This document shows, in pieces, positions 1 to 64,000 of a DNA stretch of 64,000 nucleotides. The number at the start of each line of letters is the position of its first letter. Position 1 is the first letter of the stretch. The stretch lies in NCBI GenBank assembly GCA_963668625.2, contig CAXXKA010000006.1, positions 576,001 through 640,000 on the forward strand. The letters run 5' to 3'. The position numbers and the translations under genes were made by a program. The DNA comes from an uncultured candidate division Zixibacteria bacterium. Lineage in GTDB: Bacteria; Zixibacteria; MSB-5A5; UBA10806; 4484-95. Below the pieces are notes generated by a model. The model searched no databases, had not been told where the DNA came from, and saw nothing but the letters and a program-made list of their open reading frames with translations.

Positions 1-170
1 GCGAGGAATTATTCGCCGCCTCGGGATATTTATCAAACGATCCACAGGTGTTGGGCAGTTTGAAAGGCTCGGATTACACGAAATTGATTATAGTTTTTGT
101 GATGATAATAGGAGTTATCATGCTGCTTTTAGGCAATAGCAGTATGTTAGATTGGTTGAGTATAGCATAA
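1..170 (+). CDS. 3' end of a membrane protein, DUF6754-like C-terminus (partial)
   Basis: Frame 3 reads EELFAASGYLSNDPQVLGSLKGSDYTKLIIVFVMIIGVIMLLLG...SIA-stop (TAA 168-170); family recalled from the EE.FAA..YLS..P..LGSL motif. Confidence 0.6.
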   Translation, partial: EELFAASGYLSNDPQVLGSLKGSDYTKLIIVFVMIIGVIMLLLGNSSMLDWLSIA

Positions 171-171
171 T

Positions 172-786
172 ATGAGACGTCAAATACCAATAGCATTGGC
201 ATTCGGGTTCGGCATGTTCATGCTGATCCAGTTTTTTATCCCGGCCTGGGCGAGAGCTTACGAGACCGTAGTCGACTGGGTACAGACTATTTTTATTTTC
301 ACCCTGCTTGTCGGCGTGGTTGGTATGATCAAATACCATCTCGATAAAGTTGGCCGCAAGGAGAAAGATTATCCCTACAATATCGTAACCCTGGTGGGCG
401 TAGCGGGTATGGCTATCAGCGGCCTGGCCTGGGGACGAGGAGAGGGAACGGCTTTCACCTGGATATTCGATTACCTTCAGGCGCCGATGCAGGCAACCGT
501 GTTTTCGCTTCTGGCGTTTTTCGTAGCCAGCGCGGCTTATCGCGGATTCAAGATCAGAAATTTCGAGGCATCATTGCTGCTGTTTGCCGCCGTACTAGTG
601 ATGATTGGCAGGGTACCGCTGGGCGATTACATCTCACCGTACTTTCCCAAACTGGCTAATTGGATTCTGAACGTACCATCCATGACAGCCCGTCGCGGCA
701 TCTTTATAGGTATTGGCCTGGGAACCATAGCCACCTCGCTGAGGGTGATACTTGGCGTAGAACGAACATACCTGGGGCGCAGCTAA
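172..786 (+). CDS. Conserved hypothetical multi-pass membrane protein
   Basis: 204 aa with several hydrophobic helices; 1-nt gaps to both neighbours. Confidence 0.8.
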   Translation: MRRQIPIALAFGFGMFMLIQFFIPAWARAYETVVDWVQTIFIFTLLVGVVGMIKYHLDKVGRKEKDYPYNIVTLVGVAGMAISGLAWGRGEGTAFTWIFDYLQAPMQATVFSLLAFFVASAAYRGFKIRNFEASLLLFAAVLVMIGRVPLGDYISPYFPKLANWILNVPSMTARRGIFIGIGLGTIATSLRVILGVERTYLGRS

Positions 787-787
787 T

Positions 788-1615
788 ATGACTTTCTGGG
801 AAAAAATAACGACTATCGACAGGCGAATCATTTTCGTGCTGATTTTCATCAGCGTGGCCCTGCCGCTATTATTTAATTTCACCATACCTAACAAAGTTAC
901 CAAAGAGGTGAGGGATACTTACGAGTATATCGATGCCTTACCCGAGGGCTCGGTGCTGCTGTTCTCGTTCGATCATGAGGCGGCGACATTACCCGAGATG
1001 CAACCGATGGCAACCGCTATGCTGATCCATGCTTTCTCGAAAGGCTTCAAGGTTATTGGTATGGCGTTTCGGCCCGAGGGAGCGGCGATAGGCAATAAAG
1101 CGCTTCAGGAGAATGCCGCTGTATTCGACCTGGTTGAGGGCGAGGATTACGTGTTCCTCGGTTACCGTCCCGAGATAACCTCCGGGATTTTAGGTCTGGG
1201 TGAAAGTATCGCTCGGGTGTATCCCAAAGATTATCGCGGGATATCTGTCGAGGATATACCACTGATGCAGAATGTACACAACTATGATGATATCGCACTG
1301 GTGGTTGATGTCTCCGATGATGACACGCCCGTGTACTGGATAAACTACGCCAACGCCCGCTACCAACAGGAAATCGCGCCGGCAATAACCGCCGTTATGG
1401 CGACCACCTTCTATCCATTCCTGCAGGAGCGCCAGATAGTTGGAATGGTGCCGGGTTTGAAAGCGGCTGCCGAGTACGAACAGCTTATCGGTAAACTCGG
1501 AGATGCCTCGCTGGGAATGAGCGCCCAGAGCATCTCGCATTTCCTGATCGTGCTGTTCGTGATTATTGGCAATATCGGGTATTTCATGATGAAGAAGCAG
1601 AGAGGGAAATTCTGA
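788..1615 (+). CDS. Conserved hypothetical membrane protein with a soluble central domain
   Basis: 275 aa, N- and C-terminal TM helices; stop overlaps the next start (TGATG). Confidence 0.8.
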   Translation: MTFWEKITTIDRRIIFVLIFISVALPLLFNFTIPNKVTKEVRDTYEYIDALPEGSVLLFSFDHEAATLPEMQPMATAMLIHAFSKGFKVIGMAFRPEGAAIGNKALQENAAVFDLVEGEDYVFLGYRPEITSGILGLGESIARVYPKDYRGISVEDIPLMQNVHNYDDIALVVDVSDDDTPVYWINYANARYQQEIAPAITAVMATTFYPFLQERQIVGMVPGLKAAAEYEQLIGKLGDASLGMSAQSISHFLIVLFVIIGNIGYFMMKKQRGKF

Positions 1616-2235
1616 TGGAGACGCTGGGAATCTGGCTGGCGGCGCTTCTGACGCTGGCGGTTTACTCGTTTTTATATAAAGATAACCCGTTTTACAAGTT
1701 CGCCGAGCATCTACTGGTGGGCATCTCTGTCGGTTTCCTGATCGTAATTGCCTACATGGATACGGTCGTGCCCAAGGTGCTCGATCCGTTGTTTGTCAGG
1801 GGAGAGATGCTGGTTATAATACCGGTACTGCTGGGTATGCTGATGTTCACTCGTTTCTGGAAACAGTACGCCTGGTTATCCCGTCCCGCCCTGGCGTTGT
1901 ATCTGGGATTTGGCGCAGGCGCCTCGATACCGGCATTCATGCAATCGTATATCATCACCCAGATGAAAGCCACTATCTCGCCGTTCGCGCAAATCGATGG
2001 TTTCTGGAGCGCGGTTAACGCTGTGATCGTTTTGATTGGGCTTTGCACTACGTTATTTTATTTCTATTTCTCGAAAAAGCACGAGGGCGGATTCGGTGTG
2101 CTGGCCAAGACCGGCATATATTTCCTGATGGTGTTTTTCGGCGCTACGTTCGGTTTCACGGTAATGGCCCGTGTGTCGTTACTGATAGGCCGCGTGACGT
2201 TTTTGCTGCGTGACTGGCTTCATTTGATGAGTTGA
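1615..2235 (+). CDS. Conserved hypothetical multi-pass membrane protein
   Basis: 206 aa, YSFLYKDNPFYKFAEH motif, highly hydrophobic. Confidence 0.8.
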   Translation: METLGIWLAALLTLAVYSFLYKDNPFYKFAEHLLVGISVGFLIVIAYMDTVVPKVLDPLFVRGEMLVIIPVLLGMLMFTRFWKQYAWLSRPALALYLGFGAGASIPAFMQSYIITQMKATISPFAQIDGFWSAVNAVIVLIGLCTTLFYFYFSKKHEGGFGVLAKTGIYFLMVFFGATFGFTVMARVSLLIGRVTFLLRDWLHLMS

Positions 2236-2274
2236 GAAAATCAAATTTAAATGTTTATATTTTTTAGATGAAGA

Positions 2275-2790
2275 GTAGGTCAAAACCCCTGCGGTTTTGA
2301 CGCGTGATTGTTTTCTGATACTACTGTCAAACATTCTCACCCTCACTAGGCAAGGGAGGTGGCACCGGAGAGGTAAAAATATTACCCTGTGGTTGGAGTA
2401 CGTCCTCGTGCCCCAACTGGCATTTTAGCGGATGGAAGCTGGCAGACACGGATGTCAGCCAGTCACGGGAAGTTTTTTTCTGCATTTATTGTTCTGCCTT
2501 CTTTGAAACTTATTATATGATTTTACATAGAGGTTATTAGTGTGCCTTAAATAAGGAGTTGTGGCTTTAATAGAAAGAAGCCGTCGGGAAAGGATTCCCA
2601 ACGGCTCATCGAAAAGGAGAAATCGATATAACAATACCAACCGAACAATATCACTTGACATGATACATAGCAGGATTCCCACCACCTCAAGTAAAAACGT
2701 TGGCATATTTCATTTTTCCGTGTTGTCAGGAATCCTTTCCTGACAAAATACTGCATCAATACAGATAGCGGGAAAGGATTCCCACCACCT
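2275..2790. repeat. Cluster of REP-like palindromes
   Basis: GTAG-GTCAAAACC-cctgc-GGTTTTGAC (2275-2301); GTGG-TTGGAGTACG-tcct-CGTGCCCCAA (2389-2416); GCCGTCGGGAA-agga-TTCCCAACGGC (2580-2605); TGTCAGGAA-tcct-TTCCTGACA (2724-2745); GGGAA-agga-TTCCC (2770-2783). Confidence 0.65.
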
Positions 2791-2891
2791 CAAGTAAAAA
2801 TGTTGGCATATTTCATTTTTCTGCAATTTTTATTTTACCTTCTTTGAAACTTATTATATGATTTTACATAGAGTTTATTAGTGTGTCTTAA
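2497..2891 (+). repeat. Two short direct duplications in the DUF72 upstream region
   Basis: 2497-2550 vs 2838-2891 (54 bp, 2 mismatches); 2672-2718 vs 2775-2821 (47 bp, 1 mismatch). Confidence 0.85.
2611..2673 (+). mobile_element. Orphan right end of the IS110 element (scar)
   Basis: 63 bp matching 6120-6182 with one mismatch, joined via AG to GATTCCC. Confidence 0.85.
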
Positions 2892-2905
2892 TTGATAGGA
2901 ATACT

Positions 2906-3694
2906 ATGCCGGAAGCTAAAATACTGATAGGAACATCAGGCTACTCTTTCAAAGACTGGGTGGGGCCGTTCTATCCCGAGAAGATCGAGAAGGGGAAGAT
3001 GCTCGACTATTACAAGGATCATTTTAAGACAGTCGAGATAAACTCAACTTACTACCGCATTCCTCACGCGGCCGTGTTTTATCATATGGTCAATAAAGTG
3101 CAGGAGGGATTCGAGTTCATCGTGAAGACGCATCGCTCGTTTACCCACGATCGTAAAGACCTCGAAAAGCCCACCGCCGAGTTTCTCGAGTCTATCAAAC
3201 CGATGGCCGAGAGTGGGATGCTTAAAGGATTGCTGGCTCAATTCCCGTGGTCATTCAAGTTTTCTCCAATTAATTTGCAATATCTTCTTGACGGAAAGGA
3301 CTATTTTGGCGATACTCCGCTTTTCGTGGAATTCCGTCACGATAGCTGGGATAAGCCGGAGGTGTATGCCTCGCTTAAGGATAACGGTCTCGGATTTTGC
3401 AGCGTGGATGAGCCCCAGTTAAAGCAGATGTTCCCGCCGGTTGCGCTGGCGACCTCGGATACGGCGTATATCAGGTTCCATGGACGAAATGAACTTGATT
3501 GGTGGAAACCTCGGCCGGGCTCCGACCGTTACAATTACGCTTATAAAAAGGAAGAATTATCCGATTGGATTAAAAGAATAGAGAAATTACGCCGAGAGAC
3601 AAATAAGATTTACCTGTTTTTCAACAACTGCCATCACGGGCAGGCGGTGAAAAGCGCAAAACTGATGCAGGAGATGTTGCAACTGGAGTTATGA
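2906..3694 (+). CDS. DUF72 (YecE-like) domain protein
   Basis: IGTSGYS..W.G.FYP, VEINSTYY, QFP.SF, VEFRH.SW, YIRFHGR, RYNY.Y, FFNN motifs. Confidence 0.9.
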   Translation: MPEAKILIGTSGYSFKDWVGPFYPEKIEKGKMLDYYKDHFKTVEINSTYYRIPHAAVFYHMVNKVQEGFEFIVKTHRSFTHDRKDLEKPTAEFLESIKPMAESGMLKGLLAQFPWSFKFSPINLQYLLDGKDYFGDTPLFVEFRHDSWDKPEVYASLKDNGLGFCSVDEPQLKQMFPPVALATSDTAYIRFHGRNELDWWKPRPGSDRYNYAYKKEELSDWIKRIEKLRRETNKIYLFFNNCHHGQAVKSAKLMQEMLQLEL

Positions 3695-4587
3695 GAAGAA
3701 GCTTGATAAAGACAATGGTAGTAGGAATCATCATCTGGGTGGTTTCCGCCTCGTACGGGCATTATGTCACTAAAGCCTCTGTTGGCGTCGATATATTCAA
3801 CGATTTTCAAACCGGTACGTTCGGTTCTATCATAGAGAAACTTTTTCCGGGCAGCCTTGGTATTAAAGCCAAAGCCGTGCTTGTCGTGGATGCCGAGACA
3901 GGGGAGGAGATATATTCGAAAAACGAGGATTACCAGATGCCAATCGCCAGCCTGACCAAGCTTGCCACTGCATTAGTGTTCATGGAATCGGGTACGCCGC
4001 TAACCAACACGATCACGATGAGTGAAGAGGATTTCCCGTCAGTGGGCGGCTCCAAGCTTTACGAGGGGGAACGGATCACGGTTGGCCAATGCCTTCATCT
4101 ATGCCTTATCTGTTCCGATAACGCCGCCGCTAACGCGCTATCTCGATCCGCCGGTATAGAAAAAGGCGAATTCGTGGGCAGGATGAATCAACTGGCAATT
4201 AGGTTGGAGCTATCCAATACCCGCTTTACCGAGCCGACCGGTTTGGATTCGCATAATATGTCAACGCCGGAGGACTATATCAAGCTCATGCAAACCGCTT
4301 TCGCCGAGCCGACAATTCAGAAGATATCCTCGAAGAAGACTTACCAGTTCAGCTCGTTAAACCGTGGGATTCGTCACTCGTTATATAATACCAATCGCTT
4401 GCTTTACACTAAATGGAATGTGATCGGCGGGAAGACAGGGTATATCAGCAAGTCCGGCTACTGCCTGGCCCTGGATGCTTACGATCAAACCGGCAGGCGG
4501 ATTAACGCGGTGATACTCGGCGCGCCTTCGAATCAGTACCGCTACCGGGATGCCAATCGGTTGCTGGCCTATTCCGGGCGGAATTAA
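3691..4587 (+). CDS. Peptidase S11 D-alanyl-D-alanine carboxy/endopeptidase
   Basis: PIASLTK (SxxK), SDN (SxN) and GGKTG motifs; N-terminal signal/anchor. Confidence 0.9.
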   Translation: MRRSLIKTMVVGIIIWVVSASYGHYVTKASVGVDIFNDFQTGTFGSIIEKLFPGSLGIKAKAVLVVDAETGEEIYSKNEDYQMPIASLTKLATALVFMESGTPLTNTITMSEEDFPSVGGSKLYEGERITVGQCLHLCLICSDNAAANALSRSAGIEKGEFVGRMNQLAIRLELSNTRFTEPTGLDSHNMSTPEDYIKLMQTAFAEPTIQKISSKKTYQFSSLNRGIRHSLYNTNRLLYTKWNVIGGKTGYISKSGYCLALDAYDQTGRRINAVILGAPSNQYRYRDANRLLAYSGRN

Positions 4588-4827
4588 TAACTTCATAAAA
4601 CAATATCATATTATCTTTCCCCACGCCAGAGGGGTTGTTGAAAAAGCCGTTTGCATGGGTCGCTGGGCGGACGAAGTCCTTTGTTCATTCTTTCCCGGCG
4701 ACATGCCGCATGAAATCAGGTGTCAGGAAAGTAACTATGTTATCAAAAGCTTGAGCCTCAGTCATTCGGATTGTATTGTTATTTTGACAAACATTCAACA
4801 ATCAACACGAACAAACAGGAGGCTCAA

Positions 4828-5886
4828 ATGCCATGTTACAACAAAATCGAGCGTGAAGCCAACACTATTTACGTTGGTATTGACGTTCATAAGCGGAGTT
4901 GGCATGTAACAATGCGAACAACTGAGCAAGAGTTATGGAAAGGCAGTATTGCAGCTGATTGGGAAGTATTGAAAAAAGTATTGGGGCGTTATTCCGATTG
5001 TGACATTTCGGTAGTTTACGAAGCCGGTTTTAGTGGTTTCTGGTTATATGACAAACTGGTAGCCTGGGGAGCGTCATGTATAGTGACTCCGCCGAGTTTG
5101 ATTCCTTCTGAATACGGCAATCGGGTCAAAACTGATCGCCTCGACAGTGCCAAGCTTGCTTTACTACTTTCCCGTAGTATGCTCAAGGCAGTATGGGTAC
5201 CTGATGTCGAAGCGCGTGGTCATCGCCAGGTATTGCGTCGCCGTCGCCAGTTGGTCAGCGACCGGGTCCGTATTCAATGCCGTATCAAGAGTGAGTTAGC
5301 CTGTTTCGGTCTATCTCTGCCGACAATTAGCGGCAAGTGGACGGAGACATTCGAACAGCATTTATGGCAGTTGCGTTTTAGTGATCGCTGGCAGACAGAG
5401 AGTTTTCAGAGGTTACTGACACAGTATCGGCTGGTGAGTGAATTGATTACTCAACAGACACGGTTATTGAAAGAATTGTCAAAACTGGATCGTTATCGGG
5501 AAGCGGTTGAGCGTCTACGTAGTGTTCCGGGCATCGGCTTGTTAACGGCGATGGAACTATTATTGGAGTTAGGGGACTTCAGCCGATTTAGTCGAGGAAG
5601 CCAATTGGCCGCCTACGTGGGCTTGACTCCAAGCCAATATTCCTCCGGTGACAAGGTTCGACTAGGACGAATCACCAGGATCGGCAAACCGCAGTTACGG
5701 TCGAATCTGATCGAAGCCTCCTGGATTTTGATCAGGAAGGATCCGGCCCAGGCTCAGCGTTATCAACAGCTCAAGTGGCGGTGTGGTTCCAAACGAGCCA
5801 TTGTGGCCAGTGCCCGCCGTCTACTGTTAATCGTACGGCGTCTGATGCTTGACCATCAGAGCTATCGAATCCAAACCGCAGCATAA
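4828..5886 (+). CDS. IS110 family DEDD recombinase/transposase
   Basis: YVGIDVHK, YEAG, KTDRLDS, SVPGIG, AYVGLTP...SSG; ATG 4828 follows AGGAGG. Confidence 0.95.
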   Translation: MPCYNKIEREANTIYVGIDVHKRSWHVTMRTTEQELWKGSIAADWEVLKKVLGRYSDCDISVVYEAGFSGFWLYDKLVAWGASCIVTPPSLIPSEYGNRVKTDRLDSAKLALLLSRSMLKAVWVPDVEARGHRQVLRRRRQLVSDRVRIQCRIKSELACFGLSLPTISGKWTETFEQHLWQLRFSDRWQTESFQRLLTQYRLVSELITQQTRLLKELSKLDRYREAVERLRSVPGIGLLTAMELLLELGDFSRFSRGSQLAAYVGLTPSQYSSGDKVRLGRITRIGKPQLRSNLIEASWILIRKDPAQAQRYQQLKWRCGSKRAIVASARRLLLIVRRLMLDHQSYRIQTAA

Positions 5887-5889
5887 AAA

Positions 5890-6110
5890 AGAGATAATTA
5901 GTTTACAATATCTGAGTTTGGAGAATGGCGAAGGAATCCTTGTGGCTTAACAACAGACCGCGCAGGAAAGGGTGTCATCTCCCCTGGTAATAATCTCGGA
6001 TTGATTAATTGTGGCTGTGTTTGAGGGCCAGACCACGAATAGCAGGGTGACTATTATCGGCAATGTCTAACAGTGGCAGCATGTTGTAGTTTAAACATGG
6101 GTATTCTGCG
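5890..6110 (+). ncRNA. Putative bridge/seek RNA of the first IS110 (ends approximate)
   Basis: Guides AGGAATCCT (5932-5940) and CAGGAAAG (5963-5970) match both target flanks; AATAGCAG (6038-6045) matches the element end. Confidence 0.7.
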
Positions 6111-6287
6111 TTTTATTAAGAAAAGGAGAAATCGATATAACAATACTAACCGAACAATATCACTTGACATGATACATAGCAGGATTCCTGACACCGCGAC
6201 TACCTAATCAGGGCTTTTTCAACAAGCCCCAGAGTTCAGGTTTTTAACCCCTGCTCAAATTAAATAATAACAAAAATAGTAGATAAA

Positions 6288-6310
6288 AAAACGGGCGCTA
6301 AGCCCGTTTT
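6288..6310. terminator. Bidirectional intrinsic terminator
   Basis: AAAACGGGC-gctaa-GCCCGTTTT between convergent genes. Confidence 0.7.
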
Positions 6311-6329
6311 AGTTCAAAGATTTTAGCGA

Positions 6330-7940
6330 TTAGTATAAATATTCGACATTTACGCCTCGCGCCTCGAGCTGCGGGATATAGGTGTCTTCTGAGATGGTAT
6401 CCAGTGGATTACCTGATAGGCCGACCCAATCGCCACTGCCGAGACCTGAGTTGTTTACCAGTGGCAGAATGTTCGTTATTTGATTCCCAAGTAAGGTAAC
6501 ATTAATCACGCCGGTCATAGTTTCTATAGCGCTTATGTCGACTATGTTGTTGTACTGAAGGCTTAGTTCTGTTACGTTTGTCAAATTAGCTATTGCCGAG
6601 ATATCAGTCAGGGAATCGTCAAATGCATACAAATACTGAAGGTCATACAATGAATCCAGACCGTCGAGACTGGTTATCGGATTGCCGTCAACATGCAGCC
6701 TGCTTAGATTCGACATATTGGCCAGAGGTGTTAAATCAGTTATCAGGTTGTCGCTCATAACTAATTCTGTAATATTAGTCAAGCCACCGATAGGGGATAA
6801 GCTGTTTACCTGATTGTTTTCAATATCCAGTCTTGTTACCCAGGTGCAGGTTGAAAGCCCGGAAATATTGGTGATGGCATTATTTGAAAAATCCCAACTG
6901 GTGACCAGAGTCAGATTATCGAGCGCGGGGATTGAGGCAATCTGATTATCTTTTACACTGATAAATTCTATACTACTGAGGTCCTGAATCGGCGAAATGT
7001 CGGCAATCTGGTTTTCGTACATATAGAAAGTACGTAGCTGAGTCAAGCCGCTAATAGCATCAATGTTACTGATCTGATTATCTTGTATCATTAAAACGGT
7101 CAGGTTGGTCATCTCCTCAACAGCCGCAATACTTGTTATCGTGTTGTGGCCTATATCGAGATAGTCCAGGTTTGCCAGATCGTTAAGAGAAGAGATATCG
7201 CTTATTTGATTTTCTTCTAGCTTGAGCTCGGTCAAAGCGGTCAGCCCGGAAAGCGGGGAGACGCTTGAAATTGAGTTGGTGCTCAGATTAAGGGATTCGA
7301 GATTGAACAAACTATCAAGCGGTGACAGGCTCGTGATATGATTATCATAGATGCTCAATTCTTGCAACGATTCGAAATGTTCCAATCCACCAAGGTCGTA
7401 TATATCGTAGAAATTATCAACGGTAAGTTCGGTGATCGTGTCGACATCCGTGACATAGATAGAATCGTAATAACTCCGACCGTCAATTTGATTGGCCACC
7501 ACTTTCTTGAGATTGGTATCGGCGAACGCCACGTAAGTGCTGTCGAAACTGCGGGTGGAGAATCTCCACATCGTGCCTTCGGTACTATTGCCGTGAATGT
7601 CATGAGGGTCTACCAACCAGTAGTACGTAGTACCGTATTCCAACTGAGTCTGGTAATTAAAGAAAGTGTCTGACATGCTAAAGCGAATATAATGATTCTC
7701 GATTGAGGCCGAATCGGTAGAAAGCGCGAAGTCGTATAGAATATTATCACCATCGGGATCCGAACAGCTCCAATTGAATTGGATCGATAAAAGTTGATTT
7801 GCCGCGCCATCAGCGGGCACAGGGGAGGAGGCCGCGGTCGGCGGATCATTCTCCTCGGATGTATCCGTGCTACTGCTATCACAGTTAATCATCGTTAAGC
7901 ATAAACATAGCAAAAGAGCAATGAAATATTTCATTTTCAA
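6330..7940 (-). CDS. Leucine-rich repeat (internalin-like) lipoprotein
   Basis: Signal ending MINC followed by a Ser/Thr linker, an FN3-like segment (TTYYW), then many LxxLxLxxNxIxxIxxL repeats. Confidence 0.85.
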   Translation of the reverse strand: MKMKYFIALLLCLCLTMINCDSSSTDTSEENDPPTAASSPVPADGAANQLLSIQFNWSCSDPDGDNILYDFALSTDSASIENHYIRFSMSDTFFNYQTQLEYGTTYYWLVDPHDIHGNSTEGTMWRFSTRSFDSTYVAFADTNLKKVVANQIDGRSYYDSIYVTDVDTITELTVDNFYDIYDLGGLEHFESLQELSIYDNHITSLSPLDSLFNLESLNLSTNSISSVSPLSGLTALTELKLEENQISDISSLNDLANLDYLDIGHNTITSIAAVEEMTNLTVLMIQDNQISNIDAISGLTQLRTFYMYENQIADISPIQDLSSIEFISVKDNQIASIPALDNLTLVTSWDFSNNAITNISGLSTCTWVTRLDIENNQVNSLSPIGGLTNITELVMSDNLITDLTPLANMSNLSRLHVDGNPITSLDGLDSLYDLQYLYAFDDSLTDISAIANLTNVTELSLQYNNIVDISAIETMTGVINVTLLGNQITNILPLVNNSGLGSGDWVGLSGNPLDTISEDTYIPQLEARGVNVEYLY

Positions 7941-8082
7941 AAGTCCTCCTTTTATTGGTGTTACTTAATATTTCGGACAATTGTATAAAAAGTATACCCT
8001 GATTTTCGTAGAATAATGATAAGTATTCTTGATCTGAGGGGATTCAATCGAGGTTTAGTATTCTTAGTCTAGCTAAAACACT

Positions 8083-8234
8083 AAATCTGACTGCTAGTAT
8101 AGCTGCCTGCTGACATATGAAGGTTTTATATTTTAGTGTATTCAGGCTGCCAGATTTCCCAAACTTTGCCTACCAGATCTGGGCCCTGGTTTTCCGGGCT
8201 CGCCGCCGCGAGGCAGGATGAAACCGGAGGGACA
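8083..8234 (-). pseudogene. Degraded duplicate of the peroxiredoxin 3' end and its downstream sequence
   Basis: Minus strand gives CPSG...EPGKPG, a frameshift, then GPDLVGKVWEIWQPE, versus Prx [29 protein letters not shown]; CTAGTATAGCTGCC.GCTGA is shared at ~8095 and ~10170. Confidence 0.75.
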
Positions 8235-8272
8235 TCTTGATACTGTGAAACAACCTGTGACTATCACAAGTA

Positions 8273-9931
8273 TTACAAAAACATCAGCACAATAATCTGA
8301 GCTAAAAATACTCGAAGGAACATCACCAGCGGGTACACAGTGGCGTATGCGGTCGATTGTGCCTGTACCGGGGCGATGGAATTGGAATACTCCAGAGCCG
8401 GGGGATCGGTCATGGAACCGGCTAAAAGCCCGCATATCGATAGATAGTTTAGATTAATCATTCTCGCTATTATCCCTATAATGATAAGTGGTAAAAACGT
8501 TATGATTGCTCCGTAAAACATCCAGATATAGCCGCCCGTAGCGATAGTATGAACGAAATCTTTTCCCGAGGATAAGCCAACACATGCCAAAAACAGGGTG
8601 ATCCCGAGTTCCCTGATAAACAGATTTGCGCCGGGAGTCATGTAAAAATCTATCTTGCCAATTCGTCCTTTATACCCCAGGAACAAGGCGACTAAAAGCG
8701 GTCCACCGGCCAGCCCAAGCCTGGCGGGAGCCGGAAACCACGGAATTTCGATAGGGATATTGCCTATTATCACGCCTGCCATTATACCGATCAAGATAGG
8801 CAGTATATTGGGATGCGACAGTTCGGCCATAGAGTTACCCAGAAGTTTAGCAACTGCAGTTAATGATTTTCTTTCTCCTACTATACGCACGGTATCGCCG
8901 AATTCGATACTGTCGCTATCATGAGGCATAATTTCCAACCCGGCGCGGAATATCCGGGTGATATTAGCCGGGAATCGCCGCGATATACCGATCTCTTTAA
9001 TCGATTTCCCAGCCAACTCCTTATTCGTTATAATTACGTGTCTCATTCCCAGTCTGCCGGTAATTTCCAGATCACCGGTTTTACTCACCGGTCCGACTTT
9101 TATCTCCAGTTCCGATAAATGTGCCTCCGATGATACTCCGTAAAGTATATCTCCCTGTTTAATCGGTGATTGTTCATCAGGTATACAAAATTCACCGTCC
9201 CGGAATATTCGCGCCAGTACGAATTCACCATCCAGAGCCGTTTTTATAAATGATACCGGTTTACCGAAAAGCGCCGGATTGGCCACTTTCGCGTTAACAG
9301 CATTTAACTTGCCGGTAATTCCTGAGAGTTCATTGATAAACTTTTCGGTTTCTTTATTGATGGATATACGGTAAATCCATCGCAAGATCAGCATTGCCAG
9401 AATTATCCCCAGAATACCGAACGGATATGCTACGGCATAACCCATACCGGTAAGCTGTGTCGCTTGTGCCGGGTTGGCTATTTGTTCGGTGAGTATTTGC
9501 TGTGTCGCGCCGAGGCTGGGAGTATTGGTTACCGCACCGCACATGATACCGGCGATAGCGGCAACCGGCACATTCTGAACTATTTTTATGACAATGGCGA
9601 TTATAAATCCAAGCAGCACGATACCTGAAGCCAGCAAGTTTATCTTAAGGCCGTTTTTCCTCAACGAGGATAAAAATCTGGGGCCTATTTCCAGGCCGAT
9701 CGAATACACGAACAGTATTAGTCCGAACTCCCTGATAAAGAATAGTAATTCATAGTTGGCGCTTAAGCCGAAATGACCTGCTATCAAGCCGGTAAAAAGT
9801 ACTCCTGCTATACCGAGCTTTATTTTGAATATCTTTATTTGCCCTATTATTACACCGGTGATACCGATTAATCCCAGAAACATGAGAGTGGAGGCGGTTG
9901 AGGTTTGAGTGAATAACTTTAATACTTCCAT
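8273..9931 (-). CDS. YidE/AspT family transporter with two TrkA-C domains
   Basis: FVYSIGLEIGP, GAVTNTPSLG, YAVAYPFG, LAGSMTDPPAL, YATVYP motifs. Confidence 0.9.
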   Translation of the reverse strand: MEVLKLFTQTSTASTLMFLGLIGITGVIIGQIKIFKIKLGIAGVLFTGLIAGHFGLSANYELLFFIREFGLILFVYSIGLEIGPRFLSSLRKNGLKINLLASGIVLLGFIIAIVIKIVQNVPVAAIAGIMCGAVTNTPSLGATQQILTEQIANPAQATQLTGMGYAVAYPFGILGIILAMLILRWIYRISINKETEKFINELSGITGKLNAVNAKVANPALFGKPVSFIKTALDGEFVLARIFRDGEFCIPDEQSPIKQGDILYGVSSEAHLSELEIKVGPVSKTGDLEITGRLGMRHVIITNKELAGKSIKEIGISRRFPANITRIFRAGLEIMPHDSDSIEFGDTVRIVGERKSLTAVAKLLGNSMAELSHPNILPILIGIMAGVIIGNIPIEIPWFPAPARLGLAGGPLLVALFLGYKGRIGKIDFYMTPGANLFIRELGITLFLACVGLSSGKDFVHTIATGGYIWMFYGAIITFLPLIIIGIIARMINLNYLSICGLLAGSMTDPPALEYSNSIAPVQAQSTAYATVYPLVMFLRVFLAQIIVLMFL

Positions 9932-10213
9932 TGCTACCTTTTTATTCTCGAAACGGTTAATTTAACCATTTTATTGATTATCTTTTCTATTTTCGGGCGG
10001 TAGATAATATTATGTTATTCTAAAAGCAAGCTTATTGTCGGATTTTATATATATATCGATACAATACAGTCGAATGGTAAATATATTGGTAATGGATTGG
10101 ATACTTATAAAAAAAAGTGTAGTGTTCGCCAGACTGATGACCAATAGAGTTAAAAGTCTGAGCCGACAACTAGTATAGCTGCCGGCTGATATTTAATGGT
10201 TTAATACTTATAT

Positions 10214-10924
10214 TTATTCCGGCTTCCAGACCTCCCATACTTTTCCTACCAGGTGCGGTCCGGGTTTTAGGGTAGGTTTACCCGGTTCCCATTCGGCGGG
10301 GCAAGCCTCGGCGCCTTTGGTTTTACGAACATGCTGGAATGCCTGTATTTGTCTTATTGTTTCGCTTATCTTTCTGCCAACCGGGGGAGTCATGATCTCC
10401 GCCGCCTGAATTACGCCATCGGGATCGATTATAAACCGTCCCCTTATATTTACGCCGTTTATTTCATCATAAACACCATACACTTTGCCAAGATTACCGG
10501 CGCCATCGGCAATCATAGGCCAGGGAATGCCGTCTTTTGTCATTTTCTTCAGCTCTTCCTCTTCCCAGACTTTATGGCTGAAGATACTGTCAGTTGATAC
10601 GGAAAGAACCTCTACACCCAGTTTTTGAAGTTGATCGAATTTACCGGCGACCGCCGATAATTCTGTCGGTCAGACGAAAGTGAAATCACCTGGGTAGAAA
10701 CAGAGTAAAACCCATTTACCCAGATGCTCTGAGAGTTTGACACTGGTAAATTGGCCTTTGTGATAGGCCGGCGCCTCGAAATCGGGCGCCTGTCCGCCGA
10801 CTCTTGCTTTTTCCATGGATACCTCGCTTGTTTGATTTTCATCTTTTTGCGAATTCCCTTTATCGGGCGATCCGCCAAGTACTTTTCCCGTAGGTTTAGC
10901 GCATCCTACTGGCTCATCCGCCAT
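10214..10924 (-). CDS. prxU: Selenocysteine-containing AhpC-type peroxiredoxin (236 aa, Sec at TGA 10670-10672)
   Basis: The two track ORFs are in one frame; reads [15 protein letters not shown], with TGA at the peroxidatic Cys position; resolving EACPAEW; SECIS-like hairpin follows. Confidence 0.9.
10637..10663 (-). promoter_or_regulatory. Bacterial SECIS-like element
   Basis: mRNA GAAUU-AUCGGC-GGUC-GCCGGU-A-AAUUC; G-starting loop begins 17 nt after the UGA. Confidence 0.75.
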
Positions 10925-11189
10925 GTTTACCTCCTTATTCGGCAGATTTACGTTATGTCAGGGATTTCCGAAGAAATCCTTTATAACGGTATGAGTATAA
11001 TTTAAATGTCCGCTTATTTCAATATTGAGAATATTTAAGTTATTCTTTGGTCAATGAGCATTGAGCGGAAAAGCGAATTACTCGATGTTCACCGTTCTCA
11101 CGATCGAATGGGGGAGACTCGATTAAGGCAACCGCACTGGTCATTTAGGGAATTTATCGATATAATATAAAATATCTTAATTATTCAAC

Positions 11190-11218
11190 TTGACGGGGCT
11201 TGTGTCGAATATTATATT
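11190..11218 (+). promoter_or_regulatory. sigma70 promoter of the tRNA operon
   Basis: TTGACG-17 nt-TATATT followed by a GC-rich discriminator (AGCCGCCG). Confidence 0.65.
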
Positions 11219-11300
11219 AGCCGCCGTTGTAATATTTGATCTTTAATAAGAAAATACGTTGGTTTGGTGTTTGATACATTCCAAATCCGGAACGATTTTG

Positions 11301-11373
11301 GCCGGAGTAGCTCAGATGGTAGAGCAGCTGATTTGTAATCAGCCGGTCGGGGGTTCGAGTCCCTTCTCCGGCT
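11301..11373 (+). tRNA. tRNA-Thr(TGT)
   Basis: Cloverleaf; anticodon arm GCTGA-tt TGT aa-TCAGC; GTTCGAGT T-loop; CCA not encoded. Confidence 0.95.
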
Positions 11374-11445
11374 TTGGATTGTATTTTAGGGTGACCGGAA
11401 GATTTACCGCCTATTCAACTCTAACATCAACAACCCCAAGATAAT

Positions 11446-11527
11446 GGAGGGGTTCCCGAGTGGCCAAAGGGAACAGACTGTAAATCTGTCGGCTCAGCCT
11501 TCGGAGGTTCGAATCCTCCCCCCTCCA
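11446..11527 (+). tRNA. tRNA-Tyr(GTA)
   Basis: GGAGGGG/CCCCTCC acceptor stem; ACAGA-ct GTA aa-TCTGT; long variable arm; CCA not encoded. Confidence 0.95.
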
Positions 11528-11759
11528 TGTTTTTTATGTCTTAAATCCAGATAGAATCAGAATATTTCGATATCAATATAGAGTGGATGTAATAGCGCTT
11601 ATTTTATCTACTTAAGCTATCCATTGATTCTTACTGCATATAGGAGGAAAAAATCGCTTGTTATTTTCAGGAAAAATCATATATTTATAACGAATGGTGC
11701 AGTACACTTTTACCTCTAGGAGTGTTTGAGAATAAAATAAAGAGTTATTTGGAGGAGTT

Positions 11760-12596
11760 ATGCCGCGGCTATTTATCATATTGACAGTTATAGTTGTATT
11801 TGCTTTATCCTCGTTTGCTCAGGATCCCGGAGTACCCGACAGTGTTATCATCGGTACGGTTGCTATCGAGCCCGGTGTGCCCTCCGTGATGTTGCCGATC
11901 TATGTTGTCAATGATGAGCCTGTAGAGCAATTCGTACTACCGTTCGAGTGGGAGTCCTCCGATGGTAATATACATCCCGCCAGAGCTTTTTATTTTAACA
12001 CACTTCTTCAATGGGATGAGACATTCGATACTTTAAACACGAACACGAATCATATTATCCTGACCGGCACCAACGATACCGGTGAGGATACTAACCCGAC
12101 TTTAAACACGGGGCTTGAACGCGAACTGGTCGCGCTAATCAGGATCGTGATTGACGAGGAGGCTATCGAGCAGGTAATGGAAATGCGTATGACTTTCGAT
12201 GGCGATTACGGCCAGCCCTCATTTTATTATAATGGCATGGATAACCTGATGCCGGTGGTTAGCTCCGGAGCAGTCATATATCAGCATGTCGGGATCGAGA
12301 GTCAGGTTGAATTGCCCAACGATTACAATCTTTCTCAGAATTACCCCAACCCGTTCAATATGCACACCGAGATCGCATTCACCGTTCCCCAGGCGGGGGA
12401 TATAAGCCTGGAGATTTACGATATACTTGGCAGGAAAATCAGAACGCTGGTTTCGGCCAACTACGCGGCGGGATTTTATTCGGCCACCTGGGATGGTTGT
12501 GAGGATTCGGGGGAGACTGTCTCCTCGGGTATGTATTTCTACAAGCTGAAATCAGCCGACAGCGAGATTGTCAAGAAGATGACGTTGGTGAAGTAA
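11760..12596 (+). CDS. Secreted protein, cohesin-like beta domain plus T9SS-A/FlgD-Ig-like C-terminal domain
   Basis: Signal peptide (SFA|QDPG); LSQNYPNPFN...IYDILGRKI...WDG...SGMYFYKL. Confidence 0.8.
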   Translation: MPRLFIILTVIVVFALSSFAQDPGVPDSVIIGTVAIEPGVPSVMLPIYVVNDEPVEQFVLPFEWESSDGNIHPARAFYFNTLLQWDETFDTLNTNTNHIILTGTNDTGEDTNPTLNTGLERELVALIRIVIDEEAIEQVMEMRMTFDGDYGQPSFYYNGMDNLMPVVSSGAVIYQHVGIESQVELPNDYNLSQNYPNPFNMHTEIAFTVPQAGDISLEIYDILGRKIRTLVSANYAAGFYSATWDGCEDSGETVSSGMYFYKLKSADSEIVKKMTLVK

Positions 12597-12625
12597 GTAA
12601 TTAAATTCACTTAAAGAAGATTATT

Positions 12626-12654
12626 AACCGGTGCTCTCAGCATCGGTTTTTTTT
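12626..12654. terminator. Intrinsic terminator
   Basis: AACCGGTGCT-ctc-AGCATCGGTT followed by a T-run, between convergent genes. Confidence 0.7.
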
Positions 12655-13399
12655 ACGTCGCAAAAGCCGCCATTACATCCTGCAAAATATGCGCTACTAT
12701 GCAGGGGATAAGCGAGCCGCGAGCATAAAATAGAAGCGAGAACATTCCGCCATAAATTGCTATTAGAATCACTCCGGACCATCCCTGGTAAAGATGACCT
12801 ATACCGAAACATAGCGAGCCTAATATCACACCCGGCCAGATCGAGCCGGTCAGTATCTCCATCCGGGTTAGTACGAATCCGCGGAATGCCAGTTCCTCGG
12901 CCACGCCGGCGCTGATCGATAGGATTATCCAGAACACTTTCTCGGGGCCTGTTCGGGGTAGAAGATAGCTGATATCCTCGGTGCTGAAAATATCGTAGCT
13001 GCCGAGTATGTTGGATAGAAAATTCAAAACGATTATCGCCGAAAATAAAAATATCACCCCGATAGCGAAATTCTTCCAGTGCAAATCAGCTTTTCTTATA
13101 CCTATGCCGGCCAGGTTTTCTCGTCTGTTCCATTGTATACCATCCTGTTTTAACGGCGCATAAAATAAAGCTAGCAGGATGGATAGTAATATTACCATCT
13201 GAAATGCCAGGCCGGGCAGATAGATTTGGACGATTCGAGACACTATCTCGACCTCGCCGGGCGGATTGATATAGTTCATTATCAGAGTCAGCAATGGGTA
13301 GCCGATCATGATTAGAAGCAGTAATATTTTCTGTGGTTTTGGAATGTATATTTTTCCGGGCGCTAATTCACCGGAGATATCATTTTCGTTTTCTCTCAT
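12653..13399 (-). CDS. CPBP (Abi/CAAX) family intramembrane metalloprotease
   Basis: EELAFRG, FGIGHLYQG, AHILQD motifs. Confidence 0.9.
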   Translation of the reverse strand: MRENENDISGELAPGKIYIPKPQKILLLLIMIGYPLLTLIMNYINPPGEVEIVSRIVQIYLPGLAFQMVILLSILLALFYAPLKQDGIQWNRRENLAGIGIRKADLHWKNFAIGVIFLFSAIIVLNFLSNILGSYDIFSTEDISYLLPRTGPEKVFWIILSISAGVAEELAFRGFVLTRMEILTGSIWPGVILGSLCFGIGHLYQGWSGVILIAIYGGMFSLLFYARGSLIPCIVAHILQDVMAAFAT

Positions 13400-13473
13400 G
13401 ATTAAATTTACTTTATCAAAGGAGTAATAACAACGAGGAAATAATAAAACCTATTGCACAAAACTATGCTTAT

Positions 13474-15798
13474 TTACTCGAACATCATTTTGATTTGTTG
13501 CCATTCAGGATCGTTACGAAGTTCGTTTTGAGTCGTGATATCGGCGCTTTTCTTGAATTTATCGTAATATTTCTTGGTATTCTTTTTATCATCCAGCTTG
13601 TTATAAGATTTAGCGATAAAGGCATACGGTTTAGCATCGGCGAAATTCAGTTCCTGTAACTGCTGATAAGCATCAATAGCGCTGGAGTAGTTACCGGCTT
13701 TATAGTAGGCCTCGCCCAGCTTATAGTATCCGTTCAGATGGCGGCGGTCGACCTCGACGACTTTATTGAAATCCTGGGCGGCCCGAAAATACTGCCCCTG
13801 GCTCAAGAAGATGATCCCGCGTTTGTAGCGCGCGGTTAAGTAGTTGGGATTGATCCCCAGTACGCCATCAAGAGCCTCGAGCAAAGTTTCGGTGTCGTTC
13901 CTGTCGTTGGCTATTTTTATGCCATCCAGAAATCCGGCCAGGGCATTGTCATTTTGCCCGATAGCTTTAAGACATCTGGCACGACCCAGAACCGCCTCGA
14001 TGTTGTTTTTATTCGAGGAAACTAGTTTCTTGTAAATTTTAAGAGCCTCGGAGTATTTACCCTGTTCTTCGAGATCAGCAGCGGTTTCATCCTCTGTTTT
14101 CTCCTCGACTTTCTGTTTTTTCCCTCTTTTGGCTAACTCTATTTTATAAGGTTTTATTTGATCCTCGGGGATCCTGACGGTAATCGATTTATTACTGTAG
14201 CCATCATGCTTTACCGTAACGCGATGCCTTCCCGCCGACACTCTGAATGTCTGGGTTCCCTGTCCGAGGTATTTACCATCGAGATAAACTTTCGATTTAG
14301 AGGGGGAGAGGTTCAGTTTCATGAATCCTGGTTTTAGCTCACGGGGAGTTTCCGCGACGGAAATATCACGGGTCGTACGATTGTTGCTGGAGATCACGGG
14401 CGTCTCGTTTTCTGGAAGAGATAATGTCAGTGTACTGGTTTTACCCTCGAGCACCGTCATTCTCTCGGCAACCACTCCTATACCGTCCTCCAGGTATTCG
14501 ATAGTATAGTTTCCGGGAGCGATATTTTCGAAGACGAAAAAGCCGGCGTAACTGGTCTCGACGGTTTTATCCAACTCTTTTATGGATACGATAGCCTTAG
14601 GTACCGCCGAACCGGTATTCGGATCAACAAGTATTCCGGCAATCTGGCCGTCATCCACGGGTATGAAACTGGCTGCTATTAAGATAACAAGAATAGCTAT
14701 TACGCCGATGGCGCTGAAAATCGCTACCCTGGGGATTTTAGAAAATGTCGATTTAATCAACGATTCGGGTTTCTCGCGTATCTCGAATGCTTTATCCTCG
14801 ATTATGATTTGCTGACCTGTTTTGGGCTTGAAACCACCGGTGAAACTGACATTATTACCATTTAAATAGGCGATTCCCGCGGTAAAAGTTGGCGAGGGGG
14901 ATTGCTTAACTCTTTCGAGCAATTCTTTATCGAGCTCTGGTTGTTTTTTTTCAGTTTGAATTTCATCCATAAGCCCGTTCTGGTTTGTCGTGAAATCCTC
15001 AGGCTCTTTGTCGATGTCCTCGATACTCATAGGGGCGCCGCTCATTCCGGTTCTGTGGGTGGCTTTCTGGCTAATAGTTTCCTCCGGTTGATCGTTTTCA
15101 GGCCGGCTCGTTTCGGGCATCGGAGGGTGCGCCAATTGAGGATTAATTATAATCTTCTTGGTCAGAGGAGAATCCTCGTTGAATTCATCCTGTTCCTCGA
15201 TCGGTTTCACGGCGTTTTCCTGGGGAAGAATTTCCGGCATGGTGGAGAAATCGGAATCATCGGCAATATTAATCTCAGGTCCGTTCTCCGTTTGCTCCAT
15301 AGTTATGCGGATTTCCTCATCCTGACCGAGCAGGGGATCGGTATCTATGCTATCATCGCCGAAATCAACCTCATCGTCCTGATTATCCTTGAAATATTTT
15401 TCCTCGCTGAAAGTACCTTTCGGTTGCTCATCGGGAGTTACCAGGCCAGGAACGGAGTCGCTATCGAAATTCACCTCTTTGATTTCAAAATCAGGGTCAC
15501 TGTCACGCGTTTCCTGTTCTAAAATATCATCGTTTAATGCCTGAATATTTTCAGTCGGAAATGATTCCTCAGTTGCAGCCGGCTTTTTCCTGGTTTCAAG
15601 CATGATATTGCTATCATGTCGCCTGGCAGTACGAGGTTGACTTCGTGTGGATGCCTGATCACTGTTGCTATTTTGCCCCTGTGAGCTTTTCTGATTATCG
15701 CTCACTTGTGGCTCTTCATCTAAAGGAGCCAGACAGAATTTACAGTATCCGGTATCATTGTTCTCATTACCGGCACCGCATTTATTACAAATCGCCAA
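13474..15798 (-). CDS. Bitopic protein: zinc ribbon, acidic linker, TM, carboxypeptidase-regulatory-like domain, PEGA, TPRs
   Basis: CNKCG...CKFC; long D/E-rich region; one TM; G.FVF.NI.PG.Y; VYLDG.YLG; C-terminal TPR helices; TTG start. Confidence 0.75.
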   Translation of the reverse strand: MAICNKCGAGNENNDTGYCKFCLAPLDEEPQVSDNQKSSQGQNSNSDQASTRSQPRTARRHDSNIMLETRKKPAATEESFPTENIQALNDDILEQETRDSDPDFEIKEVNFDSDSVPGLVTPDEQPKGTFSEEKYFKDNQDDEVDFGDDSIDTDPLLGQDEEIRITMEQTENGPEINIADDSDFSTMPEILPQENAVKPIEEQDEFNEDSPLTKKIIINPQLAHPPMPETSRPENDQPEETISQKATHRTGMSGAPMSIEDIDKEPEDFTTNQNGLMDEIQTEKKQPELDKELLERVKQSPSPTFTAGIAYLNGNNVSFTGGFKPKTGQQIIIEDKAFEIREKPESLIKSTFSKIPRVAIFSAIGVIAILVILIAASFIPVDDGQIAGILVDPNTGSAVPKAIVSIKELDKTVETSYAGFFVFENIAPGNYTIEYLEDGIGVVAERMTVLEGKTSTLTLSLPENETPVISSNNRTTRDISVAETPRELKPGFMKLNLSPSKSKVYLDGKYLGQGTQTFRVSAGRHRVTVKHDGYSNKSITVRIPEDQIKPYKIELAKRGKKQKVEEKTEDETAADLEEQGKYSEALKIYKKLVSSNKNNIEAVLGRARCLKAIGQNDNALAGFLDGIKIANDRNDTETLLEALDGVLGINPNYLTARYKRGIIFLSQGQYFRAAQDFNKVVEVDRRHLNGYYKLGEAYYKAGNYSSAIDAYQQLQELNFADAKPYAFIAKSYNKLDDKKNTKKYYDKFKKSADITTQNELRNDPEWQQIKMMFE

Positions 15799-15846
15799 AA
15801 TTTCCCCCTAAGTTTATTTAACTTTAAAGCAAGGGTTACGATACGA

Positions 15847-15873
15847 TTATCGTCAATATTAATAACCTCTTTA
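15847..15873 (-). promoter_or_regulatory. sigma28-like promoter
   Basis: TAAA-15 nt-GACGATAA on the minus strand ~50 nt upstream of the start. Confidence 0.55.
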
Positions 15874-16017
15874 TTTATTAACACAGTTTAAGGCGTTGCG
15901 AATGGGAATGATTACGGATTTTCGATACAATTACTCAGGCGACATTATCATCAGTATGTAAAGTAAACCTTGACAGAAGGTGGAAAATTAGTATCATTAT
16001 AATGGGAGTAGAAACAA

Positions 16018-17619
16018 ATGCGCTATATCCTTATCTACTTGTTTTTATTGAACATTTTTATAGCTCATGATAACGGTCAATTGTTAAGAATCGAAACGAT
16101 CCTGGATTTGTCCGCGCCCGGCGGCGTAGATAATGAATGCACTATTATGATAATAAGCGGCCGGGCTACTGATGATGGCCGGCCTATTCTTTGGAAAAAC
16201 CGCGATGTCACCGAGCCGGATCAGCGTTACCTGTATATCGAACCTATGGATTATCACGGGCAGTCTACGTATGGATTCACCGGTAATTTCTATACCTCCG
16301 ATTCGACCCGTTGTTTCATGGGAGTTAATGAAACGGGATTTGCAATAATCAACGCCAATTGCTATAACCTCCCGGACTCGCGTATCGATGGAATCGATGA
16401 TGGCGATTTGATGACCCTTGCCTTGAAATGGTGTTCTGCCATCGAGGATTGGGAGCATATCCTCGAGACCAGCGGAATTTATGGCAGGCGCGATTGCTGG
16501 TTATTCGGTGTAATCGACAGTTCGGGCGCGGCCAGGCTTTATGAGTGCGGCAATACGAGCTATACGGTATATGATGCCAACAATTTCATTCATGCTCCGG
16601 ATGGCTACCTGTTACGATCGGTGTTCGCTTTATCGGGATCCGAACCATCCAGGGGTGTTCCCCGCTACGAGCGAGCGAAACATCTGCTGGAATACTATAC
16701 CGAAAATAATTACCTTAACGTAAAATATATACTCCAGAAATTAGCCCGAGATTTTTCGTTAGGTTCCGACAACGAATACTCGCACAACGATCCCTATCCG
16801 CTGCCATATTATGGACATCAGGACACACTACCTGCAGGATGTGTGATTACCGAGGAAACCATTAATCGTTATAAGACCCGTTCGTGTTCGGTTATACGAG
16901 GAGTTCTTCAGGATGAGAATCCTCGTCTGGCAACGATGTATGCTATTCTGGGACAACCTGTTTTATCGATGGCGGTGCCACTCTGGGTAGGCTCTGAATA
17001 TGTGCCGTTTTGTTTACGAGGCAATGAACAGGCTCCCTGGTATTCGCTTATCTCGCAAAGGATGAACGATATATATCCATTTGATAGCGACAATGGGGAT
17101 GTGATAATGAATTCTCATTACCTTCTCGATTCATTAGGGCAAGGCGTATATTCCTGGTCGCTCGAACTGGAAGAATGGGGGCTATCCGAGGCCGAAACTA
17201 AACTGAATGCCTGGCGTGAGTCTGAATTCAGCGCACTTGATATTCGGCAGGGAGAGATAGAGATAGTGAATGAGCTATGGAATGGATTTGTTGCTCAGGG
17301 AGATATTTTATTTTCGGGATTGGATGATAACAATGAATTGCCCGAATTAATTGAAGCAAATAATTATCCTAATCCGTTTAACCTGAAAACCGTAATATCA
17401 TTCACATTAGCCGGAAACTCCGATGTCAATCTCGAGGTGTATGATATTCTTGGACGCAAAGTCAGGGATCTGATAAACACCCGCCTGGAGTCTGGTAGTC
17501 ATAAGGTTATATGGGATGGCATGAACGAAAAAGGCGAGGTTGTTTCTACCGGTGTTTATTTCTATCGTCTAACATACGGCGATAAACAAGAAATAAAGCC
17601 TATGACGCTTTTGAAGTAA
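16018..17619 (+). CDS. Secreted Ntn-hydrolase (peptidase C45-like) with a C-terminal sorting domain
   Basis: E|CT nucleophile, DGRPILWKNRD, MGVNETGF..IN; NYPNPFN C-terminal domain. Confidence 0.75.
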   Translation: MRYILIYLFLLNIFIAHDNGQLLRIETILDLSAPGGVDNECTIMIISGRATDDGRPILWKNRDVTEPDQRYLYIEPMDYHGQSTYGFTGNFYTSDSTRCFMGVNETGFAIINANCYNLPDSRIDGIDDGDLMTLALKWCSAIEDWEHILETSGIYGRRDCWLFGVIDSSGAARLYECGNTSYTVYDANNFIHAPDGYLLRSVFALSGSEPSRGVPRYERAKHLLEYYTENNYLNVKYILQKLARDFSLGSDNEYSHNDPYPLPYYGHQDTLPAGCVITEETINRYKTRSCSVIRGVLQDENPRLATMYAILGQPVLSMAVPLWVGSEYVPFCLRGNEQAPWYSLISQRMNDIYPFDSDNGDVIMNSHYLLDSLGQGVYSWSLELEEWGLSEAETKLNAWRESEFSALDIRQGEIEIVNELWNGFVAQGDILFSGLDDNNELPELIEANNYPNPFNLKTVISFTLAGNSDVNLEVYDILGRKVRDLINTRLESGSHKVIWDGMNEKGEVVSTGVYFYRLTYGDKQEIKPMTLLK

Positions 17620-17645
17620 TAGTTTTTCTATATATAGTATTGTTG

Positions 17646-17670
17646 AAGCCTCGCCGACGCGGGGCTTTTT
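17646..17670 (+). terminator. Intrinsic terminator
   Basis: AAGCCTCGC-cgac-GCGGGGCTT followed by Ts. Confidence 0.7.
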
Positions 17671-17849
17671 GTGTATGATATACATGGTCTGGATATTTTT
17701 CGCAGACTATAGGATATTCCCCATACATTCTTTATTTAGTCCAATAATTACAATACAAATCTCCTTAACATTAAAAACAATGCCCCGTTGATGGCTTTAT
17801 AACTCGTTAATATATTGTCGCTTACAGTTTGTATTAATAGGCCTCGGGA

Positions 17850-17865
17850 TGGCATTACTATTGCT
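17850..17865 (+). promoter_or_regulatory. sigma54 promoter (-24/-12)
   Basis: TGGCAT-TACTA-TTGCT upstream of the pilin genes. Confidence 0.7.
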
Positions 17866-17892
17866 AAATACAGGGGTATGATGAAAGGATTA

Positions 17893-18390
17893 ATGAAAAA
17901 TAAAGGACATGTGATAGTGAAACTTCTGGTTTCGCTGATTTCTGTTTCGGCGATTTGTACGGCCTTTTTGAATGTGCAACTTAACGCTCGCCAGCAGGTC
18001 TATTACGAGGATTTATCCAGTTTGATGTCGATGCAGGCGCGATCCGCATTTGACCGTCTGAGTTACCACGTGAAGCTAGCCGGATACGCTAATACCGATT
18101 ACAAAAAGCCATTGGAGATTATCGAGGGTTCGGAATCGGATACTTTGAGAGTCTGGCATAATGATGTTGAAATAATCTTTTATGTGGACCGTAATTTAGA
18201 TGCTGGCACATTATGCGAACAGATTGATGGTGCAGATCGGGAAATCGTAAATGGTGTGAAATCGCTAAGAATCGAGCGTCCCAAGTATGACCTGATAACC
18301 GTAGAGATGGAGTTATCGCAAAGCGATAAAAACGAATCGAATAAGATCGTATCCCGAAGCTATTCTACGTCAATCAGGCTTGATAATTAA
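17893..18390 (+). CDS. Minor pilin-like (PilW/GspJ-like) protein with an atypical N-terminus
   Basis: MKNKG|HVIVKLLV followed by a hydrophobic helix and a ...VKLAGY motif; start chosen after AAGGA and the sigma54 promoter. Confidence 0.55.
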   Translation: MKNKGHVIVKLLVSLISVSAICTAFLNVQLNARQQVYYEDLSSLMSMQARSAFDRLSYHVKLAGYANTDYKKPLEIIEGSESDTLRVWHNDVEIIFYVDRNLDAGTLCEQIDGADREIVNGVKSLRIERPKYDLITVEMELSQSDKNESNKIVSRSYSTSIRLDN

Positions 18391-18435
18391 ATAATAAAGA
18401 AAGCATAAAATCGAAAGATAAGACAGAGGTGAGAT

Positions 18436-18924
18436 ATGAAAAATAAACTAAATAACAATGCGGGTTTTACATTAATCGAGGCGATGATTGTAGTCGTGAT
18501 TATTGGCATATTCGCATCAATGGCAGGCCCTTCATTTACCAACTACATCCCCAAGATGAAACTTCGCGCGGATGCCAGGGAGAAGACCAATTACCTCCGT
18601 CAAGCAAGGAGTCGGGCGATATCTGAAAATAGCCAGTACGGGGTATATTTTGATGACGGCTCGCATGAAATAGTGTTTTTTAAAGACCTGGTTAATCCGG
18701 AAATGGCAACTTACGATGAAGGTGGCGATTCTTTAGTAATCGATCCAGTTGCCTGCGAAACGAATGTGATATTTAACAATAATACATTTACTAATGGTGC
18801 GGTGGTGTTTTTCTCAAACGGCTCGGCCTCATCCTCGGGGCAAATCGATCTGGAAGATTCCGAAACAGGTGATAGTTTCACTATAGATGTGTTAGCCTCG
18901 ACCGGCCGAATAAAACTTCGATAG
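18436..18924 (+). CDS. FimT/GspH-type prepilin
   Basis: G|FTLIE methylation motif, ARSRAI, F.SNG, TGRIK C-terminus. Confidence 0.85.
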   Translation: MKNKLNNNAGFTLIEAMIVVVIIGIFASMAGPSFTNYIPKMKLRADAREKTNYLRQARSRAISENSQYGVYFDDGSHEIVFFKDLVNPEMATYDEGGDSLVIDPVACETNVIFNNNTFTNGAVVFFSNGSASSSGQIDLEDSETGDSFTIDVLASTGRIKLR

Positions 18925-18946
18925 CCTTTTAAAAATCCAAACATCG

Positions 18947-18977
18947 AGCGGAGCTTAATGATTAAGCTCCGCTTTTT
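18947..18977 (+). terminator. Intrinsic terminator
   Basis: AGCGGAGCTTAAT-g-ATTAAGCTCCGCT followed by TTTT. Confidence 0.75.
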
Positions 18978-19185
18978 GGTTGATATATTCAGCATTATAT
19001 GCAATCTTTTTACATCTTTTAATATTTGCGTTTTTTTTCAGTTAAATTGTTAACTTTCTAAAATGATAGACGATAATAACTTTGACGATGATAACTCACG
19101 GTATTAATTTTTCTTGACACTAAATATGGGTTATCATAGAATTGCACAGATTTATACTAAATAACGGGAAACAAAAGAGGCATTT

Positions 19186-20235
19186 ATGGCCTTTGGCAAA
19201 AAAACGAAGCTGGTGGTTGGCCTTGATATAGGAGCTAACTCTATTAAGCTTGTGAAGCTAAAACGAAAAACAGATAGCTTCCTGCTTAAAGCTCTTGCTA
19301 TAAAAGAGCTGCCGCTAGGTGTAATTACCGATGAAGAATTCAAGGATAGGGATGCAATCATTTTCGACATCCAGAGTTTGATTGATCAGACCGATCCGAA
19401 GATCAAAGAAGTAGCTGTCTCGATTTCGGGGCATGGTGTTATTACCGATAAGATCGTAATGGATAGGAAATCGGGCGCCGAGGCAGAGCAGGCTATTTTG
19501 TTCGAGACCGAGCAGAGAGCTCCTTTCGATGTCGAGGACGTCACTCTCGACTACCATATCATACGCGAGGATGAGGAGACTAACAAGATGGAGGTTCTGA
19601 TCGTGGCGGCACGAAACGAATTCCTGAAAAGTTTTCTTGATATTCTCATGGATGCCGGTTTGAAACCGGTGCTGGTTGATACTGACGCATTCGCTATATT
19701 GAATGCTTATACGATCAATTATGATATCGATCCCACGAGGGTAACAGCTCTGATTGATCTTGGTTTCGATGTAACGAATATTACATTCTTAAAAGATGGT
19801 TTATACCATTCTACTCGTGATGTTTCAAACGGTACTCGTTTGATTTTCGATGCCATATCCAAGGAGTTCCGCCTCAATCAGGAGATGACCGGCAAGGCTC
19901 TTCGGGGGGAGATGGACAGCTCGATTGACCAGGATATGTTCAAAGCCACGATCGTGACGGCCTCCGAGGAATTGATAGCCGGGCTTGAGGTGGCTATCTC
20001 CTATTTCAAGAACTCCTCGGGCGTTGATAAAATCGATTGGATCGTACTTTCCGGCGGCGGCGCTCTGGTGCCGTTCTTACCGGAACTGTTACAAACAAAA
20101 TTGAGCATCCCGATCGAGATTTGCAATCCGCTGAGGAATATCGAGTACGATCCTGATATGTTCGTGGAATTCCAACCGGAGAAAGTCGCTCCGCTGTTGG
20201 CTGTACCCGTAGGTTTGGCGGCCAGAGGATTATAA
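19186..20235 (+). CDS. pilM: Type IV pilus assembly protein PilM
   Basis: VGLDIG..SIK, LDYHI, IDLG, LSGGGA, NPL, GLAAR actin-like motifs. Confidence 0.92.
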   Translation: MAFGKKTKLVVGLDIGANSIKLVKLKRKTDSFLLKALAIKELPLGVITDEEFKDRDAIIFDIQSLIDQTDPKIKEVAVSISGHGVITDKIVMDRKSGAEAEQAILFETEQRAPFDVEDVTLDYHIIREDEETNKMEVLIVAARNEFLKSFLDILMDAGLKPVLVDTDAFAILNAYTINYDIDPTRVTALIDLGFDVTNITFLKDGLYHSTRDVSNGTRLIFDAISKEFRLNQEMTGKALRGEMDSSIDQDMFKATIVTASEELIAGLEVAISYFKNSSGVDKIDWIVLSGGGALVPFLPELLQTKLSIPIEICNPLRNIEYDPDMFVEFQPEKVAPLLAVPVGLAARGL

Positions 20236-20237
20236 TC

Positions 20238-20912
20238 ATGATAAAAATTAATCTATTACCGAAAGAATACCAGAAGAAAAGATTCAGTATCGCCCTGGAA
20301 AAAAATTCACTTTACGTGATTGGCGGTGGTATTTCACTACTGATTCTTTTATTCGCTTATTCGATGTTTTTCCAGATTATTCCGGCCGGCTCGTTGGATA
20401 AGAAAATCGCGGATGCGCGTAAAGAGGCGGCCAACTACGATTCCGAGATAAAGTTGGTGAATCAGCTCAATGCTCAGAAAGATTTGATCCTTACGCGTAT
20501 GGAAACAATCAGGCGTCTCGATCGTAATCGTGAAGCCTGGGTTAAAACCATCAGCGACCTGGGATCACGACTTACCGATTATCTCTGGTTAACGCGGTTT
20601 GGCGTTTCCGGCGGCAGTGATAAAGGTGGCGCCGGTCAGGCTTCGGCAGGAGTGACCGTAATAGAGGGACAATCGTTTTCGATCAATAGCCTGGCAACAT
20701 TTATTATCAGGCTGAAAAGATCGCCGCATCTTAATAATGTGAATTTAGTTTCGGTTCTGCTCGAAGAAGATCAAGCGGAAGGCGAAGGAGCCGAGCCTTA
20801 CGAGGCTTACCATTTCGTGATAAATTGTGAGTTGGTACTGGAGGGCATGGATGCTGTCCAGAAAGATAGTAAAGCATCAGCCGATAAGCTGGCTGCCGGG
20901 TCTGAATTTTAA
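20238..20912 (+). CDS. pilN: Type IV pilus assembly protein PilN
   Basis: MIKINLLP PilM-binding motif, TM, coiled coil, LWLT. Confidence 0.88.
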   Translation: MIKINLLPKEYQKKRFSIALEKNSLYVIGGGISLLILLFAYSMFFQIIPAGSLDKKIADARKEAANYDSEIKLVNQLNAQKDLILTRMETIRRLDRNREAWVKTISDLGSRLTDYLWLTRFGVSGGSDKGGAGQASAGVTVIEGQSFSINSLATFIIRLKRSPHLNNVNLVSVLLEEDQAEGEGAEPYEAYHFVINCELVLEGMDAVQKDSKASADKLAAGSEF

Positions 20913-20953
20913 TATAATCTCACCTGGTCCAAGAATCCTGTGGGAGGGGATGT

Positions 20954-21571
20954 ATGGATTTTAGAGACCCTAAAAATCAAGTTTTAGTTTTGATTGTTTT
21001 CGTCTTCTTAGCGTTGATATATGTATGGTATTCTCAACTCTATACTCCATACTCTGAACAACTGGTTCAGAAGAAAACTCAATACCAGAAATTATCCTCC
21101 GACCTCTTCGCAGTCCGTCAAAAAGCCGAAAGCTTAGAGGGTTTGCAGAGAGATGTTGAATTGCAGCGGGCTAGATACGAAAAGGTAAAGCTCTGGCTGC
21201 CCGAGGTAAAAGAGGACGAAGCATTTCTTCATCAAATACACATGGCCGAGCAGAGCACTAATTCAGCGATAATCAACATTGCTCCGCAAACGCCGACACC
21301 GCACGAATTTTATACCGCGAACACTTATGTTATCGAACTCGAGTCGACTTATAATGGCTTGGGCAAGTTCTTCGAGAAAGTCGTGAATTTCCCGTTTATC
21401 GTGAACATATCGGATGTCACATTGCTTTCTCGTGCCGAAAGGATGAATAAGGGTGGTAATCTGGGCGAGAGAAAGCGCAGTGACCTGGTAGTGGTCGCGA
21501 CATTCAAATTGACTACATATAATACTCAACCCGCCGATTTGGTACAAAATACAGGAGGTCAAACGAAATGA
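20954..21571 (+). CDS. pilO: Type IV pilus assembly protein PilO
   Basis: TM, coiled coil, WLP, Y..LGKFF; gene order. Confidence 0.85.
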   Translation: MDFRDPKNQVLVLIVFVFLALIYVWYSQLYTPYSEQLVQKKTQYQKLSSDLFAVRQKAESLEGLQRDVELQRARYEKVKLWLPEVKEDEAFLHQIHMAEQSTNSAIINIAPQTPTPHEFYTANTYVIELESTYNGLGKFFEKVVNFPFIVNISDVTLLSRAERMNKGGNLGERKRSDLVVVATFKLTTYNTQPADLVQNTGGQTK

Positions 21572-22413
21572 GGTTTTTAATTGGTTTGGCCGTCGTCCTT
21601 ATGAGCTTCAATGTAAGCCTGGCGGATATATTTCTAGATGATATCTCTGTCAGTAAACAGGGCGATTCGGTATCGATCGATATCAAAACAACCAAACCCT
21701 GTTTATACGAGCATTTCATGATAAAGGATGCTCCGGAGAAAATTGTTATAGACTTGCAGGGAACGACCAACAATTGGTCGAGGAAACGTTTCGAGGGATT
21801 ACCGTTTAAATCCATCGAGAAAATCAGGACGAGTCAGTTTCAGGTTAAACCCGCTTTAGTAACGAGGGTCGTGCTCGATATCAATCGCGCTATCGGTTAC
21901 AGGGTGGAGGAATTACCGATGGGAGTCAGGATAAAGATACCTGCCTCGAAAGATGAAACCGGATTTGCCCAATGGAATACTAACCAGAAAGTGCAACCGG
22001 TGAAGGTGGTCAATAAACCTAAACCCAAATCATCTCCGAAAAAACAATCAGCCGCCGGGCCAAAAAAGAGTTTGACCAAGGTTGATGATTTTCCGAAACG
22101 TAAGACTGTTAAATACAAACCGCTAACCTCCCGCGATCCGTTTAAAACCCTCGTCGGGAAGGGCGCGACGATAATGACCGGGCAGGTGCCATCGGTGGAA
22201 AACCTCGCTCTCGTGGGCGTATTCGATGATGATACCGGCTCCAAGGCTTTATTCGAGGACGCTGAAGGTAACGGTTTTATTCTAAAACCTAACGATCGTG
22301 TGCAGAACGGCTTTTTAGTGTCGATATATAAAGATAAAGCGATTTTCCAGATTACGGAATACGGCTGGACTAGAACTGTCGCTTTAAATTTGCAAATGCC
22401 AGAGTTAAAATAA
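21568..22413 (+). CDS. AMIN domain plus PilP-like C-terminal domain
   Basis: PEKIVIDL...IRTSQF...TRVVLD (AMIN), Lys-rich linker, RDPF...LVGV...ALFED..G (PilP-like). Confidence 0.7.
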   Translation: MRFLIGLAVVLMSFNVSLADIFLDDISVSKQGDSVSIDIKTTKPCLYEHFMIKDAPEKIVIDLQGTTNNWSRKRFEGLPFKSIEKIRTSQFQVKPALVTRVVLDINRAIGYRVEELPMGVRIKIPASKDETGFAQWNTNQKVQPVKVVNKPKPKSSPKKQSAAGPKKSLTKVDDFPKRKTVKYKPLTSRDPFKTLVGKGATIMTGQVPSVENLALVGVFDDDTGSKALFEDAEGNGFILKPNDRVQNGFLVSIYKDKAIFQITEYGWTRTVALNLQMPELK

Positions 22414-22426
22414 GGAGATTAAGCGC

Positions 22427-23776
22427 ATGAAAAATATTAGGGTGATAACAGCATTTATCTCAGCCGTAGCAATGGCGGCGTTGATCCTCTCCGGCGGCGG
22501 GATCCTATTCAGCCAGGAGATGGAGATGGGAGATGAGCAGAAAGTTGAAGAGCAGCGCCTGATCAAAACTCTATCTTTGACAAGCGCCGATATCCGTTCG
22601 GTCATGATGTATCTTTCGGCTTACAGCGATATCAATATCGTGGTTTCGCCAAAAGTTGATGCCGAAATAACCATGAATCTCGCTAACGTGACCTGGCGTC
22701 AAGCGCTCAATATTATCAACGATACATATGGTTTGGTAAGTGTAGAGGAAAACAACTATATCAGGGTAGTAAACGCCGGCGACTATTACGCGGAGAAACG
22801 GGCTTTAGAGCAATATAACTCCGAACAGGCGGCATTGAAAAATCTTCGCACGAGAATCGTCGGAGTAAAATATAACGTAGCCGCTGAAATATCAGAGGCC
22901 GTGGCAGGATTGATTTCACCCAGAGGTTCGGTGACCGTGGATGAGCGTACTAACGCTCTTATATTACGAGATCTGCCCGATAATCTCGACCGTGTTGAGG
23001 AACTGATTCAGGTGCTCGATAAAGAGACCAGGCAGATAAAAATCTCAGCCCAGCTTCTCGAGATCGAAAGCAGAACGCTGCGTGAGATCGGCGTTGACTG
23101 GCGCGTGCTAAACGGTACCGGTACTACATTATATGATCCTTTAGCTACCGGTGACGAGCCCACACCTTCCGAGTATTGGCCTTTCGGTGACTATACACAG
23201 AATTCGTCCTCGCAGATGGCCTCCGATGCTATCGGCGATTTCTATTTTCACAGAAAAGAAGGCGACTATCTTTTGAGTGCCGCTCTAAAGATGGCCGAGT
23301 CGACCAATAAGGTAAAAGTTATCGCTCACCCGGAGGTTACCACCGTTGATAACGTGGAAGCTTTCATTCAGATGGGGCAGAAGATTCCGATCAAGCAATT
23401 CGATCCCTCGGGCAATACGATTATTACATTCTATGATGTCGGCGTACAGCTTCGTGTCACACCGCATGTTACCTCGGAAAACAGGATTCTGTTGAATCTT
23501 AAACCCGAGCGCAGTTCGTACCAGTACGATCCTAACGGTGTTATTATTAACACTCAGAATGCCGAAACGAATGTCGTGGTCGATAACGGCCAGACTACGG
23601 TAATCGCCGGCTTGACCAAACAGGAAGAGCTGACGTTACGCGTCGGTATCCCGCTACTCAAGGACGTACCGGTACTCGGTTACCTTTTCAGCTATGATAA
23701 GAAAGAAGTTCAGAGTAACGATCTGGTGATATTCGTTACGCCTACGATTGTCGATGAGCAAATGGCTGGATTTTAA
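22427..23776 (+). CDS. pilQ: Type IV pilus secretin PilQ (no AMIN domains)
   Basis: VTVDERTNAL, QIKISAQ, GVQLRVTPHV, IPLLKDVPVLGYLF, LVIFVTPTIV. Confidence 0.88.
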   Translation: MKNIRVITAFISAVAMAALILSGGGILFSQEMEMGDEQKVEEQRLIKTLSLTSADIRSVMMYLSAYSDINIVVSPKVDAEITMNLANVTWRQALNIINDTYGLVSVEENNYIRVVNAGDYYAEKRALEQYNSEQAALKNLRTRIVGVKYNVAAEISEAVAGLISPRGSVTVDERTNALILRDLPDNLDRVEELIQVLDKETRQIKISAQLLEIESRTLREIGVDWRVLNGTGTTLYDPLATGDEPTPSEYWPFGDYTQNSSSQMASDAIGDFYFHRKEGDYLLSAALKMAESTNKVKVIAHPEVTTVDNVEAFIQMGQKIPIKQFDPSGNTIITFYDVGVQLRVTPHVTSENRILLNLKPERSSYQYDPNGVIINTQNAETNVVVDNGQTTVIAGLTKQEELTLRVGIPLLKDVPVLGYLFSYDKKEVQSNDLVIFVTPTIVDEQMAGF

Positions 23777-23799
23777 GAGCAGTCTATAGAAGAATTTAG

Positions 23800-23827
23800 A
23801 AACCCCGGTTTTGCGCCGGGGTTTTTT
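23800..23827 (+). terminator. Intrinsic terminator
   Basis: AAACCCCGG-ttttgcg-CCGGGGTTT followed by Ts. Confidence 0.75.
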
Positions 23828-23959
23828 ATTGGTACTAAAAGACACCGTTTTAACCGGTGTGTCCGTTTGAGGCGAAGCATTTGTAGAAAGTTTTATTATT
23901 AACAGCAACGATTGAGGCTCTAACTAGTGGCACTATTTTATATCTGTCCTTACCTTGTA

Positions 23960-24061
23960 GGGGGTTGTTGATAAAGTCCTTGTTGGATGACGGTGGTGTC
24001 AGGAATCCATTCCTGACACCTGATTTCATGCAGCATGTCGCCGGGAAAGGATGAATAAAAG
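23960..24061 (-). mobile_element. Truncated empty copy of the MITE with its REP hairpin
   Basis: GGGGTTGTTGATAAAGTCC end; hairpin GGTGTCAGGAA-tcca-TTCCTGACACC (23995-24020); the remainder matches the reverse complement of 4681-4729. Confidence 0.8.
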
Positions 24062-24114
24062 CCTGAGGATACCTTCACGCTCCCTATGGTTTTCTGGATG
24101 ATTTCGACTGGATA

Positions 24115-25071
24115 CTAAATAAGAAAGTTGCCGTCTTTCATTAGCTGTTTGTCATCGAGCCAGAATGACGGATGTTTTATTATGCCATCCAGATGTGATT
24201 TAACCGATACGCTGCCGCCCATCGATTCATTATTGCCTATAGCCAGATGAATCGTGCCTTTTACTTTCTCATCCTCGAGTATAGAGCCGCAAAGTATGGC
24301 CTCGTGGTTAGTACCGATGCCGAATTCGGCTAAATTGTTAGCATCTTTGCCATGAGGTTCCAGCAATTTCATGAGTTGATCGGCTTTGTAACCCTCGTAT
24401 TTTATGGCATAACCATTCTTGAATGTAATGGTAAGCGGTTCCTCGGTGATACCGATACCGGCCATGGAACCATCCACGACCAATACACCGTTACCGCTAC
24501 CCTCGACCGGCGCTAAAAACACCTCACCGGCCGGCAGGTTGCCAAAATCGCCGGGATTGATAATCAGACCGTTATCATTGATCAGCTTTCTGCCGGTAAT
24601 TTCGAACGATATATCGGTTCCGGCGGTGGAGGTTATTTTCACCTGTTTGGCTTTGTCCAGGTGGCTTATCAGTTTTTTCCCAAGTTCATCTATCGTCTCA
24701 TAATCGGCGTTCATCGAACGCGTGAATGTTTCCTCGAGAATGCCGGGCAGCATGGTGGCAGCTCTTACTCCGGCCTCGCAGGCCTCGCGCCGGGCGGTGG
24801 TATGAGAGATAGACATAGTCATCGGGGCGATTATGGCATCGAATTTTTTCATGTACTCCGGCAGCGGATCCGGCGGCTCGGTACCGTGGGTTCCGGCTAT
24901 CGGAATTCGCACGAGCTGAACATTTGCGCCTGTCTCCTCGGCGGCATCGAATAAAGCCCAGGCTATAGATAGCTTATTGATATCGGTTATAATCAGGAAT
25001 TTTTCGCCTTTTCGGATATTCAGGCAGGCCAGGGTATTTCTCGCCGGCTCGATATATTTATGAGAGGGCAT
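24115..25071 (-). CDS. Aminopeptidase (M29/thermophilic metalloprotease-like)
   Basis: GNLPAGEVF.AP, LAEFGIGTN, EDEKVKGTIHLAIG, HLDG motifs. Confidence 0.85.
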   Translation of the reverse strand: MPSHKYIEPARNTLACLNIRKGEKFLIITDINKLSIAWALFDAAEETGANVQLVRIPIAGTHGTEPPDPLPEYMKKFDAIIAPMTMSISHTTARREACEAGVRAATMLPGILEETFTRSMNADYETIDELGKKLISHLDKAKQVKITSTAGTDISFEITGRKLINDNGLIINPGDFGNLPAGEVFLAPVEGSGNGVLVVDGSMAGIGITEEPLTITFKNGYAIKYEGYKADQLMKLLEPHGKDANNLAEFGIGTNHEAILCGSILEDEKVKGTIHLAIGNNESMGGSVSVKSHLDGIIKHPSFWLDDKQLMKDGNFLI

Positions 25072-25149
25072 AGGTATCTCCTTCGGATTTATTATTTATC
25101 GACTGTTTTGAATATAGAAAATATAGGCAAACGATTTTTGTTCCGTGTA

Positions 25150-27153
25150 TTAATTCTTTGCTGTCTTGAACAGATGCCAGCAGAGAACGATGAACACCGC
25201 GGTTGCTATTACCATACTGATGATTTCACCTGTTGAATTAGCCCAGAACCGGCCAATGAGATGCCGCATCGAATCGAGCAGGAATATCTTCTCACCGGCA
25301 GAATCCGCACCTACCGGGATTACAGCAGTAGCCGCCAACAATACGCCTACCAGCCCGAAACCAGCCACCAATCCGGAGGAATACAAAACGCCGTTATCGG
25401 AATCGGATGTTTTGCCACCAGCCAATTTATCACGGTAATGACGGATCAGTCCACCGACGAATATCGGAGTAGTTGTCTCGAGAGGCAGGTACAGACCGAC
25501 CGCGGCCGGCAGTGACGGTATCTTGAAAATCTCGAATATCGCGGCAATACCTGCGCCGATTGCCACCAATATCCAGGGGATATTTTGATCGATAACGCCG
25601 CGGACTACGAAACTCATGAGTGTGGCCTGTGGCGCGGCGAGTTCGGCTTTGCCGTTTATCGGCGAGGGCGCCTCGGCGAAACCATAGGCATGATACAGAG
25701 CAATTAAAGTGAAACCCAGCACGGCGGCGGAGGTTAGCGTGCCGATGAACTCGCCTATTTGCTGTTTGCTGGGAGTGGCGCCGATAAGGAAACCGGTTTT
25801 CAAATCCTGTGAGGTATCGCCGGATGTACAGGCGGCCATACAGACAACCGCGCCTATTGTCAGGGCGGCGATTTTCGCCCAGTCGCCGGTCATACCGAAC
25901 ATCACGAATATTATAGCGGTACCAAGCAGGGTGGCAATTGTCATGCCCGATACGGGGGAGGAGGTAGAGCCGACCAGCCCGACTATTCGGGAGGCAACGG
26001 TCACGAAGAAGAACGAGAATATCACGACCAATATCGAGGCTAACGCCGCCGAACCGACAGTCATATTTTCCAGGCCGAAGAACATTGCTATTGCCAGTAT
26101 GATAATCACTATGATTGAAATCCAGAGAACCAGCTTGATTGGCAGATCTCTATCGGTACGTTTGGTTGAGGAGGTATCCACACCTTTCATCATTTGTCTC
26201 GCGCCTAATTTGAACGATTCGATGATGGTCGGTATGGATTTGATAAGTGTAATAATGCCACCGAAAGCTACGGCCCCGGCGCCGATGAACCTGATGAAAT
26301 AATGCCAGATATCATCCGCGCTCAAGGCGGCAATGCTGTCGATATCGTTGGCCTGTTTAACCGAATCGAGAAAGCCGAGGCTGTCACCGAAATAGGCTAG
26401 AAGCGGAATCAGTAAAAACCAGGATATGGCTCCGCCGATTACCATGATGGTGGAGATATAGCGTTTCAAGATATAGCCGACTCCAAGCAGGGCCGGATTT
26501 ACCTCGAGTGAAACCACCATGCTTTTTATGAATACTACGGGAAATCTTATGGTCCCAGCGAACATACTGAAACCGGCCCTGGCCAATTCCATCAGCGCGC
26601 CGATACCCAATCCGACGAATACGTGACGGGCGGAGGCGCCACCGATATCGGCTGACTTTATCACCTCGGCACAGGCTGTGCCCTCTGGGAACGGCAGGTT
26701 GCCGTGTTCGCGTTTTATCAGGTACTGGCGAAGAGGTATCATGAACGTAACGCCGAGTATACCGCCGATAGCGGCCACGATAGTAATGGTTATAACTTGC
26801 ATTCCGTAGGTGGCATCCCAGCCGAGCATGAACATGGCGGGAATGGTGAAAATCACGCCGGCCGCCAGAGATTCCCCGGCCGAACCGATAGTCTGCGCCA
26901 TGTTGGTTTCGAGCGGGCTGCCTTTTTTTGCTTTAAAAAACTTGTGCAGCGTCGTGAATACAGCTACGGACATCACCGAAACAGGAATGGAAGCCGAGAT
27001 AGTCAAACCGGATATCAAACCTACATAAGCGTTTGCCCAGGCGAATAAAATGCCCAGGGATGTTCCAATGATTATTGCTTTAACCGTAATTTCGGCTCGA
27101 TTCTCATTATGTTTGATATAAGGTTGGTAATTATCGCCGTTTGATGATGCCAT
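25150..27153 (-). CDS. OPT family oligopeptide transporter
   Basis: GLTISASIP, LPFPEGTACAEV, SSPVSGMTI, SQDLKTG, APQATLM. Confidence 0.93.
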   Translation of the reverse strand: MASSNGDNYQPYIKHNENRAEITVKAIIIGTSLGILFAWANAYVGLISGLTISASIPVSVMSVAVFTTLHKFFKAKKGSPLETNMAQTIGSAGESLAAGVIFTIPAMFMLGWDATYGMQVITITIVAAIGGILGVTFMIPLRQYLIKREHGNLPFPEGTACAEVIKSADIGGASARHVFVGLGIGALMELARAGFSMFAGTIRFPVVFIKSMVVSLEVNPALLGVGYILKRYISTIMVIGGAISWFLLIPLLAYFGDSLGFLDSVKQANDIDSIAALSADDIWHYFIRFIGAGAVAFGGIITLIKSIPTIIESFKLGARQMMKGVDTSSTKRTDRDLPIKLVLWISIIVIIILAIAMFFGLENMTVGSAALASILVVIFSFFFVTVASRIVGLVGSTSSPVSGMTIATLLGTAIIFVMFGMTGDWAKIAALTIGAVVCMAACTSGDTSQDLKTGFLIGATPSKQQIGEFIGTLTSAAVLGFTLIALYHAYGFAEAPSPINGKAELAAPQATLMSFVVRGVIDQNIPWILVAIGAGIAAIFEIFKIPSLPAAVGLYLPLETTTPIFVGGLIRHYRDKLAGGKTSDSDNGVLYSSGLVAGFGLVGVLLAATAVIPVGADSAGEKIFLLDSMRHLIGRFWANSTGEIISMVIATAVFIVLCWHLFKTAKN

Positions 27154-27614
27154 GTAACCTCCTAAAGCGACAGGCTATTAGAATTAAGCTGCTCGGCAGT
27201 AAGTTTATTTCTTTTAGGTATGACAGTCAAGCGAAAAGCCGGGGGGAATGCTGGGGGCAATGAAGGTGATAGTGCTTTGCTATAAATATCGTGGATAGAG
27301 TACGCCATCGCGCTTCAACAGGTTGAGCCGTAAATTATGGTTTAAGGCGAGGATGCCTGCTTGCCGCGAAAGTAGAAGGGGGCTCATACGCAGCTATAAG
27401 TATTTATCAATTAAACAATTATTTTTAAGTACACCTTTATTGTTCTCAATATAAATTAATTAGGTTATAGGTATTATATGCATTGAAAAGATATAAATAT
27501 TATTTGCGCCGGGATGAAATATATACTAACTTTAGTTGTATATATTAAGAGAACATTAATGATGGATGCCGACAGTATGCCGGTGTAGGATAAATAGAAG
27601 CAGGAAGCTTGCCT

Positions 27615-30548
27615 ATGAAGCGATTGCTAACTGTTTGTATTACAGTAGCGCTCCTTTTACCCAACGCCTATAGTCAGGATGAGGATTATCCCCTGATAAG
27701 CGATTATGTTCATTTTCAATCACTCGAGCATAATTCAGGGGAGATCAGTATGTCCGTGACTAGCTATGGTGTGCTGGGTTCATATGCGAAAGACAGGTTC
27801 GATTCGGAAACGGGCCAGCCTGCCGTCTCACTCGAATATCCATCCGGGTTGGAATTGAACATTCTATATATGGGAGCTCTTTGGATCGGTGGCGTAGTAG
27901 AGGATACTCTTCAGCCGGGGCATCTCGATACACTCGTTTCCATAGGTGATGATGGCTGGTGGTACGATGTCAACGAGTTCTCGGCCGGAGATGGCTCGGA
28001 TGAGATTATCCATCGCGAGCAGCGAGACGCCGATCAGGAGATAGTGACAGCTTATTATGATACGCTTATCGAGAGAGTCCATCCCGATCCCATCGATGAG
28101 CGAGATCATTTGCCGTTGGGATTGAAAGTCACCCAACATAGCAGCTCATGGAGCTCGAGAGGTTACGATGAATTCATTATCGTAAATTATAGCATAGAAA
28201 ATATATATGACAGGGATGTCTCGAATGCTTATATCGGGATTCTTTTAGATAGCGAAATCGGCCGCCTGACAAATTATCCCGGCGGTTGGTGGATTGGCTC
28301 TGATGATCTTGGCGGGTACTTGCATTATCACGATAAGCCCGTAGTTTGGCTGGCCGATAATGACGGTGATCCGAGGAGTGACGGATATCGTGAGAATTCG
28401 CCGGATAATGTAGTTGGAATGATGTTGCTTGGCTTCTCCGGAGATGAGACTCGGTTAAGCTATAATTGGTGGATATCGAATTCAGAATCGGAGTACGACT
28501 GGGGACCACAACTGCAGGCCAACTATGATATCTGGGGTGATTTTGGCGGCGGCGGCAAGGGGACTCCCGGCGGCGATATCTCGAGATATCAGCTTATGTC
28601 TAACGGCGAGATCGATTACGACCAGGTTTACTGCGGCTTAGACTGGACCGAGGCGGGCTGGATCGAAAACAGCAGTTCACCGAATGATATTGAAGCTGAA
28701 GGGCATGATAATCTGTGCATATTGTCGGTAGGGCCATTCGATCTCGAGGCCGGTAGCGTGGAGAGTTTGACGGTAGCTTTCGTGGCGGGGCGCTCACTGC
28801 ATCGCAATACGGATAATTTCGAGACCTATCTCGAGGGACATACCGAAGATTCGCTTTCTATCGCCGCATATTATAACAATTTGGATTTCACCGCTTTATA
28901 CGCCAACCTCGATACGGTGCTGGCTTATTACGAATCAGGTTGGGAGAACATTCCAATCGGCGCTCCGGAGGAATTCAGGATATCTGCCTGGAACACTAAT
29001 AGTATCAAACTCAGTTGGCAAGCTCACGGCCATCGGATGTTAAACGGGTATAATATATATAGAGGAACGGAACCCGGCAGCTATGAGCCGGTACCTATTA
29101 CACCTGAAAGCTATAACGATACGATGTTCGTTGATTATGACGTATCCGATAATACAACGTACTACTATATTATTCGTTCGGAAAATATATCCGGTATAGA
29201 GGGCGGCTTATCCGGTGAGATTTCAATCAATACCGGCCAACCGCAAACACCATCGGGATTGAATATAATCGCCGGTAATAGAAGGGTGGATTTGGAATGG
29301 CTGCCTAACAGTGATGATGATCTGGCGGGCTATATAATTATGAGTAGTAGCAGCCATCAGGATACATTCGCGGTTCTGGATACGGTTTTAACTAATTCTT
29401 ACTCGGAGAGTAATCTTCTGAATGGCGTAAAATACTATTATAAGGTGCTGGCTATAGATGAGTATAGTAACGTTTCGTTTGCCTCGGATTCCATCCACGC
29501 CATACCGATGGCGTTCGATTCGGGGATTATGTTTATCAATGCCAATCGCAGTGAATGGAGTTATAATCCGGATTATGATTCTATGCTCGTGTTTTACGAA
29601 CAAATACTCGAGGGCTACCCGCACATGATAGCCTACGAGTGCCCGGAGGATTTAAGCCAGCTTTCACCGTATTCGACTATAATATGGTGTAAGGAACTTA
29701 TCGCGGGGCGATTTTATTTCGAGGCTCCCCTTCAAGATTACAGGGATTTATTCGCCGATTATCTCGATGCGGGTGGGCAATTGATATTGGCCGGTACGCG
29801 AATCTCGAGCCGTTTGAACAGCAACTACCCCCGTGAATTTTATGAAGAGGAATTTCAGCGCAAGTACTTAAACCTTCTCTCCATATCATACCCGGAATAT
29901 ATTAATAACGAGTTTCTTGGCGGATTCGGTATAAGCGAGGATTATCCTGACTTTTTCGTGGATACCGAAAAAGCCAATCGTATGACCTGGCCCGAACCGA
30001 ATGAGACCGGCAGATTGTTCGGAGTCGGGGCATTCGAACCGGCGGATACCTCGGAAGTGATTTACTATTTCAATGCCGTATCGCCGGATACCTCCGATTT
30101 GCATATCAGGCCGATAGGTTTAATACATGCCACCGATACGTTTAAAGTCGCCCTGCTGGAATTCCCTCTATACTATATGGATAATCTGGCGGCGAATGAG
30201 TTTATCGATAATCTATTGAATCAATTCGAGACCCGTGTAGAAATAGTCGATTTTAACGCGCCTATCCCGGAGATCGTGGATTTGATGCAGAATTACCCCA
30301 ATCCGTTCAATTATCGTACCGAGATTCGTTACTTCCTGCCTGCCGATATGAGGGTTAGGCTGGAGGTGTTCGATATTCTAGGCAGAAGTATTATCACATT
30401 AGTTGATGAGCAACAATCGGGTGGTTTGCATTCGGTCAGTTGGGATGGCAAAAACTCCGAGGGTGTTCCGGCAACCTCGGGAATCTATTTCTACCGTCTT
30501 ACCACCGGCGAGAGTATTACCGCCAGACGCATGGTATACCTTAAATAG
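27615..30548 (+). CDS. Large secreted protein with two FN3 domains and a C-terminal sorting domain
   Basis: Signal (AYS|QD), GYNIYR...YYY FN3 patterns, QNYPNPFN C-terminal domain. Confidence 0.8.
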   Translation: MKRLLTVCITVALLLPNAYSQDEDYPLISDYVHFQSLEHNSGEISMSVTSYGVLGSYAKDRFDSETGQPAVSLEYPSGLELNILYMGALWIGGVVEDTLQPGHLDTLVSIGDDGWWYDVNEFSAGDGSDEIIHREQRDADQEIVTAYYDTLIERVHPDPIDERDHLPLGLKVTQHSSSWSSRGYDEFIIVNYSIENIYDRDVSNAYIGILLDSEIGRLTNYPGGWWIGSDDLGGYLHYHDKPVVWLADNDGDPRSDGYRENSPDNVVGMMLLGFSGDETRLSYNWWISNSESEYDWGPQLQANYDIWGDFGGGGKGTPGGDISRYQLMSNGEIDYDQVYCGLDWTEAGWIENSSSPNDIEAEGHDNLCILSVGPFDLEAGSVESLTVAFVAGRSLHRNTDNFETYLEGHTEDSLSIAAYYNNLDFTALYANLDTVLAYYESGWENIPIGAPEEFRISAWNTNSIKLSWQAHGHRMLNGYNIYRGTEPGSYEPVPITPESYNDTMFVDYDVSDNTTYYYIIRSENISGIEGGLSGEISINTGQPQTPSGLNIIAGNRRVDLEWLPNSDDDLAGYIIMSSSSHQDTFAVLDTVLTNSYSESNLLNGVKYYYKVLAIDEYSNVSFASDSIHAIPMAFDSGIMFINANRSEWSYNPDYDSMLVFYEQILEGYPHMIAYECPEDLSQLSPYSTIIWCKELIAGRFYFEAPLQDYRDLFADYLDAGGQLILAGTRISSRLNSNYPREFYEEEFQRKYLNLLSISYPEYINNEFLGGFGISEDYPDFFVDTEKANRMTWPEPNETGRLFGVGAFEPADTSEVIYYFNAVSPDTSDLHIRPIGLIHATDTFKVALLEFPLYYMDNLAANEFIDNLLNQFETRVEIVDFNAPIPEIVDLMQNYPNPFNYRTEIRYFLPADMRVRLEVFDILGRSIITLVDEQQSGGLHSVSWDGKNSEGVPATSGIYFYRLTTGESITARRMVYLK

Positions 30549-30599
30549 GCCTATTCCTATAATTTTTAACGATTTAAGCCACTATAGCATGTCTTTTAT

Positions 30600-30626
30600 T
30601 AAATGACTTTTGCTATGAGCCGATAT
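30600..30626 (+). promoter_or_regulatory. sigma28 (FliA) promoter of motAB
   Basis: TAAA-15 nt-GCCGATAT. Confidence 0.8.
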
Positions 30627-30656
30627 ACTTAACAGGATTGGAGTTAATGTAAAGTT

Positions 30657-31418
30657 ATGGATATCGCAACTCTAGGCGGATTAGTAATAGGTGTAGGCGC
30701 GATTATTGTCGCGTTTTTAATGGAGGACGGCCAGCTAACGGCGTTGTTCCATCTGCCGGCAATGATTATAGTGGTAATGGGCGCACTGGGCGCAGCCACT
30801 GTGACCACCTCGCTGAGCACACTGAAAAATATTCCGCGTCTGCTGAAAATCGCCTTCAGGCCGCAAAGTTTCGACCTGGTTGGTTTGATAGATAAAATAG
30901 TCGAGTTGGCCGAAAAAGCCCGTCGTGAGGGCATATTGGGTTTGGAGAAGAATTTCGAGCGAGCGGAAAATCCGTTTTTTAAAAAAGCCATACAGCATGT
31001 CATCGATGGTACCGAGGTGACGCAGCTTCGTAATATACTGGAAACGGATATGGTTTATACCAGCGACAGGCATAAGACCGGTATATTGTTCTTCCAGAAA
31101 TTAGGCGGTTTTTCGCCAACTATGGGCATTATAGGTACAGTGCTGGGATTGATACACGCGCTCTCACAGGTCGATGAACCCTCGCGTATTGCCGGGGCCA
31201 TTGCCGGAGCTTTCATAGCCACCCTGTGGGGAATCGCGCTGGCAAACCTGTGCTACCTGCCTATAAGCGATAAACTCAGATTCAGACATCAGCAAGAGGC
31301 CAAGAGTTACGAGCTGATATTGGAAGGCATGGTTGCCATTCAGTCGGGAGAAAGCCCGCGCTATATAAGGAACAAGCTCTTATCATTCATAACTCCTGAA
31401 CATCGAAACAATAATTAA
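30657..31418 (+). CDS. motA: Flagellar stator MotA
   Basis: ARREGILGLE, PTMGIIGTVLGLI, AFIATLWGI. Confidence 0.93.
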   Translation: MDIATLGGLVIGVGAIIVAFLMEDGQLTALFHLPAMIIVVMGALGAATVTTSLSTLKNIPRLLKIAFRPQSFDLVGLIDKIVELAEKARREGILGLEKNFERAENPFFKKAIQHVIDGTEVTQLRNILETDMVYTSDRHKTGILFFQKLGGFSPTMGIIGTVLGLIHALSQVDEPSRIAGAIAGAFIATLWGIALANLCYLPISDKLRFRHQQEAKSYELILEGMVAIQSGESPRYIRNKLLSFITPEHRNNN

Positions 31419-31429
31419 GCGGGGCGCTC

Positions 31430-32200
31430 ATGTCACCACGGAGACAGACTGGTTTCGATGACGAGGAGAATCTCGATAGATGGCTTCTCACCTACGCCGA
31501 TTTGATAACTCTTCTACTGGCCTTTTTTATCGTCATGTATTCCATATCGCGTATAGATTCCGGGAAGTTCAGTGAGGTAACCAGCGCATTGACCTCGGTA
31601 TTTGCCGGGTCAAAACTCGGTATACAATCGCCGGAGGATTTGAGCTCGGAACTGGCGATCAATAAGCTACTGAACAAAGGAAATCTCGGTGTGCTGGAAA
31701 CCCAGATACAGAAAATAGCGGTTCAGCTTGATGTCGGCAAGCAGTTGAGCACCGATATGCAAGCTCGCGGGCTTATCATACATATCAGCGAATCAGCCTT
31801 TTTCGATCCGGGACAATCGGAGCTTAAAACCGGGGCAAAAATGCTTTTAGACCTGCTATCGGTTCAGCTTCTGAAACTGCCAAACCATCTGAGAGTCGAG
31901 GGACATACTGATAATATCCCTATAAATACGCCTGAATACCCCTCGAATTGGGAGCTTTCTACTGCCAGGGCTATGTCCTGTCTGCGCTACCTGGTGGATA
32001 AAATCGGGATATCTCCTCGGAAAATATCCGCCTCCGGTTACGGCCAGTATCGTCCTTTAGCTGCTAATGATACTCCCGAGGGGCGTGCGAAAAATCGCCG
32101 AGTCGATATCGTGATACTGCATCTGGATAAATCCTATCTCGAGCCGACTGATATGAGTGATCAGGTAGTACCTGCTGCAGTGTCATCAACTGATGAATAG
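31430..32200 (+). CDS. motB: Flagellar stator MotB
   Basis: WLLTYADLITLLLAFF; OmpA-like GHTD, NWELS..RA, NRRVDI. Confidence 0.93.
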   Translation: MSPRRQTGFDDEENLDRWLLTYADLITLLLAFFIVMYSISRIDSGKFSEVTSALTSVFAGSKLGIQSPEDLSSELAINKLLNKGNLGVLETQIQKIAVQLDVGKQLSTDMQARGLIIHISESAFFDPGQSELKTGAKMLLDLLSVQLLKLPNHLRVEGHTDNIPINTPEYPSNWELSTARAMSCLRYLVDKIGISPRKISASGYGQYRPLAANDTPEGRAKNRRVDIVILHLDKSYLEPTDMSDQVVPAAVSSTDE

Positions 32201-32374
32201 CTGCCTCGAGCTTCCCCGGAGCTGACATCATTTCAGATATTTAAGAATTTTTTATATCCCCATTATGGAAAAATTTTCCTCAGCTAATTTCAGCTTGTTA
32301 TAAATCGTATTGATGAATATCTGTAAGTGTATATGTATTAGTCTGTTAATATTGTGCTCCGAGACCGGCTCTTT

Positions 32375-32390
32375 TGGCACGGCAGTTGCT
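32375..32390 (+). promoter_or_regulatory. sigma54 promoter of the flgB operon
   Basis: TGGCAC-GGCAG-TTGCT; palindrome GGAAAAATTTTCC at 32267-32279. Confidence 0.85.
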
Positions 32391-32412
32391 TTACATATGA
32401 TCGGGTAAGACT

Positions 32413-32823
32413 ATGATAATAAAAGATCAAGTAATAAACAAGGTCGGCATCCCGGTTCTAAAGAACTTGATGCATATCACATCGACCTCGCAGAAGTTAA
32501 CCGCGGCAAATGTAGCCAATGTAGCGACTCCGGGCTTCCAGAGCAAGTCGCTGGATTTTCAGGCCGAGATGCAAAAAGCAATGGGCAAGCAGAAAATAAA
32601 ACTCGAGACAACCAATGCTCGTCACATGCCACCGGCGAACGCGCCTAAAGGTATCGAGATAGTCAAGGATCCCGATGATATCAATTCCTCGGGTATCAAT
32701 AATGTCGATATCGATAAGGAGATGGCCACGGTAGCGGAAAACCGGATACTTTATGCCTATGGTTCCAGGATGTTAGCGAGTAAATTCAATTCGTTAAAAA
32801 GTGTTATCAGGGGTAAAACATAA
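32413..32823 (+). CDS. flgB: Basal-body rod protein FlgB
   Basis: ANVANVATPGF, NNVDIDKEM. Confidence 0.9.
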   Translation: MIIKDQVINKVGIPVLKNLMHITSTSQKLTAANVANVATPGFQSKSLDFQAEMQKAMGKQKIKLETTNARHMPPANAPKGIEIVKDPDDINSSGINNVDIDKEMATVAENRILYAYGSRMLASKFNSLKSVIRGKT

Positions 32824-33320
32824 TGTTGAAAGGGATATTTTCAATACTGGATCTGGGCGCATCGGGGCTTTCATCCCAGCGTAAGCAGCTAAACGCGGTT
32901 GCCCAGAATATTGCGAACGTGGAGACTACGCGTACCGAGGACGGCACTCCTTATAAACGCAAACGGGTAGTATTCTCCGAGGATTCACAGAAAGCAACTT
33001 TCGTCGATATGTTTAAAAGTAACATAAAACGATTAACCCGCACGCACGCCAAACATCAGGAAAACGATACGATCAGGTCGGGGCATGACGGTAAAATACC
33101 GTTCGTGGACGGCGAGGAGATCGAGGTCGAGCCGGAATCATTCAAGATGGTACATGACCCTAGCCATCCCGATGCCGATGAGAATGGTAACGTGATGCTG
33201 CCGGATATAAATGTCATATCCGAGATGGTGGACATGCTGGCGGCTACACGCGCTTATGAAGCGAACATCAGTGTGATTAATTCGGCGAAAGATATGGCAA
33301 AGGATGCATTAGATATTTGA
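32823..33320 (+). CDS. flgC: Basal-body rod protein FlgC
   Basis: NIANVETT, PYKRK, DPSHPDAD, RAYEAN. Confidence 0.93.
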   Translation: MLKGIFSILDLGASGLSSQRKQLNAVAQNIANVETTRTEDGTPYKRKRVVFSEDSQKATFVDMFKSNIKRLTRTHAKHQENDTIRSGHDGKIPFVDGEEIEVEPESFKMVHDPSHPDADENGNVMLPDINVISEMVDMLAATRAYEANISVINSAKDMAKDALDI

Positions 33321-33345
33321 TAAATTGACTTAGGAGCAAGCAAGT

Positions 33346-33639
33346 ATGAGAGTCGATTCAGTAGGTATTTACAACAACAGAGGCCTGGTACAGAACAAAG
33401 CCAACAATAACGTACCGCCTAAAAGTGTCGGGAAAGCAAAAACACAACCCGCCGCGGAACCTCAAAGAGCGCAAAAGCTGGATTTCACGAAATTAGCTGA
33501 AAATATCAATCAGCTTTCCAGCGCAGAGTTAAATCAAATCAATAAACTTTTCGGGCAGGTCGACCTGGACGCGCTCAAAGGCGCTGATAACAGTAAGGTC
33601 GATGATAGTCCCGGACAATTCGTTGATATTATCGTATAG
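33346..33639 (+). CDS. Hypothetical flagellar-operon protein
   Basis: AGGAG RBS; fills the flgC-fliE gap; ends GQFVDIIV. Confidence 0.7.
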   Translation: MRVDSVGIYNNRGLVQNKANNNVPPKSVGKAKTQPAAEPQRAQKLDFTKLAENINQLSSAELNQINKLFGQVDLDALKGADNSKVDDSPGQFVDIIV

Positions 33640-33641
33640 CC

Positions 33642-33950
33642 ATGACTAGGATATTACCAGGTTATGCCAGGCAGGTTGTTCCGGATTTTGCCACGCTTGG
33701 CCCGAAACAGCCCCAGGAAGAGAAATCCGATCTCAGTTTTCCGGGAATATTCAAGGAAATGATTAACAACACCAACGATCTGCAGCATCAAGCGGCCGAT
33801 ATAGCCGAACGATTCGCTCTTGGCGAGGTCACCGATATACATGATGTCATGATTGCAGCAGAGGAAGCCGGAGTGGCTATGGAATTGGTTATGGAAATTC
33901 GCAATAAGCTGGTGGATGCTTACCAGCAGATGATGCGTATGGCGGTATAA
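33642..33950 (+). CDS. fliE: Hook-basal body protein FliE
   Basis: DIHDVMIA...EIRNKLVDAYQQMMRM. Confidence 0.93.
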   Translation: MTRILPGYARQVVPDFATLGPKQPQEEKSDLSFPGIFKEMINNTNDLQHQAADIAERFALGEVTDIHDVMIAAEEAGVAMELVMEIRNKLVDAYQQMMRMAV

Positions 33951-33953
33951 ATT

Positions 33954-35495
33954 ATGTTCAAGGACTACGTAAATAAAATCAAATCCAAATTGATACCCTG
34001 GTGGAACAAGATGCCCTCATCCAGAAAAATTATTCTGGTGGGATCTATTGCGGCCGTCATTTTCCTATTCTCATACTTATCTTCAGTAGCTTTAAAAACC
34101 GATTATACGGTTTTATATCGCAATATCGAAACCGCCGAGGCCGGTGAGATTATCGATTATCTGGCCGAACAGAAAGTTCCTTATAAGCTTTCCGAGGGCG
34201 GCACGGCTATCCTGGTACCTTCCGGAAATATTCATCAAATTAGAATGGAGCTTGCCTCTGCCGGTTTACCTAAAACAGGCGTAGTCGGCTATGAGATATT
34301 CGATCAAACTAATCTCGGTATGACCGAATTCCTGCAGAAAGTGAATTATCGGAGAGCCCTGGAGGGTGAGCTTTCCAAAACCATATCACGGCTGGAGGAA
34401 ATCAAAAGCGCCAGGATTCACCTCGTGATTCCCGAGCAACGTTTATTCAAAGAGGATAAGCAGGACCCGACCGCCTCGGTAGTACTGTACCTCAATCGAA
34501 ATGTTCCGCTTGCGCAGCGACAAATCGAGGGTATCATCTACCTAGTAGCATCATCCGTGGAGGGGCTGACCACCGATAATATCACTATACTCGACTCATC
34601 GGGAAAACTACTTTCCAACAAGCAAAGCCAGAACAAACTGGCGTCGATATCATCCAGCCAGTTGGAGCTTCAGAAAAACGTAGAAATTTACCTTCAAGAA
34701 AAAGCCCAGTCGATGATGGATCAGGTGTTGGGACGGAACAAATCTATCGTGAGAGTCGCAGCCTCGTTGAATTTCGACCAGGCCGAACAAACGATAGAAC
34801 AGTACGATCCCGATAATATCGCCGTTCGTTCAGAGGAGATAAGTGAGGAAAAAGGATCCGAATCCGACGCTGATACACCCGAGAACAAACGTGAAACAAA
34901 TAATAGCAAAAAGAACACTATTCGTAACTATGAGGTAAATAAGTCGATAGAGCATTTGGTTAACCAGGTGGGTAATATCACGAGACTTCATATTTCAGTT
35001 TCTTTCGACGGCACTTACGAAATGGTTAAAGGCGCGGATGGTAGTACCGAACGTCAATATATACCGCGCTCCTCCGAGGAATTGGACAAATTGATTGCCC
35101 TTGTGAAAGGCTCGGTTGGTTTCTCCGAGGATCGCAACGATATATTGGAAGTCGCGAATATTCCTTTCGAGACGGTTCAGGATGATTGGGAGGAGAAGCA
35201 GCGGCTGAGACAGGAGGAGCAGATACAATACTGGGTAAACATGGGGATCAGGCTTGCAGTAGTTAGTATCCTGGTATTCGTGCTTCTTAAATTGAGAAAG
35301 AAATATAACGAATGGCAACAGCGTAGAGCGGCTCACAGGAGATTCCTCGACGCTCAGGCAGAGATACAACGTAAAGCGGCGGAGATAATACCGAAAGTTT
35401 CGCGGGAACCAAAGCTGATAGACCATCTCCGTCAAATGGCCGATGATAACCCCGAGGAGATTGCCAAAGCTATTAAAACTTTGATGGTGGAGTAG
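33954..35495 (+). CDS. fliF: MS-ring protein FliF
   Basis: GYEIFD, RALEGEL..TI, ASSVEGL, NYEV, two TMs. Confidence 0.93.
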   Translation: MFKDYVNKIKSKLIPWWNKMPSSRKIILVGSIAAVIFLFSYLSSVALKTDYTVLYRNIETAEAGEIIDYLAEQKVPYKLSEGGTAILVPSGNIHQIRMELASAGLPKTGVVGYEIFDQTNLGMTEFLQKVNYRRALEGELSKTISRLEEIKSARIHLVIPEQRLFKEDKQDPTASVVLYLNRNVPLAQRQIEGIIYLVASSVEGLTTDNITILDSSGKLLSNKQSQNKLASISSSQLELQKNVEIYLQEKAQSMMDQVLGRNKSIVRVAASLNFDQAEQTIEQYDPDNIAVRSEEISEEKGSESDADTPENKRETNNSKKNTIRNYEVNKSIEHLVNQVGNITRLHISVSFDGTYEMVKGADGSTERQYIPRSSEELDKLIALVKGSVGFSEDRNDILEVANIPFETVQDDWEEKQRLRQEEQIQYWVNMGIRLAVVSILVFVLLKLRKKYNEWQQRRAAHRRFLDAQAEIQRKAAEIIPKVSREPKLIDHLRQMADDNPEEIAKAIKTLMVE

Positions 35496-35496
35496 T

Positions 35497-36522
35497 ATGA
35501 TTGCAAAAGATATCGCCTTAGAAGATTTAACCGGCGCTCAAAAATCCGCGATACTGATTCTGGGACTGGGTGCGGAGGTAGCTTCTAAAGTCCTGAAAGA
35601 ATTAAGCGAGATGGAAATCGAAAGGGTAACCGTTGAACTTGCGAACCTGCAGGATATCTCGCCCAAGCTAGAGGAAGTCGTGGTAAAGGAATTTTCGGAG
35701 GTCATAACCGCCCAACAATATATCAACCAGGGTGGAGTAGAATACGCCAAGAACCTTCTGGAAACAGCGGTAGGTCGTCAAAAAGCGGTCGAGATTTTAA
35801 AACGACTCGAGGGCTCTTTGAAAACAACCGGATTTGCCCGGATAAAAAATATCGACGCCAAGCAGTTGGTCAATTTCATACAGCATGAACATCCCCAAAC
35901 AATCTCGTTGATTCTTACGCAACTGGCGCATTCCCAGGCCGCGCAGGTGCTTTCGGAACTAGATCCCGAATTGCAATCGGAAGTTTCTTTGCGAATGGCC
36001 ACGATGGAAAAGATTTCGCCGGAGATTATCGGTGAACTGGAGGGAGTGCTCGAGGGGCAGTTCGAGGAGGTCGGAACTCGTGACCTGTCAATATCCGGTG
36101 GTACGAAGACTGTTGCCGAGGTATTGAACCTGATGGAGACCTCAGCCGAGAAGTCGATTCTGGAGACTATCGAGGCTGAGAATCCCGAACTGGCCGCGGA
36201 AATCAAAAACCTGATGTTCGTCTTCGAGGATGTAATTCTTCTCGACGATCGTTCGGTTCAGCGCGTGCTCAAGGATGTCGAAACGAAAGACCTGGCGATA
36301 TCGCTTAAGGCGGCCAGCGAGGAAGTTAAAGATAAGATATTCAAGAATGTCTCGGAACGTGTTGCCGCAATGATTCGTGAGGAGATCGAATTCATGGGGC
36401 CGATGCGTTTAACCGATGTCGAATCGGCGCAGCAGCGAATAGTCGAGACTATCAGAAGATTGCAGGATGAGGGACAGATTATTATTGCCGGTCGAGGCGG
36501 TAAGGAAGAATTAGTTGTCTAA
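35497..36522 (+). CDS. fliG: Motor switch protein FliG
   Basis: GGVEYA, EHPQTI, MFVFED, GPMRLTDVE.AQ. Confidence 0.95.
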   Translation: MIAKDIALEDLTGAQKSAILILGLGAEVASKVLKELSEMEIERVTVELANLQDISPKLEEVVVKEFSEVITAQQYINQGGVEYAKNLLETAVGRQKAVEILKRLEGSLKTTGFARIKNIDAKQLVNFIQHEHPQTISLILTQLAHSQAAQVLSELDPELQSEVSLRMATMEKISPEIIGELEGVLEGQFEEVGTRDLSISGGTKTVAEVLNLMETSAEKSILETIEAENPELAAEIKNLMFVFEDVILLDDRSVQRVLKDVETKDLAISLKAASEEVKDKIFKNVSERVAAMIREEIEFMGPMRLTDVESAQQRIVETIRRLQDEGQIIIAGRGGKEELVV

Positions 36523-37369
36523 TAAACTTATAAAAAGATATAAGTATATCGACAGCGGCACGGTTAAAATCGTAGGTCCAAAAAAGCTATTCAAAAACGC
36601 CCAATACACTTCTCCCGAATATGATCAGTTTTACGAGGATCATCCGGACTACAAGGCAAAAAAAGAACCGCAACCACAGTCGGACGTATCCGAATCGGAT
36701 AGCGAGGTGACATCTGGTGCAAATGTCGGAGCACGAACTACCGATTCGCCAGGCCCCGAACCCGAAGTAAACATACAAGCAGGCGCTATGGATACCGGCT
36801 CATCCTTTCGCGAGGATGAGAAGCAGGCTTTAGAGGAACAACTGAAAAGCCAATATGATGCTCAATTGCTCGGTGAAAAGCAGAACTCTCGCAACGAGGG
36901 TTTTCAAGAGGGGAAACAGGCCGGATTGGCCGAAAGCGCGGCTGAGATCAAACGTCTTACGACACTGGTACAATCAATTCAGACCGAATTCCAGAGCGCT
37001 GCGAGCAAGTTTTTCGATGAGGTCGAGAAGCTTACCATGGATATGTCGGTGTACCTCGCCAAGAAAATAGTGGGCGAGGCCGTATCGGTAGTGCCTGATA
37101 TCATTCGTACGAATGTCGATAAATGCGTTAAGCTGTTGGCCGGATCCGGTACGGCTCAGATCAAGATAAATCCAAACGATTATGATACGATCAAAGGTCA
37201 TATCCCCAACCTGGAACAACAAACCGGGGATAAATTCACTTTCGTTCTGGAACCGGATAACAAAATCGAACGCGGCGGTTGTATGGTAGAGTTCGATGGC
37301 TCATCGATTGATGGCAGGATACAAACACAGATCGAGAAAATTCAGAAACAGATGGAGATGATTACCTGA
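36515..37369 (+). CDS. fliH: Export protein FliH
   Basis: GxxxG repeats, INPND, GGCMVE...IDG; start uncertain. Confidence 0.8.
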   Translation: MSNKLIKRYKYIDSGTVKIVGPKKLFKNAQYTSPEYDQFYEDHPDYKAKKEPQPQSDVSESDSEVTSGANVGARTTDSPGPEPEVNIQAGAMDTGSSFREDEKQALEEQLKSQYDAQLLGEKQNSRNEGFQEGKQAGLAESAAEIKRLTTLVQSIQTEFQSAASKFFDEVEKLTMDMSVYLAKKIVGEAVSVVPDIIRTNVDKCVKLLAGSGTAQIKINPNDYDTIKGHIPNLEQQTGDKFTFVLEPDNKIERGGCMVEFDGSSIDGRIQTQIEKIQKQMEMIT

Positions 37370-38706
37370 TGCTGGCAATAAAAGAGAGAGCTGAAAAAAT
37401 AAAAGGGATTATAGATTCCGTCCAGACCATAAATCAAACCGGCGTGGTAAAGCGCGTTATCGGCATCGTTATAGAGGCCAGCGGGCCCAAACTGAATGTC
37501 GGCGACCAGGTCAGTATCAAAACACCGTCAGGGGAGGTTGCCGGCGAGGTTGTCGGTTTTAAGGATAACAGTATTTTCCTGATGCCGCTGGGCGAGATGA
37601 CAGGAATCGGACCCGGCGCGGCAGTCGCTGCCAGTGGCAAACAATTAGTTGCCCCGGTCGGCCCGGAATTGCTAGGCAGGGTAATAGACGGTCTGGGTAA
37701 TCCGATAGATAACGGCCCTCCGTTACTGTGTACGCAGACGAGACCCCTGGCGGGGAATTCGCCCTCACCGATGGATAGGAAACGCATCTCGGAACCATTG
37801 GAGACGGGCATTCGCGCCATCGATAGTTTCCTGACCATGGGGCAGGGACAGCGAGTAGGCGTATTCGCCGGATCGGGTGTCGGCAAGAGCGTGCTCATGG
37901 GCATGATCGCCAGGTCATCCTCGGCTGATGTCAATGTGATCGGGCTGGTAGGTGAACGCGGTCGTGAGGTACGGGATTTTATCGAGAAAGATTTAGGTCC
38001 CGAGGGCATGAAACGCTCGGTTATCGTGGCGGTTACCTCGGATGAGTCGGCATTACTGAGGATCAAAGGTTTGATGATGGCGACTACGATCGCCGAATAT
38101 TTCCGCGATCAGGGTAACAAAGTCGCTTTGATGATAGATTCGCTGACACGCGTGGCTATGGGGCAGCGCGAGATCGGGCTATCGATCGGCGAGCCGCCGA
38201 CTACGCGCGGCTACACGCCATCGGTGTTCGCCCTGTTCCCGAAATTGCTGGAACGCGCCGGGCAATCCAAAGATGGAAGTATTACGGGTTTCTATACCGT
38301 GTTGGTGGAGGGTGATGATTTATCGGAGCCGATCAGCGATGTCGCCCGGTCTATTCTCGATGGTCATATAGTTCTGTCTCGCGATCTGGCCTCCAAATAT
38401 CACTACCCGGCCATCGATGTACTCGGATCGATTAGCCGTTTGATGACGGATGTCGTCTCGGATGAGCATCGCGATATTGCCGCGAAATGCAGAACGCTGA
38501 TGGCCGACTATCGCGACGCCGAGGATCTGATTAATATCGGCGCCTACGTGAAGGGATCATCGAAGAAGATAGATTTCGCGCTGGAGAGAATCGATCAGTT
38601 GAACTCATTCTTGAAACAGAATGTTGGCGACAGTAGCAGCTTACCGGAATCGCTGGCGAAACTGAAACAGATTATAAATATCCAGGAAAATAATGAAGAA
38701 GTTTAA
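37369..38706 (+). CDS. fliI: Flagellar export ATPase FliI
   Basis: FAGSGVGKS, GERGREV, DSLTR, LDGHIVLSR. Confidence 0.95.
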   Translation: MLAIKERAEKIKGIIDSVQTINQTGVVKRVIGIVIEASGPKLNVGDQVSIKTPSGEVAGEVVGFKDNSIFLMPLGEMTGIGPGAAVAASGKQLVAPVGPELLGRVIDGLGNPIDNGPPLLCTQTRPLAGNSPSPMDRKRISEPLETGIRAIDSFLTMGQGQRVGVFAGSGVGKSVLMGMIARSSSADVNVIGLVGERGREVRDFIEKDLGPEGMKRSVIVAVTSDESALLRIKGLMMATTIAEYFRDQGNKVALMIDSLTRVAMGQREIGLSIGEPPTTRGYTPSVFALFPKLLERAGQSKDGSITGFYTVLVEGDDLSEPISDVARSILDGHIVLSRDLASKYHYPAIDVLGSISRLMTDVVSDEHRDIAAKCRTLMADYRDAEDLINIGAYVKGSSKKIDFALERIDQLNSFLKQNVGDSSSLPESLAKLKQIINIQENNEEV

Positions 38707-39145
38707 TTTCAGGTTGGAGAAAATTCGCCGCTATAAAGAGCAACTCGAGGAAGACAAGAAGATGAAACTGGGTACCGAGCAGGCGAAACTCATTAAAGAG
38801 CAACAAAAAATGATAGCTATAATAGAGAATAGAAACAGATATTTTTCGAAATACGGAGTAAAGAAAAAAGGAAAAATAAATGTATATCAATTGATGCTGG
38901 CCAAGCGGTATTTAGATAAACTGGCAAAAGATATTCAGGATCAAAATCAGCAGGTGGTTACGGCTGAAAAGAGCGTAAGTCAGGCTCAGCAGGAGCTTAT
39001 TGACGCTGCCAGGGAACGTAAAAAATACGAGAAATTAAAAGCCAGATATAAGACTAATTATGATAAAGAGGTGTTAAGGCAAGAGGGAATCGAACTGGAT
39101 GAGTTTGGTTCCAGAAAACTAGAGGTCGCCGACTCGATAATTTGA
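38693..39145 (+). CDS. fliJ: Export protein FliJ
   Basis: FNFRLEKI N-terminus, coiled coil, LDE C-terminus; follows fliI. Confidence 0.85.
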   Translation: MKKFNFRLEKIRRYKEQLEEDKKMKLGTEQAKLIKEQQKMIAIIENRNRYFSKYGVKKKGKINVYQLMLAKRYLDKLAKDIQDQNQQVVTAEKSVSQAQQELIDAARERKKYEKLKARYKTNYDKEVLRQEGIELDEFGSRKLEVADSII

Positions 39146-39176
39146 TAGATGCTTTTTGTTCATACTTGCTCCAAAG

Positions 39177-39208
39177 AAAATCCCTCCCTATGCCGGGGAG
39201 GGATTTTT
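39177..39208 (+). terminator. Intrinsic terminator
   Basis: AAAATCCCTCCC-tatgccg-GGGAGGGATTTT. Confidence 0.75.
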
Positions 39209-39518
39209 AATTTAAGTGTAAAACAATGTTTCTATAGGCTGCCTCGGAGGGTATGCCGGGCAATTAAATTACATCATAAAGTTACCAGCTTCGAAAGTCC
39301 ATTCTCTACATCATACCATGATAGTAGAGTTTAAGAGATTCACCTCGGGGTAGATATTTTTACTAAAGAGTTGAGCATCGAAAATGAGTTATTCTGGAAA
39401 TTAATACCATCCGATAAAGGAAATATTTTCACCGGTGAGCTGATCGCTATGCTAAATATAATCTTCTGATATTATTTAACTCGTTACTATTTAATGCCTT
39501 GCATATAACTCCCTGAAA

Positions 39519-39534
39519 TGGCACGAGGCTTGCT
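39519..39534 (+). promoter_or_regulatory. sigma54 promoter of the hook operon
   Basis: TGGCAC-GAGGC-TTGCT. Confidence 0.85.
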
Positions 39535-39566
39535 TTGATAAAATGCGGATAAAAGTGTAAATACTG

Positions 39567-40112
39567 ATGAAATTTGTTTTGAGAATACTGATTTACCTGG
39601 TTGCGACAATAGCCAGCTTCGTTTTGTACGTGCTGCTGTTTATGGTCGCCGCCGGGTTAACACCTCAACAAAGCATTGAGGTGTTGAGGGAGAAAGTGGA
39701 AGTAGCAGCGATCGATTCAACCGCGACGGAAACCGGGGAAGCCCCGATGAGCGATGCCATGAAAGCGGAGGTCCAAAAAGCTCGTGGGATGGTATCCGAT
39801 GAGATGGCTGAACTCGAGTCGGAAAAAAATAAGCTACTATCAGAGAAACAGGAATTGGAAAAGCTCAGGGACGAAATAGCAAGGCTTCTGGCCAAGAAAA
39901 GTAAAGCGGAAGAGGAGAGGATGTACAATCTGGCGAAAATATACGATGGCATGGACCAGGAACGTCTGGCCGAGGTATTTACCAGAATGAATGACACCCT
40001 CATCGTAAATATTCTGCCGAAAATGAAAGCAAACAACGCCAGCCTGGTGTTGGAATATTTACCTCCGGGCAGATCAGCCCAGATTTCTCATATGCTTCTG
40101 GGAGGTATGTAA
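39567..40112 (+). CDS. MotE/YlxF/FlbB-like flagellar protein
   Basis: N-terminal TM, coiled coil, LAKIYDGM MgtE-N-like helices; position between fliJ and fliK. Confidence 0.7.
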   Translation: MKFVLRILIYLVATIASFVLYVLLFMVAAGLTPQQSIEVLREKVEVAAIDSTATETGEAPMSDAMKAEVQKARGMVSDEMAELESEKNKLLSEKQELEKLRDEIARLLAKKSKAEEERMYNLAKIYDGMDQERLAEVFTRMNDTLIVNILPKMKANNASLVLEYLPPGRSAQISHMLLGGM

Positions 40113-41948
40113 GTGGGAAATATGTTTTTTAGCATAGGTCAGATGACCGATTTCTTGCTTAGCGATGCCGTACCTGGAAATCAGGCGAAATCACAGGCAA
40201 CGACAGGGCAGGTCGATTTCGAGGAATTCGTGAAAGGCTTGACCAATCAGACTAACCAGGGGCAGCTTACAAAAGGTATTACCGGTGATCTGGCTAATTA
40301 TCTTAAACAGGCCAACACAAAAAATCAAACCGGCGGAGTTTCCGAATCGAATGATTTAGCCATAACCGATTCGTTAGTTGATAGTTTCAATATGGATGAG
40401 CTTCTGAGCCTGGTTTCTCAATCACTCGATAATACGGCGAAAAGCATTCCCTTATCACAATACGATACTCCAACCGACCCAGCGCTTGCGGCGGAGGTCT
40501 ATGATGTTGTAGAACTCGAGGTATCTGATATCAAAGGATATCTTTCCGAGCTGAAACAACCGGTTAAGGCAACTGTCAGCTTAAAAGATATTCAAGCTGA
40601 TTTATCGTTACAGCAATTAATCAAACTATCCGAACCGATTGCTACAGATAACCAGATATCCGATGGACGAGCAATCGCCGAATCTGCAGGCAAGCCCGGC
40701 TATCAGTCAGCGCCGGAAATTAAACCTGCAGAAGCAATTCTGAGCTTAAAAGAGCTGGCGACGAATTTCGATATGATCGAACTCGACACCAGGCAGCTAT
40801 TTAAGTCGAGCGATAAGACTATTGATATCACCGCTTTCAATGAAAAGGGGAATAAGCAGGATTTAACGGTTAAAACAGATGAAGTTAAAGCCCTTATCAG
40901 CTCAAAAGATCAATCGCCGGTTATAGAAATTCCAACGAATAAAGCTCAAATCAATAATTTCTCGAATACAATATCCGGCGATACCAAACTGGCCGATATC
41001 GATAAAGCACAAAGTCCGGGCGAGGATAAAGTAATTGTCGATTTGAAAACATTGGTAAGCGCCAAAGAGACTGATGAGATAAAGGTCGTCTTGAAATCGA
41101 TGGATAATGCAACCGAAAAGCTATCCTCGGTAGGGCTATTGAATGAGTTCAAACAGAGCGGCAAGGATAATATCAAATTAAAACTTACTAATTCCTCAAA
41201 AGAGGTCAAGGTAAACGAACTTACTAAACCTGATCAATCGGTGAAAGTTGCCGCCGAAAGTTCGAGCAATGATAATCACACGGACAATTCATCGGAAAAG
41301 AAAAACCAGTACAATCAGAATACCGGATTCAAACCTCTTACGAACATCCAGAACCAGGTAACTGGACAGGCTATTGCTTTAAACAAAGAAACCGGATCGG
41401 TTGATCTCGTTTCGACACAGCAGGCAGGTATTAAAGATGTAAGCCAAACAGCCTCGGTGGACAACAAAACCGAACTGTATTCAGTGAACGACAATAAAGA
41501 GCTGATCGAAAGTATCACCAACCAGGTGAAAGCCAAAATATCCTCAGGCAGCGCCGGGACGAGGCTGACAGTTAACTTAAAACCCGAATACCTGGGCAAG
41601 ATCGATATCGAATTTACTTTCGATAAAAATAAGCTCGAGGCAATATTCAGGGTAGAGAAGAACGAGATCAGGGCAATACTCGATTCCGAGTTGCCGAAAC
41701 TCAAGCAAGAATTCAAGATCGACAGCTACCGGGTCGAGACCAATCCCCAGAGTTTTCATGACGATTCCCAGGCACATAACGGTCGGAATCAATTCGAGCG
41801 TATGGCCGGGCAAAACAATCCATACAGGAACGGTAACTCATCGGGTGGCGGTCTATCGGATAAAACGCAAATTAATGAAATAACGAATAACACGAAAAAT
41901 GTCCGTACCGGTTATGGTCACGGCAAAAATATCGATTTGTTAGCATAA
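40113..41948 (+). CDS. fliK: Hook-length control protein FliK
   Basis: Long low-complexity N-terminus, LKPEYLGKIDI domain, ends IDLLA, upstream of flgD. Confidence 0.85.
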   Translation: MGNMFFSIGQMTDFLLSDAVPGNQAKSQATTGQVDFEEFVKGLTNQTNQGQLTKGITGDLANYLKQANTKNQTGGVSESNDLAITDSLVDSFNMDELLSLVSQSLDNTAKSIPLSQYDTPTDPALAAEVYDVVELEVSDIKGYLSELKQPVKATVSLKDIQADLSLQQLIKLSEPIATDNQISDGRAIAESAGKPGYQSAPEIKPAEAILSLKELATNFDMIELDTRQLFKSSDKTIDITAFNEKGNKQDLTVKTDEVKALISSKDQSPVIEIPTNKAQINNFSNTISGDTKLADIDKAQSPGEDKVIVDLKTLVSAKETDEIKVVLKSMDNATEKLSSVGLLNEFKQSGKDNIKLKLTNSSKEVKVNELTKPDQSVKVAAESSSNDNHTDNSSEKKNQYNQNTGFKPLTNIQNQVTGQAIALNKETGSVDLVSTQQAGIKDVSQTASVDNKTELYSVNDNKELIESITNQVKAKISSGSAGTRLTVNLKPEYLGKIDIEFTFDKNKLEAIFRVEKNEIRAILDSELPKLKQEFKIDSYRVETNPQSFHDDSQAHNGRNQFERMAGQNNPYRNGNSSGGGLSDKTQINEITNNTKNVRTGYGHGKNIDLLA

Positions 41949-41957
41949 GGAGGTGAA

Positions 41958-42662
41958 ATGGCATACATATCTGACGTATCATTTTTCAATCCTACTCACG
42001 ATGGCACCACCTATGAGGCCAGCAGTGAACTGGATAAGAATGATTTCCTGCAATTGCTGGTAACCCAGCTTCAATTCCAGGATCCTCTGGAACCTATGGC
42101 TGACACGGATTTTATCGCACAGTTGGCACAGTTTTCCCAACTGGAGAGTCTATCCAATATGAGTGAAACACTGGATACAAACTCCGAGATCAGCTATATC
42201 ATGAGCCAGACGATCGCTAATACGATGGCGCCTTCGCTTATAGGCAAAACCGTCGTTGCGGCGGGATCGGAGTTCACGCTCGCAGAGGAAGAGTCCACCG
42301 AAATCAGTTTTAATTTGGACGCAAGCGCGGCTACGGTAACCGTCAATATTTATGATGAAAACGGTGATCTTGCCAGAACAATCGAGATGGAAGACCTCGC
42401 GGGAGGTGATCACACGATCGAGTGGGATGGTACTAACAACAGCGGCACCGCTCTGGCGCCGGGCAGTTATTCATTCGAGGTACATGCCTCAACGGCCGCC
42501 GGTGATGAGATAGAATCGGAGGAACGTGTAATCGGGGTAATAGAGAAAGTAAAATACGTGGACGGACAAGCGTACCTGATAGTCGGAGGTTACAAGGTAA
42601 ACCTATCGACGGTCATCGAGGTAGTCGATCAGGGTTCGCAGGCAACGACTCATCAAAGCTAA
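41958..42662 (+). CDS. flgD: Hook capping protein FlgD
   Basis: DFLQLLVTQLQFQDPLEP, AQLAQFS, Ig-like WDG domain. Confidence 0.93.
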   Translation: MAYISDVSFFNPTHDGTTYEASSELDKNDFLQLLVTQLQFQDPLEPMADTDFIAQLAQFSQLESLSNMSETLDTNSEISYIMSQTIANTMAPSLIGKTVVAAGSEFTLAEEESTEISFNLDASAATVTVNIYDENGDLARTIEMEDLAGGDHTIEWDGTNNSGTALAPGSYSFEVHASTAAGDEIESEERVIGVIEKVKYVDGQAYLIVGGYKVNLSTVIEVVDQGSQATTHQS

Positions 42663-42677
42663 TTAAGGAGGTGAAAA

Positions 42678-43064
42678 GTGAAAATTAATGGCGTTGGCCA
42701 TAAATTGCCAATCAATATTGATGAGATTACTCGTCAAAATTCGACCGAAGCCGGTCGGGTAAAGGGCAGTGATTTCAAAAAAGATTTTAACGAGGCTCTG
42801 GCTAACACCTCTAATTTGAAGTTTTCGAACCATGCTTTGGATAGACTTAACAAACGAGGGGTTGAAATAAATACCAATACTTTCGAGCGTCTGGATAGCG
42901 CGGTAACCGCCGCCGATAAAAAAGGCGCCGGACAATCATTGGTACTTTTGGATGAAATGGCGTTTTTAGTTTCCGTGAAAAACAGAACCGTGATAACCGC
43001 CATGGAAACCAATAATATGAAAGAAGGCGTGTTCACTAAAATAGATAGCGCCGTGATCGGATAA
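42678..43064 (+). CDS. TIGR02530-type flagellar operon protein
   Basis: LKFSNHALDRL..R, SLVL, VSVKNRTVITA, VFTKIDSAVI. Confidence 0.85.
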   Translation: MKINGVGHKLPINIDEITRQNSTEAGRVKGSDFKKDFNEALANTSNLKFSNHALDRLNKRGVEINTNTFERLDSAVTAADKKGAGQSLVLLDEMAFLVSVKNRTVITAMETNNMKEGVFTKIDSAVIG

Positions 43065-43137
43065 CTACGAGCTGGTCCCCACAGGGGAGGCTCAATATCC
43101 GGCCCGATTGGTCGGATAAGATGAGGAGATTTAAATT

Positions 43138-45453
43138 ATGATGCCGTCACTTTTTGCCGGCGTGTCCGGTTTGAAAAACCATCAAACTAAAATGAACGTA
43201 GTCGGCGATAATATCGCTAATGTAAATACGATCGGTTTCAAGATGGGGCGTGTAACTTTTCAGGAGGCTCTGGTTCAGACATTAAGCGGAGCCAGCCGTC
43301 CGACCACGTCCTCGGGTGGTACCAACCCGAAGCAATTGGGTCTGGGTATGTCTGTTTCGACAATCGATAACCTGTTCTTACAGGGCGGTCTCGAGACAAC
43401 CGGTCAGATTTCCGACCTGGCAATTCAGGGAAGCGGATTTTTCGTACTTTCCAACGGCGCTCAAGAATTTTATACCAGGGCCGGAAGTTTCGGATTTGAC
43501 GCCGATTCTAATATGGTTAATCCGTCCAACGGCTATATCCTTCAGGGTAAAATGGCCGATGTTGACGGTACTATTCCCGCGAATGCCTCGATCGGTAATA
43601 TCACTATGCCGTTCGGTCAGCAGGATCCTGCTCGGGCGACCTCTGAAGTCGTGCTGGGTATGAACCTCAATGCCGGCGCAACTGATGCCGACGCCTCGCT
43701 ATCATCCGCGGGTACTTCTAATGTAACCTCGATTTCAGGTACCGCCGATAACGGTTCCGGCGGTGTTCACAATATTACGATTGTCGGTGAAAACGCCAGG
43801 TTCTCTGAGCTTGCCGGTGTTCATGCCAATGAATTGACCGACGTGGGGGTCGGTGCTGTAACCACGACGAGTACTCCTACCGGTTTCGGTACATTAGTTC
43901 CCGGTACTACATACTACTACACCGTGATAGCTAAAAATGACCTGGGCGAATCTATGGGAGCCGAGTTCAGCCATACCCTGGCTGCAGGTAGTGACTCAAT
44001 CACACTTGACTGGCTTGGTTACAGCGATCTTGCTGATGCCACGGAGATGGTAATCTATCGTTCAACAGTGCCCGGCGACTATACAGCAGGTAATAACGGT
44101 AGGATTGATAGTCAGGTTCCCGTGGGGCCTCCGACTAACTACGTGGATAGTGGTATTATCCCGGAAGCTAATGTTAATCCGCCCACTTTCAATTCTACTA
44201 TTAATCTAACCGGCGATTTGCGGCTCGGCAATAATCTGAATGTAACCGATACGACCGGTTTAGAGATCAGGGTTGACAACGGAGCATGGATACCGTTGAC
44301 CCAGTTAACGACTGAATCAAGGATTAACGATCTTATTCAAGCTATTAATACTAACACGACCGGCGTAACTGCTGCTCTTGTTGATGGACAGGTGCAGATT
44401 ACTCGCGATTATGCCGGTAGTTCCAGTACATACAATGTCGAAATCCGTGATAACGGCGCCGGAAATATTTGTCAGCAGGTATTCGGTAGCGCTAACTTCA
44501 CCGTAAACAACGGTTCGGCCTCGACTCTTCAGGCTACCGATGAATTCACTCCTAATATCACCGGCACAACTCTTGCACCGATTGATTTAACGCTCATCAC
44601 CGATCCGGTAACCGGAATAATCACCGGGATATCGAATATCGGCGGCGGCGGGATAACCACTAACACGGGTACCGGCGGTCTCGTGGGTGATCCTGACGGC
44701 GCTGGTCCTCTGGCATCATCAACTCTGGTAGTTGAAACCGAGGATACCCAGCATGCCACCAGTATTACCACTTACGATTCACAGGGTGGTAAACATACCA
44801 TAACCGTGACGTTCACCAAGAGCTGGGAAGATAACACCTGGTATTGGGAAGCCGATGCGGGTACCGATGAAATCATCAGATCCGGTGGTTCGGGTACGGT
44901 GCAGTTTAACGCCGATGGCTCTCTGGCCTCGTTTAATATCGATGGCGGCGTCACCAGCATGACTGTCGATCCGAATAACGGCGCTGATGTAATGGTAATC
45001 GATTTGGTAACAGGCACCTCGGGTGGATTTGATGGCTTGACCGGGTTCTCCTCGGCCAGTACCGCCTCGGCCCGTTCCCAGGATGGTTATGGCCTGGGTG
45101 TGCTTTCCGATATTTCGATCGATACCACCGGTACGATAACGGGTATATTTACCAACGGTGTAACAAGAATATTGGCACAGGTTTATATCGCCGATTTTAA
45201 CAACTCCGGCGGTTTATACAAATCCGGCCAGAATATGTACCAGGCCTCCGCCAACTCCGGCAACGCTATTTTAAGCACGGCCGGTTCGGCGACATCATCG
45301 ACTATAACCTCAGGCGCTCTGGAGGTTTCTAATGTCGACCTGGCGCAGGAATTTACCAACATGATAGTATCACAAAGAGGTTTCCAGGCGAACGCCAGGG
45401 TGATAACGACCTCTGACGATATGTTAAATGAACTGGTTAACCTGAAGGGATAG
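43138..45453 (+). CDS. flgE: Flagellar hook protein FlgE with a large central insertion
   Basis: GDNIANVNTIGFK, DLAIQGSGFF, YTRAG.F, YDSQG..H, LEVSNVDLAQEF...QRGFQAN. Confidence 0.93.
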   Translation: MMPSLFAGVSGLKNHQTKMNVVGDNIANVNTIGFKMGRVTFQEALVQTLSGASRPTTSSGGTNPKQLGLGMSVSTIDNLFLQGGLETTGQISDLAIQGSGFFVLSNGAQEFYTRAGSFGFDADSNMVNPSNGYILQGKMADVDGTIPANASIGNITMPFGQQDPARATSEVVLGMNLNAGATDADASLSSAGTSNVTSISGTADNGSGGVHNITIVGENARFSELAGVHANELTDVGVGAVTTTSTPTGFGTLVPGTTYYYTVIAKNDLGESMGAEFSHTLAAGSDSITLDWLGYSDLADATEMVIYRSTVPGDYTAGNNGRIDSQVPVGPPTNYVDSGIIPEANVNPPTFNSTINLTGDLRLGNNLNVTDTTGLEIRVDNGAWIPLTQLTTESRINDLIQAINTNTTGVTAALVDGQVQITRDYAGSSSTYNVEIRDNGAGNICQQVFGSANFTVNNGSASTLQATDEFTPNITGTTLAPIDLTLITDPVTGIITGISNIGGGGITTNTGTGGLVGDPDGAGPLASSTLVVETEDTQHATSITTYDSQGGKHTITVTFTKSWEDNTWYWEADAGTDEIIRSGGSGTVQFNADGSLASFNIDGGVTSMTVDPNNGADVMVIDLVTGTSGGFDGLTGFSSASTASARSQDGYGLGVLSDISIDTTGTITGIFTNGVTRILAQVYIADFNNSGGLYKSGQNMYQASANSGNAILSTAGSATSSTITSGALEVSNVDLAQEFTNMIVSQRGFQANARVITTSDDMLNELVNLKG

Positions 45454-45467
45454 CCGATAAGTAATAT

Positions 45468-45495
45468 AGGGGAGGAGTAATTCTTCTCCCCTTTT
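45468..45495 (+). terminator. Hairpin/terminator after flgE
   Basis: AGGGGAGGA-gtaat-TCTTCTCCCCT followed by TTT. Confidence 0.6.
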
Positions 45496-45508
45496 GAAGG
45501 ATAAAACG

Positions 45509-45718
45509 ATGATTAAAGTTACCAGGCTGAACGAAACGGAATTAGTAATCAACACCGATTTAATCGAGTTCGTTGAATCTATCCCGGATACGATTATCAG
45601 TCTGACTACTGGCAAGAAAATCATGGTCAAGGAATCTATCGATGAGGTTATCGCGAAAGTCGATGAGTTCAAGAGGCGGATTTCGAATCATGATATCAAA
45701 GAAAAACAGGTGAGGTAG
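45509..45718 (+). CDS. flbD: FlbD/SwrD family protein
   Basis: MIKVTRLN...INTDLIEFVES.PDT.I.LT.GK. Confidence 0.88.
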   Translation: MIKVTRLNETELVINTDLIEFVESIPDTIISLTTGKKIMVKESIDEVIAKVDEFKRRISNHDIKEKQVR

Positions 45719-45720
45719 AT

Positions 45721-46350
45721 ATGGCCGAAGTAGATCAGGTATCCGCTCCGGAAGTGGAACCACCGAAATCAGATGACAAGAAATCCTCTAAAAAGGGAAG
45801 TGGCTTGAAGCTGAACCTGATTGTGATCGTTGTATCTCAATTGATCCTGGCAGGTGGTGGTTTCTTTATGGTAAGTCAGTTTATCAAACCCGATCCGGCA
45901 ATCAGAAACATGATCGAACAACAAAGTCTTCAGGAGAGTGCCGAGACCGGCGAAGGTCATGGTGAGAATGGCGAGGCCGCTCATGCCGATGATGCGCATC
46001 GTGAGATTTATTTGCTCGAGGACATTATCGTGAATCCGGCCGGTACGAGGGGCAGTAGATACCTGTCGATCTCAATCGGTGTCGAGATGAATGCCCCGGC
46101 TGTCGATGAGGAAAGCGGCGGCGGTGGTCACGGTGGTGGTGGAGAAACAGAACAAGCATCGCCGCTCGAACCGAGGAAAGCTCAATTGCGCGATGTATTG
46201 ATTAACATACTTTCCGCGAAAACGATTTTAGAGTTAACCACCGCTGAGGAGAAAGAAAATATCCGCAACGAGATATTAGAGAAGTTCACTGAAATATTAA
46301 ACCCGGAGCCTGTCCACCAAATTTATTTTGTGGATTTTGTACTGCAGTAA
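45721..46350 (+). CDS. fliL: Basal body-associated FliL
   Basis: TM, IIVNPAG...RYL, LRD, IYF.DFVLQ. Confidence 0.88.
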   Translation: MAEVDQVSAPEVEPPKSDDKKSSKKGSGLKLNLIVIVVSQLILAGGGFFMVSQFIKPDPAIRNMIEQQSLQESAETGEGHGENGEAAHADDAHREIYLLEDIIVNPAGTRGSRYLSISIGVEMNAPAVDEESGGGGHGGGGETEQASPLEPRKAQLRDVLINILSAKTILELTTAEEKENIRNEILEKFTEILNPEPVHQIYFVDFVLQ

Positions 46351-46352
46351 TT

Positions 46353-47333
46353 ATGGCAAAAATATTATCTCAAAACGAAATCGATGCGCTGTTAAATCAG
46401 GTAACATCCACGGATGAATCGTCATCGATAGATGAATCTCCAGAAAGATCGGAACTTTCGAGAAAAGCTGTTGCTTACGATTTTAAACATCCCAACCGCG
46501 TATCCAAAGACCAAATGCGAACCCTGGAGTCGCTGCATTCGAATTTCGCCGGCCATTTCGGTTCGGCGCTTTCCGGAATAACCAGGTCGGTGGTCGATAT
46601 CGATTTATTATCGGTTGACCAGATCACCTACTCGGAATTCATCATGTCGCTGGTTTCCCCATCGAGCACTTATGTGTTCTCGATCAATCCGCTGGAAGGC
46701 GCAGGTATTCTCGATTTCAATCCCTCTGTGGTTTTCGCGTTCGTCGACAGAATGTTCGGCGGCACGGGAAAATCATTGAATACCGAAAGGGAGTTGACCG
46801 GTATCGAGAAGGCGCTGATGTCGAAAATCGTCAATCGCGGATTCAAAGAACTGGAGAAATCCTGGGAGCATATCGTTAACCTTCAAATTAGAATGTCGGC
46901 GTTCGAATCGAATCCTCAGTTCATACAGATCGTTCCTCCCGGTGAAACTGTCATCGTTATCTCCTTGCAGATCAAGATGCAGTCATCCTCGGGGATCATG
47001 ACTATCTGCTATCCTTACCTGACACTCGAGGACGTGGTCAACAAGCTTTCGGCGCAGAACTGGATCGACAAGAACAAGAAGCTGATCGATGATATCGACA
47101 GGGAGCAGAATATCCAGAGGATGATCCCGATCGACGCTGATCTTAAGGCTATCCTGGGTGAAACAACGATCAAGATCAAAGAGCTGATGGAAATCGAGAA
47201 CGGCGATGTCTTAAGGTTCGATCGTCGCGTGCGAGATAATATTGAAATTTACGTTGGTGATAAAGTTAAATTCCGCGGAACTCCCGGTAAATTCGGGAAG
47301 AATATGGCCGTGAGAATTAATACCGTTTTATGA
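46353..47333 (+). CDS. fliM: Motor switch protein FliM
   Basis: ILSQNEIDALL, YDFKHP, SVDQITY.EF, RELTGIE, ESNPQF. Confidence 0.95.
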   Translation: MAKILSQNEIDALLNQVTSTDESSSIDESPERSELSRKAVAYDFKHPNRVSKDQMRTLESLHSNFAGHFGSALSGITRSVVDIDLLSVDQITYSEFIMSLVSPSSTYVFSINPLEGAGILDFNPSVVFAFVDRMFGGTGKSLNTERELTGIEKALMSKIVNRGFKELEKSWEHIVNLQIRMSAFESNPQFIQIVPPGETVIVISLQIKMQSSSGIMTICYPYLTLEDVVNKLSAQNWIDKNKKLIDDIDREQNIQRMIPIDADLKAILGETTIKIKELMEIENGDVLRFDRRVRDNIEIYVGDKVKFRGTPGKFGKNMAVRINTVL

Positions 47334-47342
47334 GGTTAAGCT

Positions 47343-48068
47343 ATGGCTGATGAACAATCTGAATTAAACAATGAGGAACAGGAAAACCAGCCGAAAACTC
47401 CGGAGGAGGGGCTGGAGGCTGAAAGTTCCGCAGATGAGCAAACACCGGCCGGTGATGAAAATCTTAATATGCCTGACATGGATTTCGCCAACGGTGAAAA
47501 GGCCGATGATGAGGCCGGGGAGGATCTGAGCGCAGATATTAGCGCTGACACCGGAAGCGACTTCGAGAAGACCGTAAATCCCGAGGATGCCAACGAGGAT
47601 GATGCCGAAGCTGAGATGCTCAAGATGATGGAGCAGAGCAACGTACTCGGTGATGATGAAAAAGTGGTAAATCCCGAGGATGCCAGCGAGGACGATGCGG
47701 AAGCTGAGATGCTCAAGATGATGGAGCAGTCCGCAGGCGCCGCGCCGGAAGAGCCGGTCGTACAGAAAGCCAGTTTCAGCGAATTCAGCGACCCGCCCAA
47801 GCAGGAGCCGAAGAATCTGAATTTGCTCATGGATGTCTCGTTGCCGATATCGATCGAACTCGGTCGTACGGCCATGGCGATCGAAGATATCCTGAATCTG
47901 GGACCTGGTTCGGTTGTCGAACTGGATAAGCTGGCAGGTGAACCGGTGGATTTGCTGGTTAACAATAAGCTTTTAGCAAAAGGTGAAGTAGTAGTAATCG
48001 ATGAGAATTTCGGCGTGCGTATTACCAACATGGTGTCCAAGCCGGATAGGATCAGGAGTTTGCAGTGA
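47343..48068 (+). CDS. fliN: Motor switch protein FliN with a long acidic N-terminus
   Basis: LMDVSL.ISIELG...[15 protein letters not shown]...[14 protein letters not shown]. Confidence 0.9.
47574..47730 (+). repeat. 93-bp in-frame tandem repeat in fliN
   Basis: VNPEDA(N/S)[15 protein letters not shown] twice, starting at 47574 and 47667. Confidence 0.9.
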
Positions 48069-48496
48069 AGTATTTGATGTCGTTGCTTGTTTTAATCCCT
48101 TTAAATGTTTTCGCGCAAGATACTTTAAAAACACCATTACAGCCGCCCGATGTCAGTTACAGCCCGGGGATAGGCTCAGTCATTTTCAAGCTGGTGCTAT
48201 CGCTGGTGATTATTATCGGTCTGATTTACCTGACTGTTTTCTTATTGAAGAAGGTTGGCAACAGGACAATGCCAAGTAACAGTGGTATGATCAGGGTTAT
48301 CGGTAAGTCGTACCTGACCCCGAAACAAAGTTTGTTTATAGTGAAGTTGGGAGCATCGTACTCGGTTCTTGGGGTAGGGGAGGGATCGGTAAATTATATC
48401 AAAGATCTATCTCCGGAGGAAGCAGAATCGTTCGAGACCGCCCCAAAGGATGTAAAAGGTTTTCAAAATATCTTGAAATCGGTTTTAGGAAAATGA
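48065..48496 (+). CDS. fliO: Flagellar biosynthesis protein FliO
   Basis: TM followed by [11 protein letters not shown]...VLGV; gene order. Confidence 0.8.
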
Positions 48497-49242
48497 AGTT
48501 TTTAAAAATTGCTCTGATAACGATTATATTATTTTCGGTGATGGGCGGAATAGCCCATTCTCAAACGACTCTGCCTAAAATATCCGTGCAGGTCGAGGAT
48601 AGTGAGAACGCCAAGGATTTATCGGTAACGTTGCAAATCCTTCTCATGATGACGATACTGACTTTGGCGCCCTCTATAATAATAATGCTGACATCGTTCG
48701 TGCGGATCGTGGTAGTATTCTCGTTTCTGCGCCATGCGGTCGGTACTCATCAAATGCCGCCGAATCAATTATTGATAGGTTTGGCATTGATTCTGACGGC
48801 GTTTATCATGGCGCCGACAATCACACAGGTAAACGATAACGCGCTACAACCTTACCTCAATGATGAGATCAACCAGAAGGAAGCATATGAGATCGGTATA
48901 CAGCCGATTAGGGATTTCATGCTCAAACAGGTAAGGGAGAAAGACCTGGCGTTGTTCGTTTCACTGTCGGGAATCGATAAACCCGAATCGCCCGCTGATT
49001 TACCAACATACCTGATTATCCCGGGATATGTTATCTCGGAACTCAGGATAGCTTTTCAAATCAGTTTCATTCTTTTTATTCCGTTTATAATTATTGATAT
49101 GGTAGTGGCCTCGGTGTTAATGTCGATGGGTATGCTCATGCTACCGCCGATTATGGTGTCGTTGCCTTTCAAGATACTGCTGTTCGTGCTGGTGGATGGC
49201 TGGTATTTGATAGTCAAATCGTTGGTTACCAGTTTTAACTAA
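48493..49242 (+). CDS. fliP: Export gate FliP
   Basis: TSFVRI, PPNQ, ISELR.AFQI, LPFKILLFVLVDGW. Confidence 0.95.
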   Translation: MKFLKIALITIILFSVMGGIAHSQTTLPKISVQVEDSENAKDLSVTLQILLMMTILTLAPSIIIMLTSFVRIVVVFSFLRHAVGTHQMPPNQLLIGLALILTAFIMAPTITQVNDNALQPYLNDEINQKEAYEIGIQPIRDFMLKQVREKDLALFVSLSGIDKPESPADLPTYLIIPGYVISELRIAFQISFILFIPFIIIDMVVASVLMSMGMLMLPPIMVSLPFKILLFVLVDGWYLIVKSLVTSFN

Positions 49243-49274
49243 TGAGATTAATGTTTGGAAGATGAGGTAGTACT

Positions 49275-49544
49275 ATGGATATGCAATATGTAATTCAACT
49301 CGGACGTTCGGCTATCTACACCACCCTCCTGGTGGCCGGGCCGATGCTGGCTTTCTCCCTGATGATCGGTTTGGTAATCGCGATATTTCAGGCGATAACA
49401 CAGATTCAGGAGATGACTCTGACATTCATCCCCAAGATTATCTCGGTAGCCCTGGCGCTGATTTTATTTCTTCCCTGGATGATGAGTACGGTATTGAGTT
49501 TCACCGCCCAGATATTCAATATGATACCGGCACTGGCGCATTAA
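49275..49544 (+). CDS. fliQ: Export gate FliQ
   Basis: FQAITQIQEMTLTFIPK. Confidence 0.95.
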   Translation: MDMQYVIQLGRSAIYTTLLVAGPMLAFSLMIGLVIAIFQAITQIQEMTLTFIPKIISVALALILFLPWMMSTVLSFTAQIFNMIPALAH

Positions 49545-49594
49545 TCCCGATATCGAAGTACATTTAATATAGCAAGCCGTATCTAATATTCCTC

Positions 49595-49622
49595 TTGACA
49601 TGATTAAATAGTTATTTATATT
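49595..49622 (+). promoter_or_regulatory. sigma70-type promoter of cassette 1 (equivalents at 52018-52045 and 54452-54479)
   Basis: TTGACA-16 nt-TATATT in all three units; TGn extended -10 in units 2 and 3. Confidence 0.65.
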
Positions 49623-49805
49623 GCAATTGAGCAATATCTACAAGAGGACATACTTGACATGATACGGAATACCCCTCCCCATAATATGGAGTAGAAGCGG
49701 TCGCGGCCCGCCATATAATTTTAATATGTATATCAATTTGATATAAGGGGGATATAGAATATTTAAGACGTTTTGGTTTAAATATGCTTTCAAGGAGGCT
49801 AATAA

Positions 49806-50177
49806 ATGTATTTACGATATGCACTGATTGGATTATTAGCAATAGTATTTGCGGCATCAATGGCATTTGCGGATGGCGGATTTATAGGAGATATTTACTA
49901 TAAGGATTGCGATTGTAGTACATCCCCGGATTATGATATCGTTAAAATCAAGGATCGTTCCACAGGACAAGTTGTTTTTGAACAACAAATGATCTACATT
50001 GTCTCGCCTGGTTATTGGACAGGCGCTCAAACATTCCCTCCCGGTTCGTATGATATATGGGTGCAACTTGGGCCAAATTCTGAATGCGATCATGGTGTAG
50101 TAAAAACTGTTATTCATGGGGCAACCACTCAAACTGTCAACCTTACTGTCTTAGGGCCGGTCGAACAGGGGCATTAA
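49806..50177 (+). CDS. Small secreted Cys-containing protein, cassette 1
   Basis: AAGGAGG RBS, signal MYLRYALIGLLAIVFAASMAFA|DG, two paralogues in the window. Confidence 0.85.
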   Translation: MYLRYALIGLLAIVFAASMAFADGGFIGDIYYKDCDCSTSPDYDIVKIKDRSTGQVVFEQQMIYIVSPGYWTGAQTFPPGSYDIWVQLGPNSECDHGVVKTVIHGATTQTVNLTVLGPVEQGH

Positions 50178-50248
50178 ATATTAATCCTATATGTTTACGT
50201 AGTCAGATATTTCTCTGACTACGTATACTTTAAAGATAGGAGATTTGA

Positions 50249-51958
50249 ATGTTTATCAAGCTTTTCATGCGGGTATTAATAGCCTGTTTCATTATATTTG
50301 AATACTTATATGCTCAATCACCTGATTTATTAAATGGCTGGCCCTATATGTTTGGTGACAGTTATAATATTAGGTCTACCCCTGTTTTCTTCGGAAATGC
50401 GTTTAACGATACTCTGGCTATCCTTTTCACCGGCGAACCATCCACAATAAGCAAGTTAAACCTGTGGAACGAATTGTTTGATGGCTGGCCAATTCGAGAG
50501 GACGGTGCCAGATTCAGTTATACGCCAATAGCTGTTGATATAGATCACGACTATAAAGATGAATTTGTTGTCCTGGGATTGATGGATCAATATCTCATAT
50601 ATGTTATTGATGATGATCGTTCTATCATGCCGGGATTTCCCCTGGCTTACGATCATAATAACTTACCTAATGTTTTTGATTTTGATAATGATGGTGAATA
50701 CGAATTAGCCTATCAATCGGTAAGCGAAAGTTTAATTTATTGTGTTGATGGAAACGGCCAAATGGAGCCCGGCTGGCCCGCCGCTTACCCGGCTGACTGG
50801 GAAGGTTTTAACGGCAGGGGCACTATTGGTGATATTAATTTAGATGGCTATAACGAATTCATTATAACCGGATTGAAAAAGATTTATGCCTATCAATATG
50901 ATGGTTCGCTTTTGAATGATTTTTGTTTGGAAACAATCGATACATCTTACTATTTCAATACGAATCGTGGGTGTTGTTGCGCGGATCTCGACGATGATGG
51001 CTATCTAGAATTCCCTTTGGCAGCATCTAAAAGAGTAGGCAATACATTGAATAGCTATGTAGCGATATACGAACATGACGGTCAAATAAAGGATGGCTGG
51101 CCTTTACATTATTACAGCAGTTATGTCTGGATTATGCCTACTCCTTCCGATATTGATGGTAACGGCACAGTTGAGATAGGCTATTCGGAAAACAGCCATA
51201 CGCATTTTGTTGATATTAGCGGTAATCATCTTGCTGGATGGCCAACTGTAATCATGGCGCCTGATAATCGATGCGCTTATGCAATGAGCGATATCATCAT
51301 TGTCGATATCGATGGTGATAGAGATTCGGAGATTTTTTTCGGCTGTAACTTTAATTATCTTGATCCAGAGTGGGGATTCTGCAGTTACTTGAATGGCTGC
51401 GATCACCATGGGCAGCCGCTTGAAGGTTTTCCTCTAAGAATTCGGGGAATGTCGGATTATCTTCCACCAGCATTTTTAAGAAATAAGGTCGATGGAAGGC
51501 TGCTAATTGGGATTTCCTCACAGAACACATATGATCCCGGAGTCGATACCGCATATCTGGAGGTCTTCCAGTTTCCCGACTCAACCGGCCCGCCCGATCA
51601 ATGGCCGATGCAGGGGCATGATAACCTGATGACGCGTAACTACAATTTCGTCGATCATGTCACCGCTATCCGGGATGATGAGCAACCGCTGCCTAAAAGC
51701 TATATCCTGACTCAGAACTACCCCAACCCGTTCAATGCTGCTACCACGATTGATTTCGCGCTGCCCAAACCCGAGCATGTCACGATTACGGTATACGATA
51801 TCCTCGGCCGCAGGGTAGAGGCGCTGGTGGATGAGGCATTACCGGCGGGGAACCATCAAGTGGCATGGCAAGCTGATGACTACGCCTCGGGGATCTATTT
51901 TTATCGCATGGAGGTCGGGGATTTGACGCTGAGCCGGAAGATGCTTTTGATTAAGTAA
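50249..51958 (+). CDS. Secreted FG-GAP/VCBS-repeat protein with a C-terminal sorting domain, cassette 1
   Basis: Six D.D.DG..E-type repeats alternating with GWP/GFP, WPMQGHD, QNYPNPFN domain. Confidence 0.88.
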   Translation: MFIKLFMRVLIACFIIFEYLYAQSPDLLNGWPYMFGDSYNIRSTPVFFGNAFNDTLAILFTGEPSTISKLNLWNELFDGWPIREDGARFSYTPIAVDIDHDYKDEFVVLGLMDQYLIYVIDDDRSIMPGFPLAYDHNNLPNVFDFDNDGEYELAYQSVSESLIYCVDGNGQMEPGWPAAYPADWEGFNGRGTIGDINLDGYNEFIITGLKKIYAYQYDGSLLNDFCLETIDTSYYFNTNRGCCCADLDDDGYLEFPLAASKRVGNTLNSYVAIYEHDGQIKDGWPLHYYSSYVWIMPTPSDIDGNGTVEIGYSENSHTHFVDISGNHLAGWPTVIMAPDNRCAYAMSDIIIVDIDGDRDSEIFFGCNFNYLDPEWGFCSYLNGCDHHGQPLEGFPLRIRGMSDYLPPAFLRNKVDGRLLIGISSQNTYDPGVDTAYLEVFQFPDSTGPPDQWPMQGHDNLMTRNYNFVDHVTAIRDDEQPLPKSYILTQNYPNPFNAATTIDFALPKPEHVTITVYDILGRRVEALVDEALPAGNHQVAWQADDYASGIYFYRMEVGDLTLSRKMLLIK

Positions 51959-52231
51959 CCGCATTAATTCCGATATTCAAGTACATTTAATATAGTAAGC
52001 CGCATCTAATATTCTTCTTGACATGTTTGTTAAGGCTGTTATATTGCTGTTAAGTACAAATCATCACGAAGGACAAACTTGACATGAACCGGCATAACCC
52101 CCCCCATTATATGGAGTTTATCCGTTCGCGGCCCGCCGTGTGATTATAATCCGTGTATCGATTTGGCATAAGGGGGATATAGAATAGTCAATAGTTTTTG
52201 GTCATACGATTTCTTTTAAGGAGGCAAACCA

Positions 52232-52609
52232 ATGTATTTACGATATGCACTGATTGGATTATTAGCAATAGTATTTACTGCATCAATGGCATTTGCGGAT
52301 GGCGGATTTCATGGAACAGTCAGCTATAGAGATTGTGAATGCCATTCTGGATCATGGGATAATGTCAGGATTGTAAATGATGCAACAGGTGCTGAACACA
52401 TTGCTCGTATTCATCTTACTTATCCTACATCAGGTACTTATGGGACACAACATACGACCTTCCCCGAAGGCTATTATTCAATATCCGTAGTACTTGGAGA
52501 CGGTTCTGATTGTGATCACAGCTATGTTCAGAAGGTTTATCATTCGGATGATCCAAACGACCAAACAGTTGATTTGGTGGTATTTGGCCCAACAAGTCAA
52601 CCCCACTAG
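52232..52609 (+). CDS. Small secreted Cys-containing protein, cassette 2
   Basis: Same signal peptide, divergent mature region. Confidence 0.85.
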   Translation: MYLRYALIGLLAIVFTASMAFADGGFHGTVSYRDCECHSGSWDNVRIVNDATGAEHIARIHLTYPTSGTYGTQHTTFPEGYYSISVVLGDGSDCDHSYVQKVYHSDDPNDQTVDLVVFGPTSQPH

Positions 52610-52682
52610 GATTTTATATCTATAAGGTCGCTTTTCTATTGAAAAGCGACCTTTATGAATTAATTTATTAGGAGGCCGAATA

Positions 52683-54392
52683 ATGAAAGATGTATCAAAA
52701 CTTGTAATTTTAATTCTATTAGCTAATACATTAGCGGTTTGCCAAGCTCCAGATTTACTGCTTGGATGGCCATACCGATGTGAAACTGGTTTAGGCTCTG
52801 TGGTAGTTACACCCAGGTTTGCAGAGCAAGATTCATTTGCGCTTTATTATAACAATCGTAATGGTGAAATCATTAAATTTCGCAGGGACAACTCATACTA
52901 TCCAAACTGGCCATTCGTAGAACCTGATGTTCCTTTTCTCCATACATCGATTTTGGCCGATGTTGATAATGATAGTATACAGGAGTTTATAGTCAATTCA
53001 TCTGATTATTTATTCATAGTTGATGATACGGGCGAATTATTATTCAACAGCCCCTACTACCTTGAAAATACATCCTCGGTTTCAATGGCAGATTATGACT
53101 CGGATGGAGAGTATGAGTTTATATGTTTTTCTCGTCAGCAACGAGAGATATATTGTACAGATATATATGGAAATAGTCAGGCAGGTTGGCCAGTGACGCT
53201 GCCAGAGGATGCATGGATTTCTATAGATGGAGCCGGTTCAATCGGTGATTTGGATGATGACGGCTATTTGGAAATAGTGATTCGCGGCTTTGATAATATC
53301 TATGCATATCGTTGTAACGGAGAGATGCAACCTGGTTTTCCTATTGAAATTATTGATACGGTATATAGCTACCTGGATTGGCATGGGCCATCTTTAGCCG
53401 ATCTTGATAACGATGGCAAATTGGAGATAATTACCGCCGCATGTACTCAAGTTGATTTGCCTTGCAGTTCATATATAGCGATTTATTGTTATGACGGCAG
53501 TCTTATGGAAAACTGGCCTAAATATTATAACGATAATACTCAAATTTTTCAGGTTCCCACCGTTGCTGATATTAATAATGATGGTCTATTGGAAATAGGT
53601 TTTACATTAGCTAATGAAAATGAAGGGGGGTTGTACTTTCTTGACATATACGGAGATATTTTGCCCGGTTGGCCTTCATATATTGTAGATACTACAGGAT
53701 GGCCGGTTATCTTCGAGTCTGATATAATCGTAGTTGATATTGATGGCGACAACGATTGCGAGATTTTTGGAGATTTTAATGTTGCTTTTCCTGATAGCAG
53801 TGGGCATGGATACTACAGTAAACTGTTTGGCTTAGATCATTTGGGGAATTTATTAAGCGGTTTTCCTATAATCGTTGAAGATGTTTCACTGTCTACACCT
53901 CCATCATTTCACCTCGATTCTAATTATAGAATGTTAATGGGGCTAAACTCTGCACATTATTATGTTGAGCAAGAAATAGACTCAGTATTTGTTGAGGTCT
54001 TCCAATTCCCCGATTCCACCGGCCCGCCTGACCAATGGCCGATGCAGGGGCATGATAATTTGATGACGCGTAATTACAATTTCGTAGATCGTGTCACCGC
54101 TATCCGGGATGATGAGCAACCGCTGCCTAAAAGCTATATCCTGACTCAGAACTACCCCAACCCGTTCAATGCCGCTACCACGATTGATTTCGCGCTGCCC
54201 AAACCCGAGCATGTCACGATTACGGTATACGATATCCTCGGCCGCAGGGTAGAGGCGCTGGTGGATGAGACATTACCGGCGGGTAACCATCAGGCGCTAT
54301 GGCAGGCTGATGATTACGCCTCGGGGATGTATTTTTATCGCATGGAGGCGGGGGATTTGACGCTGAGCCGGAAGATGTTGCTGATTAAGTAA
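52683..54392 (+). CDS. Secreted FG-GAP/VCBS-repeat protein with a C-terminal sorting domain, cassette 2
   Basis: Same architecture as 50249-51958. Confidence 0.88.
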   Translation: MKDVSKLVILILLANTLAVCQAPDLLLGWPYRCETGLGSVVVTPRFAEQDSFALYYNNRNGEIIKFRRDNSYYPNWPFVEPDVPFLHTSILADVDNDSIQEFIVNSSDYLFIVDDTGELLFNSPYYLENTSSVSMADYDSDGEYEFICFSRQQREIYCTDIYGNSQAGWPVTLPEDAWISIDGAGSIGDLDDDGYLEIVIRGFDNIYAYRCNGEMQPGFPIEIIDTVYSYLDWHGPSLADLDNDGKLEIITAACTQVDLPCSSYIAIYCYDGSLMENWPKYYNDNTQIFQVPTVADINNDGLLEIGFTLANENEGGLYFLDIYGDILPGWPSYIVDTTGWPVIFESDIIVVDIDGDNDCEIFGDFNVAFPDSSGHGYYSKLFGLDHLGNLLSGFPIIVEDVSLSTPPSFHLDSNYRMLMGLNSAHYYVEQEIDSVFVEVFQFPDSTGPPDQWPMQGHDNLMTRNYNFVDRVTAIRDDEQPLPKSYILTQNYPNPFNAATTIDFALPKPEHVTITVYDILGRRVEALVDETLPAGNHQALWQADDYASGMYFYRMEAGDLTLSRKMLLIK

Positions 54393-54665
54393 CCGCATTA
54401 ATTCCGATATTCAAGTACATTTAATATAGTAAGCCGCATCTAATATTCTTCTTGACATGTTTGTTAAGGTTGCTATATTGCTGTTAAGTACAAATCATCA
54501 CGAAGGACAAACTTGACATGAACCGGCATAACCCCCCCCATTATATGGAGTTTATCCGTTCGCGGCCCGCCGTGTGATTATAATCCGTGTATCGATTTGG
54601 CATAAGGGGGATATAGAATAGTCAATAGTTTTTGGTCATACGATTTCTTTTAAGGAGGCAAACCA

Positions 54666-55064
54666 ATGTATTTACGATATGCACTGATTGGATTATTAGC
54701 GGTATTATTCACGGCATCAATGGCGGCAGCGGATGGTCATTTTACAGGAGCTGTTTTATTCCCGAAACTCTGGACTACTGATTGTGAGTGGGAATCTGAA
54801 ATGTATGTGTATGTCTACAACGTGCTCACACCGGGGAACCGGGACAGGTATCTGGTTTCCTGTTGTTATTGCCCGACCCCTGATTACGAGCACGGTATGT
54901 TTACGACCGCAGATTATCCGCCGGGAACTTACGTATTTGAGTTAATTTTACCTGCAAGCTCGGATTGCTATGTGACGAAACCTGATCCTCAATTTGTCCA
55001 TGGCATGGCCAATCAATCTATTTCTATAAAGGTTGAGCCCAGAACCCAGGGACAACCAGATTAA
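54666..55064 (+). CDS. Small secreted Cys-containing protein, cassette 3
   Basis: Same signal start, most divergent mature region, with CCYC. Confidence 0.85.
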   Translation: MYLRYALIGLLAVLFTASMAAADGHFTGAVLFPKLWTTDCEWESEMYVYVYNVLTPGNRDRYLVSCCYCPTPDYEHGMFTTADYPPGTYVFELILPASSDCYVTKPDPQFVHGMANQSISIKVEPRTQGQPD

Positions 55065-55149
55065 CTTTAATTATTAACATTATGCCGCCGGTATTATTAC
55101 CGGCGGCATTATTACAAATATGTAAGGAGATGGTACGATAAAAGCATCT

Positions 55150-55350
55150 TGCTAATCTATTCTGTTGGTGTTAGAGCTTCGGTAATGAATTTCTAACTGG
55201 AGCGGATAGGTTATAGGCTGAACTGAATGCTTGAGGCCAGACCTCGTAAAGGAGATTAATCAGACCTGTAACCGAATTGCCACCATAAGGCAAAGACCTT
55301 GAATAGGAGTTTGGTAGGCGCCGACAGAGAGTCTGCTCCAGTGATAACCA
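55150..55350 (+). ncRNA. Putative bridge RNA of the second IS110 (ends approximate)
   Basis: CTGAATGCT-tGAGG..agaCCTCg-TAAAGGAG (55223-55254) and TTGCCACCA-tAAGG..agaCCTTg-AATAGGAG (55277-55309). Confidence 0.65.
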
Positions 55351-55367
55351 TAGAATGGAGCAAGAAG

Positions 55368-56381
55368 ATGAGGTACTTAGGAGTAGACCTTCACACAAAC
55401 AGTTTGACCGTGTGTTACCTGACAGCCGGTGGTCGGGAGAGGATCAAGGAGTATCGGCTAAAGGATCTAAAGGAATTTAAACGAGGATTAAAAAAGACGG
55501 ATTGTGTAGCGGTTGAGGCCACTGGCAACACTCGTTATTTCGTTGATGAGATATCGCATTTGGTCAAGCGAGTTGTTGTCGTCGATCCGAACAAATTTGA
55601 GATAATCAAATCATCAGTCAGTAAGACGGATGAAAACGATGCCAGGAACTTAGCCTATTTTATGAGCAAAGACATGTTGCCGAAAGCCCGATTAAAGACG
55701 AAAGATAAAGCGCAGATCAGTTCACTTGTTGGGACACGGGACAAGCTGGTCAAGTTACGTACAGCTTTGAAGAATAAAATACACAACATACTCAATCATC
55801 ATGGTATCAAGAGTAAAAAGGAGGCCTACTCCAGCAACAAGAGTTTGGAGCGGGTTCTAAAGATGAATTTTGATGAGGTTGTTTCTGTTGAGCTTGAGGT
55901 ATTGGTTGATCAGATTCGCAGTTTGAATGAGGGGATAAAAAAGCTGGACAAACAGATAGAGGATCAGGGTCGCAAGTTGAACGGGCATAAGAACCTGACC
56001 AGCATCAAAGGAATCGGCAGCAAATCAGCTACAGTGTTGCTTTCGGTAATTGGTGATGTTGCTGATTTTTCGGACAAAGATAAATTGGCCTCATATTTTG
56101 GCGTAGTGCCGCGAGTTTCCAATTCAAACGAGATTCAGCATCATGGTCGGATTACCAAGCGTGGTTCTAAGATTGGTCGGACTACACTGGTGCAGTGTAC
56201 GCTTGTTGCCATACGATATAACCATTACTTGAGTAAATATTACAATCGTATAAAAAACCGTCGTGGCAGCGGTAAGGCTATCATTGCCACAGCCAGAAAA
56301 TTACTGGGAATAATCTATGACACCTTGAAAAATAATTGGGTGTTTGAAGATTTCCCTAACTTTGTGTTAGCAAACAGATAA
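55368..56381 (+). CDS. IS110 family DEDD recombinase/transposase
   Basis: YLGVDLH, VEATG, KTDENDA, SIKGIG, SYFGVVP..SNS; ATG 55368 follows GGAG. Confidence 0.95.
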   Translation: MRYLGVDLHTNSLTVCYLTAGGRERIKEYRLKDLKEFKRGLKKTDCVAVEATGNTRYFVDEISHLVKRVVVVDPNKFEIIKSSVSKTDENDARNLAYFMSKDMLPKARLKTKDKAQISSLVGTRDKLVKLRTALKNKIHNILNHHGIKSKKEAYSSNKSLERVLKMNFDEVVSVELEVLVDQIRSLNEGIKKLDKQIEDQGRKLNGHKNLTSIKGIGSKSATVLLSVIGDVADFSDKDKLASYFGVVPRVSNSNEIQHHGRITKRGSKIGRTTLVQCTLVAIRYNHYLSKYYNRIKNRRGSGKAIIATARKLLGIIYDTLKNNWVFEDFPNFVLANR

Positions 56382-56419
56382 CTGAAATTTGGAGTAGACT
56401 TTTATCATAGGAGAGTTTT

Positions 56420-58159
56420 ATGAATAGAATAATATTATTGGCCGTGTTGCTGTTTATATTCAGCTTCTCGGATTCATTCTCTCAGGTGCCTGAACTTCTA
56501 GATGGCTGGCCTTATAGCCGTTTGCTAACCTCATACGCCGAACAAAACATTCCGCGGTTTGCATGCGATGCTGATTTAGCGATATTTTACAGCACGCCCT
56601 CAGGCGATAATAATAAATTCCACATGAATGGCTCCTATTACAACGGTTGGCCTGTCTACGAGGATGAAGTTCATATACACGGAAGAATAACGATTGTGGA
56701 TTTGGATCACGATGGTAAGGATGAGTTGGTGGCAAACGGTTATTTCGTTAGTGATATTCCTGCCAGAGTTCTTAATAAACTATATATCATAGATGATGAC
56801 GGCACGATCTTTCCCGATTTTCCAATTATATACAGCACCATAATTTGTCCGAATGTAGCCGATTTCGATGCTGACGGCGAATATGAATTGATATTTTACG
56901 ATGACGAAGTAGAATTAATCTATTGCATCGACAGGTTCGGTAATCCTGAACCGGGCTGGCCGGTGGATTTACCTGATGATATTTATCACCAGTCCGTGAA
57001 CGGTGGTGCTGCGGTTGGTGACCTTGATCTTGATGGATTCTTAGAGTATATAGTTAAAAGTAATGACTGTGTTTATGCCTTTCGCTATGATGGGACAATG
57101 ATCGAGGATTTCCTTATAAAAACCATTGAATATCCTTATTTTTTCGAGGCTCATAACGCTGTTACTCTTGGTGATGTTGATTTTGATGGGTATCTGGAGA
57201 TAGTTTTATCGGCACAGAGAGTCACGCTGGATTCCATCGCGAGTTATGTTGCGATTTACGAACATACCGGAGAGCCAAAGGAGGGCTGGCCGATCATGTT
57301 CCCCGATGCTTATGATTGGAATATGCCGACGATCGCGGATATCAATTCTGATGGTATCCCCGAAATAGGCTTTTCAATGGATGTATATACTTATTTTGTT
57401 GATGTTGATGGCAATCCTCTTGATGGTTGGCCGGTAGAATTTTATAAGCCGGATGGCCGGCCAAGAATGCCGATGTCGGATATAATAGCCGTTGATGTAG
57501 ATGGTGACAATGATTGTGAGATATTTTTCGATTTCAACACTCAGTACTGGGATCCTGAAAATGAAGATATTTACAGTTGTTTCTATGGCTCGGATCATCA
57601 CGGGCAAGATTTGCCCGGATATCCAGTGATTGTCGAAGGTTCCAGCGTGGGGTGTCCGCCAATTTTCCATTTTGACAGTTCTGATAATCAATATTATATG
57701 GCGCTTAGCACTCTGGTGGGATATCCCGATAGTATTTATACGATAGATTCGGTATATCTGGAGGTCTTCCAGTTTCCCGATTCCACCGGGCCGCCCGATC
57801 AATGGCCGATGCAGGGGCATGATAATTTGATGACGCGTAATTACAATTTCGTAGATCGTGTCACCGCTATCCGGGATGATGAGCAACCGCTGCCTAAAAG
57901 CTATATCCTGACTCAGAACTACCCCAACCCGTTCAATGCCGCTACCACGATTGATTTCGCGCTGCCCAAACCCGAGCATGTCACGATTACGGTATACGAT
58001 ATCCTCGGCCGCAGGGTAGAGGTGCTGGTGGATGAGACATTACCGGCGGGTAACCATCAGGCGCTATGGCAGGCTGATGATTACGCCTCGGGGATGTATT
58101 TTTATCGCATGGAGGCGGGTGATTTGACGCTGAGCCGGAAGATGTTGCTGATTAAGTAG
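56420..58159 (+). CDS. Secreted FG-GAP/VCBS-repeat protein with a C-terminal sorting domain, cassette 3
   Basis: Same architecture; RBS regenerated by the IS end. Confidence 0.88.
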   Translation: MNRIILLAVLLFIFSFSDSFSQVPELLDGWPYSRLLTSYAEQNIPRFACDADLAIFYSTPSGDNNKFHMNGSYYNGWPVYEDEVHIHGRITIVDLDHDGKDELVANGYFVSDIPARVLNKLYIIDDDGTIFPDFPIIYSTIICPNVADFDADGEYELIFYDDEVELIYCIDRFGNPEPGWPVDLPDDIYHQSVNGGAAVGDLDLDGFLEYIVKSNDCVYAFRYDGTMIEDFLIKTIEYPYFFEAHNAVTLGDVDFDGYLEIVLSAQRVTLDSIASYVAIYEHTGEPKEGWPIMFPDAYDWNMPTIADINSDGIPEIGFSMDVYTYFVDVDGNPLDGWPVEFYKPDGRPRMPMSDIIAVDVDGDNDCEIFFDFNTQYWDPENEDIYSCFYGSDHHGQDLPGYPVIVEGSSVGCPPIFHFDSSDNQYYMALSTLVGYPDSIYTIDSVYLEVFQFPDSTGPPDQWPMQGHDNLMTRNYNFVDRVTAIRDDEQPLPKSYILTQNYPNPFNAATTIDFALPKPEHVTITVYDILGRRVEVLVDETLPAGNHQALWQADDYASGMYFYRMEAGDLTLSRKMLLIK

Positions 58160-58283
58160 AACAATCTCAGCGATTTATATCACATTCTCTTTAATCAATA
58201 ATCGAACTATTGATGTTTCATTAACTGTTTCAGAATTACCCTTATGGAAAATCCTTCTACGCCATTTCGGAATTATTTTCCGC

Positions 58284-58310
58284 TCAATATTTACCGGAGC
58301 CTGCCGATAT
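58284..58310 (+). promoter_or_regulatory. sigma28-like promoter upstream of fliR
   Basis: TCAA-15 nt-GCCGATAT. Confidence 0.55.
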
Positions 58311-58377
58311 ACTGAATAAACATAGATAACTCATTATCCCATAAGTAAATACAATTAGCTATAAAGCATCAAAATAA

Positions 58378-58393
58378 GGGCACAAGCCTTGCT
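58378..58393 (+). promoter_or_regulatory. sigma54 promoter of fliR-flhBAFG
   Basis: GGGCAC-AAGCC-TTGCT; GGAA-N5-TTCC-like sites at 58246 and 58269. Confidence 0.7.
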
Positions 58394-58421
58394 ATATGAC
58401 GATAGAGAAGGAGAATCTTTA

Positions 58422-59204
58422 ATGTCGTTGTTGCAGCTTTCAGCCCTCGAATTTGAAAAGCTACTGTTAGTCATCCTGCGAGTAGGTGGGATTATGACAG
58501 TTGCGCCTATGTTTGGCCATCGCAATGTGCCATCAATGGTAAAACTAGGTTTGATTTTATTAATCAGCCTTATTCTTCTTCCCACGGTAACTACCTCGGT
58601 TGACCTGCCGCCGAATTTACTTTCCATGGTTGCTATACTGGCAAAGGAAGTAATGGCCGGCCTGGCAATTGGGTTCACCTCGCTACTGATTTTTATCGCC
58701 ATACAGTTTGCCGGCAATCTCATCGGTATGCAGATGGGCTTCGGTATCGTAAACGTACTCGATCCCAACTCGCAAACACAGGTGCCGCTTATCGGGCAGC
58801 TTCAGTTTTTGCTGGCGATGCTTATATTTCTGGCGCTTGACGGCCATCACATGCTGCTTTCGGCCATAACCGGTAGTTTTCATATCATACCGTTGGGCGA
58901 GATCACCTTCACGCATCTCACCAGCGAGGTGTTGGTAAGGGCGGTGGTTGGCTCGCTGGCGCAGGGGATAAAGCTGGGCGCGCCGTGTATCGTAACGTTG
59001 TTTTTACTTGATGTCTCCCTGGGTATAGTTGCCAGAACCGTACCCCAGATGAACATATTCATTATTGGTTTCCCATTAAAAATCTCTGTTGGGCTTTTCA
59101 TGTTAGGCGCCTCGATGCCGATCGTGGGCTATGTTTTTTCCAAGCTTCTGCAGGGATTGAACTCGGACCTTAACAATTTAATTTTGGCCATGAGGCCGGC
59201 GTAG
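58422..59204 (+). CDS. fliR: Export gate FliR
   Basis: APMFG...VP, AG.LIG.QMG, DGHH, RTVPQMNIFIIGFPLK; ATG follows AAGGAG. Confidence 0.93.
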   Translation: MSLLQLSALEFEKLLLVILRVGGIMTVAPMFGHRNVPSMVKLGLILLISLILLPTVTTSVDLPPNLLSMVAILAKEVMAGLAIGFTSLLIFIAIQFAGNLIGMQMGFGIVNVLDPNSQTQVPLIGQLQFLLAMLIFLALDGHHMLLSAITGSFHIIPLGEITFTHLTSEVLVRAVVGSLAQGIKLGAPCIVTLFLLDVSLGIVARTVPQMNIFIIGFPLKISVGLFMLGASMPIVGYVFSKLLQGLNSDLNNLILAMRPA

Positions 59205-59206
59205 TT

Positions 59207-60271
59207 ATGGCGGAACAACACAGTCAAGACGAAAAAACCGAACAGGCGACACCCCGGCGACGGGAAGATTCGCGAAAGAAAGGTCAGGTAGCAAAATCAC
59301 AGGAGCTCAGCTCCGTGTTTATTATTTTGACCGGCGTCGTCGCGCTAGGCATTTTCTACAATAATCTGCTGACCGGATTCGCTGGAGCGTTCCAGTATAA
59401 TTTCAGCAAACTAGGAACCGAAATCACACCGACTAATTTCTATGAGCTATTCCTGACCAATGGTAATACGCTGATCGGGATTTTAGCGCCGGTACTTCTG
59501 ATGCTGGCCGTGGTCGCTATCCTTATCAATATTGCCCAGGTGGGATTCATGATCTCACTCGAGTCGATCCAACCGAAATTGGAAAAACTGAATCTCCTGA
59601 AAGGCTTGAAACGCATTTTCTCGATGCGAACTTTATTCAATTTTTTCAGGGATTCGATCAAAATAGCCATCATAGCCACTATCGTTTATTTCACATACAA
59701 ATCAGAAATGGTGAATTTCATCCCGCTGGCCGATCAGGAACTCGGGCAGATGATTACGTTTATGGGTAAGACCGCCCTGAAGATCGTCCTGCGTGCTTCA
59801 CTGGCGCTCCTGTTTTTAGCCGCTCTCGATTATGCCTACCAAAAATACGAACACGAGAAGAGCATGAAGATGACCAAGCAAGAGGTCAAGGATGAGATGA
59901 AGCAGATGGATGGTGATCCGATGATCAAGATGCGGATCAAGCGTATCCAGCGCGAGATGGCTCGCCAGAGAATGCTTCAAGAGGTTGAAACAGCCGACGT
60001 GGTGGTCACCAACCCGACTCACCTGGCGGTTGCCCTGAAATACGATTCCGATAACATGGCCGCGCCGATGGTAGTGGCTAAGGGACAACGTTTAATAGCC
60101 CAGAAAATCAAAGAAGTCGCAAAAGAGGCCGGCGTGCCGGTTGTCGAAAATAAACCGTTGGCGCAAGCATTATACAAGTCTGTCGAGGTCGGTATGGCGA
60201 TACCCGCCAAGCTGTTCAAAGCGGTTGCCGAGGTGCTGGCTTATGTGTACAAGTTGAAAGGTAAAGCCTGA
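59207..60271 (+). CDS. flhB: Export protein FlhB
   Basis: EKTEQATP, GQVAKSQE, NPTH autocleavage site, PVVENKPLA. Confidence 0.95.
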   Translation: MAEQHSQDEKTEQATPRRREDSRKKGQVAKSQELSSVFIILTGVVALGIFYNNLLTGFAGAFQYNFSKLGTEITPTNFYELFLTNGNTLIGILAPVLLMLAVVAILINIAQVGFMISLESIQPKLEKLNLLKGLKRIFSMRTLFNFFRDSIKIAIIATIVYFTYKSEMVNFIPLADQELGQMITFMGKTALKIVLRASLALLFLAALDYAYQKYEHEKSMKMTKQEVKDEMKQMDGDPMIKMRIKRIQREMARQRMLQEVETADVVVTNPTHLAVALKYDSDNMAAPMVVAKGQRLIAQKIKEVAKEAGVPVVENKPLAQALYKSVEVGMAIPAKLFKAVAEVLAYVYKLKGKA

Positions 60272-62358
60272 TGCCAGAGATTAAAACCAGTAGTTCGATC
60301 CTAGCGAAGATCACCGAGTACTCGGATATAGTACTGGCAGTGGCGGTTGTCGCCATATTGGCTATTCTAATTCTGCCGTTACCCCCGGCGTTTCTGGATT
60401 TCATGCTGGCGTTCAATATCACGCTCTCACTGGTAATTCTTCTGGTAACGATGTATATCAAGCGTCCGCTGGAGCTTTCGGTATTTCCGGGATTGCTTTT
60501 GATTATCACCTTATTCAGGCTGTCTTTGAACGTCGCCTCAACCCGTTTAATTTTGGGCAGCGCATATGCGGGTGATGTTATCGCCTCGTTCGGTAATTTC
60601 GTCGTTGGCGGTAATTACGTAGTCGGTTTCATTATCTTCGCTATTTTGGTGATTATCCAGTTCGTGGTTATCACCAAGGGCGCGGGCCGTATTGCCGAGG
60701 TGGCCGCCAGGTTTACTCTGGATGCCATGCCGGGTAAGCAGATGGCTATCGACGCCGATTTGAACGCCGGTCTGATAAGCGAGTCCGACGCCAAGCAACG
60801 CCGTTCGGATATCAGTCAGGAGGCTGATTTCTACGGAGCAATGGACGGCGCCTCGAAGTTCGTTCGGGGTGATGCTATCGCCGGTATCTTGATCACACTG
60901 ATTAACGTCATCGGTGGTATAGTTATCGGCGTGGTCCAGCGCGATATGCCGGTAAGTCAGGCTTTAACCACCTACACACTGCTGACAGTCGGTGACGGAC
61001 TGGTTACGCAGATACCCGCCCTGATCGTATCGACCTCGGCAGGTATCGTGGTAACGCGCGCAGCATCCGACTCCAACCTTGGTAAAGACTTAACCCGGCA
61101 AATTACGTTACAACCCCGTGCGATCATGATTGCCTCGATGATATTGACCCTGTTCGGTATAGTTCCCGGCATGCCAACGCTGCCGTTTATCCTCCTTGGT
61201 GGAATAACCGGAGCGATAGCTTACACCTCCATACAGGCAATGAAGAAAGATGAGGCAAAGGCCGAAGAGGTAATCGCTGAGGAGAAAGAGAAAGAGATTC
61301 CTCCACCCGAGAAAATGGAGGAATATCTGAAAGTAGATCCGATGGAGATCGAAATCGGATACGCTCTTATTCCTCTCGTTGATGTTTCGATGGGTACGGA
61401 TCTGCTCGACAGGATCAGCATGATCAGGCGGCAGATAGCCTCCGAGATGGGATTCTTAGTACCGCCCATTCGTATCCGCGACAATATGCAGTTAAAACCG
61501 AACGAATATCAGATAAAAATTCGCGGTCACAAGATGGCATCCTCGGAGTTGTATCCCGGACAATTACTGGCTATCAATCCCGGATTCGTAACCAGGCAAA
61601 TAGACGGTTCCGAGGTGCTCGAACCGGCGTTCGGTCTTCAGGGCAAATGGATAAGCGAAGGTATGAAATCGCAGGCGGAGTCACGCGGCTATACGGTAGT
61701 CGAACCGGCGGCTGTTTTAGCCACTCATTTGACCGAGCTTATCAAATTGCATGCCTCTGAATTCATCACCCGCCAGGAGGCCGCCAATCTGATTGAGAAT
61801 ATCAGGGCCGAACAATCGGCCTTGGTCGAAGAGATCATTCCCGGACAGGTTACTATAAGTATCATACAGAAAATTCTCCAGAACCTGCTCGAGGAAAGAA
61901 TTCCGATTCTGGATCTACCGCTCATCCTGGAAACTATCGGCGATTACGCGTCATCCACGAAAGACCCCGATATACTCACCGAGTATTGCCGTCACAATTT
62001 GAGCCGCACCATAACCGAGCAGTATCTGAATTCGGTAGGCGGTTTAACCGTAATGACTCTCGATCCCGAATTCGAACAGATAGTTTCGCAAGCGATTCAG
62101 CAAACCAAGCATGGCTTGATATTGACATTACCTCCGGAAGTGGCCGCGCAAGCGCATAAGGCGCTGTCATTGGGTACCGAGGAGATGCAGGCTCAGGGGT
62201 ATATACCGCTTATTCTGGCGGCGCCTAATATCAGGCTGGTATTAAAGCGATTCACAAAGCCTATCGATTCGACATTGGCGGTGATATCGTACAATGAAAT
62301 TCTTCCGGAAATAGAAGTTGAAAGCATAAAAACTGTGAGGTTGACAGATGGTAATTAA
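60271..62358 (+). CDS. flhA: Export protein FlhA
   Basis: LNVASTR, AEVAARFTLDAMPGKQM, FYGAMDGASKFV.GDAIAG. Confidence 0.96.
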   Translation: MPEIKTSSSILAKITEYSDIVLAVAVVAILAILILPLPPAFLDFMLAFNITLSLVILLVTMYIKRPLELSVFPGLLLIITLFRLSLNVASTRLILGSAYAGDVIASFGNFVVGGNYVVGFIIFAILVIIQFVVITKGAGRIAEVAARFTLDAMPGKQMAIDADLNAGLISESDAKQRRSDISQEADFYGAMDGASKFVRGDAIAGILITLINVIGGIVIGVVQRDMPVSQALTTYTLLTVGDGLVTQIPALIVSTSAGIVVTRAASDSNLGKDLTRQITLQPRAIMIASMILTLFGIVPGMPTLPFILLGGITGAIAYTSIQAMKKDEAKAEEVIAEEKEKEIPPPEKMEEYLKVDPMEIEIGYALIPLVDVSMGTDLLDRISMIRRQIASEMGFLVPPIRIRDNMQLKPNEYQIKIRGHKMASSELYPGQLLAINPGFVTRQIDGSEVLEPAFGLQGKWISEGMKSQAESRGYTVVEPAAVLATHLTELIKLHASEFITRQEAANLIENIRAEQSALVEEIIPGQVTISIIQKILQNLLEERIPILDLPLILETIGDYASSTKDPDILTEYCRHNLSRTITEQYLNSVGGLTVMTLDPEFEQIVSQAIQQTKHGLILTLPPEVAAQAHKALSLGTEEMQAQGYIPLILAAPNIRLVLKRFTKPIDSTLAVISYNEILPEIEVESIKTVRLTDGN

Positions 62359-63553
62359 AAAATTCATCGCCCCGACAATGCCCGAGGCTTTGGCCAAGGT
62401 AAAGAAAGAGCTGGGCGAGGATGCTGTCATTCTTAAAACAAGGATGAACAAAAAAGGAGGAGCCGGTAACGGTAAAAATGTTGAAGTAACCGCGGCTGTT
62501 GAAAAGGAGCAAAAGCCTCGTTTCAATGTTTCGAATGAAACTGTTAATATCGAGCCGAAGGAGAGCAGAATACCAGGTTCGGCAAAGACCGAAACCCAGC
62601 CATCGGGCGACATGCCCTCCGAGAAACTCGAGCAATTATCAAAAGAGATAGCTAATCTCAAACAATCGTTTTCAGAACAAAACAAAACCCGCCCGGCAGG
62701 TTCGTTTTTCGGAAGTTTTTCCTCCGAGATGCTGACTGTCGGCAGGGAGTTGATGGCAAAAAATCTTTCAGAGGAACTGGCGTTCAAAGTGGTTTCGCGG
62801 ATATCGAACTCCGAGGATGGTTTCGGGCTGGATAAAAACGAGATAGCTGCCAGGGTAACTCAAACTCTGTGTTCAATGATCCCCGACGGTCATCCTATCA
62901 GGCTAAAAGACAATGGCCCTACGGTGGTGATGTTCATCGGTATGGCAGGTTCGGGCAAAACCTCGGCGATCGCCAGGGTGGCGACTCAGTTCAAGGTAGA
63001 GCAAAATCGAAAGGTGGCAATAGTCACCACCGATAATTACCGCGCCGATTCGAGCCATCAGGTGAAATCGTTCTGCCGAATTTTAGGCTGCCCCTGTGGT
63101 ATCGTCTATACACCCGAGGAACTGTCCATGGCGATTAAGTCACAGCCGGAGGGATTGATTTTAGTCGATACAGCCGGAGTGAGTCCCAATGACGATAAGG
63201 AACTGGGAGAGCTCCATTCGCTTATCAGGGCTGCCAACCTTCATGAGCTGCACCTGGTAGCGGCCGCCTCGACGCCGAGTAGAGATATTCATCGTTTGAT
63301 AAGCACTTTCGATGAATTCGGTATCGATAGAATCCTCATCACCAAGCTGGATGAGACTCAAGCGCCCGGCGGCGTGATCACCGCCGCAATCGAGTCCGGC
63401 AAGAAACTCTCGTACATGAGTGGTTCGCGCGAGATACCCGGTAAATTCAATATTGCCTCCAGCGAATCACTGGCCGACATACTCACCTCCGTGAAGACAA
63501 CTGAGATTAGCGAACCGGAATGGGAAATGGAAGCGGTCGGTATATGGCAGTAG
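62348..63553 (+). CDS. flhF: SRP-family GTPase FlhF
   Basis: ALAKVKKELGEDAVIL, G.AGSGKT, DNYR, DTAG, TKLDE. Confidence 0.9.
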   Translation: MVIKKFIAPTMPEALAKVKKELGEDAVILKTRMNKKGGAGNGKNVEVTAAVEKEQKPRFNVSNETVNIEPKESRIPGSAKTETQPSGDMPSEKLEQLSKEIANLKQSFSEQNKTRPAGSFFGSFSSEMLTVGRELMAKNLSEELAFKVVSRISNSEDGFGLDKNEIAARVTQTLCSMIPDGHPIRLKDNGPTVVMFIGMAGSGKTSAIARVATQFKVEQNRKVAIVTTDNYRADSSHQVKSFCRILGCPCGIVYTPEELSMAIKSQPEGLILVDTAGVSPNDDKELGELHSLIRAANLHELHLVAAASTPSRDIHRLISTFDEFGIDRILITKLDETQAPGGVITAAIESGKKLSYMSGSREIPGKFNIASSESLADILTSVKTTEISEPEWEMEAVGIWQ

Positions 63554-64000
63554 ATAAAGTGTTAGGTGTGGCCGTACTTTCGGGCAAAGGCGGAGTCGGT
63601 AAGTCCGTAATCGCCCTTAACCTCGCTCTGGCGATGGGGAAGTTCGGCGTACGTACGCTTCTATTCGATGCGGGCGGCGGAGACTTGAACCATCTTGCCA
63701 ACTGTGGCGCGACCGAGGGCTTTAAAGGTATCAAGCCGGTTATAAACATTGGTGAAAATGTCGGACTATACAATTCAATGATAGACGATTCCTACTCGAT
63801 ATTGTCCGAGGAGGAAATAGAGCTTTTCCTGAGCGAGATAGTCAAAGCATCCAGTGGTTACGATTGCGTGGTGTTCGACAGCTTGACCGGCGCCGGTCCG
63901 GTGTCCTACACGCTGGCCGGCTTATCGGATTTGTCGATGCTGGTTACTACGGCTGATCCGACGGCGATTGCCAGCGCCTACGCTCTGGCTAAGGCGCTTC
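63544..64000 (+). CDS. flhG: MinD/ParA-family ATPase FlhG (partial, runs off the window)
   Basis: MAVDKVLGVAVLSGKGGVGKS deviant Walker A; overlaps the flhF stop. Confidence 0.85.
   Translation, partial: MAVDKVLGVAVLSGKGGVGKSVIALNLALAMGKFGVRTLLFDAGGGDLNHLANCGATEGFKGIKPVINIGENVGLYNSMIDDSYSILSEEEIELFLSEIVKASSGYDCVVFDSLTGAGPVSYTLAGLSDLSMLVTTADPTAIASAYALAKAL

Follow-up and report, generated by a model that had tools for sequence, protein, structure and literature searches.

An intact IS1111-type insertion sequence with a predicted REP-directed bridge RNA from an uncultured bacterial lineage

The window studied here, a stretch of 64,000 nucleotides, carries at 4732-6182 an insertion sequence that we regard with high confidence as intact, recently active and belonging to the IS1111 group of the IS110 family. 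It lies in the loop of a REP-like hairpin, and its right non-coding end is predicted to encode a bridge (seek) RNA with guides for that loop. Thirteen related elements share the scaffold of this RNA with compensatory changes in the stems, and two loop segments vary among them, each set fitting the flanks of its own element. The sequences show insertion at specific sites, complementarity and covariation of guides and targets, a conserved scaffold, and conserved ends with the two halves of a putative promoter. The anatomy is that expected of an IS1111-group element from the 2024 descriptions and is not that of a new kind of system.

The element, its ends and a nearby unoccupied target are located as follows.
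2724-2745, minus strand: unoccupied target hairpin GTCAGGAAAGGATTCCTGAC (minus-strand reading), uninterrupted, on the opposite strand to the element
4730-4731, plus strand: left AG core dinucleotide, the crossover site; AG is the sole sequence common to both junctions, in 5 of 5 copies
4732-6182, plus strand: insertion sequence, 1451 bp including the right AG core; the flanks of all copies diverge exactly at these ends
4735-4745, plus strand: left subterminal inverted repeat CTATGTTATCA, 3 nt from the left end, including the -10-like TATGTT
6132-6154, plus strand: right arm of a second, inner inverted repeat, with its left-end partner at 4765-4787
6170-6179, plus strand: right subterminal inverted repeat TGATACATAG, 1 nt from the right end excluding the core
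6181-6182, plus strand: right AG core, from the junction reading and the comparison of copies

The left junction reads GTGTCAGGAA-AG followed by TAACTATG, and the right junction CATAGC-AG followed by GATTCCTGACAC; of the two AG copies, one is the target's and one the element's. The empty site is therefore CAGGAA-AG-GATTCCT, within the palindrome GTGTCAGGAA/TTCCTGACAC, and re-reading the junctions thus returned the site given in the original prediction. Reverse-complemented, the right end reads CTATG-TATCA and can be aligned with the left subterminal repeat if a gap of 1 nt is allowed. In a global alignment 12 of 13 elements show this pattern, and their distal bases co-vary (the repeat of the relative L013 was read by eye instead). 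The inner inverted repeat (23 nt, 83% complementary) is the longest inverted pair of the element, and relatives carry comparable ones.

A copy search of the genome found five full-length copies and one 63-bp right-end fragment (2611-2673), and no separate mobile small-RNA module. The identity of the full-length copies is printed as 100%, with 2617 bits for four of them and 2613 for one, and a search at E <= 1e-60 did not find the element in 9 genomes of the same family. Five such copies at five different REPs, together with this absence, point to recent spread with the present RNA.

Inspection of other copies had been proposed as a check on target choice, and the five genomic copies occupy one kind of site, xxGAAAG/GATTxxT (the slash marking the junction), in the loop of a REP-like hairpin. 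As is typical of the IS110 family, insertion is site-specific and without duplication beyond the core dinucleotide in all five. The left flank plus core is CAGGAAAG in three of the five copies, and the right flank is GATTCCT in four. The 12-mer GGAAAGGATTCC has 39 unoccupied occurrences in the genome against about 0.5 expected, and the target 15-mer has 12 against 0.01. The target is an ordinary REP family, and the uninterrupted hairpin at 2724-2745 is indeed the intact, unused target that had been noted there.

The gene and its leader occupy the left part of the element.
4749-4831, plus strand: 5' UTR hairpin, in which TTGAGCCTC (4751-4759) pairs with GAGGCTCAA (4819-4827)
4828-5886, plus strand: transposase/recombinase gene, 352 aa, with its ATG 8 nt after AGGAGG; matches PF01548, PF02371 and NF033542

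Both IS110-family domains are present, in agreement with the original assignment to the IS1111 type. PF01548 scores 59.7 bits (cut-off 29) over residues 16-157, PF02371 scores 95.5 bits over the C-terminal domain with its conserved serine, and NF033542, 'IS110 family RNA-guided transposase', scores 238 bits (cut-off 140). ISCro4 and IS621 can be aligned with the C-terminal domain, in which GLTPSQYSSG stands opposite GLTPRRYESG of ISCro4. Transposases of the IS1111 group are described as having a GL-P----S(t)G motif and about 330-350 aa (PMC11187229); the motif is present here as G265-L-T-P-S-Q-Y-S-S273-G274, and the protein is 2 aa longer than the quoted range. The group is further described as having subterminal inverted repeats of 7-17 bp (PMC11208160; PMC11187229), a range into which the CTATG(T)TATCA pair falls, and the non-coding sequence lies mainly downstream of the gene, as in that group (296 nt, vs 96 nt upstream). 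Membership, as judged from sequence, rests on the ends, the downstream non-coding region and the protein motif. A tblastn comparison with plasmid-borne proteins found no close characterised relative, the best IS110-family match having less than 40% identity.

The 5' UTR hairpin has a minimum free energy (MFE) of -25.5 kcal/mol (z = -3.95), and none of 200 shuffles folds equally well. Both of its strands are kept in relatives. It covers the Shine-Dalgarno GGAGG and probably restrains translation.

The predicted target-binding module of the RNA has the following parts.
5920-5982, plus strand: target-binding module; the stem has compensatory changes and the loops track their own targets
5920-5930 and 5973-5982, plus strand: outer stem, with compensatory changes in 8 of 10 pairs
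5931-5941, plus strand: 5' loop AAGGAATCCTT, top-strand guide
5942-5962, plus strand: inner stem-loop, with GTGG at 5942-5945 and CCGC at 5958-5961
5963-5972, plus strand: 3' loop CAGGAAAGGG, bottom-strand guide

The segment AGGAATCCTT (5932-5941) is complementary to the top strand of A+AG+GATTCCT, and CAGGAAAGG (5963-5971) is identical to the left flank followed by the core and one further base. The original prediction had named AGGAATCCT (5932-5940) and CAGGAAAG (5963-5970) as target guides around a GTGG/CCGC stem; the stem was found, and the guide positions proved exact, but each match is one base longer than claimed. Elsewhere in the insertion sequence there is no match to the site of more than 7 nt. 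The two segments, one for each target strand, overlap at the insertion point, with the top-strand match 5' of the bottom-strand match. This is the arrangement expected of the seekRNA or bridge RNA of an IS1111-type element, and the seekRNAs of ISEc11, ISPa11 and ISKpn4 are likewise described with the top-strand match first (PMC11187229).

Compared with its position in the other 13 scaffolds, the top-strand target guide is shifted by 1 nt (its loop ends in CTT, theirs in CT), so that the two guides overlap on four target bases (AAGG) and not on the two-base core. The shift notwithstanding, all five near-identical copies cross over at AG, and the same one-base alternative occurs in the donor loops of 5 of the 14 elements. 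We suggest tentatively, and with considerable doubt, that the IS1111-type scaffold may tolerate a one-base slip of one guide; if the pairing is real, what fixes the cut position would be the bottom-strand guide together with the donor loop rather than both target guides. Such a design rule is not stated in the passages on the family in PMC11187229, PMC11208160 or PMC12288879.

The predicted donor-binding module follows immediately.
5984-6060, plus strand: donor-binding module; the MFE fold forms its outer stem
about 5984-5995 and 6049-6060, plus strand: outer stem, formed in the MFE fold
5996-6010, plus strand: 5' loop, ending in TTAATT
6011-6037, plus strand: inner stem-loop, with compensatory changes in 2 of 5 pairs
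6038-6045, plus strand: donor 3' guide AATAGCAG, at the start of the 3' loop; equals the right end (C)ATAGC+AG at 7 of 8 positions

The second loop had been predicted to end in AATAGCAG with a 7-of-8 match to the donor end and to have a left guide that matches only in part, and both statements, with the coordinates, hold. The 3' guide is solid: AATAGCAG is invariant in all 14 elements, the spacing between it and its inner stem is that found for the 3' guide of the target loop, and the right ends read ACATAGC(A/G)G in all 13 elements whose right end is known. The 5' guide is partly complementary, pairing at most with the core plus TAA, with one mismatch in the window element (opposite the core G); in the other register only 3 contiguous pairs form. 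Its segment reads TTAAT here and TTAC(C)T in relatives, and it does not covary with the change from TAAC to TCAC at the left ends of three relatives (L011, L013 and L099). Neither a longer donor 5' guide nor pairing of the donor loop with the subterminal repeats was seen by eye on the element alignment.

The relatives are thirteen elements whose transposases are 52-77% identical, which with the window element gives 14 sequences. The comparison left out 69 loci at 46% identity or less, and three loci at 38-41% identity (L102, L103 and L107) were dropped because regular expressions did not find the end and guide motifs in them. Outside the core, cognate guides and targets pair at 129 of 168 positions in the 12 elements with both flanks known; shuffled guide-target pairings give a mean of 68.6 and a maximum of 108, and none of 20,000 reaches 129. 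For example, the reverse-complemented guide of L013 is AGACCTGACAA and its flank AGACCTGACAC; the guide of the G103 element is AGCGGGTGGGT against AGCGGGTGGGC, in all 5 of its copies; and that of L096 is AGCTGTGGGTA against AGCTGTGGGGT. The fit is poor in L093 (3+3 of 14, the right flank fitting only when a junction CAG repeat is skipped), L007 (5+4) and L009 (5+5), and the first loop base is mismatched in most relatives. Because the relatives are kin and targets are common within sub-clades, these figures represent about 6 or 7 independent retargeting events and not 12. In their own genomes the relatives have one copy each (two in one MAG), and only the G103 element has 5; the single copies of most relatives therefore yield no site consensus for those.

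Scaffold conservation was assessed on 19 hand-set pairs in the 14 sequences, of which 97.7% are paired, vs 84.1% after shuffling and at most 54% when the sequences are slid. Ten of these pairs change on both sides, and the covariation score is 0.466, a value that none of 500 shuffles reached, vs 0.183; RNAalifold on 8 sequences gave 23 pairs, with compensatory changes in 13. Folded as a single sequence, the non-coding end is no stabler than shuffles (z = +0.35 and +0.21), and the single-sequence MFE structure pairs the two target guides with each other; such folds are uninformative, and only the comparative analysis is informative. In Rfam no family threshold was reached within the element, the best matches being at chance level and outside it. 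At the level of sequence comparison, guide covariation in the 13 relatives is the natural equivalent of insertion-site and reprogramming tests, and it bears out the description of the element as a programmable recombinase candidate.

One could suppose that no functional guides exist, and that the matches derive from a REP copy, captured or degenerate, inside the right end of the element, or simply from the palindromic nature of the target. The target is near-palindromic, so that the two matches are not fully independent, the guide segments can pair mutually in the MFE fold, and when any 8-mer of the 26-nt palindromic site is accepted both strands are matched in 372 of 20,000 shuffles. It is for this reason that the core-spanning criterion matters: when the 296-nt non-coding end was shuffled 200,000 times by mononucleotide, top-identical matches of at least 9 and complementary ones of at least 10, both spanning the core, occurred jointly only 4 times, and matches of the lengths originally given (8 and 9) 46 times. 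In addition, a conserved stem-loop splits the guide segments, a co-varying stem encloses both, and in relatives whose targets are unrelated and not REP-like, precisely these scaffold positions hold the sequence of the relative's own target. This reading, which we consider extremely improbable, thus appears already disfavoured by the covariation. Recognition of the hairpin structure by the protein, in the manner of REP-associated or IS200/IS605-type enzymes and with no role for the RNA, would suit the targets of the clade, all of which lie within or beside hairpins. However, transposases 52-77% identical use at least six target sequences, which track the RNA loops rather than the protein, and the published family mechanism is described as RNA-guided (PMC11187229; PMC11208160); we give protein-only recognition almost no weight.

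The element might also be of the IS1111 kind but immobile now, through the core mismatch in its donor 5' guide and a target guide out of register. Among the 14 elements it is the only one whose donor loop places an A against the core G (TTAAT-T, vs TTAC(C)T or TTACT-T in 9 elements and TAACT or TTACA in the rest), and it alone has a target 5' loop ending in TT where the others have CT. Against this, the five copies printed as 100% identical bear the same guide bases at five different REPs, and the search of 9 same-family genomes did not find the element; present immobility is accordingly very unlikely in our judgement.

We therefore favour a mobile, RNA-guided element. The encoded protein is a DEDD/serine recombinase, and the predicted bridge RNA, of about 140 nt (5920-6060) with two internal-loop modules, would lie in the 296-nt right non-coding end. 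Following the published mechanism of the family, we infer that the RNA is transcribed and processed and bound by the protein, that an excised circle forms, and that strands are exchanged at AG. The target-loop guides together would direct insertion into the AGGA loop of the REP-like hairpin, and the short donor 5' segment would pair with the core plus TAA of the left end, so that the RE-LE junction of the circle is recognised. Circularisation would also assemble a promoter from two separate halves.
4736-4741, plus strand: -10-like TATGTT of the putative junction promoter, inside the left subterminal repeat
6164-6169, plus strand: -35-like TTGACA, outward-facing, 17 nt upstream of TATGTT after circularisation

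Both halves of the TTGACA-17-TATGTT promoter proposed originally were located with the correct spacing, the spacer consisting of 13 nt of the right end plus TAAC. The junction promoter would drive the recombinase and, by read-through, the RNA. TTG stands at a fixed offset from the end in all 13 known right ends (as TTGACA, TTGACT, TTGATT or TTGCTT), and a promoter scan found no sigma-70-like promoter on the plus strand of the linear element. A TACAAT at 5903-5908 was considered as an RNA promoter and rejected, as it has no -35 and, by eye, is not conserved in relatives. Public run listings gave three runs of one sample with this DNA and no RNA run. The contigs of the three contained no joints, and hence neither a circle junction nor an empty allele; loose contig ends at 4729/4731 are paralogous REP copies (2 other letters), and the unitig of the insertion sequence stops at 6177, its last k-mers being shared with the 63-bp fragment at 2611-2673.

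In summary, its sequence features make the element a further member of the IS1111 seekRNA/bridge-RNA group, which is already known. Mechanism, REP targeting and junction promoter are all in print already, and no new question is opened. What is added is an IS1111-type RNA-guided recombinase that is intact and evidently active and comes from an uncultured lineage, together with a natural series of about 13 related elements in which one RNA scaffold serves six or seven target specificities. The series should be useful for finding the programmable positions of IS1111 scaffolds, for example with regard to guide length (10 nt and 7 nt), to the first base of the loop and to the one-base register slip.

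Among known systems, the element resembles ISPa11, described with a 96-nt seekRNA and Pseudomonas aeruginosa REPs as targets (Siddiquee et al. 2024; PMC11187229), in having a recombinase gene followed by a longer non-coding region, a top-strand match 5' of a bottom-strand match with overlap at the insertion point, a REP hairpin target, subterminal inverted repeats and no duplication beyond the core. Compared by description, the two differ in host phylum and in REP sequence. As in the natural re-direction described for ISEc11 and ISXne4 (PMC11187229), divergent loop strands on a conserved stem fit different targets; here the comparison extends, from sequence alone, to 13 relatives and roughly six or seven target classes. 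Like the bridge RNA of IS621 (Durrant et al. 2024; PMC11208160; structures 8wt6-9), the predicted RNA has target and donor internal loops with two guides per loop, each including the core dinucleotide, and a second donor guide with short, discontiguous pairing; a DEDD plus serine recombinase is also shared, as would be a promoter rebuilt across the RE-LE junction. Unlike IS621 as described there, a member of the IS110 group, the element has its RNA downstream of the gene, a reversed guide order within the loops and long subterminal repeats, and its protein aligns to IS621 and ISCro4 over the C-terminal domain only (E about 5e-9). ISPpu9 and ISPpu10 of Pseudomonas putida are likewise described as REP-targeting IS110-family elements with an AG crossover and a structured 5' UTR, which in their case inhibits transposase translation (PMC12288879). 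The putative junction promoter would be shared with ISPpu10, whereas ISPpu9 is described as an IS110-group element without end repeats and without a hybrid promoter (PMC12288879).

The element in the window belongs to the IS110/IS1111 type already known, and this interpretation, put forward in the original prediction, is supported. Reading of window 4500–6400 bore out every one of the predicted coordinates. The left junction reads GTGTCAGGAA-AG/TAACTATG (AG 4730–4731) and the right junction CATAGC-AG/GATTCCTGACAC (AG 6181–6182). Taking out the element with one AG restores GTGTCAGGAA-AGGA-TTCCTGACAC, a hairpin of 10 bp whose 4-nt loop is cut at its middle.

Features of the element (window coordinates).
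4735–4745 and 6170–6179: subterminal inverted repeat, CTATGTTATCA and TGATACATAG, one-base gap
4736–4741: TATGTT, 4 nt from the left end
4749–4831: 5′ UTR hairpin, TTGAGCCTC pairing with the ribosome-binding region GAGGCTCAA and covering the Shine-Dalgarno sequence, z = −3.95
4765–4787 and 6132–6154: inner inverted repeat, 23 nt, 83% complementary
4828–5886: sole long ORF, 352 aa, ATG 8 nt downstream of AGGAGG
5920–5982: module 1 (target-binding internal loop), 5′ strand AAGGAATCCTT, 3′ strand CAGGAAAGGG
5984–6060: module 2 (putative donor-binding internal loop), 3′ strand starting with AATAGCAG in 14/14 elements
6164–6169: TTGACA, 13 nt from the right end

A domain search found PF01548 and PF02371 in the ORF product, which scores 238 bits against NCBIfam NF033542 'IS110 family RNA-guided transposase' (cut-off 140). 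Its C-terminal domain can be aligned to the solved recombinases ISCro4 and IS621 (E ~5e-9), and the aligned stretch includes GLTPSQYSSG, an instance of the GL-P----SG motif that PMC11187229 assigns to IS1111 transposases. There is also a weak match of residues 189–333 to the 'TIGR-Tas system RNA-guided endonuclease' model NCBIfam NF052498 (32.9 bits, below the cut-off of 100), which reflects the C-terminal fold common to RNA-guided systems.

The source genome (10 contigs, 4.30 Mb) was searched for copies and holds five at full length, with identity printed as 100%. None lies at an unrelated sequence; 5/5 occupy the same type of site.

Insertion sites of the five copies (left flank / right flank).
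Entry 1: ggtggCAGGAAAG / GATTTTTGCCACC
Entry 2: gtgtCAGGAAAG / GATTCCTGACAC
Entry 3: gccggCAGGAAAG / GATTCCTTCCGGC
Entry 4: aatttCCGAAAG / GATTCCTGCCATG
Entry 5: gcAGGAAGAAAG / GATTCCTACCACC

The target hairpin belongs to a true repeat family: uninterrupted GGAAAGGATTCC occurs 39 times in the genome (~0.5 expected) and the full 15-mer 12 times (0.01 expected). The apex of the target hairpin is conserved while the base of the stem co-varies (gtgtca/tgacac, gccgtcg/caacggc, gcaggaa/ttcctgc), and the hairpins are frequently found in inverted pairs, for example at window 2724–2745 and 2771–2784. A Y1-transposase frame (RAYT-like; PF01797, 37.4 bits) at 173880–174068 of contig C8 of the source genome lies inside a cluster of target hairpins, so that 'REP' is an apt name; the frame is a candidate RAYT of the targeted family. 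Hairpins of the gccgtcgGGAAAGGATTCCcaacggc type stand on both sides of this frame (C8 173331–174354, outside the window). Y1_Tnp is matched at seven other places in the genome, six times above the cut-off.

Beside the five full copies there is just one fragment, a 63-bp piece of the right end (98% identical) at window 2611–2673. Its terminus, CATAGCAG/GATTCCC, falls at a REP half-site. The fragment keeps the −35 box together with the inner repeat arm and the subterminal repeat but has none of the RNA modules; with no REP loop at its left edge, it has the look of a deletion remnant. Direct repeats of 76 nt (91% identity, 2475–2550/2816–2891) and 47 nt (98%, 2672–2718/2775–2821) enclose this fragment together with three REP hairpins, immediately upstream of a gene starting at 2906, an arrangement that suggests rearrangement or duplication tied to an earlier insertion. 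On the other side, a bidirectional terminator-like hairpin at 6288–6310 (AAAACGGGC..GCCCGTTTT) sits between the element's REP and a convergent leucine-rich-repeat gene (6330–7940, minus strand).

The right non-coding end (296 nt) contains two tandem modules of one design. In each, an outer stem encloses, in this order, a 5′ loop strand, an inner stem-loop whose last bases are ..CG, and a 3′ loop strand that closes with core AG. In module 1 the final ten bases of AAGGAATCCTT exactly complement top strand A+AG+GATTCCT, and the initial nine bases of CAGGAAAGGG are CAGGAA+AG+G. The proposed match of the target guides to the site is thus confirmed and spans the core; matches of these lengths occurred together in 4/200,000 shuffles of the non-coding end, and at the shorter lengths first predicted in 46/200,000. 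A loose criterion with no core requirement was reached by 372/20,000 shuffles because the target site is palindromic. The remainder of the element contained no target-site match >7 nt.

Relatives were collected from a genome-collection scan with 76 loci, of which seven (L007–L013) with 52–77% identical proteins were taken and 69 at <=46% left out, and from a scan covering 285 genomes of the phylum, 15 of which, the source genome included, had a match at E <= 1e-60. The latter added L093, L095, L096, L097, L099 and a five-copy element (L094, L106, L109, L111, L113); L114 is truncated. L102, L103 and L107, in which the motifs are absent, were dropped. At the same threshold, 0/9 genomes scanned from the window's own family had a match.

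All 13 distinct relatives (13/13) share the RNA scaffold. For 19 hand-set pairs, 97.7% pairing is seen over 14 sequences, compared with 84.1% in column shuffles and <=54% with the partner slid; both-side changes occur in 10 of the 19, and the covariation score is 0.466 vs 0.183, with 0/500 shuffles reaching 0.466. RNAalifold on the first eight sequences gave 23 pairs, 13 compensatory. Single-sequence folding of the non-coding end was uninformative, and an Rfam search returned no matching family. The module 1 loop strands vary among elements and match each one's own flanks, which is what decides the comparison.

Module 1 guides and flanks in relatives.
L013: reverse-complemented guide AGACCTGACAA, flank AGACCTGACAC; second guide TGGGCAAG, matching GGGCAAG
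Five-copy element, all five sites: AGCGGGTGGGT vs AGCGGGTGGGC; TCCGCAAG vs CCGCAAG
L096: AGCTGTGGGTA vs AGCTGTGGGGT
L095: AGACCCAGCAA vs AGACCCAGCGG

For the 12 elements with both flanks, scored at one site each (L010 and L097, with flanks missing, were left out), cognate guides and targets pair at 129/168 positions outside the core. Guides shuffled among targets averaged 68.6 and never exceeded 108 (0/20,000 reached 129). The lowest cognate scores are those of L093 (3+3 of 14), L007 (5+4) and L009 (5+5). As the elements are related and targets are shared within sub-clades, the number of independent retargeting events is put at about six or seven.

The sole feature judged non-textbook is the register of the target loop. 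In the other 13 scaffolds the 5′ loop ends ..CT where the inner stem begins, this CT pairing with core AG; that of the window element ends ..CTT, and the ten-base match is therefore shifted one base, with the guides overlapping on AAGG. The element has nonetheless spread to five sites with crossover AG, and the shift may be a tolerated slip. The same one-base alternative is seen in five donor loops.

In module 2 the 3′ guide pairs with the right end, ACATAGC(A/G)G in every right end examined, at 7/8 bases; the first loop base is unpaired, and the equivalent base is likewise mismatched in the target loops of most relatives. Just 3′ of AATAGCAG, several of L093–L097 and L012 carry ACTGGTT(C/A/T)G(A/G)(A/G)T(C/T)C in the outer stem 3′ strand, which we take to be like a tRNA T-arm sequence; the window element does not. 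At its end the 5′ strand reads TTACCT or TTGCCT in eight elements, TTACT-T in L007, TAACT-T/G in L013, L011 and L099, TTACA-T in L010 and TTAAT-T in the window element. Its pairing with left-end AG+TAA is possible via one bulged C or a one-base-displaced register, with A opposite core G in the window element, and it does not track the left-end change TAAC-to-TCAC. The second donor guide of IS621 is described as short and discontiguous, nine RNA bases pairing with seven donor bases (PMC11208160); given this precedent, the left donor guide was accurately predicted to match only partly.

The subterminal repeat pattern, with co-varying distal bases, recurs in 12/13 elements by global alignment; L013 was read by eye. 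The left arm of the inner repeat falls within the 5′ UTR hairpin; in the short relatives L095–L097 there is overlap between its right arm and the 3′ strand of the donor-loop outer stem. The inner repeat might pair at long range in the RNA or act as a second repeat bound by protein. In the predicted circle TTGACA and TATGTT would be separated by the 17-nt spacer originally proposed, and the −35 half has its TTG at an identical offset in 13/13 right ends examined. Junction promoters are documented for the IS110 family in PMC12288879. A look through public runs turned up no RNA run for this DNA, and contigs of three runs from one sample contained neither the circle junction nor an empty allele. 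As a promoter for the RNA was sought in the linear element and none found, we infer that the RNA would be made by read-through and then processing, a source also proposed in PMC12288879.

Both strands of the 5′ UTR hairpin are conserved in all relatives examined, and it likely restrains translation of the recombinase; it resembles the inhibitory leader of ISPpu9 as described in PMC12288879. In module 1 the match to the top strand precedes, read 5′ to 3′, the match to the bottom strand, as PMC11187229 reports for ISEc11, ISPa11 and ISKpn4 of the IS1111 type; IS621 has the opposite order (PMC11208160). The guide-target covariation among the relatives is the natural counterpart of the re-direction of ISEc11/ISXne4 described in PMC11187229.

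Follow-up and report, generated by a model that had tools for sequence, protein, structure and literature searches.

A tandem array of small secreted proteins paired with sorting-domain propellers between fliQ and fliR of an uncultured Zixibacteria bacterium: candidate exchangeable recognition pairs

The interval between fliQ and fliR, lying in the 64,000-nucleotide stretch of an uncultured candidate division Zixibacteria bacterium that was analysed (hereinafter, the window), is occupied by three tandem units, each composed of a promoter, a gene for a small protein (S) and a gene for a propeller protein (L) (Table 1). The unit promoters rank first among the sigma70-like sites of the region (11/12 consensus matches each), and the coordinates, the promoter scan and the domain matches confirm the layout proposed in the original prediction, i.e., three tandem units of promoter, small secreted protein, hairpin and FG-GAP large protein between these two flagellar genes. 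An Rfam scan of the array gave no matches at E <= 1. In the third unit, S3 and L3 are separated by a 1290-bp element, absent from the earlier description, which was assigned to the IS110 family on the basis of its DEDD and Transposase_20 domains and of NF033542 (242.7 bits, cut-off 140); the genome harbors 11 near-identical copies of it.

Table 1. Features of the array, in window coordinates.
Feature	Position	Strand	Remarks
5' arm of unit 1	49537..49805	+	repeat unit starts with the last bases of fliQ; ~81% identity to spacers 2 and 3
Promoter of unit 1	49595..49622	+	sigma70-like; 11/12 consensus matches
Leader 1	49659..49746	+	short ORF MIRNTPPHNME, 49659-49694
Leader 1 motif	RGPP codons 49702-49713	+	+1 frame; frame ends at 49746
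Leader 1 C-run	49672-49680	+	interrupted
S1	49806..50177	+	123 aa; signal peptide and transthyretin/CnaB-fold domain with conserved cysteines
Hairpin between S1 and L1	50184..50237	+	intergenic
L1	50249..51958	+	569 aa; FG-GAP beta-propeller and T9SS type A sorting domain
Junction repeat 1	51560..52299	+	L1 3' arm, 273-bp spacer, S2 signal-peptide codons
Promoter of unit 2	52018..52045	+	sigma70-like; 11/12 consensus matches
Leader 2	52084..52171	+	short ORF 52084-52143; C8 run 52098-52105
Leader 2 motif	RGPP codons 52127-52138	+	+1 frame
S2	52232..52609	+	small secreted protein, 125 aa
Hairpin between S2 and L2	52624..52653	+	intergenic
L2	52683..54392	+	569 aa; propeller and sorting domain
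Junction repeat 2	53994..54733	+	95.0% identity to junction repeat 1 over 740 nt
Promoter of unit 3	54452..54479	+	sigma70-like; 11/12 consensus matches
Leader 3	54518..54605	+	short ORF 54518-54577; C8 run 54532-54539
Leader 3 motif	RGPP codons 54561-54572	+	+1 frame
S3	54666..55064	+	132 aa; most divergent small protein, long branch
Hairpin after S3	55082..55109	+	intergenic
IS110-family element	55124..56413	+	inserted at the Shine-Dalgarno site of L3
L3	56420..58159	+	579 aa; propeller and sorting domain; its final 399 bp form the third 3' arm

All three L proteins match the sorting-domain families TIGR04183 (40.6-41.7 bits, cut-off 23) and PF18962 (37-38 bits, cut-off 27), together with FG-GAP PF13517 (40-61 bits), and, of the T9SS machinery, SprA, PorU and PorV also score above cut-off in this genome. 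The analysis of the propeller model (pLDDT 87) retrieved propellers as structural matches. The family of T9SS-dependent M6-like proteases (NF052323) matches the C-terminal part only, with 86-123 bits against a cut-off of 600; the idea that the L proteins might be full-length M6-like proteases was discarded on the basis of this score and of the missing protease domain. None of the three small proteins matched a Pfam or NCBIfam family at E <= 0.1. The small protein has no solved relative at E <= 0.01; the model (pLDDT 90.6) is a transthyretin-like beta-sandwich, whose best structural match reaches Z 9.6 (rmsd 2.6 over 89 residues) and which also resembles many CnaB and pilin domains (Z 7-8). The Pfam and NCBIfam scans disclosed no toxin family in either partner. 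Judging from the models, both folds may be those of non-catalytic scaffolds, and some other activity is possible.

The contrast between constant arms and divergent interiors is sharp. The last 399 bp of the three L genes share 93.5, 93.5 and 98.0% pairwise identity, and immediately upstream, at EVFQFPD, identity drops to 0.2-0.5, as had been noticed at the outset. The direct repeats of about 700 bp described at two junctions are equally real (95.8% identity over 709 nt, 95.0% over 740 nt), and their 273-bp spacers differ at two sites, while the corresponding spacer of unit 1 is 261 bp long and only ~81% identical to the other two. A genome-wide search found no other copy of the arms at comparable identity. 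The arms have a dS of 0.07-0.24, whereas the interiors are synonymously saturated (pS 0.75-0.83). The interiors had been thought to align at motif level only; as proteins they are instead full-length paralogues, with 36-43% identity among the propellers and 23-41% among the mature small proteins. Since dN is lower than dS everywhere in the codon comparison, positive selection is without demonstration.

The suspicion that the repeats might be an assembly artefact, raised in the original prediction as a possible refutation, was rejected: in two runs from one sample, each unique interior was recovered as a separate contig at single-copy depth, with no mismatches and with breaks at the arms. Since the window itself may derive from this sample, these contigs are not independent support; in runs X3 and X4 the coverage concerns mainly the IS and the conserved parts, and no RNA run is listed as carrying the array. 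No strain-level copy-number variants, skipped joints or excised circles of the array are listed among the contigs of this one sample, and the copy-number variants or circles that had been envisaged did not appear there. The same contigs, which drop rare variants, list no C-run indels.

The family of protein pairs is lineage-restricted, being present in 12 of 285 genomes, and a propeller of the family directly follows the small gene in 17 of the 18 complete small genes found in genomes, in agreement with the idea of the small protein and the propeller as a unit. In the ESM Atlas, S1 and one protein of a second pair family (see below) gave nothing better than leads below 0.9. A scan of genome contigs with L2 retrieved 31 loci, nearly all of them sorting-domain matches in other phyla, none being a family member by range. 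Among 8000 candidates of 241-2000 aa, none contained the small protein fused into a longer one, which is weak evidence; the long matches were dismissed as partial repeat matches.

How the array was formed can be explained in different ways. The three units might be ordinary T9SS cargo paralogues, generated by ancient in-place duplication and followed by loop drift, with arms kept alike by gene conversion or unequal crossing-over, neither importing alleles nor embedding a specificity code. A start of the repeat unit in the fliQ stop region is what such a duplication would produce, dN is below dS, and the monophyly of the three local propellers is not rejected (p-AU 0.315). Moreover, other loci have constant 3' arms as well: of the 208 sorting-domain genes in the genome, 39 belong to (tandem) groups whose arm DNA is 85% identical or more, some of these with unrelated passengers, which suggests that the sorting-domain DNA may act as a general recombination arm shuffling T9SS cargo. 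The literature searched contained no relevant paper on gene conversion of T9SS C-terminal domains in tandem arrays, nor on FG-GAP proteins, type IX secretion or secreted adhesins in Zixibacteria. Against the duplication scenario, the local propellers are no closer to one another (36-43% identity) than to other families (35-50%), and the organization of the cassettes in the relatives speaks for exchange. Of 19 fliQ-fliR loci in relatives, 16 have nothing between the two genes, and an independent tandem S-L-S-L array exists on contig L152. The AU test rejected own-genome monophyly both on this contig (p 1.8e-4) and in genome G011 (p 1.6e-5). Two chimeras were disclosed: the propeller of m152c is 88% identical to that of G014, whereas its sorting domain shares 79-84% identity with the paralogues of its own contig and 68% with G014; similarly, the propeller of G011C206 is 91% identical to that of m146, and its sorting domain 84-85% identical to the copies of its own genome. 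Lastly, yidC orthologues sharing 87% identity flank cassettes whose propellers and small proteins share just 44% and 37%, i.e., the allele has been replaced at an orthologous site. These data indicate that the arms follow the host genome and the interiors follow allele lineages. The duplication scenario is also at odds with the concentration of variation at the predicted contact of both partners (see below), and on the whole it appears rather unlikely.

The claim that a small protein plus propeller pair is exchangeable between constant arms is hence upheld, on sequence grounds, in the relatives, where the variable module appears to have been exchanged between conserved arms (chimeras, AU test, yidC site); within the array itself swapping is a possibility only, since the three local propellers may be a clade (p-AU 0.315). 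Likewise, recombination-driven gain, loss or swapping finds a counterpart in the chimeras and yidC alleles of the relatives, but not in strain-level variants in the one sample. Site-specific recombination was judged an unlikely route, since the switch points differ among genomes. The two partners had also been expected to yield congruent trees; the correlation between S and L distances is not significant (Mantel rho 0.17, p 0.12, n 23), giving no sign of co-evolution beyond linkage, and in G017C275 the small gene groups with that of G007 whereas the propeller does not.

The proposed structural check on the cognate pair gave a positive outcome for unit 1: S1 and L1 are predicted to form a complex with a mark of 0.88, the best of the controls (unrelated proteins, rather than non-cognate paralogues) reaching 0.00. 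In the calibration, 116 of 157 solved pairs reached the mark, as did 2 of 215 mismatched ones; with own alignments these figures hold only roughly. The S1+L1 runs agree in at least 81% of the contacts, with a partner pLDDT of at least 83, and the small protein of unit 1 is thus predicted to bind its own propeller. The interface columns of the two partners are 18% and 16% identical, versus 46% and 46% elsewhere (that is, in all non-contact columns, exposed or not), and the pooled dN of the interface is about three times that of the rest; the least conserved columns of both proteins would therefore lie at the predicted contact.

A pair of this kind might also be an obligate two-subunit adhesin, the small protein being a cap, a chaperone or a tip subunit, and the variation being related to environmental ligands or phage escape rather than to self recognition. 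The CnaB/pilin/transthyretin fold is common in adhesin stalks, adjacency and co-transcription are nearly constant, and the nearest solved relative of the propeller by sequence is a chain named biofilm matrix protein Bap1. We consider this interpretation improbable, however: the most variable columns (compared with all the others) face each other, not outward, and the small gene is broken by a frameshift in G004 and by a nonsense codon in L144, and is missing in front of a few propellers (G019C1, L160), so that a propeller gene can persist alone.

Two further elements do not figure in the original prediction. The first is an unrelated second pair family in the same genome, composed of a cysteine-rich protein and a Vps10/BNR propeller, having the same layout and G-runs; in an out-of-sample check, the G-run plus RSPP pattern occurs in eight places in the 285 genomes, and the sole one outside this genome likewise precedes a pair of this second family. 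The other is the leader. An arrest-type motif, R-[GAST]-P-P, follows a short ORF in 21 of the 28 leaders, in most cases together with a C-run, the motif having been defined after viewing these same, non-independent leaders; shuffles gave a mean of 0.25 and a maximum of 3/28, and the reverse strand 0/28. Genome-wide, it is present in 19 of 1154 leaders, 10 of which belong to pair cassettes; the C-run alone, present in 14 of 1364, is no general feature of the leaders of this genome. RGPP and RAPP are both absent from the predicted proteome, versus about six expected occurrences each, and Rho and EF-P are over cut-off in the genome. Run lengths vary among paralogues and genomes (C7-C9, G7-G12). 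In the whole phylum, the C-run plus R[GA]PP pattern was found in 75 of 285 genomes, and it is uninformative on range because, outside the genomes with the pair, its matches are approximately at the level of the reversed control.

It could be argued that the leader works as a cis-element at the DNA or RNA level (a site for a repressor, an sRNA or a structure, made of C-run and GC box) rather than through a translated arrest peptide. With short-ORF start codons chosen by a script, the motif is mostly out of frame (+1 in 13, +2 in 5 and 0 in 8 of 26 leaders; in frame in none of the three window units), in two of the 13 +1 leaders a stop precedes it, and its distance from the start codon is fixed, at -71 to -149; no Rfam match bears on the question either way. 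A conserved frame-0 leader peptide was dropped as a candidate, only the PP codons being recurrent. On the other hand, the motif codons, judged by inspection, vary synonymously (Arg is AGA or CGN, and more than one Pro codon is used), most short ORFs have Shine-Dalgarno-like words upstream, the leaders of the second family have a G-run with the same RxPP reading, and the paralogues m155 and m158 differ by a single C that brings RGPP in or out of frame. All this makes a purely cis-acting element doubtful.

Overall, we favor, with a probability of roughly 0.5, the interpretation of the array as a set of exchangeable, switchable, allele-specific recognition pairs, whose function we infer. The units would be alleles of a module of two genes that mediates allele-specific recognition. 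On the basis of the sorting domain and of the machinery, the large protein would be exported and attached to the surface by the T9SS, and the small Sec-exported protein, possibly riding out with the propeller, would dock on one face of it as a cognate ligand or cap, as predicted for unit 1. The contact surfaces being the fastest-changing parts, the alleles would differ in specificity. Ordinary homologous recombination within the constant arms might bring in new alleles, stack them and replace old ones, and would also keep the arms alike; the 5' arm would supply promoter, leader and signal peptide, and the 3' arm the last propeller strand and the sorting domain. As to the leader, ribosomes might reach RGPP by +1 slippage at CCC-C or after the loss of a base in the C-run, and the stall there might let the cassette be expressed, through a protection from Rho similar to that of CruR. 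The most likely use would be a switchable variable surface identity, i.e., kin-specific adhesion or escape from phage or predator attachment. More tentatively, at least two unrelated pairs might represent a new class of switchable surface-identity cassettes, endowed with recombination arms, a secreted key fitting no other lock than its own (displayed by the T9SS) and a leader whose slippery C- or G-run would decide whether ribosomes reach an RxPP arrest motif, so that expression would be phase-variable or tuned; this broader view is possible, though its likelihood is rather less than even. If true, an uncultured phylum would possess a T9SS system of cognate pairs that are not toxins; its natural alleles, which number in the dozens, would offer a collection in which to follow the evolution of specificity between a small beta-sandwich and a propeller, and its leader would join slippery homopolymer runs and RAPP-type stalling in one new switch.

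The array shares propeller, sorting domain and SprA/PorU/PorV with T9SS type A FG-GAP cargo (PF13517 with PF18962/TIGR04183, and NF052323 at the C-terminus), from which it differs for the missing protease domain, the separate small partner, the cassette arms and the leader. The polymorphic toxin-immunity arrays (CdiA-CT/CdiI, Rhs, MafB/MafI) have a variable cognate pair between conserved arms, arranged in tandem and exchanged by homologous recombination. Variable pair, conserved arms and tandem stacking are found here as well, but no toxin domain was found in either protein, both partners are secreted, the secretion system is the T9SS instead of T5SS or T6SS and, with a promoter in front of every unit, silent orphan modules are absent. 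In Proteus mirabilis IdsD/IdsE and myxobacterial TraA/TraB, adjacent genes encode proteins whose variable regions mediate allele-specific binding. Adjacency is common to our pairs and allele-specific binding may be, whereas folds and secretion route are unrelated, and nothing here points to cell-to-cell transfer or to a behavioural output. In homopolymer-tract phase variation, run length sets the reading frame. Runs of C7-C9 or G7-G12 link the array leaders to this phenomenon and to frameshifting at CCC-C, although what the run would gate here is the arrest motif of a leader instead of a coding sequence or the spacer of a promoter. The literature searched held no relevant paper on a leader peptide combining homopolymeric tract, phase variation and ribosome stalling; frameshifting at proline codons (CCC-C) has been reviewed (PMC12856214), and CruR is an RAPP/RGPP arrest-peptide uORF (PMC9426467). 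In a study of ApdA/ApdP that includes a survey of RAPP/RGPP ORFs (PMC12992588), the surveyed ORFs are small proteins with an annotation, frequently located in the membrane or secreted, and carry the motif in frame close to the C-terminus. Our leaders share with such uORFs an R-[AG]-P-P motif and a short ORF upstream of envelope genes, the depletion in the proteome and the presence of Rho; by comparison, the ORFs here are of 10-40 codons and the motif is usually in another frame, behind a C- or G-run, so that surveys reading annotated in-frame proteins would overlook them.

As had been proposed, three units lie between fliQ and fliR, each with a promoter, a gene for a small secreted protein (S1, S2, S3) and one for a large protein (L1, L2, L3); each also has a leader, absent from the earlier description. 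The last 399 bp of the L genes are near-identical (pairwise 93.5, 93.5 and 98.0%), the switch to divergent sequence at EVFQFPD is abrupt (identity 0.2-0.5 within 40 bp upstream of the conserved block), and the long direct repeats at two junctions share 95% identity across 740 nt. Spacers 2 and 3 differ at 2 of 273 sites, and spacer 1 is about 81% identical to both. The three unit promoters are the three best-scoring sites of the region. The interiors, in contrast to the original description that they align only at motif level, prove to be paralogous over their full length when compared as proteins (36-43% for the propellers, 23-41% for the mature small proteins). GC3 is lower in the interiors (0.26-0.44) than in the arm (about 0.65) or the fli genes (0.55-0.62). 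Mis-assembly of the repeats was ruled out, since each interior assembles as a separate contig at single-copy depth with zero mismatches in two runs of one sample, possibly the window's own source; no unit-skipping joints are listed among the contigs of those runs. An IS110 element overlooked in the earlier description separates S3 from L3. All 11 IS110 copies (the window and 10 other sites of this genome) are inserted into a Shine-Dalgarno AGGAG immediately ahead of a start codon, which is re-created at the right end; one interrupts a pair of the second family described below, on contig C10. This target resembles that of IS900-type elements.

Of 30 fliQ matches, 20 were fetched, this genome's own among them; in 16 of the other 19 loci, all from relatives, fliR comes directly after fliQ. 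The same-genus genome G001 (locus L079) carries two other sorting-domain genes in the gap. Since fliR has its own promoter, the gap is a neutral insertion site. The sigma54-like element upstream of fliR is kept in relatives. At L080 (G009:C17), other genes lie downstream of fliQ. A fliN-like gene of the window has an acidic N-terminal extension, within which a direct repeat of 63 nt recurs at a spacing of 93 nt.

Coordinates of the features (C, contigs of the window's genome)
Feature	Location	Coordinates	Remark
fliN-like gene, extension with repeat	window	47574-47729	
fliQ	window	49275-49544	flanks array, fliR on other side
IS110	window	55124-56413	1290 bp, between S3 and L3
sigma54-like element	window	58378-58393	upstream of fliR
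fliQ-fliR gap genes	G001:C286	2917-7460	same genus
Family 2	C1	10223-16172	
Family 2	C5	238488-244316	
Family 2	C6	401708-411166	
Family 2	C6	567415-570213	
Family 2	C10	222441-226480	
Family 2	L201		
Tandem group, near-identical sorting-domain DNA	C6	472223-478769	example
Tandem group, near-identical sorting-domain DNA	C1	523738-529874	example
Tandem group, near-identical sorting-domain DNA	C8	474980-484093	example
Lipoprotein-like genes	C5	246162-249165	three in tandem, 317 aa

Each unit has a 5' arm (promoter to signal peptide) and a 3' arm (the 399-bp block). Within the array, arm dS is 0.07-0.24 and the interiors are saturated; therefore, the arms were homogenised, or the interiors replaced, long after the interiors had diverged. 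Both arms are common to the copies of three relatives (G007, G017 and G034), and a metagenome scan yielded 18 loci, including an independent S-L-S-L tandem. The predicted swapping of interiors between constant arms is borne out in relatives. The propeller of copy m152c (contig L152) is 88% identical to that of G014, whereas its sorting domain is 79-84% identical to own-contig paralogues and 68% to that of G014; similarly, G011C206 has a propeller 91% identical to that of copy m146 and a sorting domain 84-85% identical to own-genome copies. AU tests rejected own-genome clades (G011, p 1.6e-5; L152, p 1.8e-4), and at the yidC site, where the yidC orthologues are 87% identical, the cassettes are only 44% and 37% identical. 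In the array itself, however, the AU test does not reject a clade made up of the three local propellers (p-AU 0.315), as would fit in-place paralogues undergoing gene conversion, an explanation we consider rather improbable. The expected congruence of the S and L trees was found only in part: well-supported small clades are common to both, as linkage alone would produce, but the two sets of distances show no significant correlation overall (rho 0.17, p 0.12, n 23, leaving out fragments with <330 aligned residues), and in G017C275 the two genes disagree. In this genome, 39/208 sorting-domain genes fall into groups whose arm DNA is at least 85% identical, and some of these groups carry unrelated passengers; thus, the 3' arm is a general shuffling handle, and what is special is the two-gene unit with its 5' arm. 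The lipoprotein-like triplet on C5, whose members share their start and end sequences, is either a recent amplification or an assembly artefact.

L1-L3 match FG-GAP repeats and the T9SS type A sorting domain above cut-off, the L model is a beta-propeller (pLDDT 87), and the T9SS genes SprA, PorV and PorU are encoded in the genome. No Pfam or NCBIfam family matches S1-S3, and the small protein is modelled (pLDDT 90.6) as a sandwich of the transthyretin/CnaB type, with a best Z of 9.6 (rmsd of 2.6 across 89 residues). Its profile matches 12 of the 285 genomes of the phylum (strongly in 10, all within two families) and none of two same-genus genomes; several dozen of its 151 matches are stand-alone representatives of ~125 aa. 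A family propeller comes after 17/18 of the complete small genes in genomes and another FG-GAP cargo after the remaining one, and propellers lacking a preceding small gene occur once in G019 and once on L160. That the two proteins form an obligate two-subunit adhesin is possible, if doubtful. Contigs L144 and L146 show 3 differences in 5641 bases, and in one of them a nonsense codon interrupts the small gene; in G004, the first small gene is frameshifted.

Co-folding of the cognate pair, S1 and the L1 propeller, scored 0.88 (0.88, 0.71 and 0.88 in the separate runs; best control 0.00); the runs have no less than 81% of contacts in common, and partner pLDDT is at least 83; 116/157 solved and 2/215 mismatched pairs attain the mark, counts that hold only roughly with the custom alignments used here. 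No solved relative of S was found at E <= 0.01; the only ones for L are distant FG-GAP relatives. Identity in the predicted contact columns is 18% (L) and 16% (S), versus 46% in all remaining columns together, exposed non-contact loops among them (one representative per clade); pooled interface dN is ~3x that of the rest, yet below dS. S and L are predicted to bind via their variable faces.

Each unit promoter is followed by a start codon and a C-run, and by a GC box reading R-G-P-P in the +1 frame. Among 28 leaders of at least 200 nt (five excluded: four truncated by contig ends, one coupled to an upstream gene), 21 carry R[GAST]PP, another five RPPP, and two neither; the motif was derived from these same, mutually related leaders. 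Controls gave 0.25 in shuffles (max 3), 0 on the reverse strand and 19/1154 in other leaders of the genome. RGPP and RAPP are each found 0 times in the predicted proteome vs ~6 expected, and Rho and EF-P are encoded. EF-P-resistant arrest at RAPP and RGPP is shown for several peptide contexts in PMC12992588, where both motifs are also depleted from proteomes and found in small ORFs upstream of envelope genes; the searched text of that paper mentions neither frameshift nor Zixibacteria. In CruR, ribosome stalling at RAPP prevents Rho termination (PMC9426467), and CCC-type diproline codons provoke +1 frameshifts (PMC12856214). Relative to the script-chosen start, the R[GAST]PP/RPPP frame is +1 in 13, 0 in eight and +2 in five leaders; two of the +1 leaders have a stop ahead of the motif, and two paralogues differ by one C that puts RGPP in or out of frame. 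A non-coding role for the leader seems unlikely to us; the three rival explanations are not mutually exclusive. In L104-L108 and L097 (G034, G025, G239 and G024; other families), more distant propellers (~24-28% to L1) also follow small secreted proteins, and four leaders there carry a G-run with RGPP or RSPP.

Seven of the 19 control matches are leaders of another cassette, family 2, in which a G7-G12 run and RSPP (at about -89) precede a secreted protein of 140-157 aa that contains cysteines, followed by a propeller of 750-780 aa bearing a sorting domain (Sortilin-Vps10/BNR in 4/4 scanned). Its eight small genes are distributed across four contigs, in tandem on two, and are not recognised by the family 1 small-protein profile. 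The G-run and RSPP pattern occurs at eight places in 285 genomes, the sole one outside this genome preceding a like pair (judged by inspection) in G019. Motif frames are 0 in two, +1 in two and +2 in three, as phase variation would give.

At roughly even odds (about 0.5), these cassettes would act as a switchable surface identity, which would involve surface display and cognate specificity of S and L, and in which expression may depend on stalling gated by slippage or run length. Literature searches for the layout found no description of an S-L cassette array, and motif searches gave arrest-peptide papers. Although neither is a member as tested, the array would work like polymorphic cognate-pair cassettes and its leaders like RAPP-type leaders.

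Follow-up and report, generated by a model that had tools for sequence, protein, structure and literature searches.

The element at the locus

The window analysed here, a stretch of 64,000 nucleotides from the genome of an uncultured candidate division Zixibacteria bacterium, carries at positions 55130–56413 an IS110-family insertion sequence of 1284 bp (1.28 kb) in the register chosen. The ends of the element were defined by comparing its copies, and its activity was judged from the near-identity of these copies. The following features were annotated for the element and its flanks:

55123–55129, + strand: left half of the host Shine-Dalgarno (SD) sequence, TAAGGAG, comprising left target and shared core, from copy comparison
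55130–56413, + strand: IS110-family element; 11 copies have 55124–56413 in common, and the unitig depth is about 10 times that of the flanks
55134–55144, + strand: left subterminal inverted repeat TACGATAAAAG, complementary to the right repeat at 10 of 11 positions
55368–56381, + strand: transposase (bridge recombinase) gene, 337 aa, from Pfam and NCBIfam; relatives align from residue 1–2
56399–56409, + strand: right subterminal inverted repeat CTTTTATCATA, paired with 55134–55144 (10/11)
56409–56413, + strand: right-end AGGAG, serving as SD for the downstream gene
56420–58159, + strand: downstream host gene, the large gene of cassette 3, encoding an FG-GAP protein of 579 aa that ends in a T9SS sorting domain

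The transposase has the domain arrangement that marks IS110 membership, an N-terminal DEDD/RuvC-like domain (DEDD_Tnp_IS110, PF01548, 5.7e-13 in Pfam) and a C-terminal Transposase_20 domain (PF02371, 5.4e-22), and scored 242.7 bits against NCBIfam NF033542 (cut-off 140). Non-coding DNA within the element amounts to 238 nt upstream of the transposase gene versus 32 nt downstream. On the − strand inside the element there is a single open reading frame of at least 60 aa, which reaches only 75 aa, and no terminator-like site was found on the + strand inside the element.

A first, sequence-only reading of this DNA had placed the element at 55125–56422, which runs into the downstream start codon; these boundaries were corrected to 55130–56413. 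A unitig of 1290 nt ending exactly at 55124 and 56413 had a depth of 51 versus 4–5 in the flanks. The register is ambiguous by up to 5 nt leftward because AGGAG is present at both junctions (55125–55129 and 56409–56413). Across relatives, the minimum common stretch is GGAG, and a duplication of 4–5 bp would formally also fit. The subterminal inverted repeats that the sequence-only reading had recognised were recovered at the positions listed above. They vary in step at the left and right end among relatives, and a total of 8 bases (4 + 4, in a register shiftable by up to 5 nt) lie outside them.

Copies in the source genome

Eleven copies of the element, 99.7–100% identical and sharing the block 55124–56413, were found in its own genome. 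All 11 have AAGGAG at the left junction with positions −6 to −1 invariant, and position −7 differs among them (A in nine, T in two) and therefore belongs to the flank and not to the element. At the other side, where the right end of the element reads ATAGGAG, CATAGGAG is followed 5–7 nt on by an ATG on the transposase strand in every copy (11/11), and all 11 copies are co-oriented with this ATG. The open reading frame that begins downstream is at least 116 aa long in nine copies, and 34 and 39 aa in the other two. As a background, 851 unoccupied [AT]AAGGAG sites of the same genome were considered, of which 188 (22.1%) have an ATG at a spacing of 5–7 nt. The chance of finding all 11 copies just upstream of an ATG at this spacing is P ~6e-8 against that background.

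At cassette 3, the reconstructed empty site would read TAAGGAG-AGTTTTATG, in agreement with the split SD that had been proposed there. The suggestion that the SD is rebuilt at insertion was likewise borne out, as the downstream gene retains AGGAG at its native spacing.

A T at position +1 was seen in nine of the 11 own-genome copies (background 23%, P ~1e-4) and is absent from other families.

Bridge RNA and guides

The non-coding leader folds as a single sequence with z = −5.44. Among 28 sequences, the 41 pairs of the bridge RNA are 85.7% paired, and 20 of the 41 show compensatory change, a number that was reached by none of 500 shuffles; slid controls were far lower. One U-G pair is invariant in all 28 sequences, which points to transcription of the RNA from the + strand. 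A search of 55000–56500 against Rfam with E up to 1 returned no family, only a chance match to osmY (E 0.88). The RNA and its guides are arranged as follows:

55197–55341, + strand: bridge RNA core with a basal stem (55197–55207 with 55331–55341) and two internal-loop modules, from fold and covariation
55209–55273, + strand: loop 1, target-binding module, with 5' side 55222–55231, hairpin 55232–55246 and 3' side 55247–55259
55248–55256, + strand: left-target guide AAAGGAG (55248–55254), in the same sense as the host SD and covarying with the flank
55277–55320, + strand: loop 2, donor-binding module; 98.6% pairing in its inner hairpin, of which 3 pairs covary
55279–55284, + strand: right-donor guide GCCACC, antisense to the last G of GGAG and left-end bases 1–5
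55303–55309, + strand: left-donor guide ATAGGAG, in the same sense as the right end, from guide-end agreement

In loop 1, the outer stem is 96.8% paired with 5 covarying pairs and the hairpin is 90.7% paired. The target guide TAAAGGAG that had been pointed out in the leader is indeed present at 55247–55254. It is followed at 55255–55256 by AT, which equals the first two bases of the element; among relatives, this extension (AT, AC or CT) tracks left-end bases 1–2. The proposal of CTGAATGCT as an additional target guide with CT as its core was not supported, as this side of the loop is hypervariable in relatives and target and donor have GGAG in common.

For loop 2, the donor guide AATAGGAG suggested earlier was confirmed at 55302–55309 with a match of 7/8 to the right end. 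Guide and right-end variant agree in 61 of 61 cases (ATAGGAG with ATAGGAG in 47/47, ATGGGAG with ATGGGAG in 14/14). Guides of the GCCACC type carry the A or G that pairs with left-end base 2 (T/C) in 19 of 20 combinations, and the C or U that pairs with base 4 (G/A) in 20 of 20.

No antisense guide for the right target half was identified on the hypervariable 5' side of loop 1. A candidate right-target guide placed there by analogy with loop 2 was rejected, as the right flanks in two multi-copy relatives, those of Robiginitomaculum and Spirochaetota, were not predicted by it when compared by eye.

Relatives and natural retargeting

Relatives with 52–64% transposase identity were collected from many phyla, most of them from metagenome bins, and 80 of 160 confirmed loci were kept. 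A start codon lies 3–12 nt downstream in all 69 distinct right flanks of non-retargeted copies; it is ATG in 67 of them, and the spacing peaks at 6–7 nt. The reading frame is at least 60 aa long or open to the end of the locus in 57 of the 69 flanks and shorter than 60 aa in the other 12. At 3250 random control positions, the corresponding values were 38.5% for a start codon, 16.7% for ATG and 11.5% for the reading frame measure. Apart from this, copies of one and the same element have right flanks that differ freely.

The left flanks follow the guide. Among 61 distinct left flanks, a non-consensus guide base is matched by the flank in 13/17 cases for position −7, 2/2 for −6 and 5/5 for −5, and the observed match was reached by none of 20000 permutations; positions −3 to −1 are uninformative here, since a GAG was built into the search patterns for both the left junction and the guide. 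With the guide variants TAGAGGAG, TAATGGAG and ACACGGAG, flank positions −6 and −5 vary along. The last of these variants represents a natural retargeting: the guide ACACGGAG occurs in four copies, all of which are inserted in CACCACGGAG repeats (CACGGAG) and none of which has a start codon nearby, and these copies nest within the SD-targeting clade in a quick tree of this clade and one outgroup with SH-aLRT support. Because guide variants track the flanks and the ACACGGAG copies leave gene starts, SD targeting is written in the RNA guide.

An independent check was provided by a finished plasmid of a cultured Tardibacter, which carries a relative with the flank CGAAGGAG, the guide TGAAGGAG-CT and a left end beginning with CT; its right end is CATAGGAG, with an ATG 7 nt on. 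This is the one close relative in the plasmid collection (52.7%), the rest being below 34%.

Joined ends of the element

The sequence-only reading had pointed out that a circle junction would give TAGACT, 17 nt and TACGAT, with TGn, and these letters were confirmed. The elements of the putative promoter at the joined ends are:

55131–55139, + strand: TGn and −10 hexamer TACGAT (55134–55139) of the joined-end promoter, read from the sequence
56395–56400, + strand: −35-like hexamer TAGACT of the junction promoter, at a position conserved in relatives

Of 39 distinct end pairs, 37 have a hexamer that matches TTGACA at 4/6 or better and is 13–14 nt away from the right end, compared with a background of 11.7%. 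The −35 and −10 elements with a spacer of 17–18 nt are kept in 37 of 39 end pairs, and TG at left-end positions 2–3 in 33 of 39. In the contigs of four sequencing runs, neither the empty-site joint (55129 to 56414) nor the circle joint was found. A single 'skip' joint from 55142 to 56389 (side 20 letters) occurs in the run contigs; both this joint and the X5 pieces appear to stem from diverged relatives whose ends are identical.

Proposed mechanism and alternative explanations

That the element is aimed at SD sequences, as the sequence-only reading had it, is supported by the own-genome copies (11/11), the right flanks of the relatives (69/69) and the covariation of guide and flank. The element is very probably an active, RNA-guided IS110-family insertion sequence whose bridge RNA is programmed for the SD. 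For the pairing chemistry, the exact crossover point, transcription and any host benefit, we infer what follows from the observed anatomy, copy distribution and covariation.

AAAGGAG on the 3' side of loop 1 would act as the target guide for the host SD, and the two guides of loop 2, ATAGGAG for the right end and GCCACC for the left end, would together read the junction of the two ends in the excised circle. Crossover would take place inside GGAG, the sole stretch common to every target and donor, and the SD would be rebuilt for this reason. After insertion, the host AAA would stay on the left, and ATA of the element together with GGAG would be spaced from the start codon as the native SD was. 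As the target is asymmetric, every copy is co-oriented with the gene. This orientation might allow host promoters to transcribe the bridge RNA and the transposase, and would leave nothing like a + strand terminator between the transposase and a host gene that retains its SD. Bases to the right of the target are hardly read at all, and a single guide can therefore serve hundreds of positions in one genome.

Only some 7 nt are read by the guide, and of the sites that match it, two thirds lie away from gene starts. Thus, the guide alone is insufficient for 11 of 11 copies, and either selection or a further cue is needed. Insertion at the SD as an evolved safe harbour for the element is plausible; alternatively, crossover inside GGAG together with the loss of harmful insertions may account for it.

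Survivorship alone has a considerable, if not quite even, chance of being the right explanation. The guide would then take any AAAGGAG-like 7-mer, insertions within genes would be lost, SD insertions that keep GGAG would be tolerated, and no further cue would be involved. The short reach of the guide and the right flanks that are free to vary among copies of one element fit this well, as does the fact that the SD would be regenerated automatically if crossover occurred in GGAG; IS900 is also rare in coding sequence, according to the abstract of PMC8141618. However, none of the 11 copies occupies the ~78% of sites that lack an ATG at 5–7 nt, despite a spread that must be recent because the copies are 99.7–100% identical, and the relatives are at starts in 69 of 69 flanks. 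Survivorship would need fast and complete selection, even against insertions in dispensable genes and non-coding DNA.

Programming of the bridge RNA for the SD can be taken further, in a tentative reading that we regard as rather less probable than not. Accordingly worded, the cross-phylum bridge RNA clade would consist of specialised parasites of translation starts, with a 7-nt SD-mimic guide for the left half-site, expression driven by host promoters and an SD that is regenerated. If so, every strong ribosome-binding site would be a landing pad for the element, and co-orientation would overcome the weak expression seen for chromosomal IS621. The host gene would not be silenced and would become the distal gene of a new operon with the transposase gene. 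An additional cue, for instance transcription or an open complex at 5' untranslated regions, would account for the excess at gene starts over the 7-mer expectation, and a mirror-image logic may underlie IS900.

The copy at cassette 3 had also been proposed to be a reversible switch, in which the native site is re-created when the element excises precisely and the FG-GAP/T9SS gene is thereby turned back on. The insertion does sit between the hairpin after the small gene and the start of the large gene, in one of three paralogous cassettes, and excision of IS621 by the recombinase-bridge RNA complex is documented in the abstract of a paper. No support for switching by precise excision was found, and this proposal is highly improbable: this copy shares its sequence with others, 11 in all, that lie at unrelated genes, the assembled contigs covered contain no joint between 55129 and 56414, excision of IS621 is described as less efficient than its insertion, and the abstract of a 2026 preprint states that IS621 excision mostly leaves the donor site intact. 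Moreover, the downstream gene may not be off in the first place, because it retains its SD and has no + strand terminator upstream.

Also highly improbable is an origin of the left AAGGAG from the element itself, or of AGGAG from a target-site duplication; the element would then carry an SD of its own, and protein or DNA structure instead of RNA would select sites near start codons. In favour of this, AAGGAG is present at 11 of 11 left junctions with positions −6 to −1 constant, and no empty site was recovered in the contigs of four runs. Against it, position −7 varies among copies and tracks the guide among relatives, guide variants are likewise tracked by positions −6 and −5, retargeted copies abandon gene starts, and before insertion the genes would have lacked an SD, as the left flanks hold no other GGAG just upstream.

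Comparison with other IS110-family elements

Bridge RNA elements of the IS110 type were characterised for IS621 (Durrant et al. 2024, PMC11208160; Hiraizumi et al. 2024, PMC11208158). In the parts of these papers that describe the elements, several traits resemble those of the programmed SD element: a recombinase with DEDD/RuvC-like and Tnp domains, a non-coding region upstream of the gene, an RNA with target- and donor-binding internal loops that each read both strands, and joined ends that rebuild a promoter. The two-nucleotide extensions, which match the DNA of the partner after exchange, resemble the handshake guides. Against the PDB chains of IS621 and ISCro4, the transposase gave E ~1e-12, mainly in the C-terminal domain and thus a distant likeness. 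Unlike IS621 as described there, the element has subterminal inverted repeats, its shared core lies within GGAG instead of CT, the right half of the target is almost unread, and the target is the SD and not a repeat element.

Among IS1111-type elements, seekRNA was described for ISEc11, ISPa11 and ISKpn4 (Siddiquee et al. 2024, PMC11187229). The traits reported in the sections concerned are partly found here too, namely subterminal inverted repeats of 11–13 bp, natural reprogramming among relatives, a donor antisense guide (55279–55284) lying 5' of the sense guide (55303–55309), which agrees with the IS1111 order of top-strand complement before bottom-strand complement in the RNA, and a target loop with the sense guide on its 3' side. 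In contrast, the long non-coding region is upstream here (238 versus 32 nt) and downstream in IS1111, although a few IS1111 relatives such as ISMtsp17 have it upstream according to the same paper (PMC11187229). The terminal bases outside the repeats number 8 (4 + 4, in a shiftable register) compared with 7 + 3 in the IS1111 elements described. The mixture of IS1111- and IS110-type traits that had been noted in the sequence, with subterminal repeats, IS1111-like guide order and an upstream non-coding region, was therefore upheld. With its upstream leader, this bridge RNA layout stands between the two described types.

IS900 reportedly targets translation initiation signals, as Doran et al. are said to have found in 1997. 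SD targeting is thus not new in kind, with IS900 as a precedent in the opposite orientation. For this IS110-family element of Mycobacterium avium subsp. paratuberculosis, the insertion motif CATGNNNNNNTCTCCTT contains an SD and a start codon, as in the element analysed here, and insertions are rare inside coding sequence and in a single fixed orientation, as stated in the relevant part of PMC8141618. By that description, the transposase of IS900 runs against the target gene and the motif is the complement, whereas here the transposase runs with it in 11 of 11 copies; IS900 has the long opposite-strand reading frame hed, whereas the only one here has 75 aa. In the part of PMC8141618 that deals with insertion, IS900 is presented without an RNA guide or SD regeneration. 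In the literature searched for SD or ribosome-binding site targeting by IS110 elements, only the work on IS900 was found, and other papers or supplements may hold matching target logos.

The element provides a natural case of a programmable recombinase whose guide is set to a universal functional signal and not to a repeat. A short half-site guide opens hundreds of permissible sites per genome, insertion at a gene start is possible without removing the ribosome-binding site, and changes in the guide retarget the element in nature. It also offers a testable explanation at the RNA level for the long-known start-site preference of IS900-type elements. Genome annotation can use copies of this clade as markers of true start codons, and the copies may also create co-transcripts of the transposase and the host gene.

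The element, its copies and its ends

The transposase gene sits in the third of three tandem small-plus-large gene cassettes, with the following arrangement:

54666-55064: small gene upstream of the transposase gene
55368-56381, + strand: IS110-family transposase, 337 aa (Pfam DEDD_Tnp_IS110 and Transposase_20)
56420-58159: 579-aa FG-GAP protein with a T9SS sorting domain, downstream of the transposase

The transposase scored 242.7 bits with NF033542 ('IS110 family RNA-guided transposase', NCBIfam; cut-off 140), and the solved proteins IS621 and ISCro4 matched it distantly (E ~1e-12), mainly in the C-terminal domain. The cassettes span window 49806-58159, and the insertion is found in the third only. 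Each encodes a small protein of 123-132 aa with a signal-peptide-like start and without a Pfam match, and a large FG-GAP protein of 569-579 aa with a T9SS C-terminal sorting domain.

The own genome (4.3 Mb, 10 contigs) contains 11 copies of the element with 99.7-100% identity. Their common block corresponds to window 55124-56413, and in a public run a unitig of 1290 nt starts and stops at exactly the same positions, with a depth of 51 versus 4-5 for its flanks. In all 11 copies, AAGGAG followed by ATGGTACGAT forms the left junction and ...TTTATCATAGGAG the right end. The base preceding AAGGAG varies (A in nine copies, T in two) and is therefore assigned to the flank, not to the element. As AGGAG occurs at both junctions, the element was delimited as 55130-56413, a register uncertain by up to 5 nt, in which 11-nt inverted repeats (10/11 matched) lie four bases inside each end. 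The basal RNA stem has as its 5' strand (55197-55207) the motif GGAGTAGAC, which in this element reads GGAGCGGAT at that position; the motif was found again just inside the right end (56391-56399), overlapping the -35 hexamer, also in relatives. In the public sequencing run X1, the loose ends at window positions 55240 and 55295 belong to contigs of a diverged relative that shares the guide region and differs in the 5' side of loop 1; this relative is absent from the 10-contig genome, and the sample may therefore hold more than one organism or strain.

Association with Shine-Dalgarno sequences

The sequence-only reading had placed the insertion at a ribosome-binding site, and the copies confirmed this. 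In 11/11 copies, the GGAG of the right end is followed on the strand of the transposase by an ATG, at a spacing of 5 nt (five copies), 6 nt (five) or 7 nt (one); this ATG opens reading frames of 116-758 aa in nine cases and of 34 and 39 aa in two. Signal-peptide-like or lipoprotein-like N-termini occur in at least six of these 11 proteins. For comparison, 851 [AT]AAGGAG sites outside the element were collected in the own genome, of which 286 (33.6%) lay 3-11 nt ahead of a start codon that opens an ORF of at least 80 aa and 188 (22.1%) had an ATG at spacing 5-7 (P ~6e-8 for 11/11). The 7-nt guide alone predicts two thirds or more of insertions off gene starts; either harmful insertions are quickly lost or a further cue beyond the guide is needed. 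The excess of T at +1 (9/11 copies versus 23% at comparable free sites, P ~1e-4) hints at one more base being read in this element, and was not seen in other multi-copy families.

In cassette 1, the SD region (window 50236-50244) has the sequence ATAGGAGAT, identical over nine bases to the right end of the element joined to its first two bases. As the own genome holds 271 further ATAGGAG sites, including 23 at gene starts, this match is likely due to chance, a footprint being the less likely reading.

A clade with the same behaviour

A scan of one genome per species yielded 160 transposase relatives, of which the best 80 were kept; these share 52-64% identity, carry labels from more than a dozen phyla and nearly all have the right end CATAGGAG or CATGGGAG. 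Sufficient sequence was available for 73 distinct right flanks among these best 80 of 160, including 69 from elements without a ACACGGAG guide. A start codon 3-12 nt downstream was present in 69/69 of the latter, ATG in 67/69, and an ORF of at least 60 aa or open to the locus end in 57/69, compared with 38.5%, 16.7% and 11.5%, respectively, of 3250 random positions in the same loci. The enrichment near start codons that had been proposed as a check is thus seen in the own genome and among the relatives. The SD-start spacing of the relatives peaks at 6-7 nt. A relative with the same anatomy resides on a finished plasmid of cultured Tardibacter, between a strawberry-notch gene and an ORF taken as ParB-like from its translation, judged by eye.

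Some relatives showed peculiarities. One copy (L074, Spirochaetota) follows the second GGAG of AAGGAGGAG and has a flank that departs from the guide at -7 and -6, either because the mismatch is tolerated or because the insertion was off register. In L026, a tandem duplication of the last 16 element bases precedes the start codon of the host gene, which could be the leftover of a second insertion or an aberrant event. Eight relatives (L014, L015, L017, L019, L020, L031, L048 and L077) carry 190-360 nt of extra DNA after the stop codon of the transposase, ahead of the conserved right end; it is partly G+C-rich and hairpin-forming and could represent either passenger DNA or a further non-coding region.

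Bridge RNA structure and guides

The 238-nt leader folds far better than its shuffles (z = -5.44) and had no match in Rfam. In an alignment of 28 of 41 distinct leaders (13 were omitted for large insertions or as near-duplicates), the structure scored was a basal stem with two modules, each made of a stem, an internal loop and a hairpin. Its 41 pairs were formed in 85.7% of cells, with changes on both sides at 20/41; none of 500 shuffles matched any measure, and slid controls were 30-46% paired. A U-G pair invariant in 28/28 leaders indicates that the RNA is made from the + strand. The 3' sides of the two loops read as follows:

55246-55256, + strand: 3' side of loop 1 (target-binding), G-TAAAGGAG-AT, compared with 61 distinct left flanks
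donor loop, + strand: 3' side of loop 2, ATAGGAG, becoming ATGGGAG exactly with the right end

Where the target guide departs from the consensus, the flank follows in 13/17 cases at -7, 2/2 at -6 and 5/5 at -5 (for example, TAGAGGAG with TAGAGGAG, TAATGGAG with AAATGGAG and TTAAGGAG with TTAAGGAG), and 0/20000 permutations matched the observed agreement. There was none at -8 across the 61 flanks, and positions -3 to -1 are uninformative because the search patterns fixed GAG. The dinucleotide that comes next (AT, AC or CT) tracks the first two bases of the element, with L066 as the sole exception. The donor guide agreed with the right end in 47/47 (ATAGGAG) and 14/14 (ATGGGAG) cases. The 5' side of loop 2 holds GCCACC, the antisense of left-end bases 1-5 and of the final G of GGAG before them; covariation is seen in 19/20 combinations for left-end base 2 and in 20/20 for base 4, and RNAalifold recovered this pairing independently. 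The left-end stretch lies upstream of the -10 box, and the covariation is therefore read as RNA-DNA recognition. A guide for the right target half was sought and not found. These results support the earlier claim of an element programmed for SD sequences, with the SD kept after insertion.

Four copies from Acidobacteriaceae bins carry ACACGGAG in loop 1 and sit in CACCACGGAG repeats, with a start codon nearby in 0/4. In a quick tree (70 rows, SH-aLRT support only), two of them are sister to SD-targeting elements with a support of 100, deep inside the clade. A second, unrelated IS110 element (window 4727-6186; 26% identity to the transposase, NF033542 226 bits) targets repeats in the classical manner within the same host: it has five copies in the own genome, each in a ~100-bp repeat (~25 occurrences) with palindromic flanks. 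Given this and the ACACGGAG retargeting, SD targeting follows the guide and neither the host nor the protein family.

Proposed mechanism

As GGAG is the only stretch common to every target and donor sequence, the crossover would take place inside it. The left junction would then consist of host AAA, GGAG and element, and the right junction of element ATA, GGAG, host spacer and ATG, so that SD 'rebuilding' would follow automatically from which core is used. Once joined, the two ends would form a promoter made up of TAGACT (-35), a spacer of 17 nt with TGn, and TACGAT (-10); a -35-like hexamer occurs at that place in 37/39 distinct end pairs versus 11.7% background. No terminator-like site was found on the + strand inside the element, and read-through from a host promoter into leader, transposase and then host gene is therefore plausible from the sequence. 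The proposed safe-harbour strategy is likewise plausible, and the suggestion that excision switches expression of cassette 3 found no support.

Comparison with known systems

IS900 was reported by Doran et al. in 1997 to target translation initiation signals. IS900 has a long antisense ORF, whereas the element described here has none, and in the orientation of IS900 itself its SD/start motif is the complement. The motif with which IS900 targets translation starts is given as CATGNNNNNNTCTCCTT (PMC8141618). No report of an SD-encoding bridge RNA was found in the main texts of the openly accessible literature searched. According to Siddiquee et al., IS1111-type RNAs have the top-strand complement first, and IS1111 elements have 11-13-bp subterminal repeats and a non-coding region that is usually downstream, with rare exceptions. 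The present clade combines IS1111-like guide order and subterminal repeats with an upstream leader. The loop layout is opposite in IS621, whereas this clade has the guide on the 3' side.
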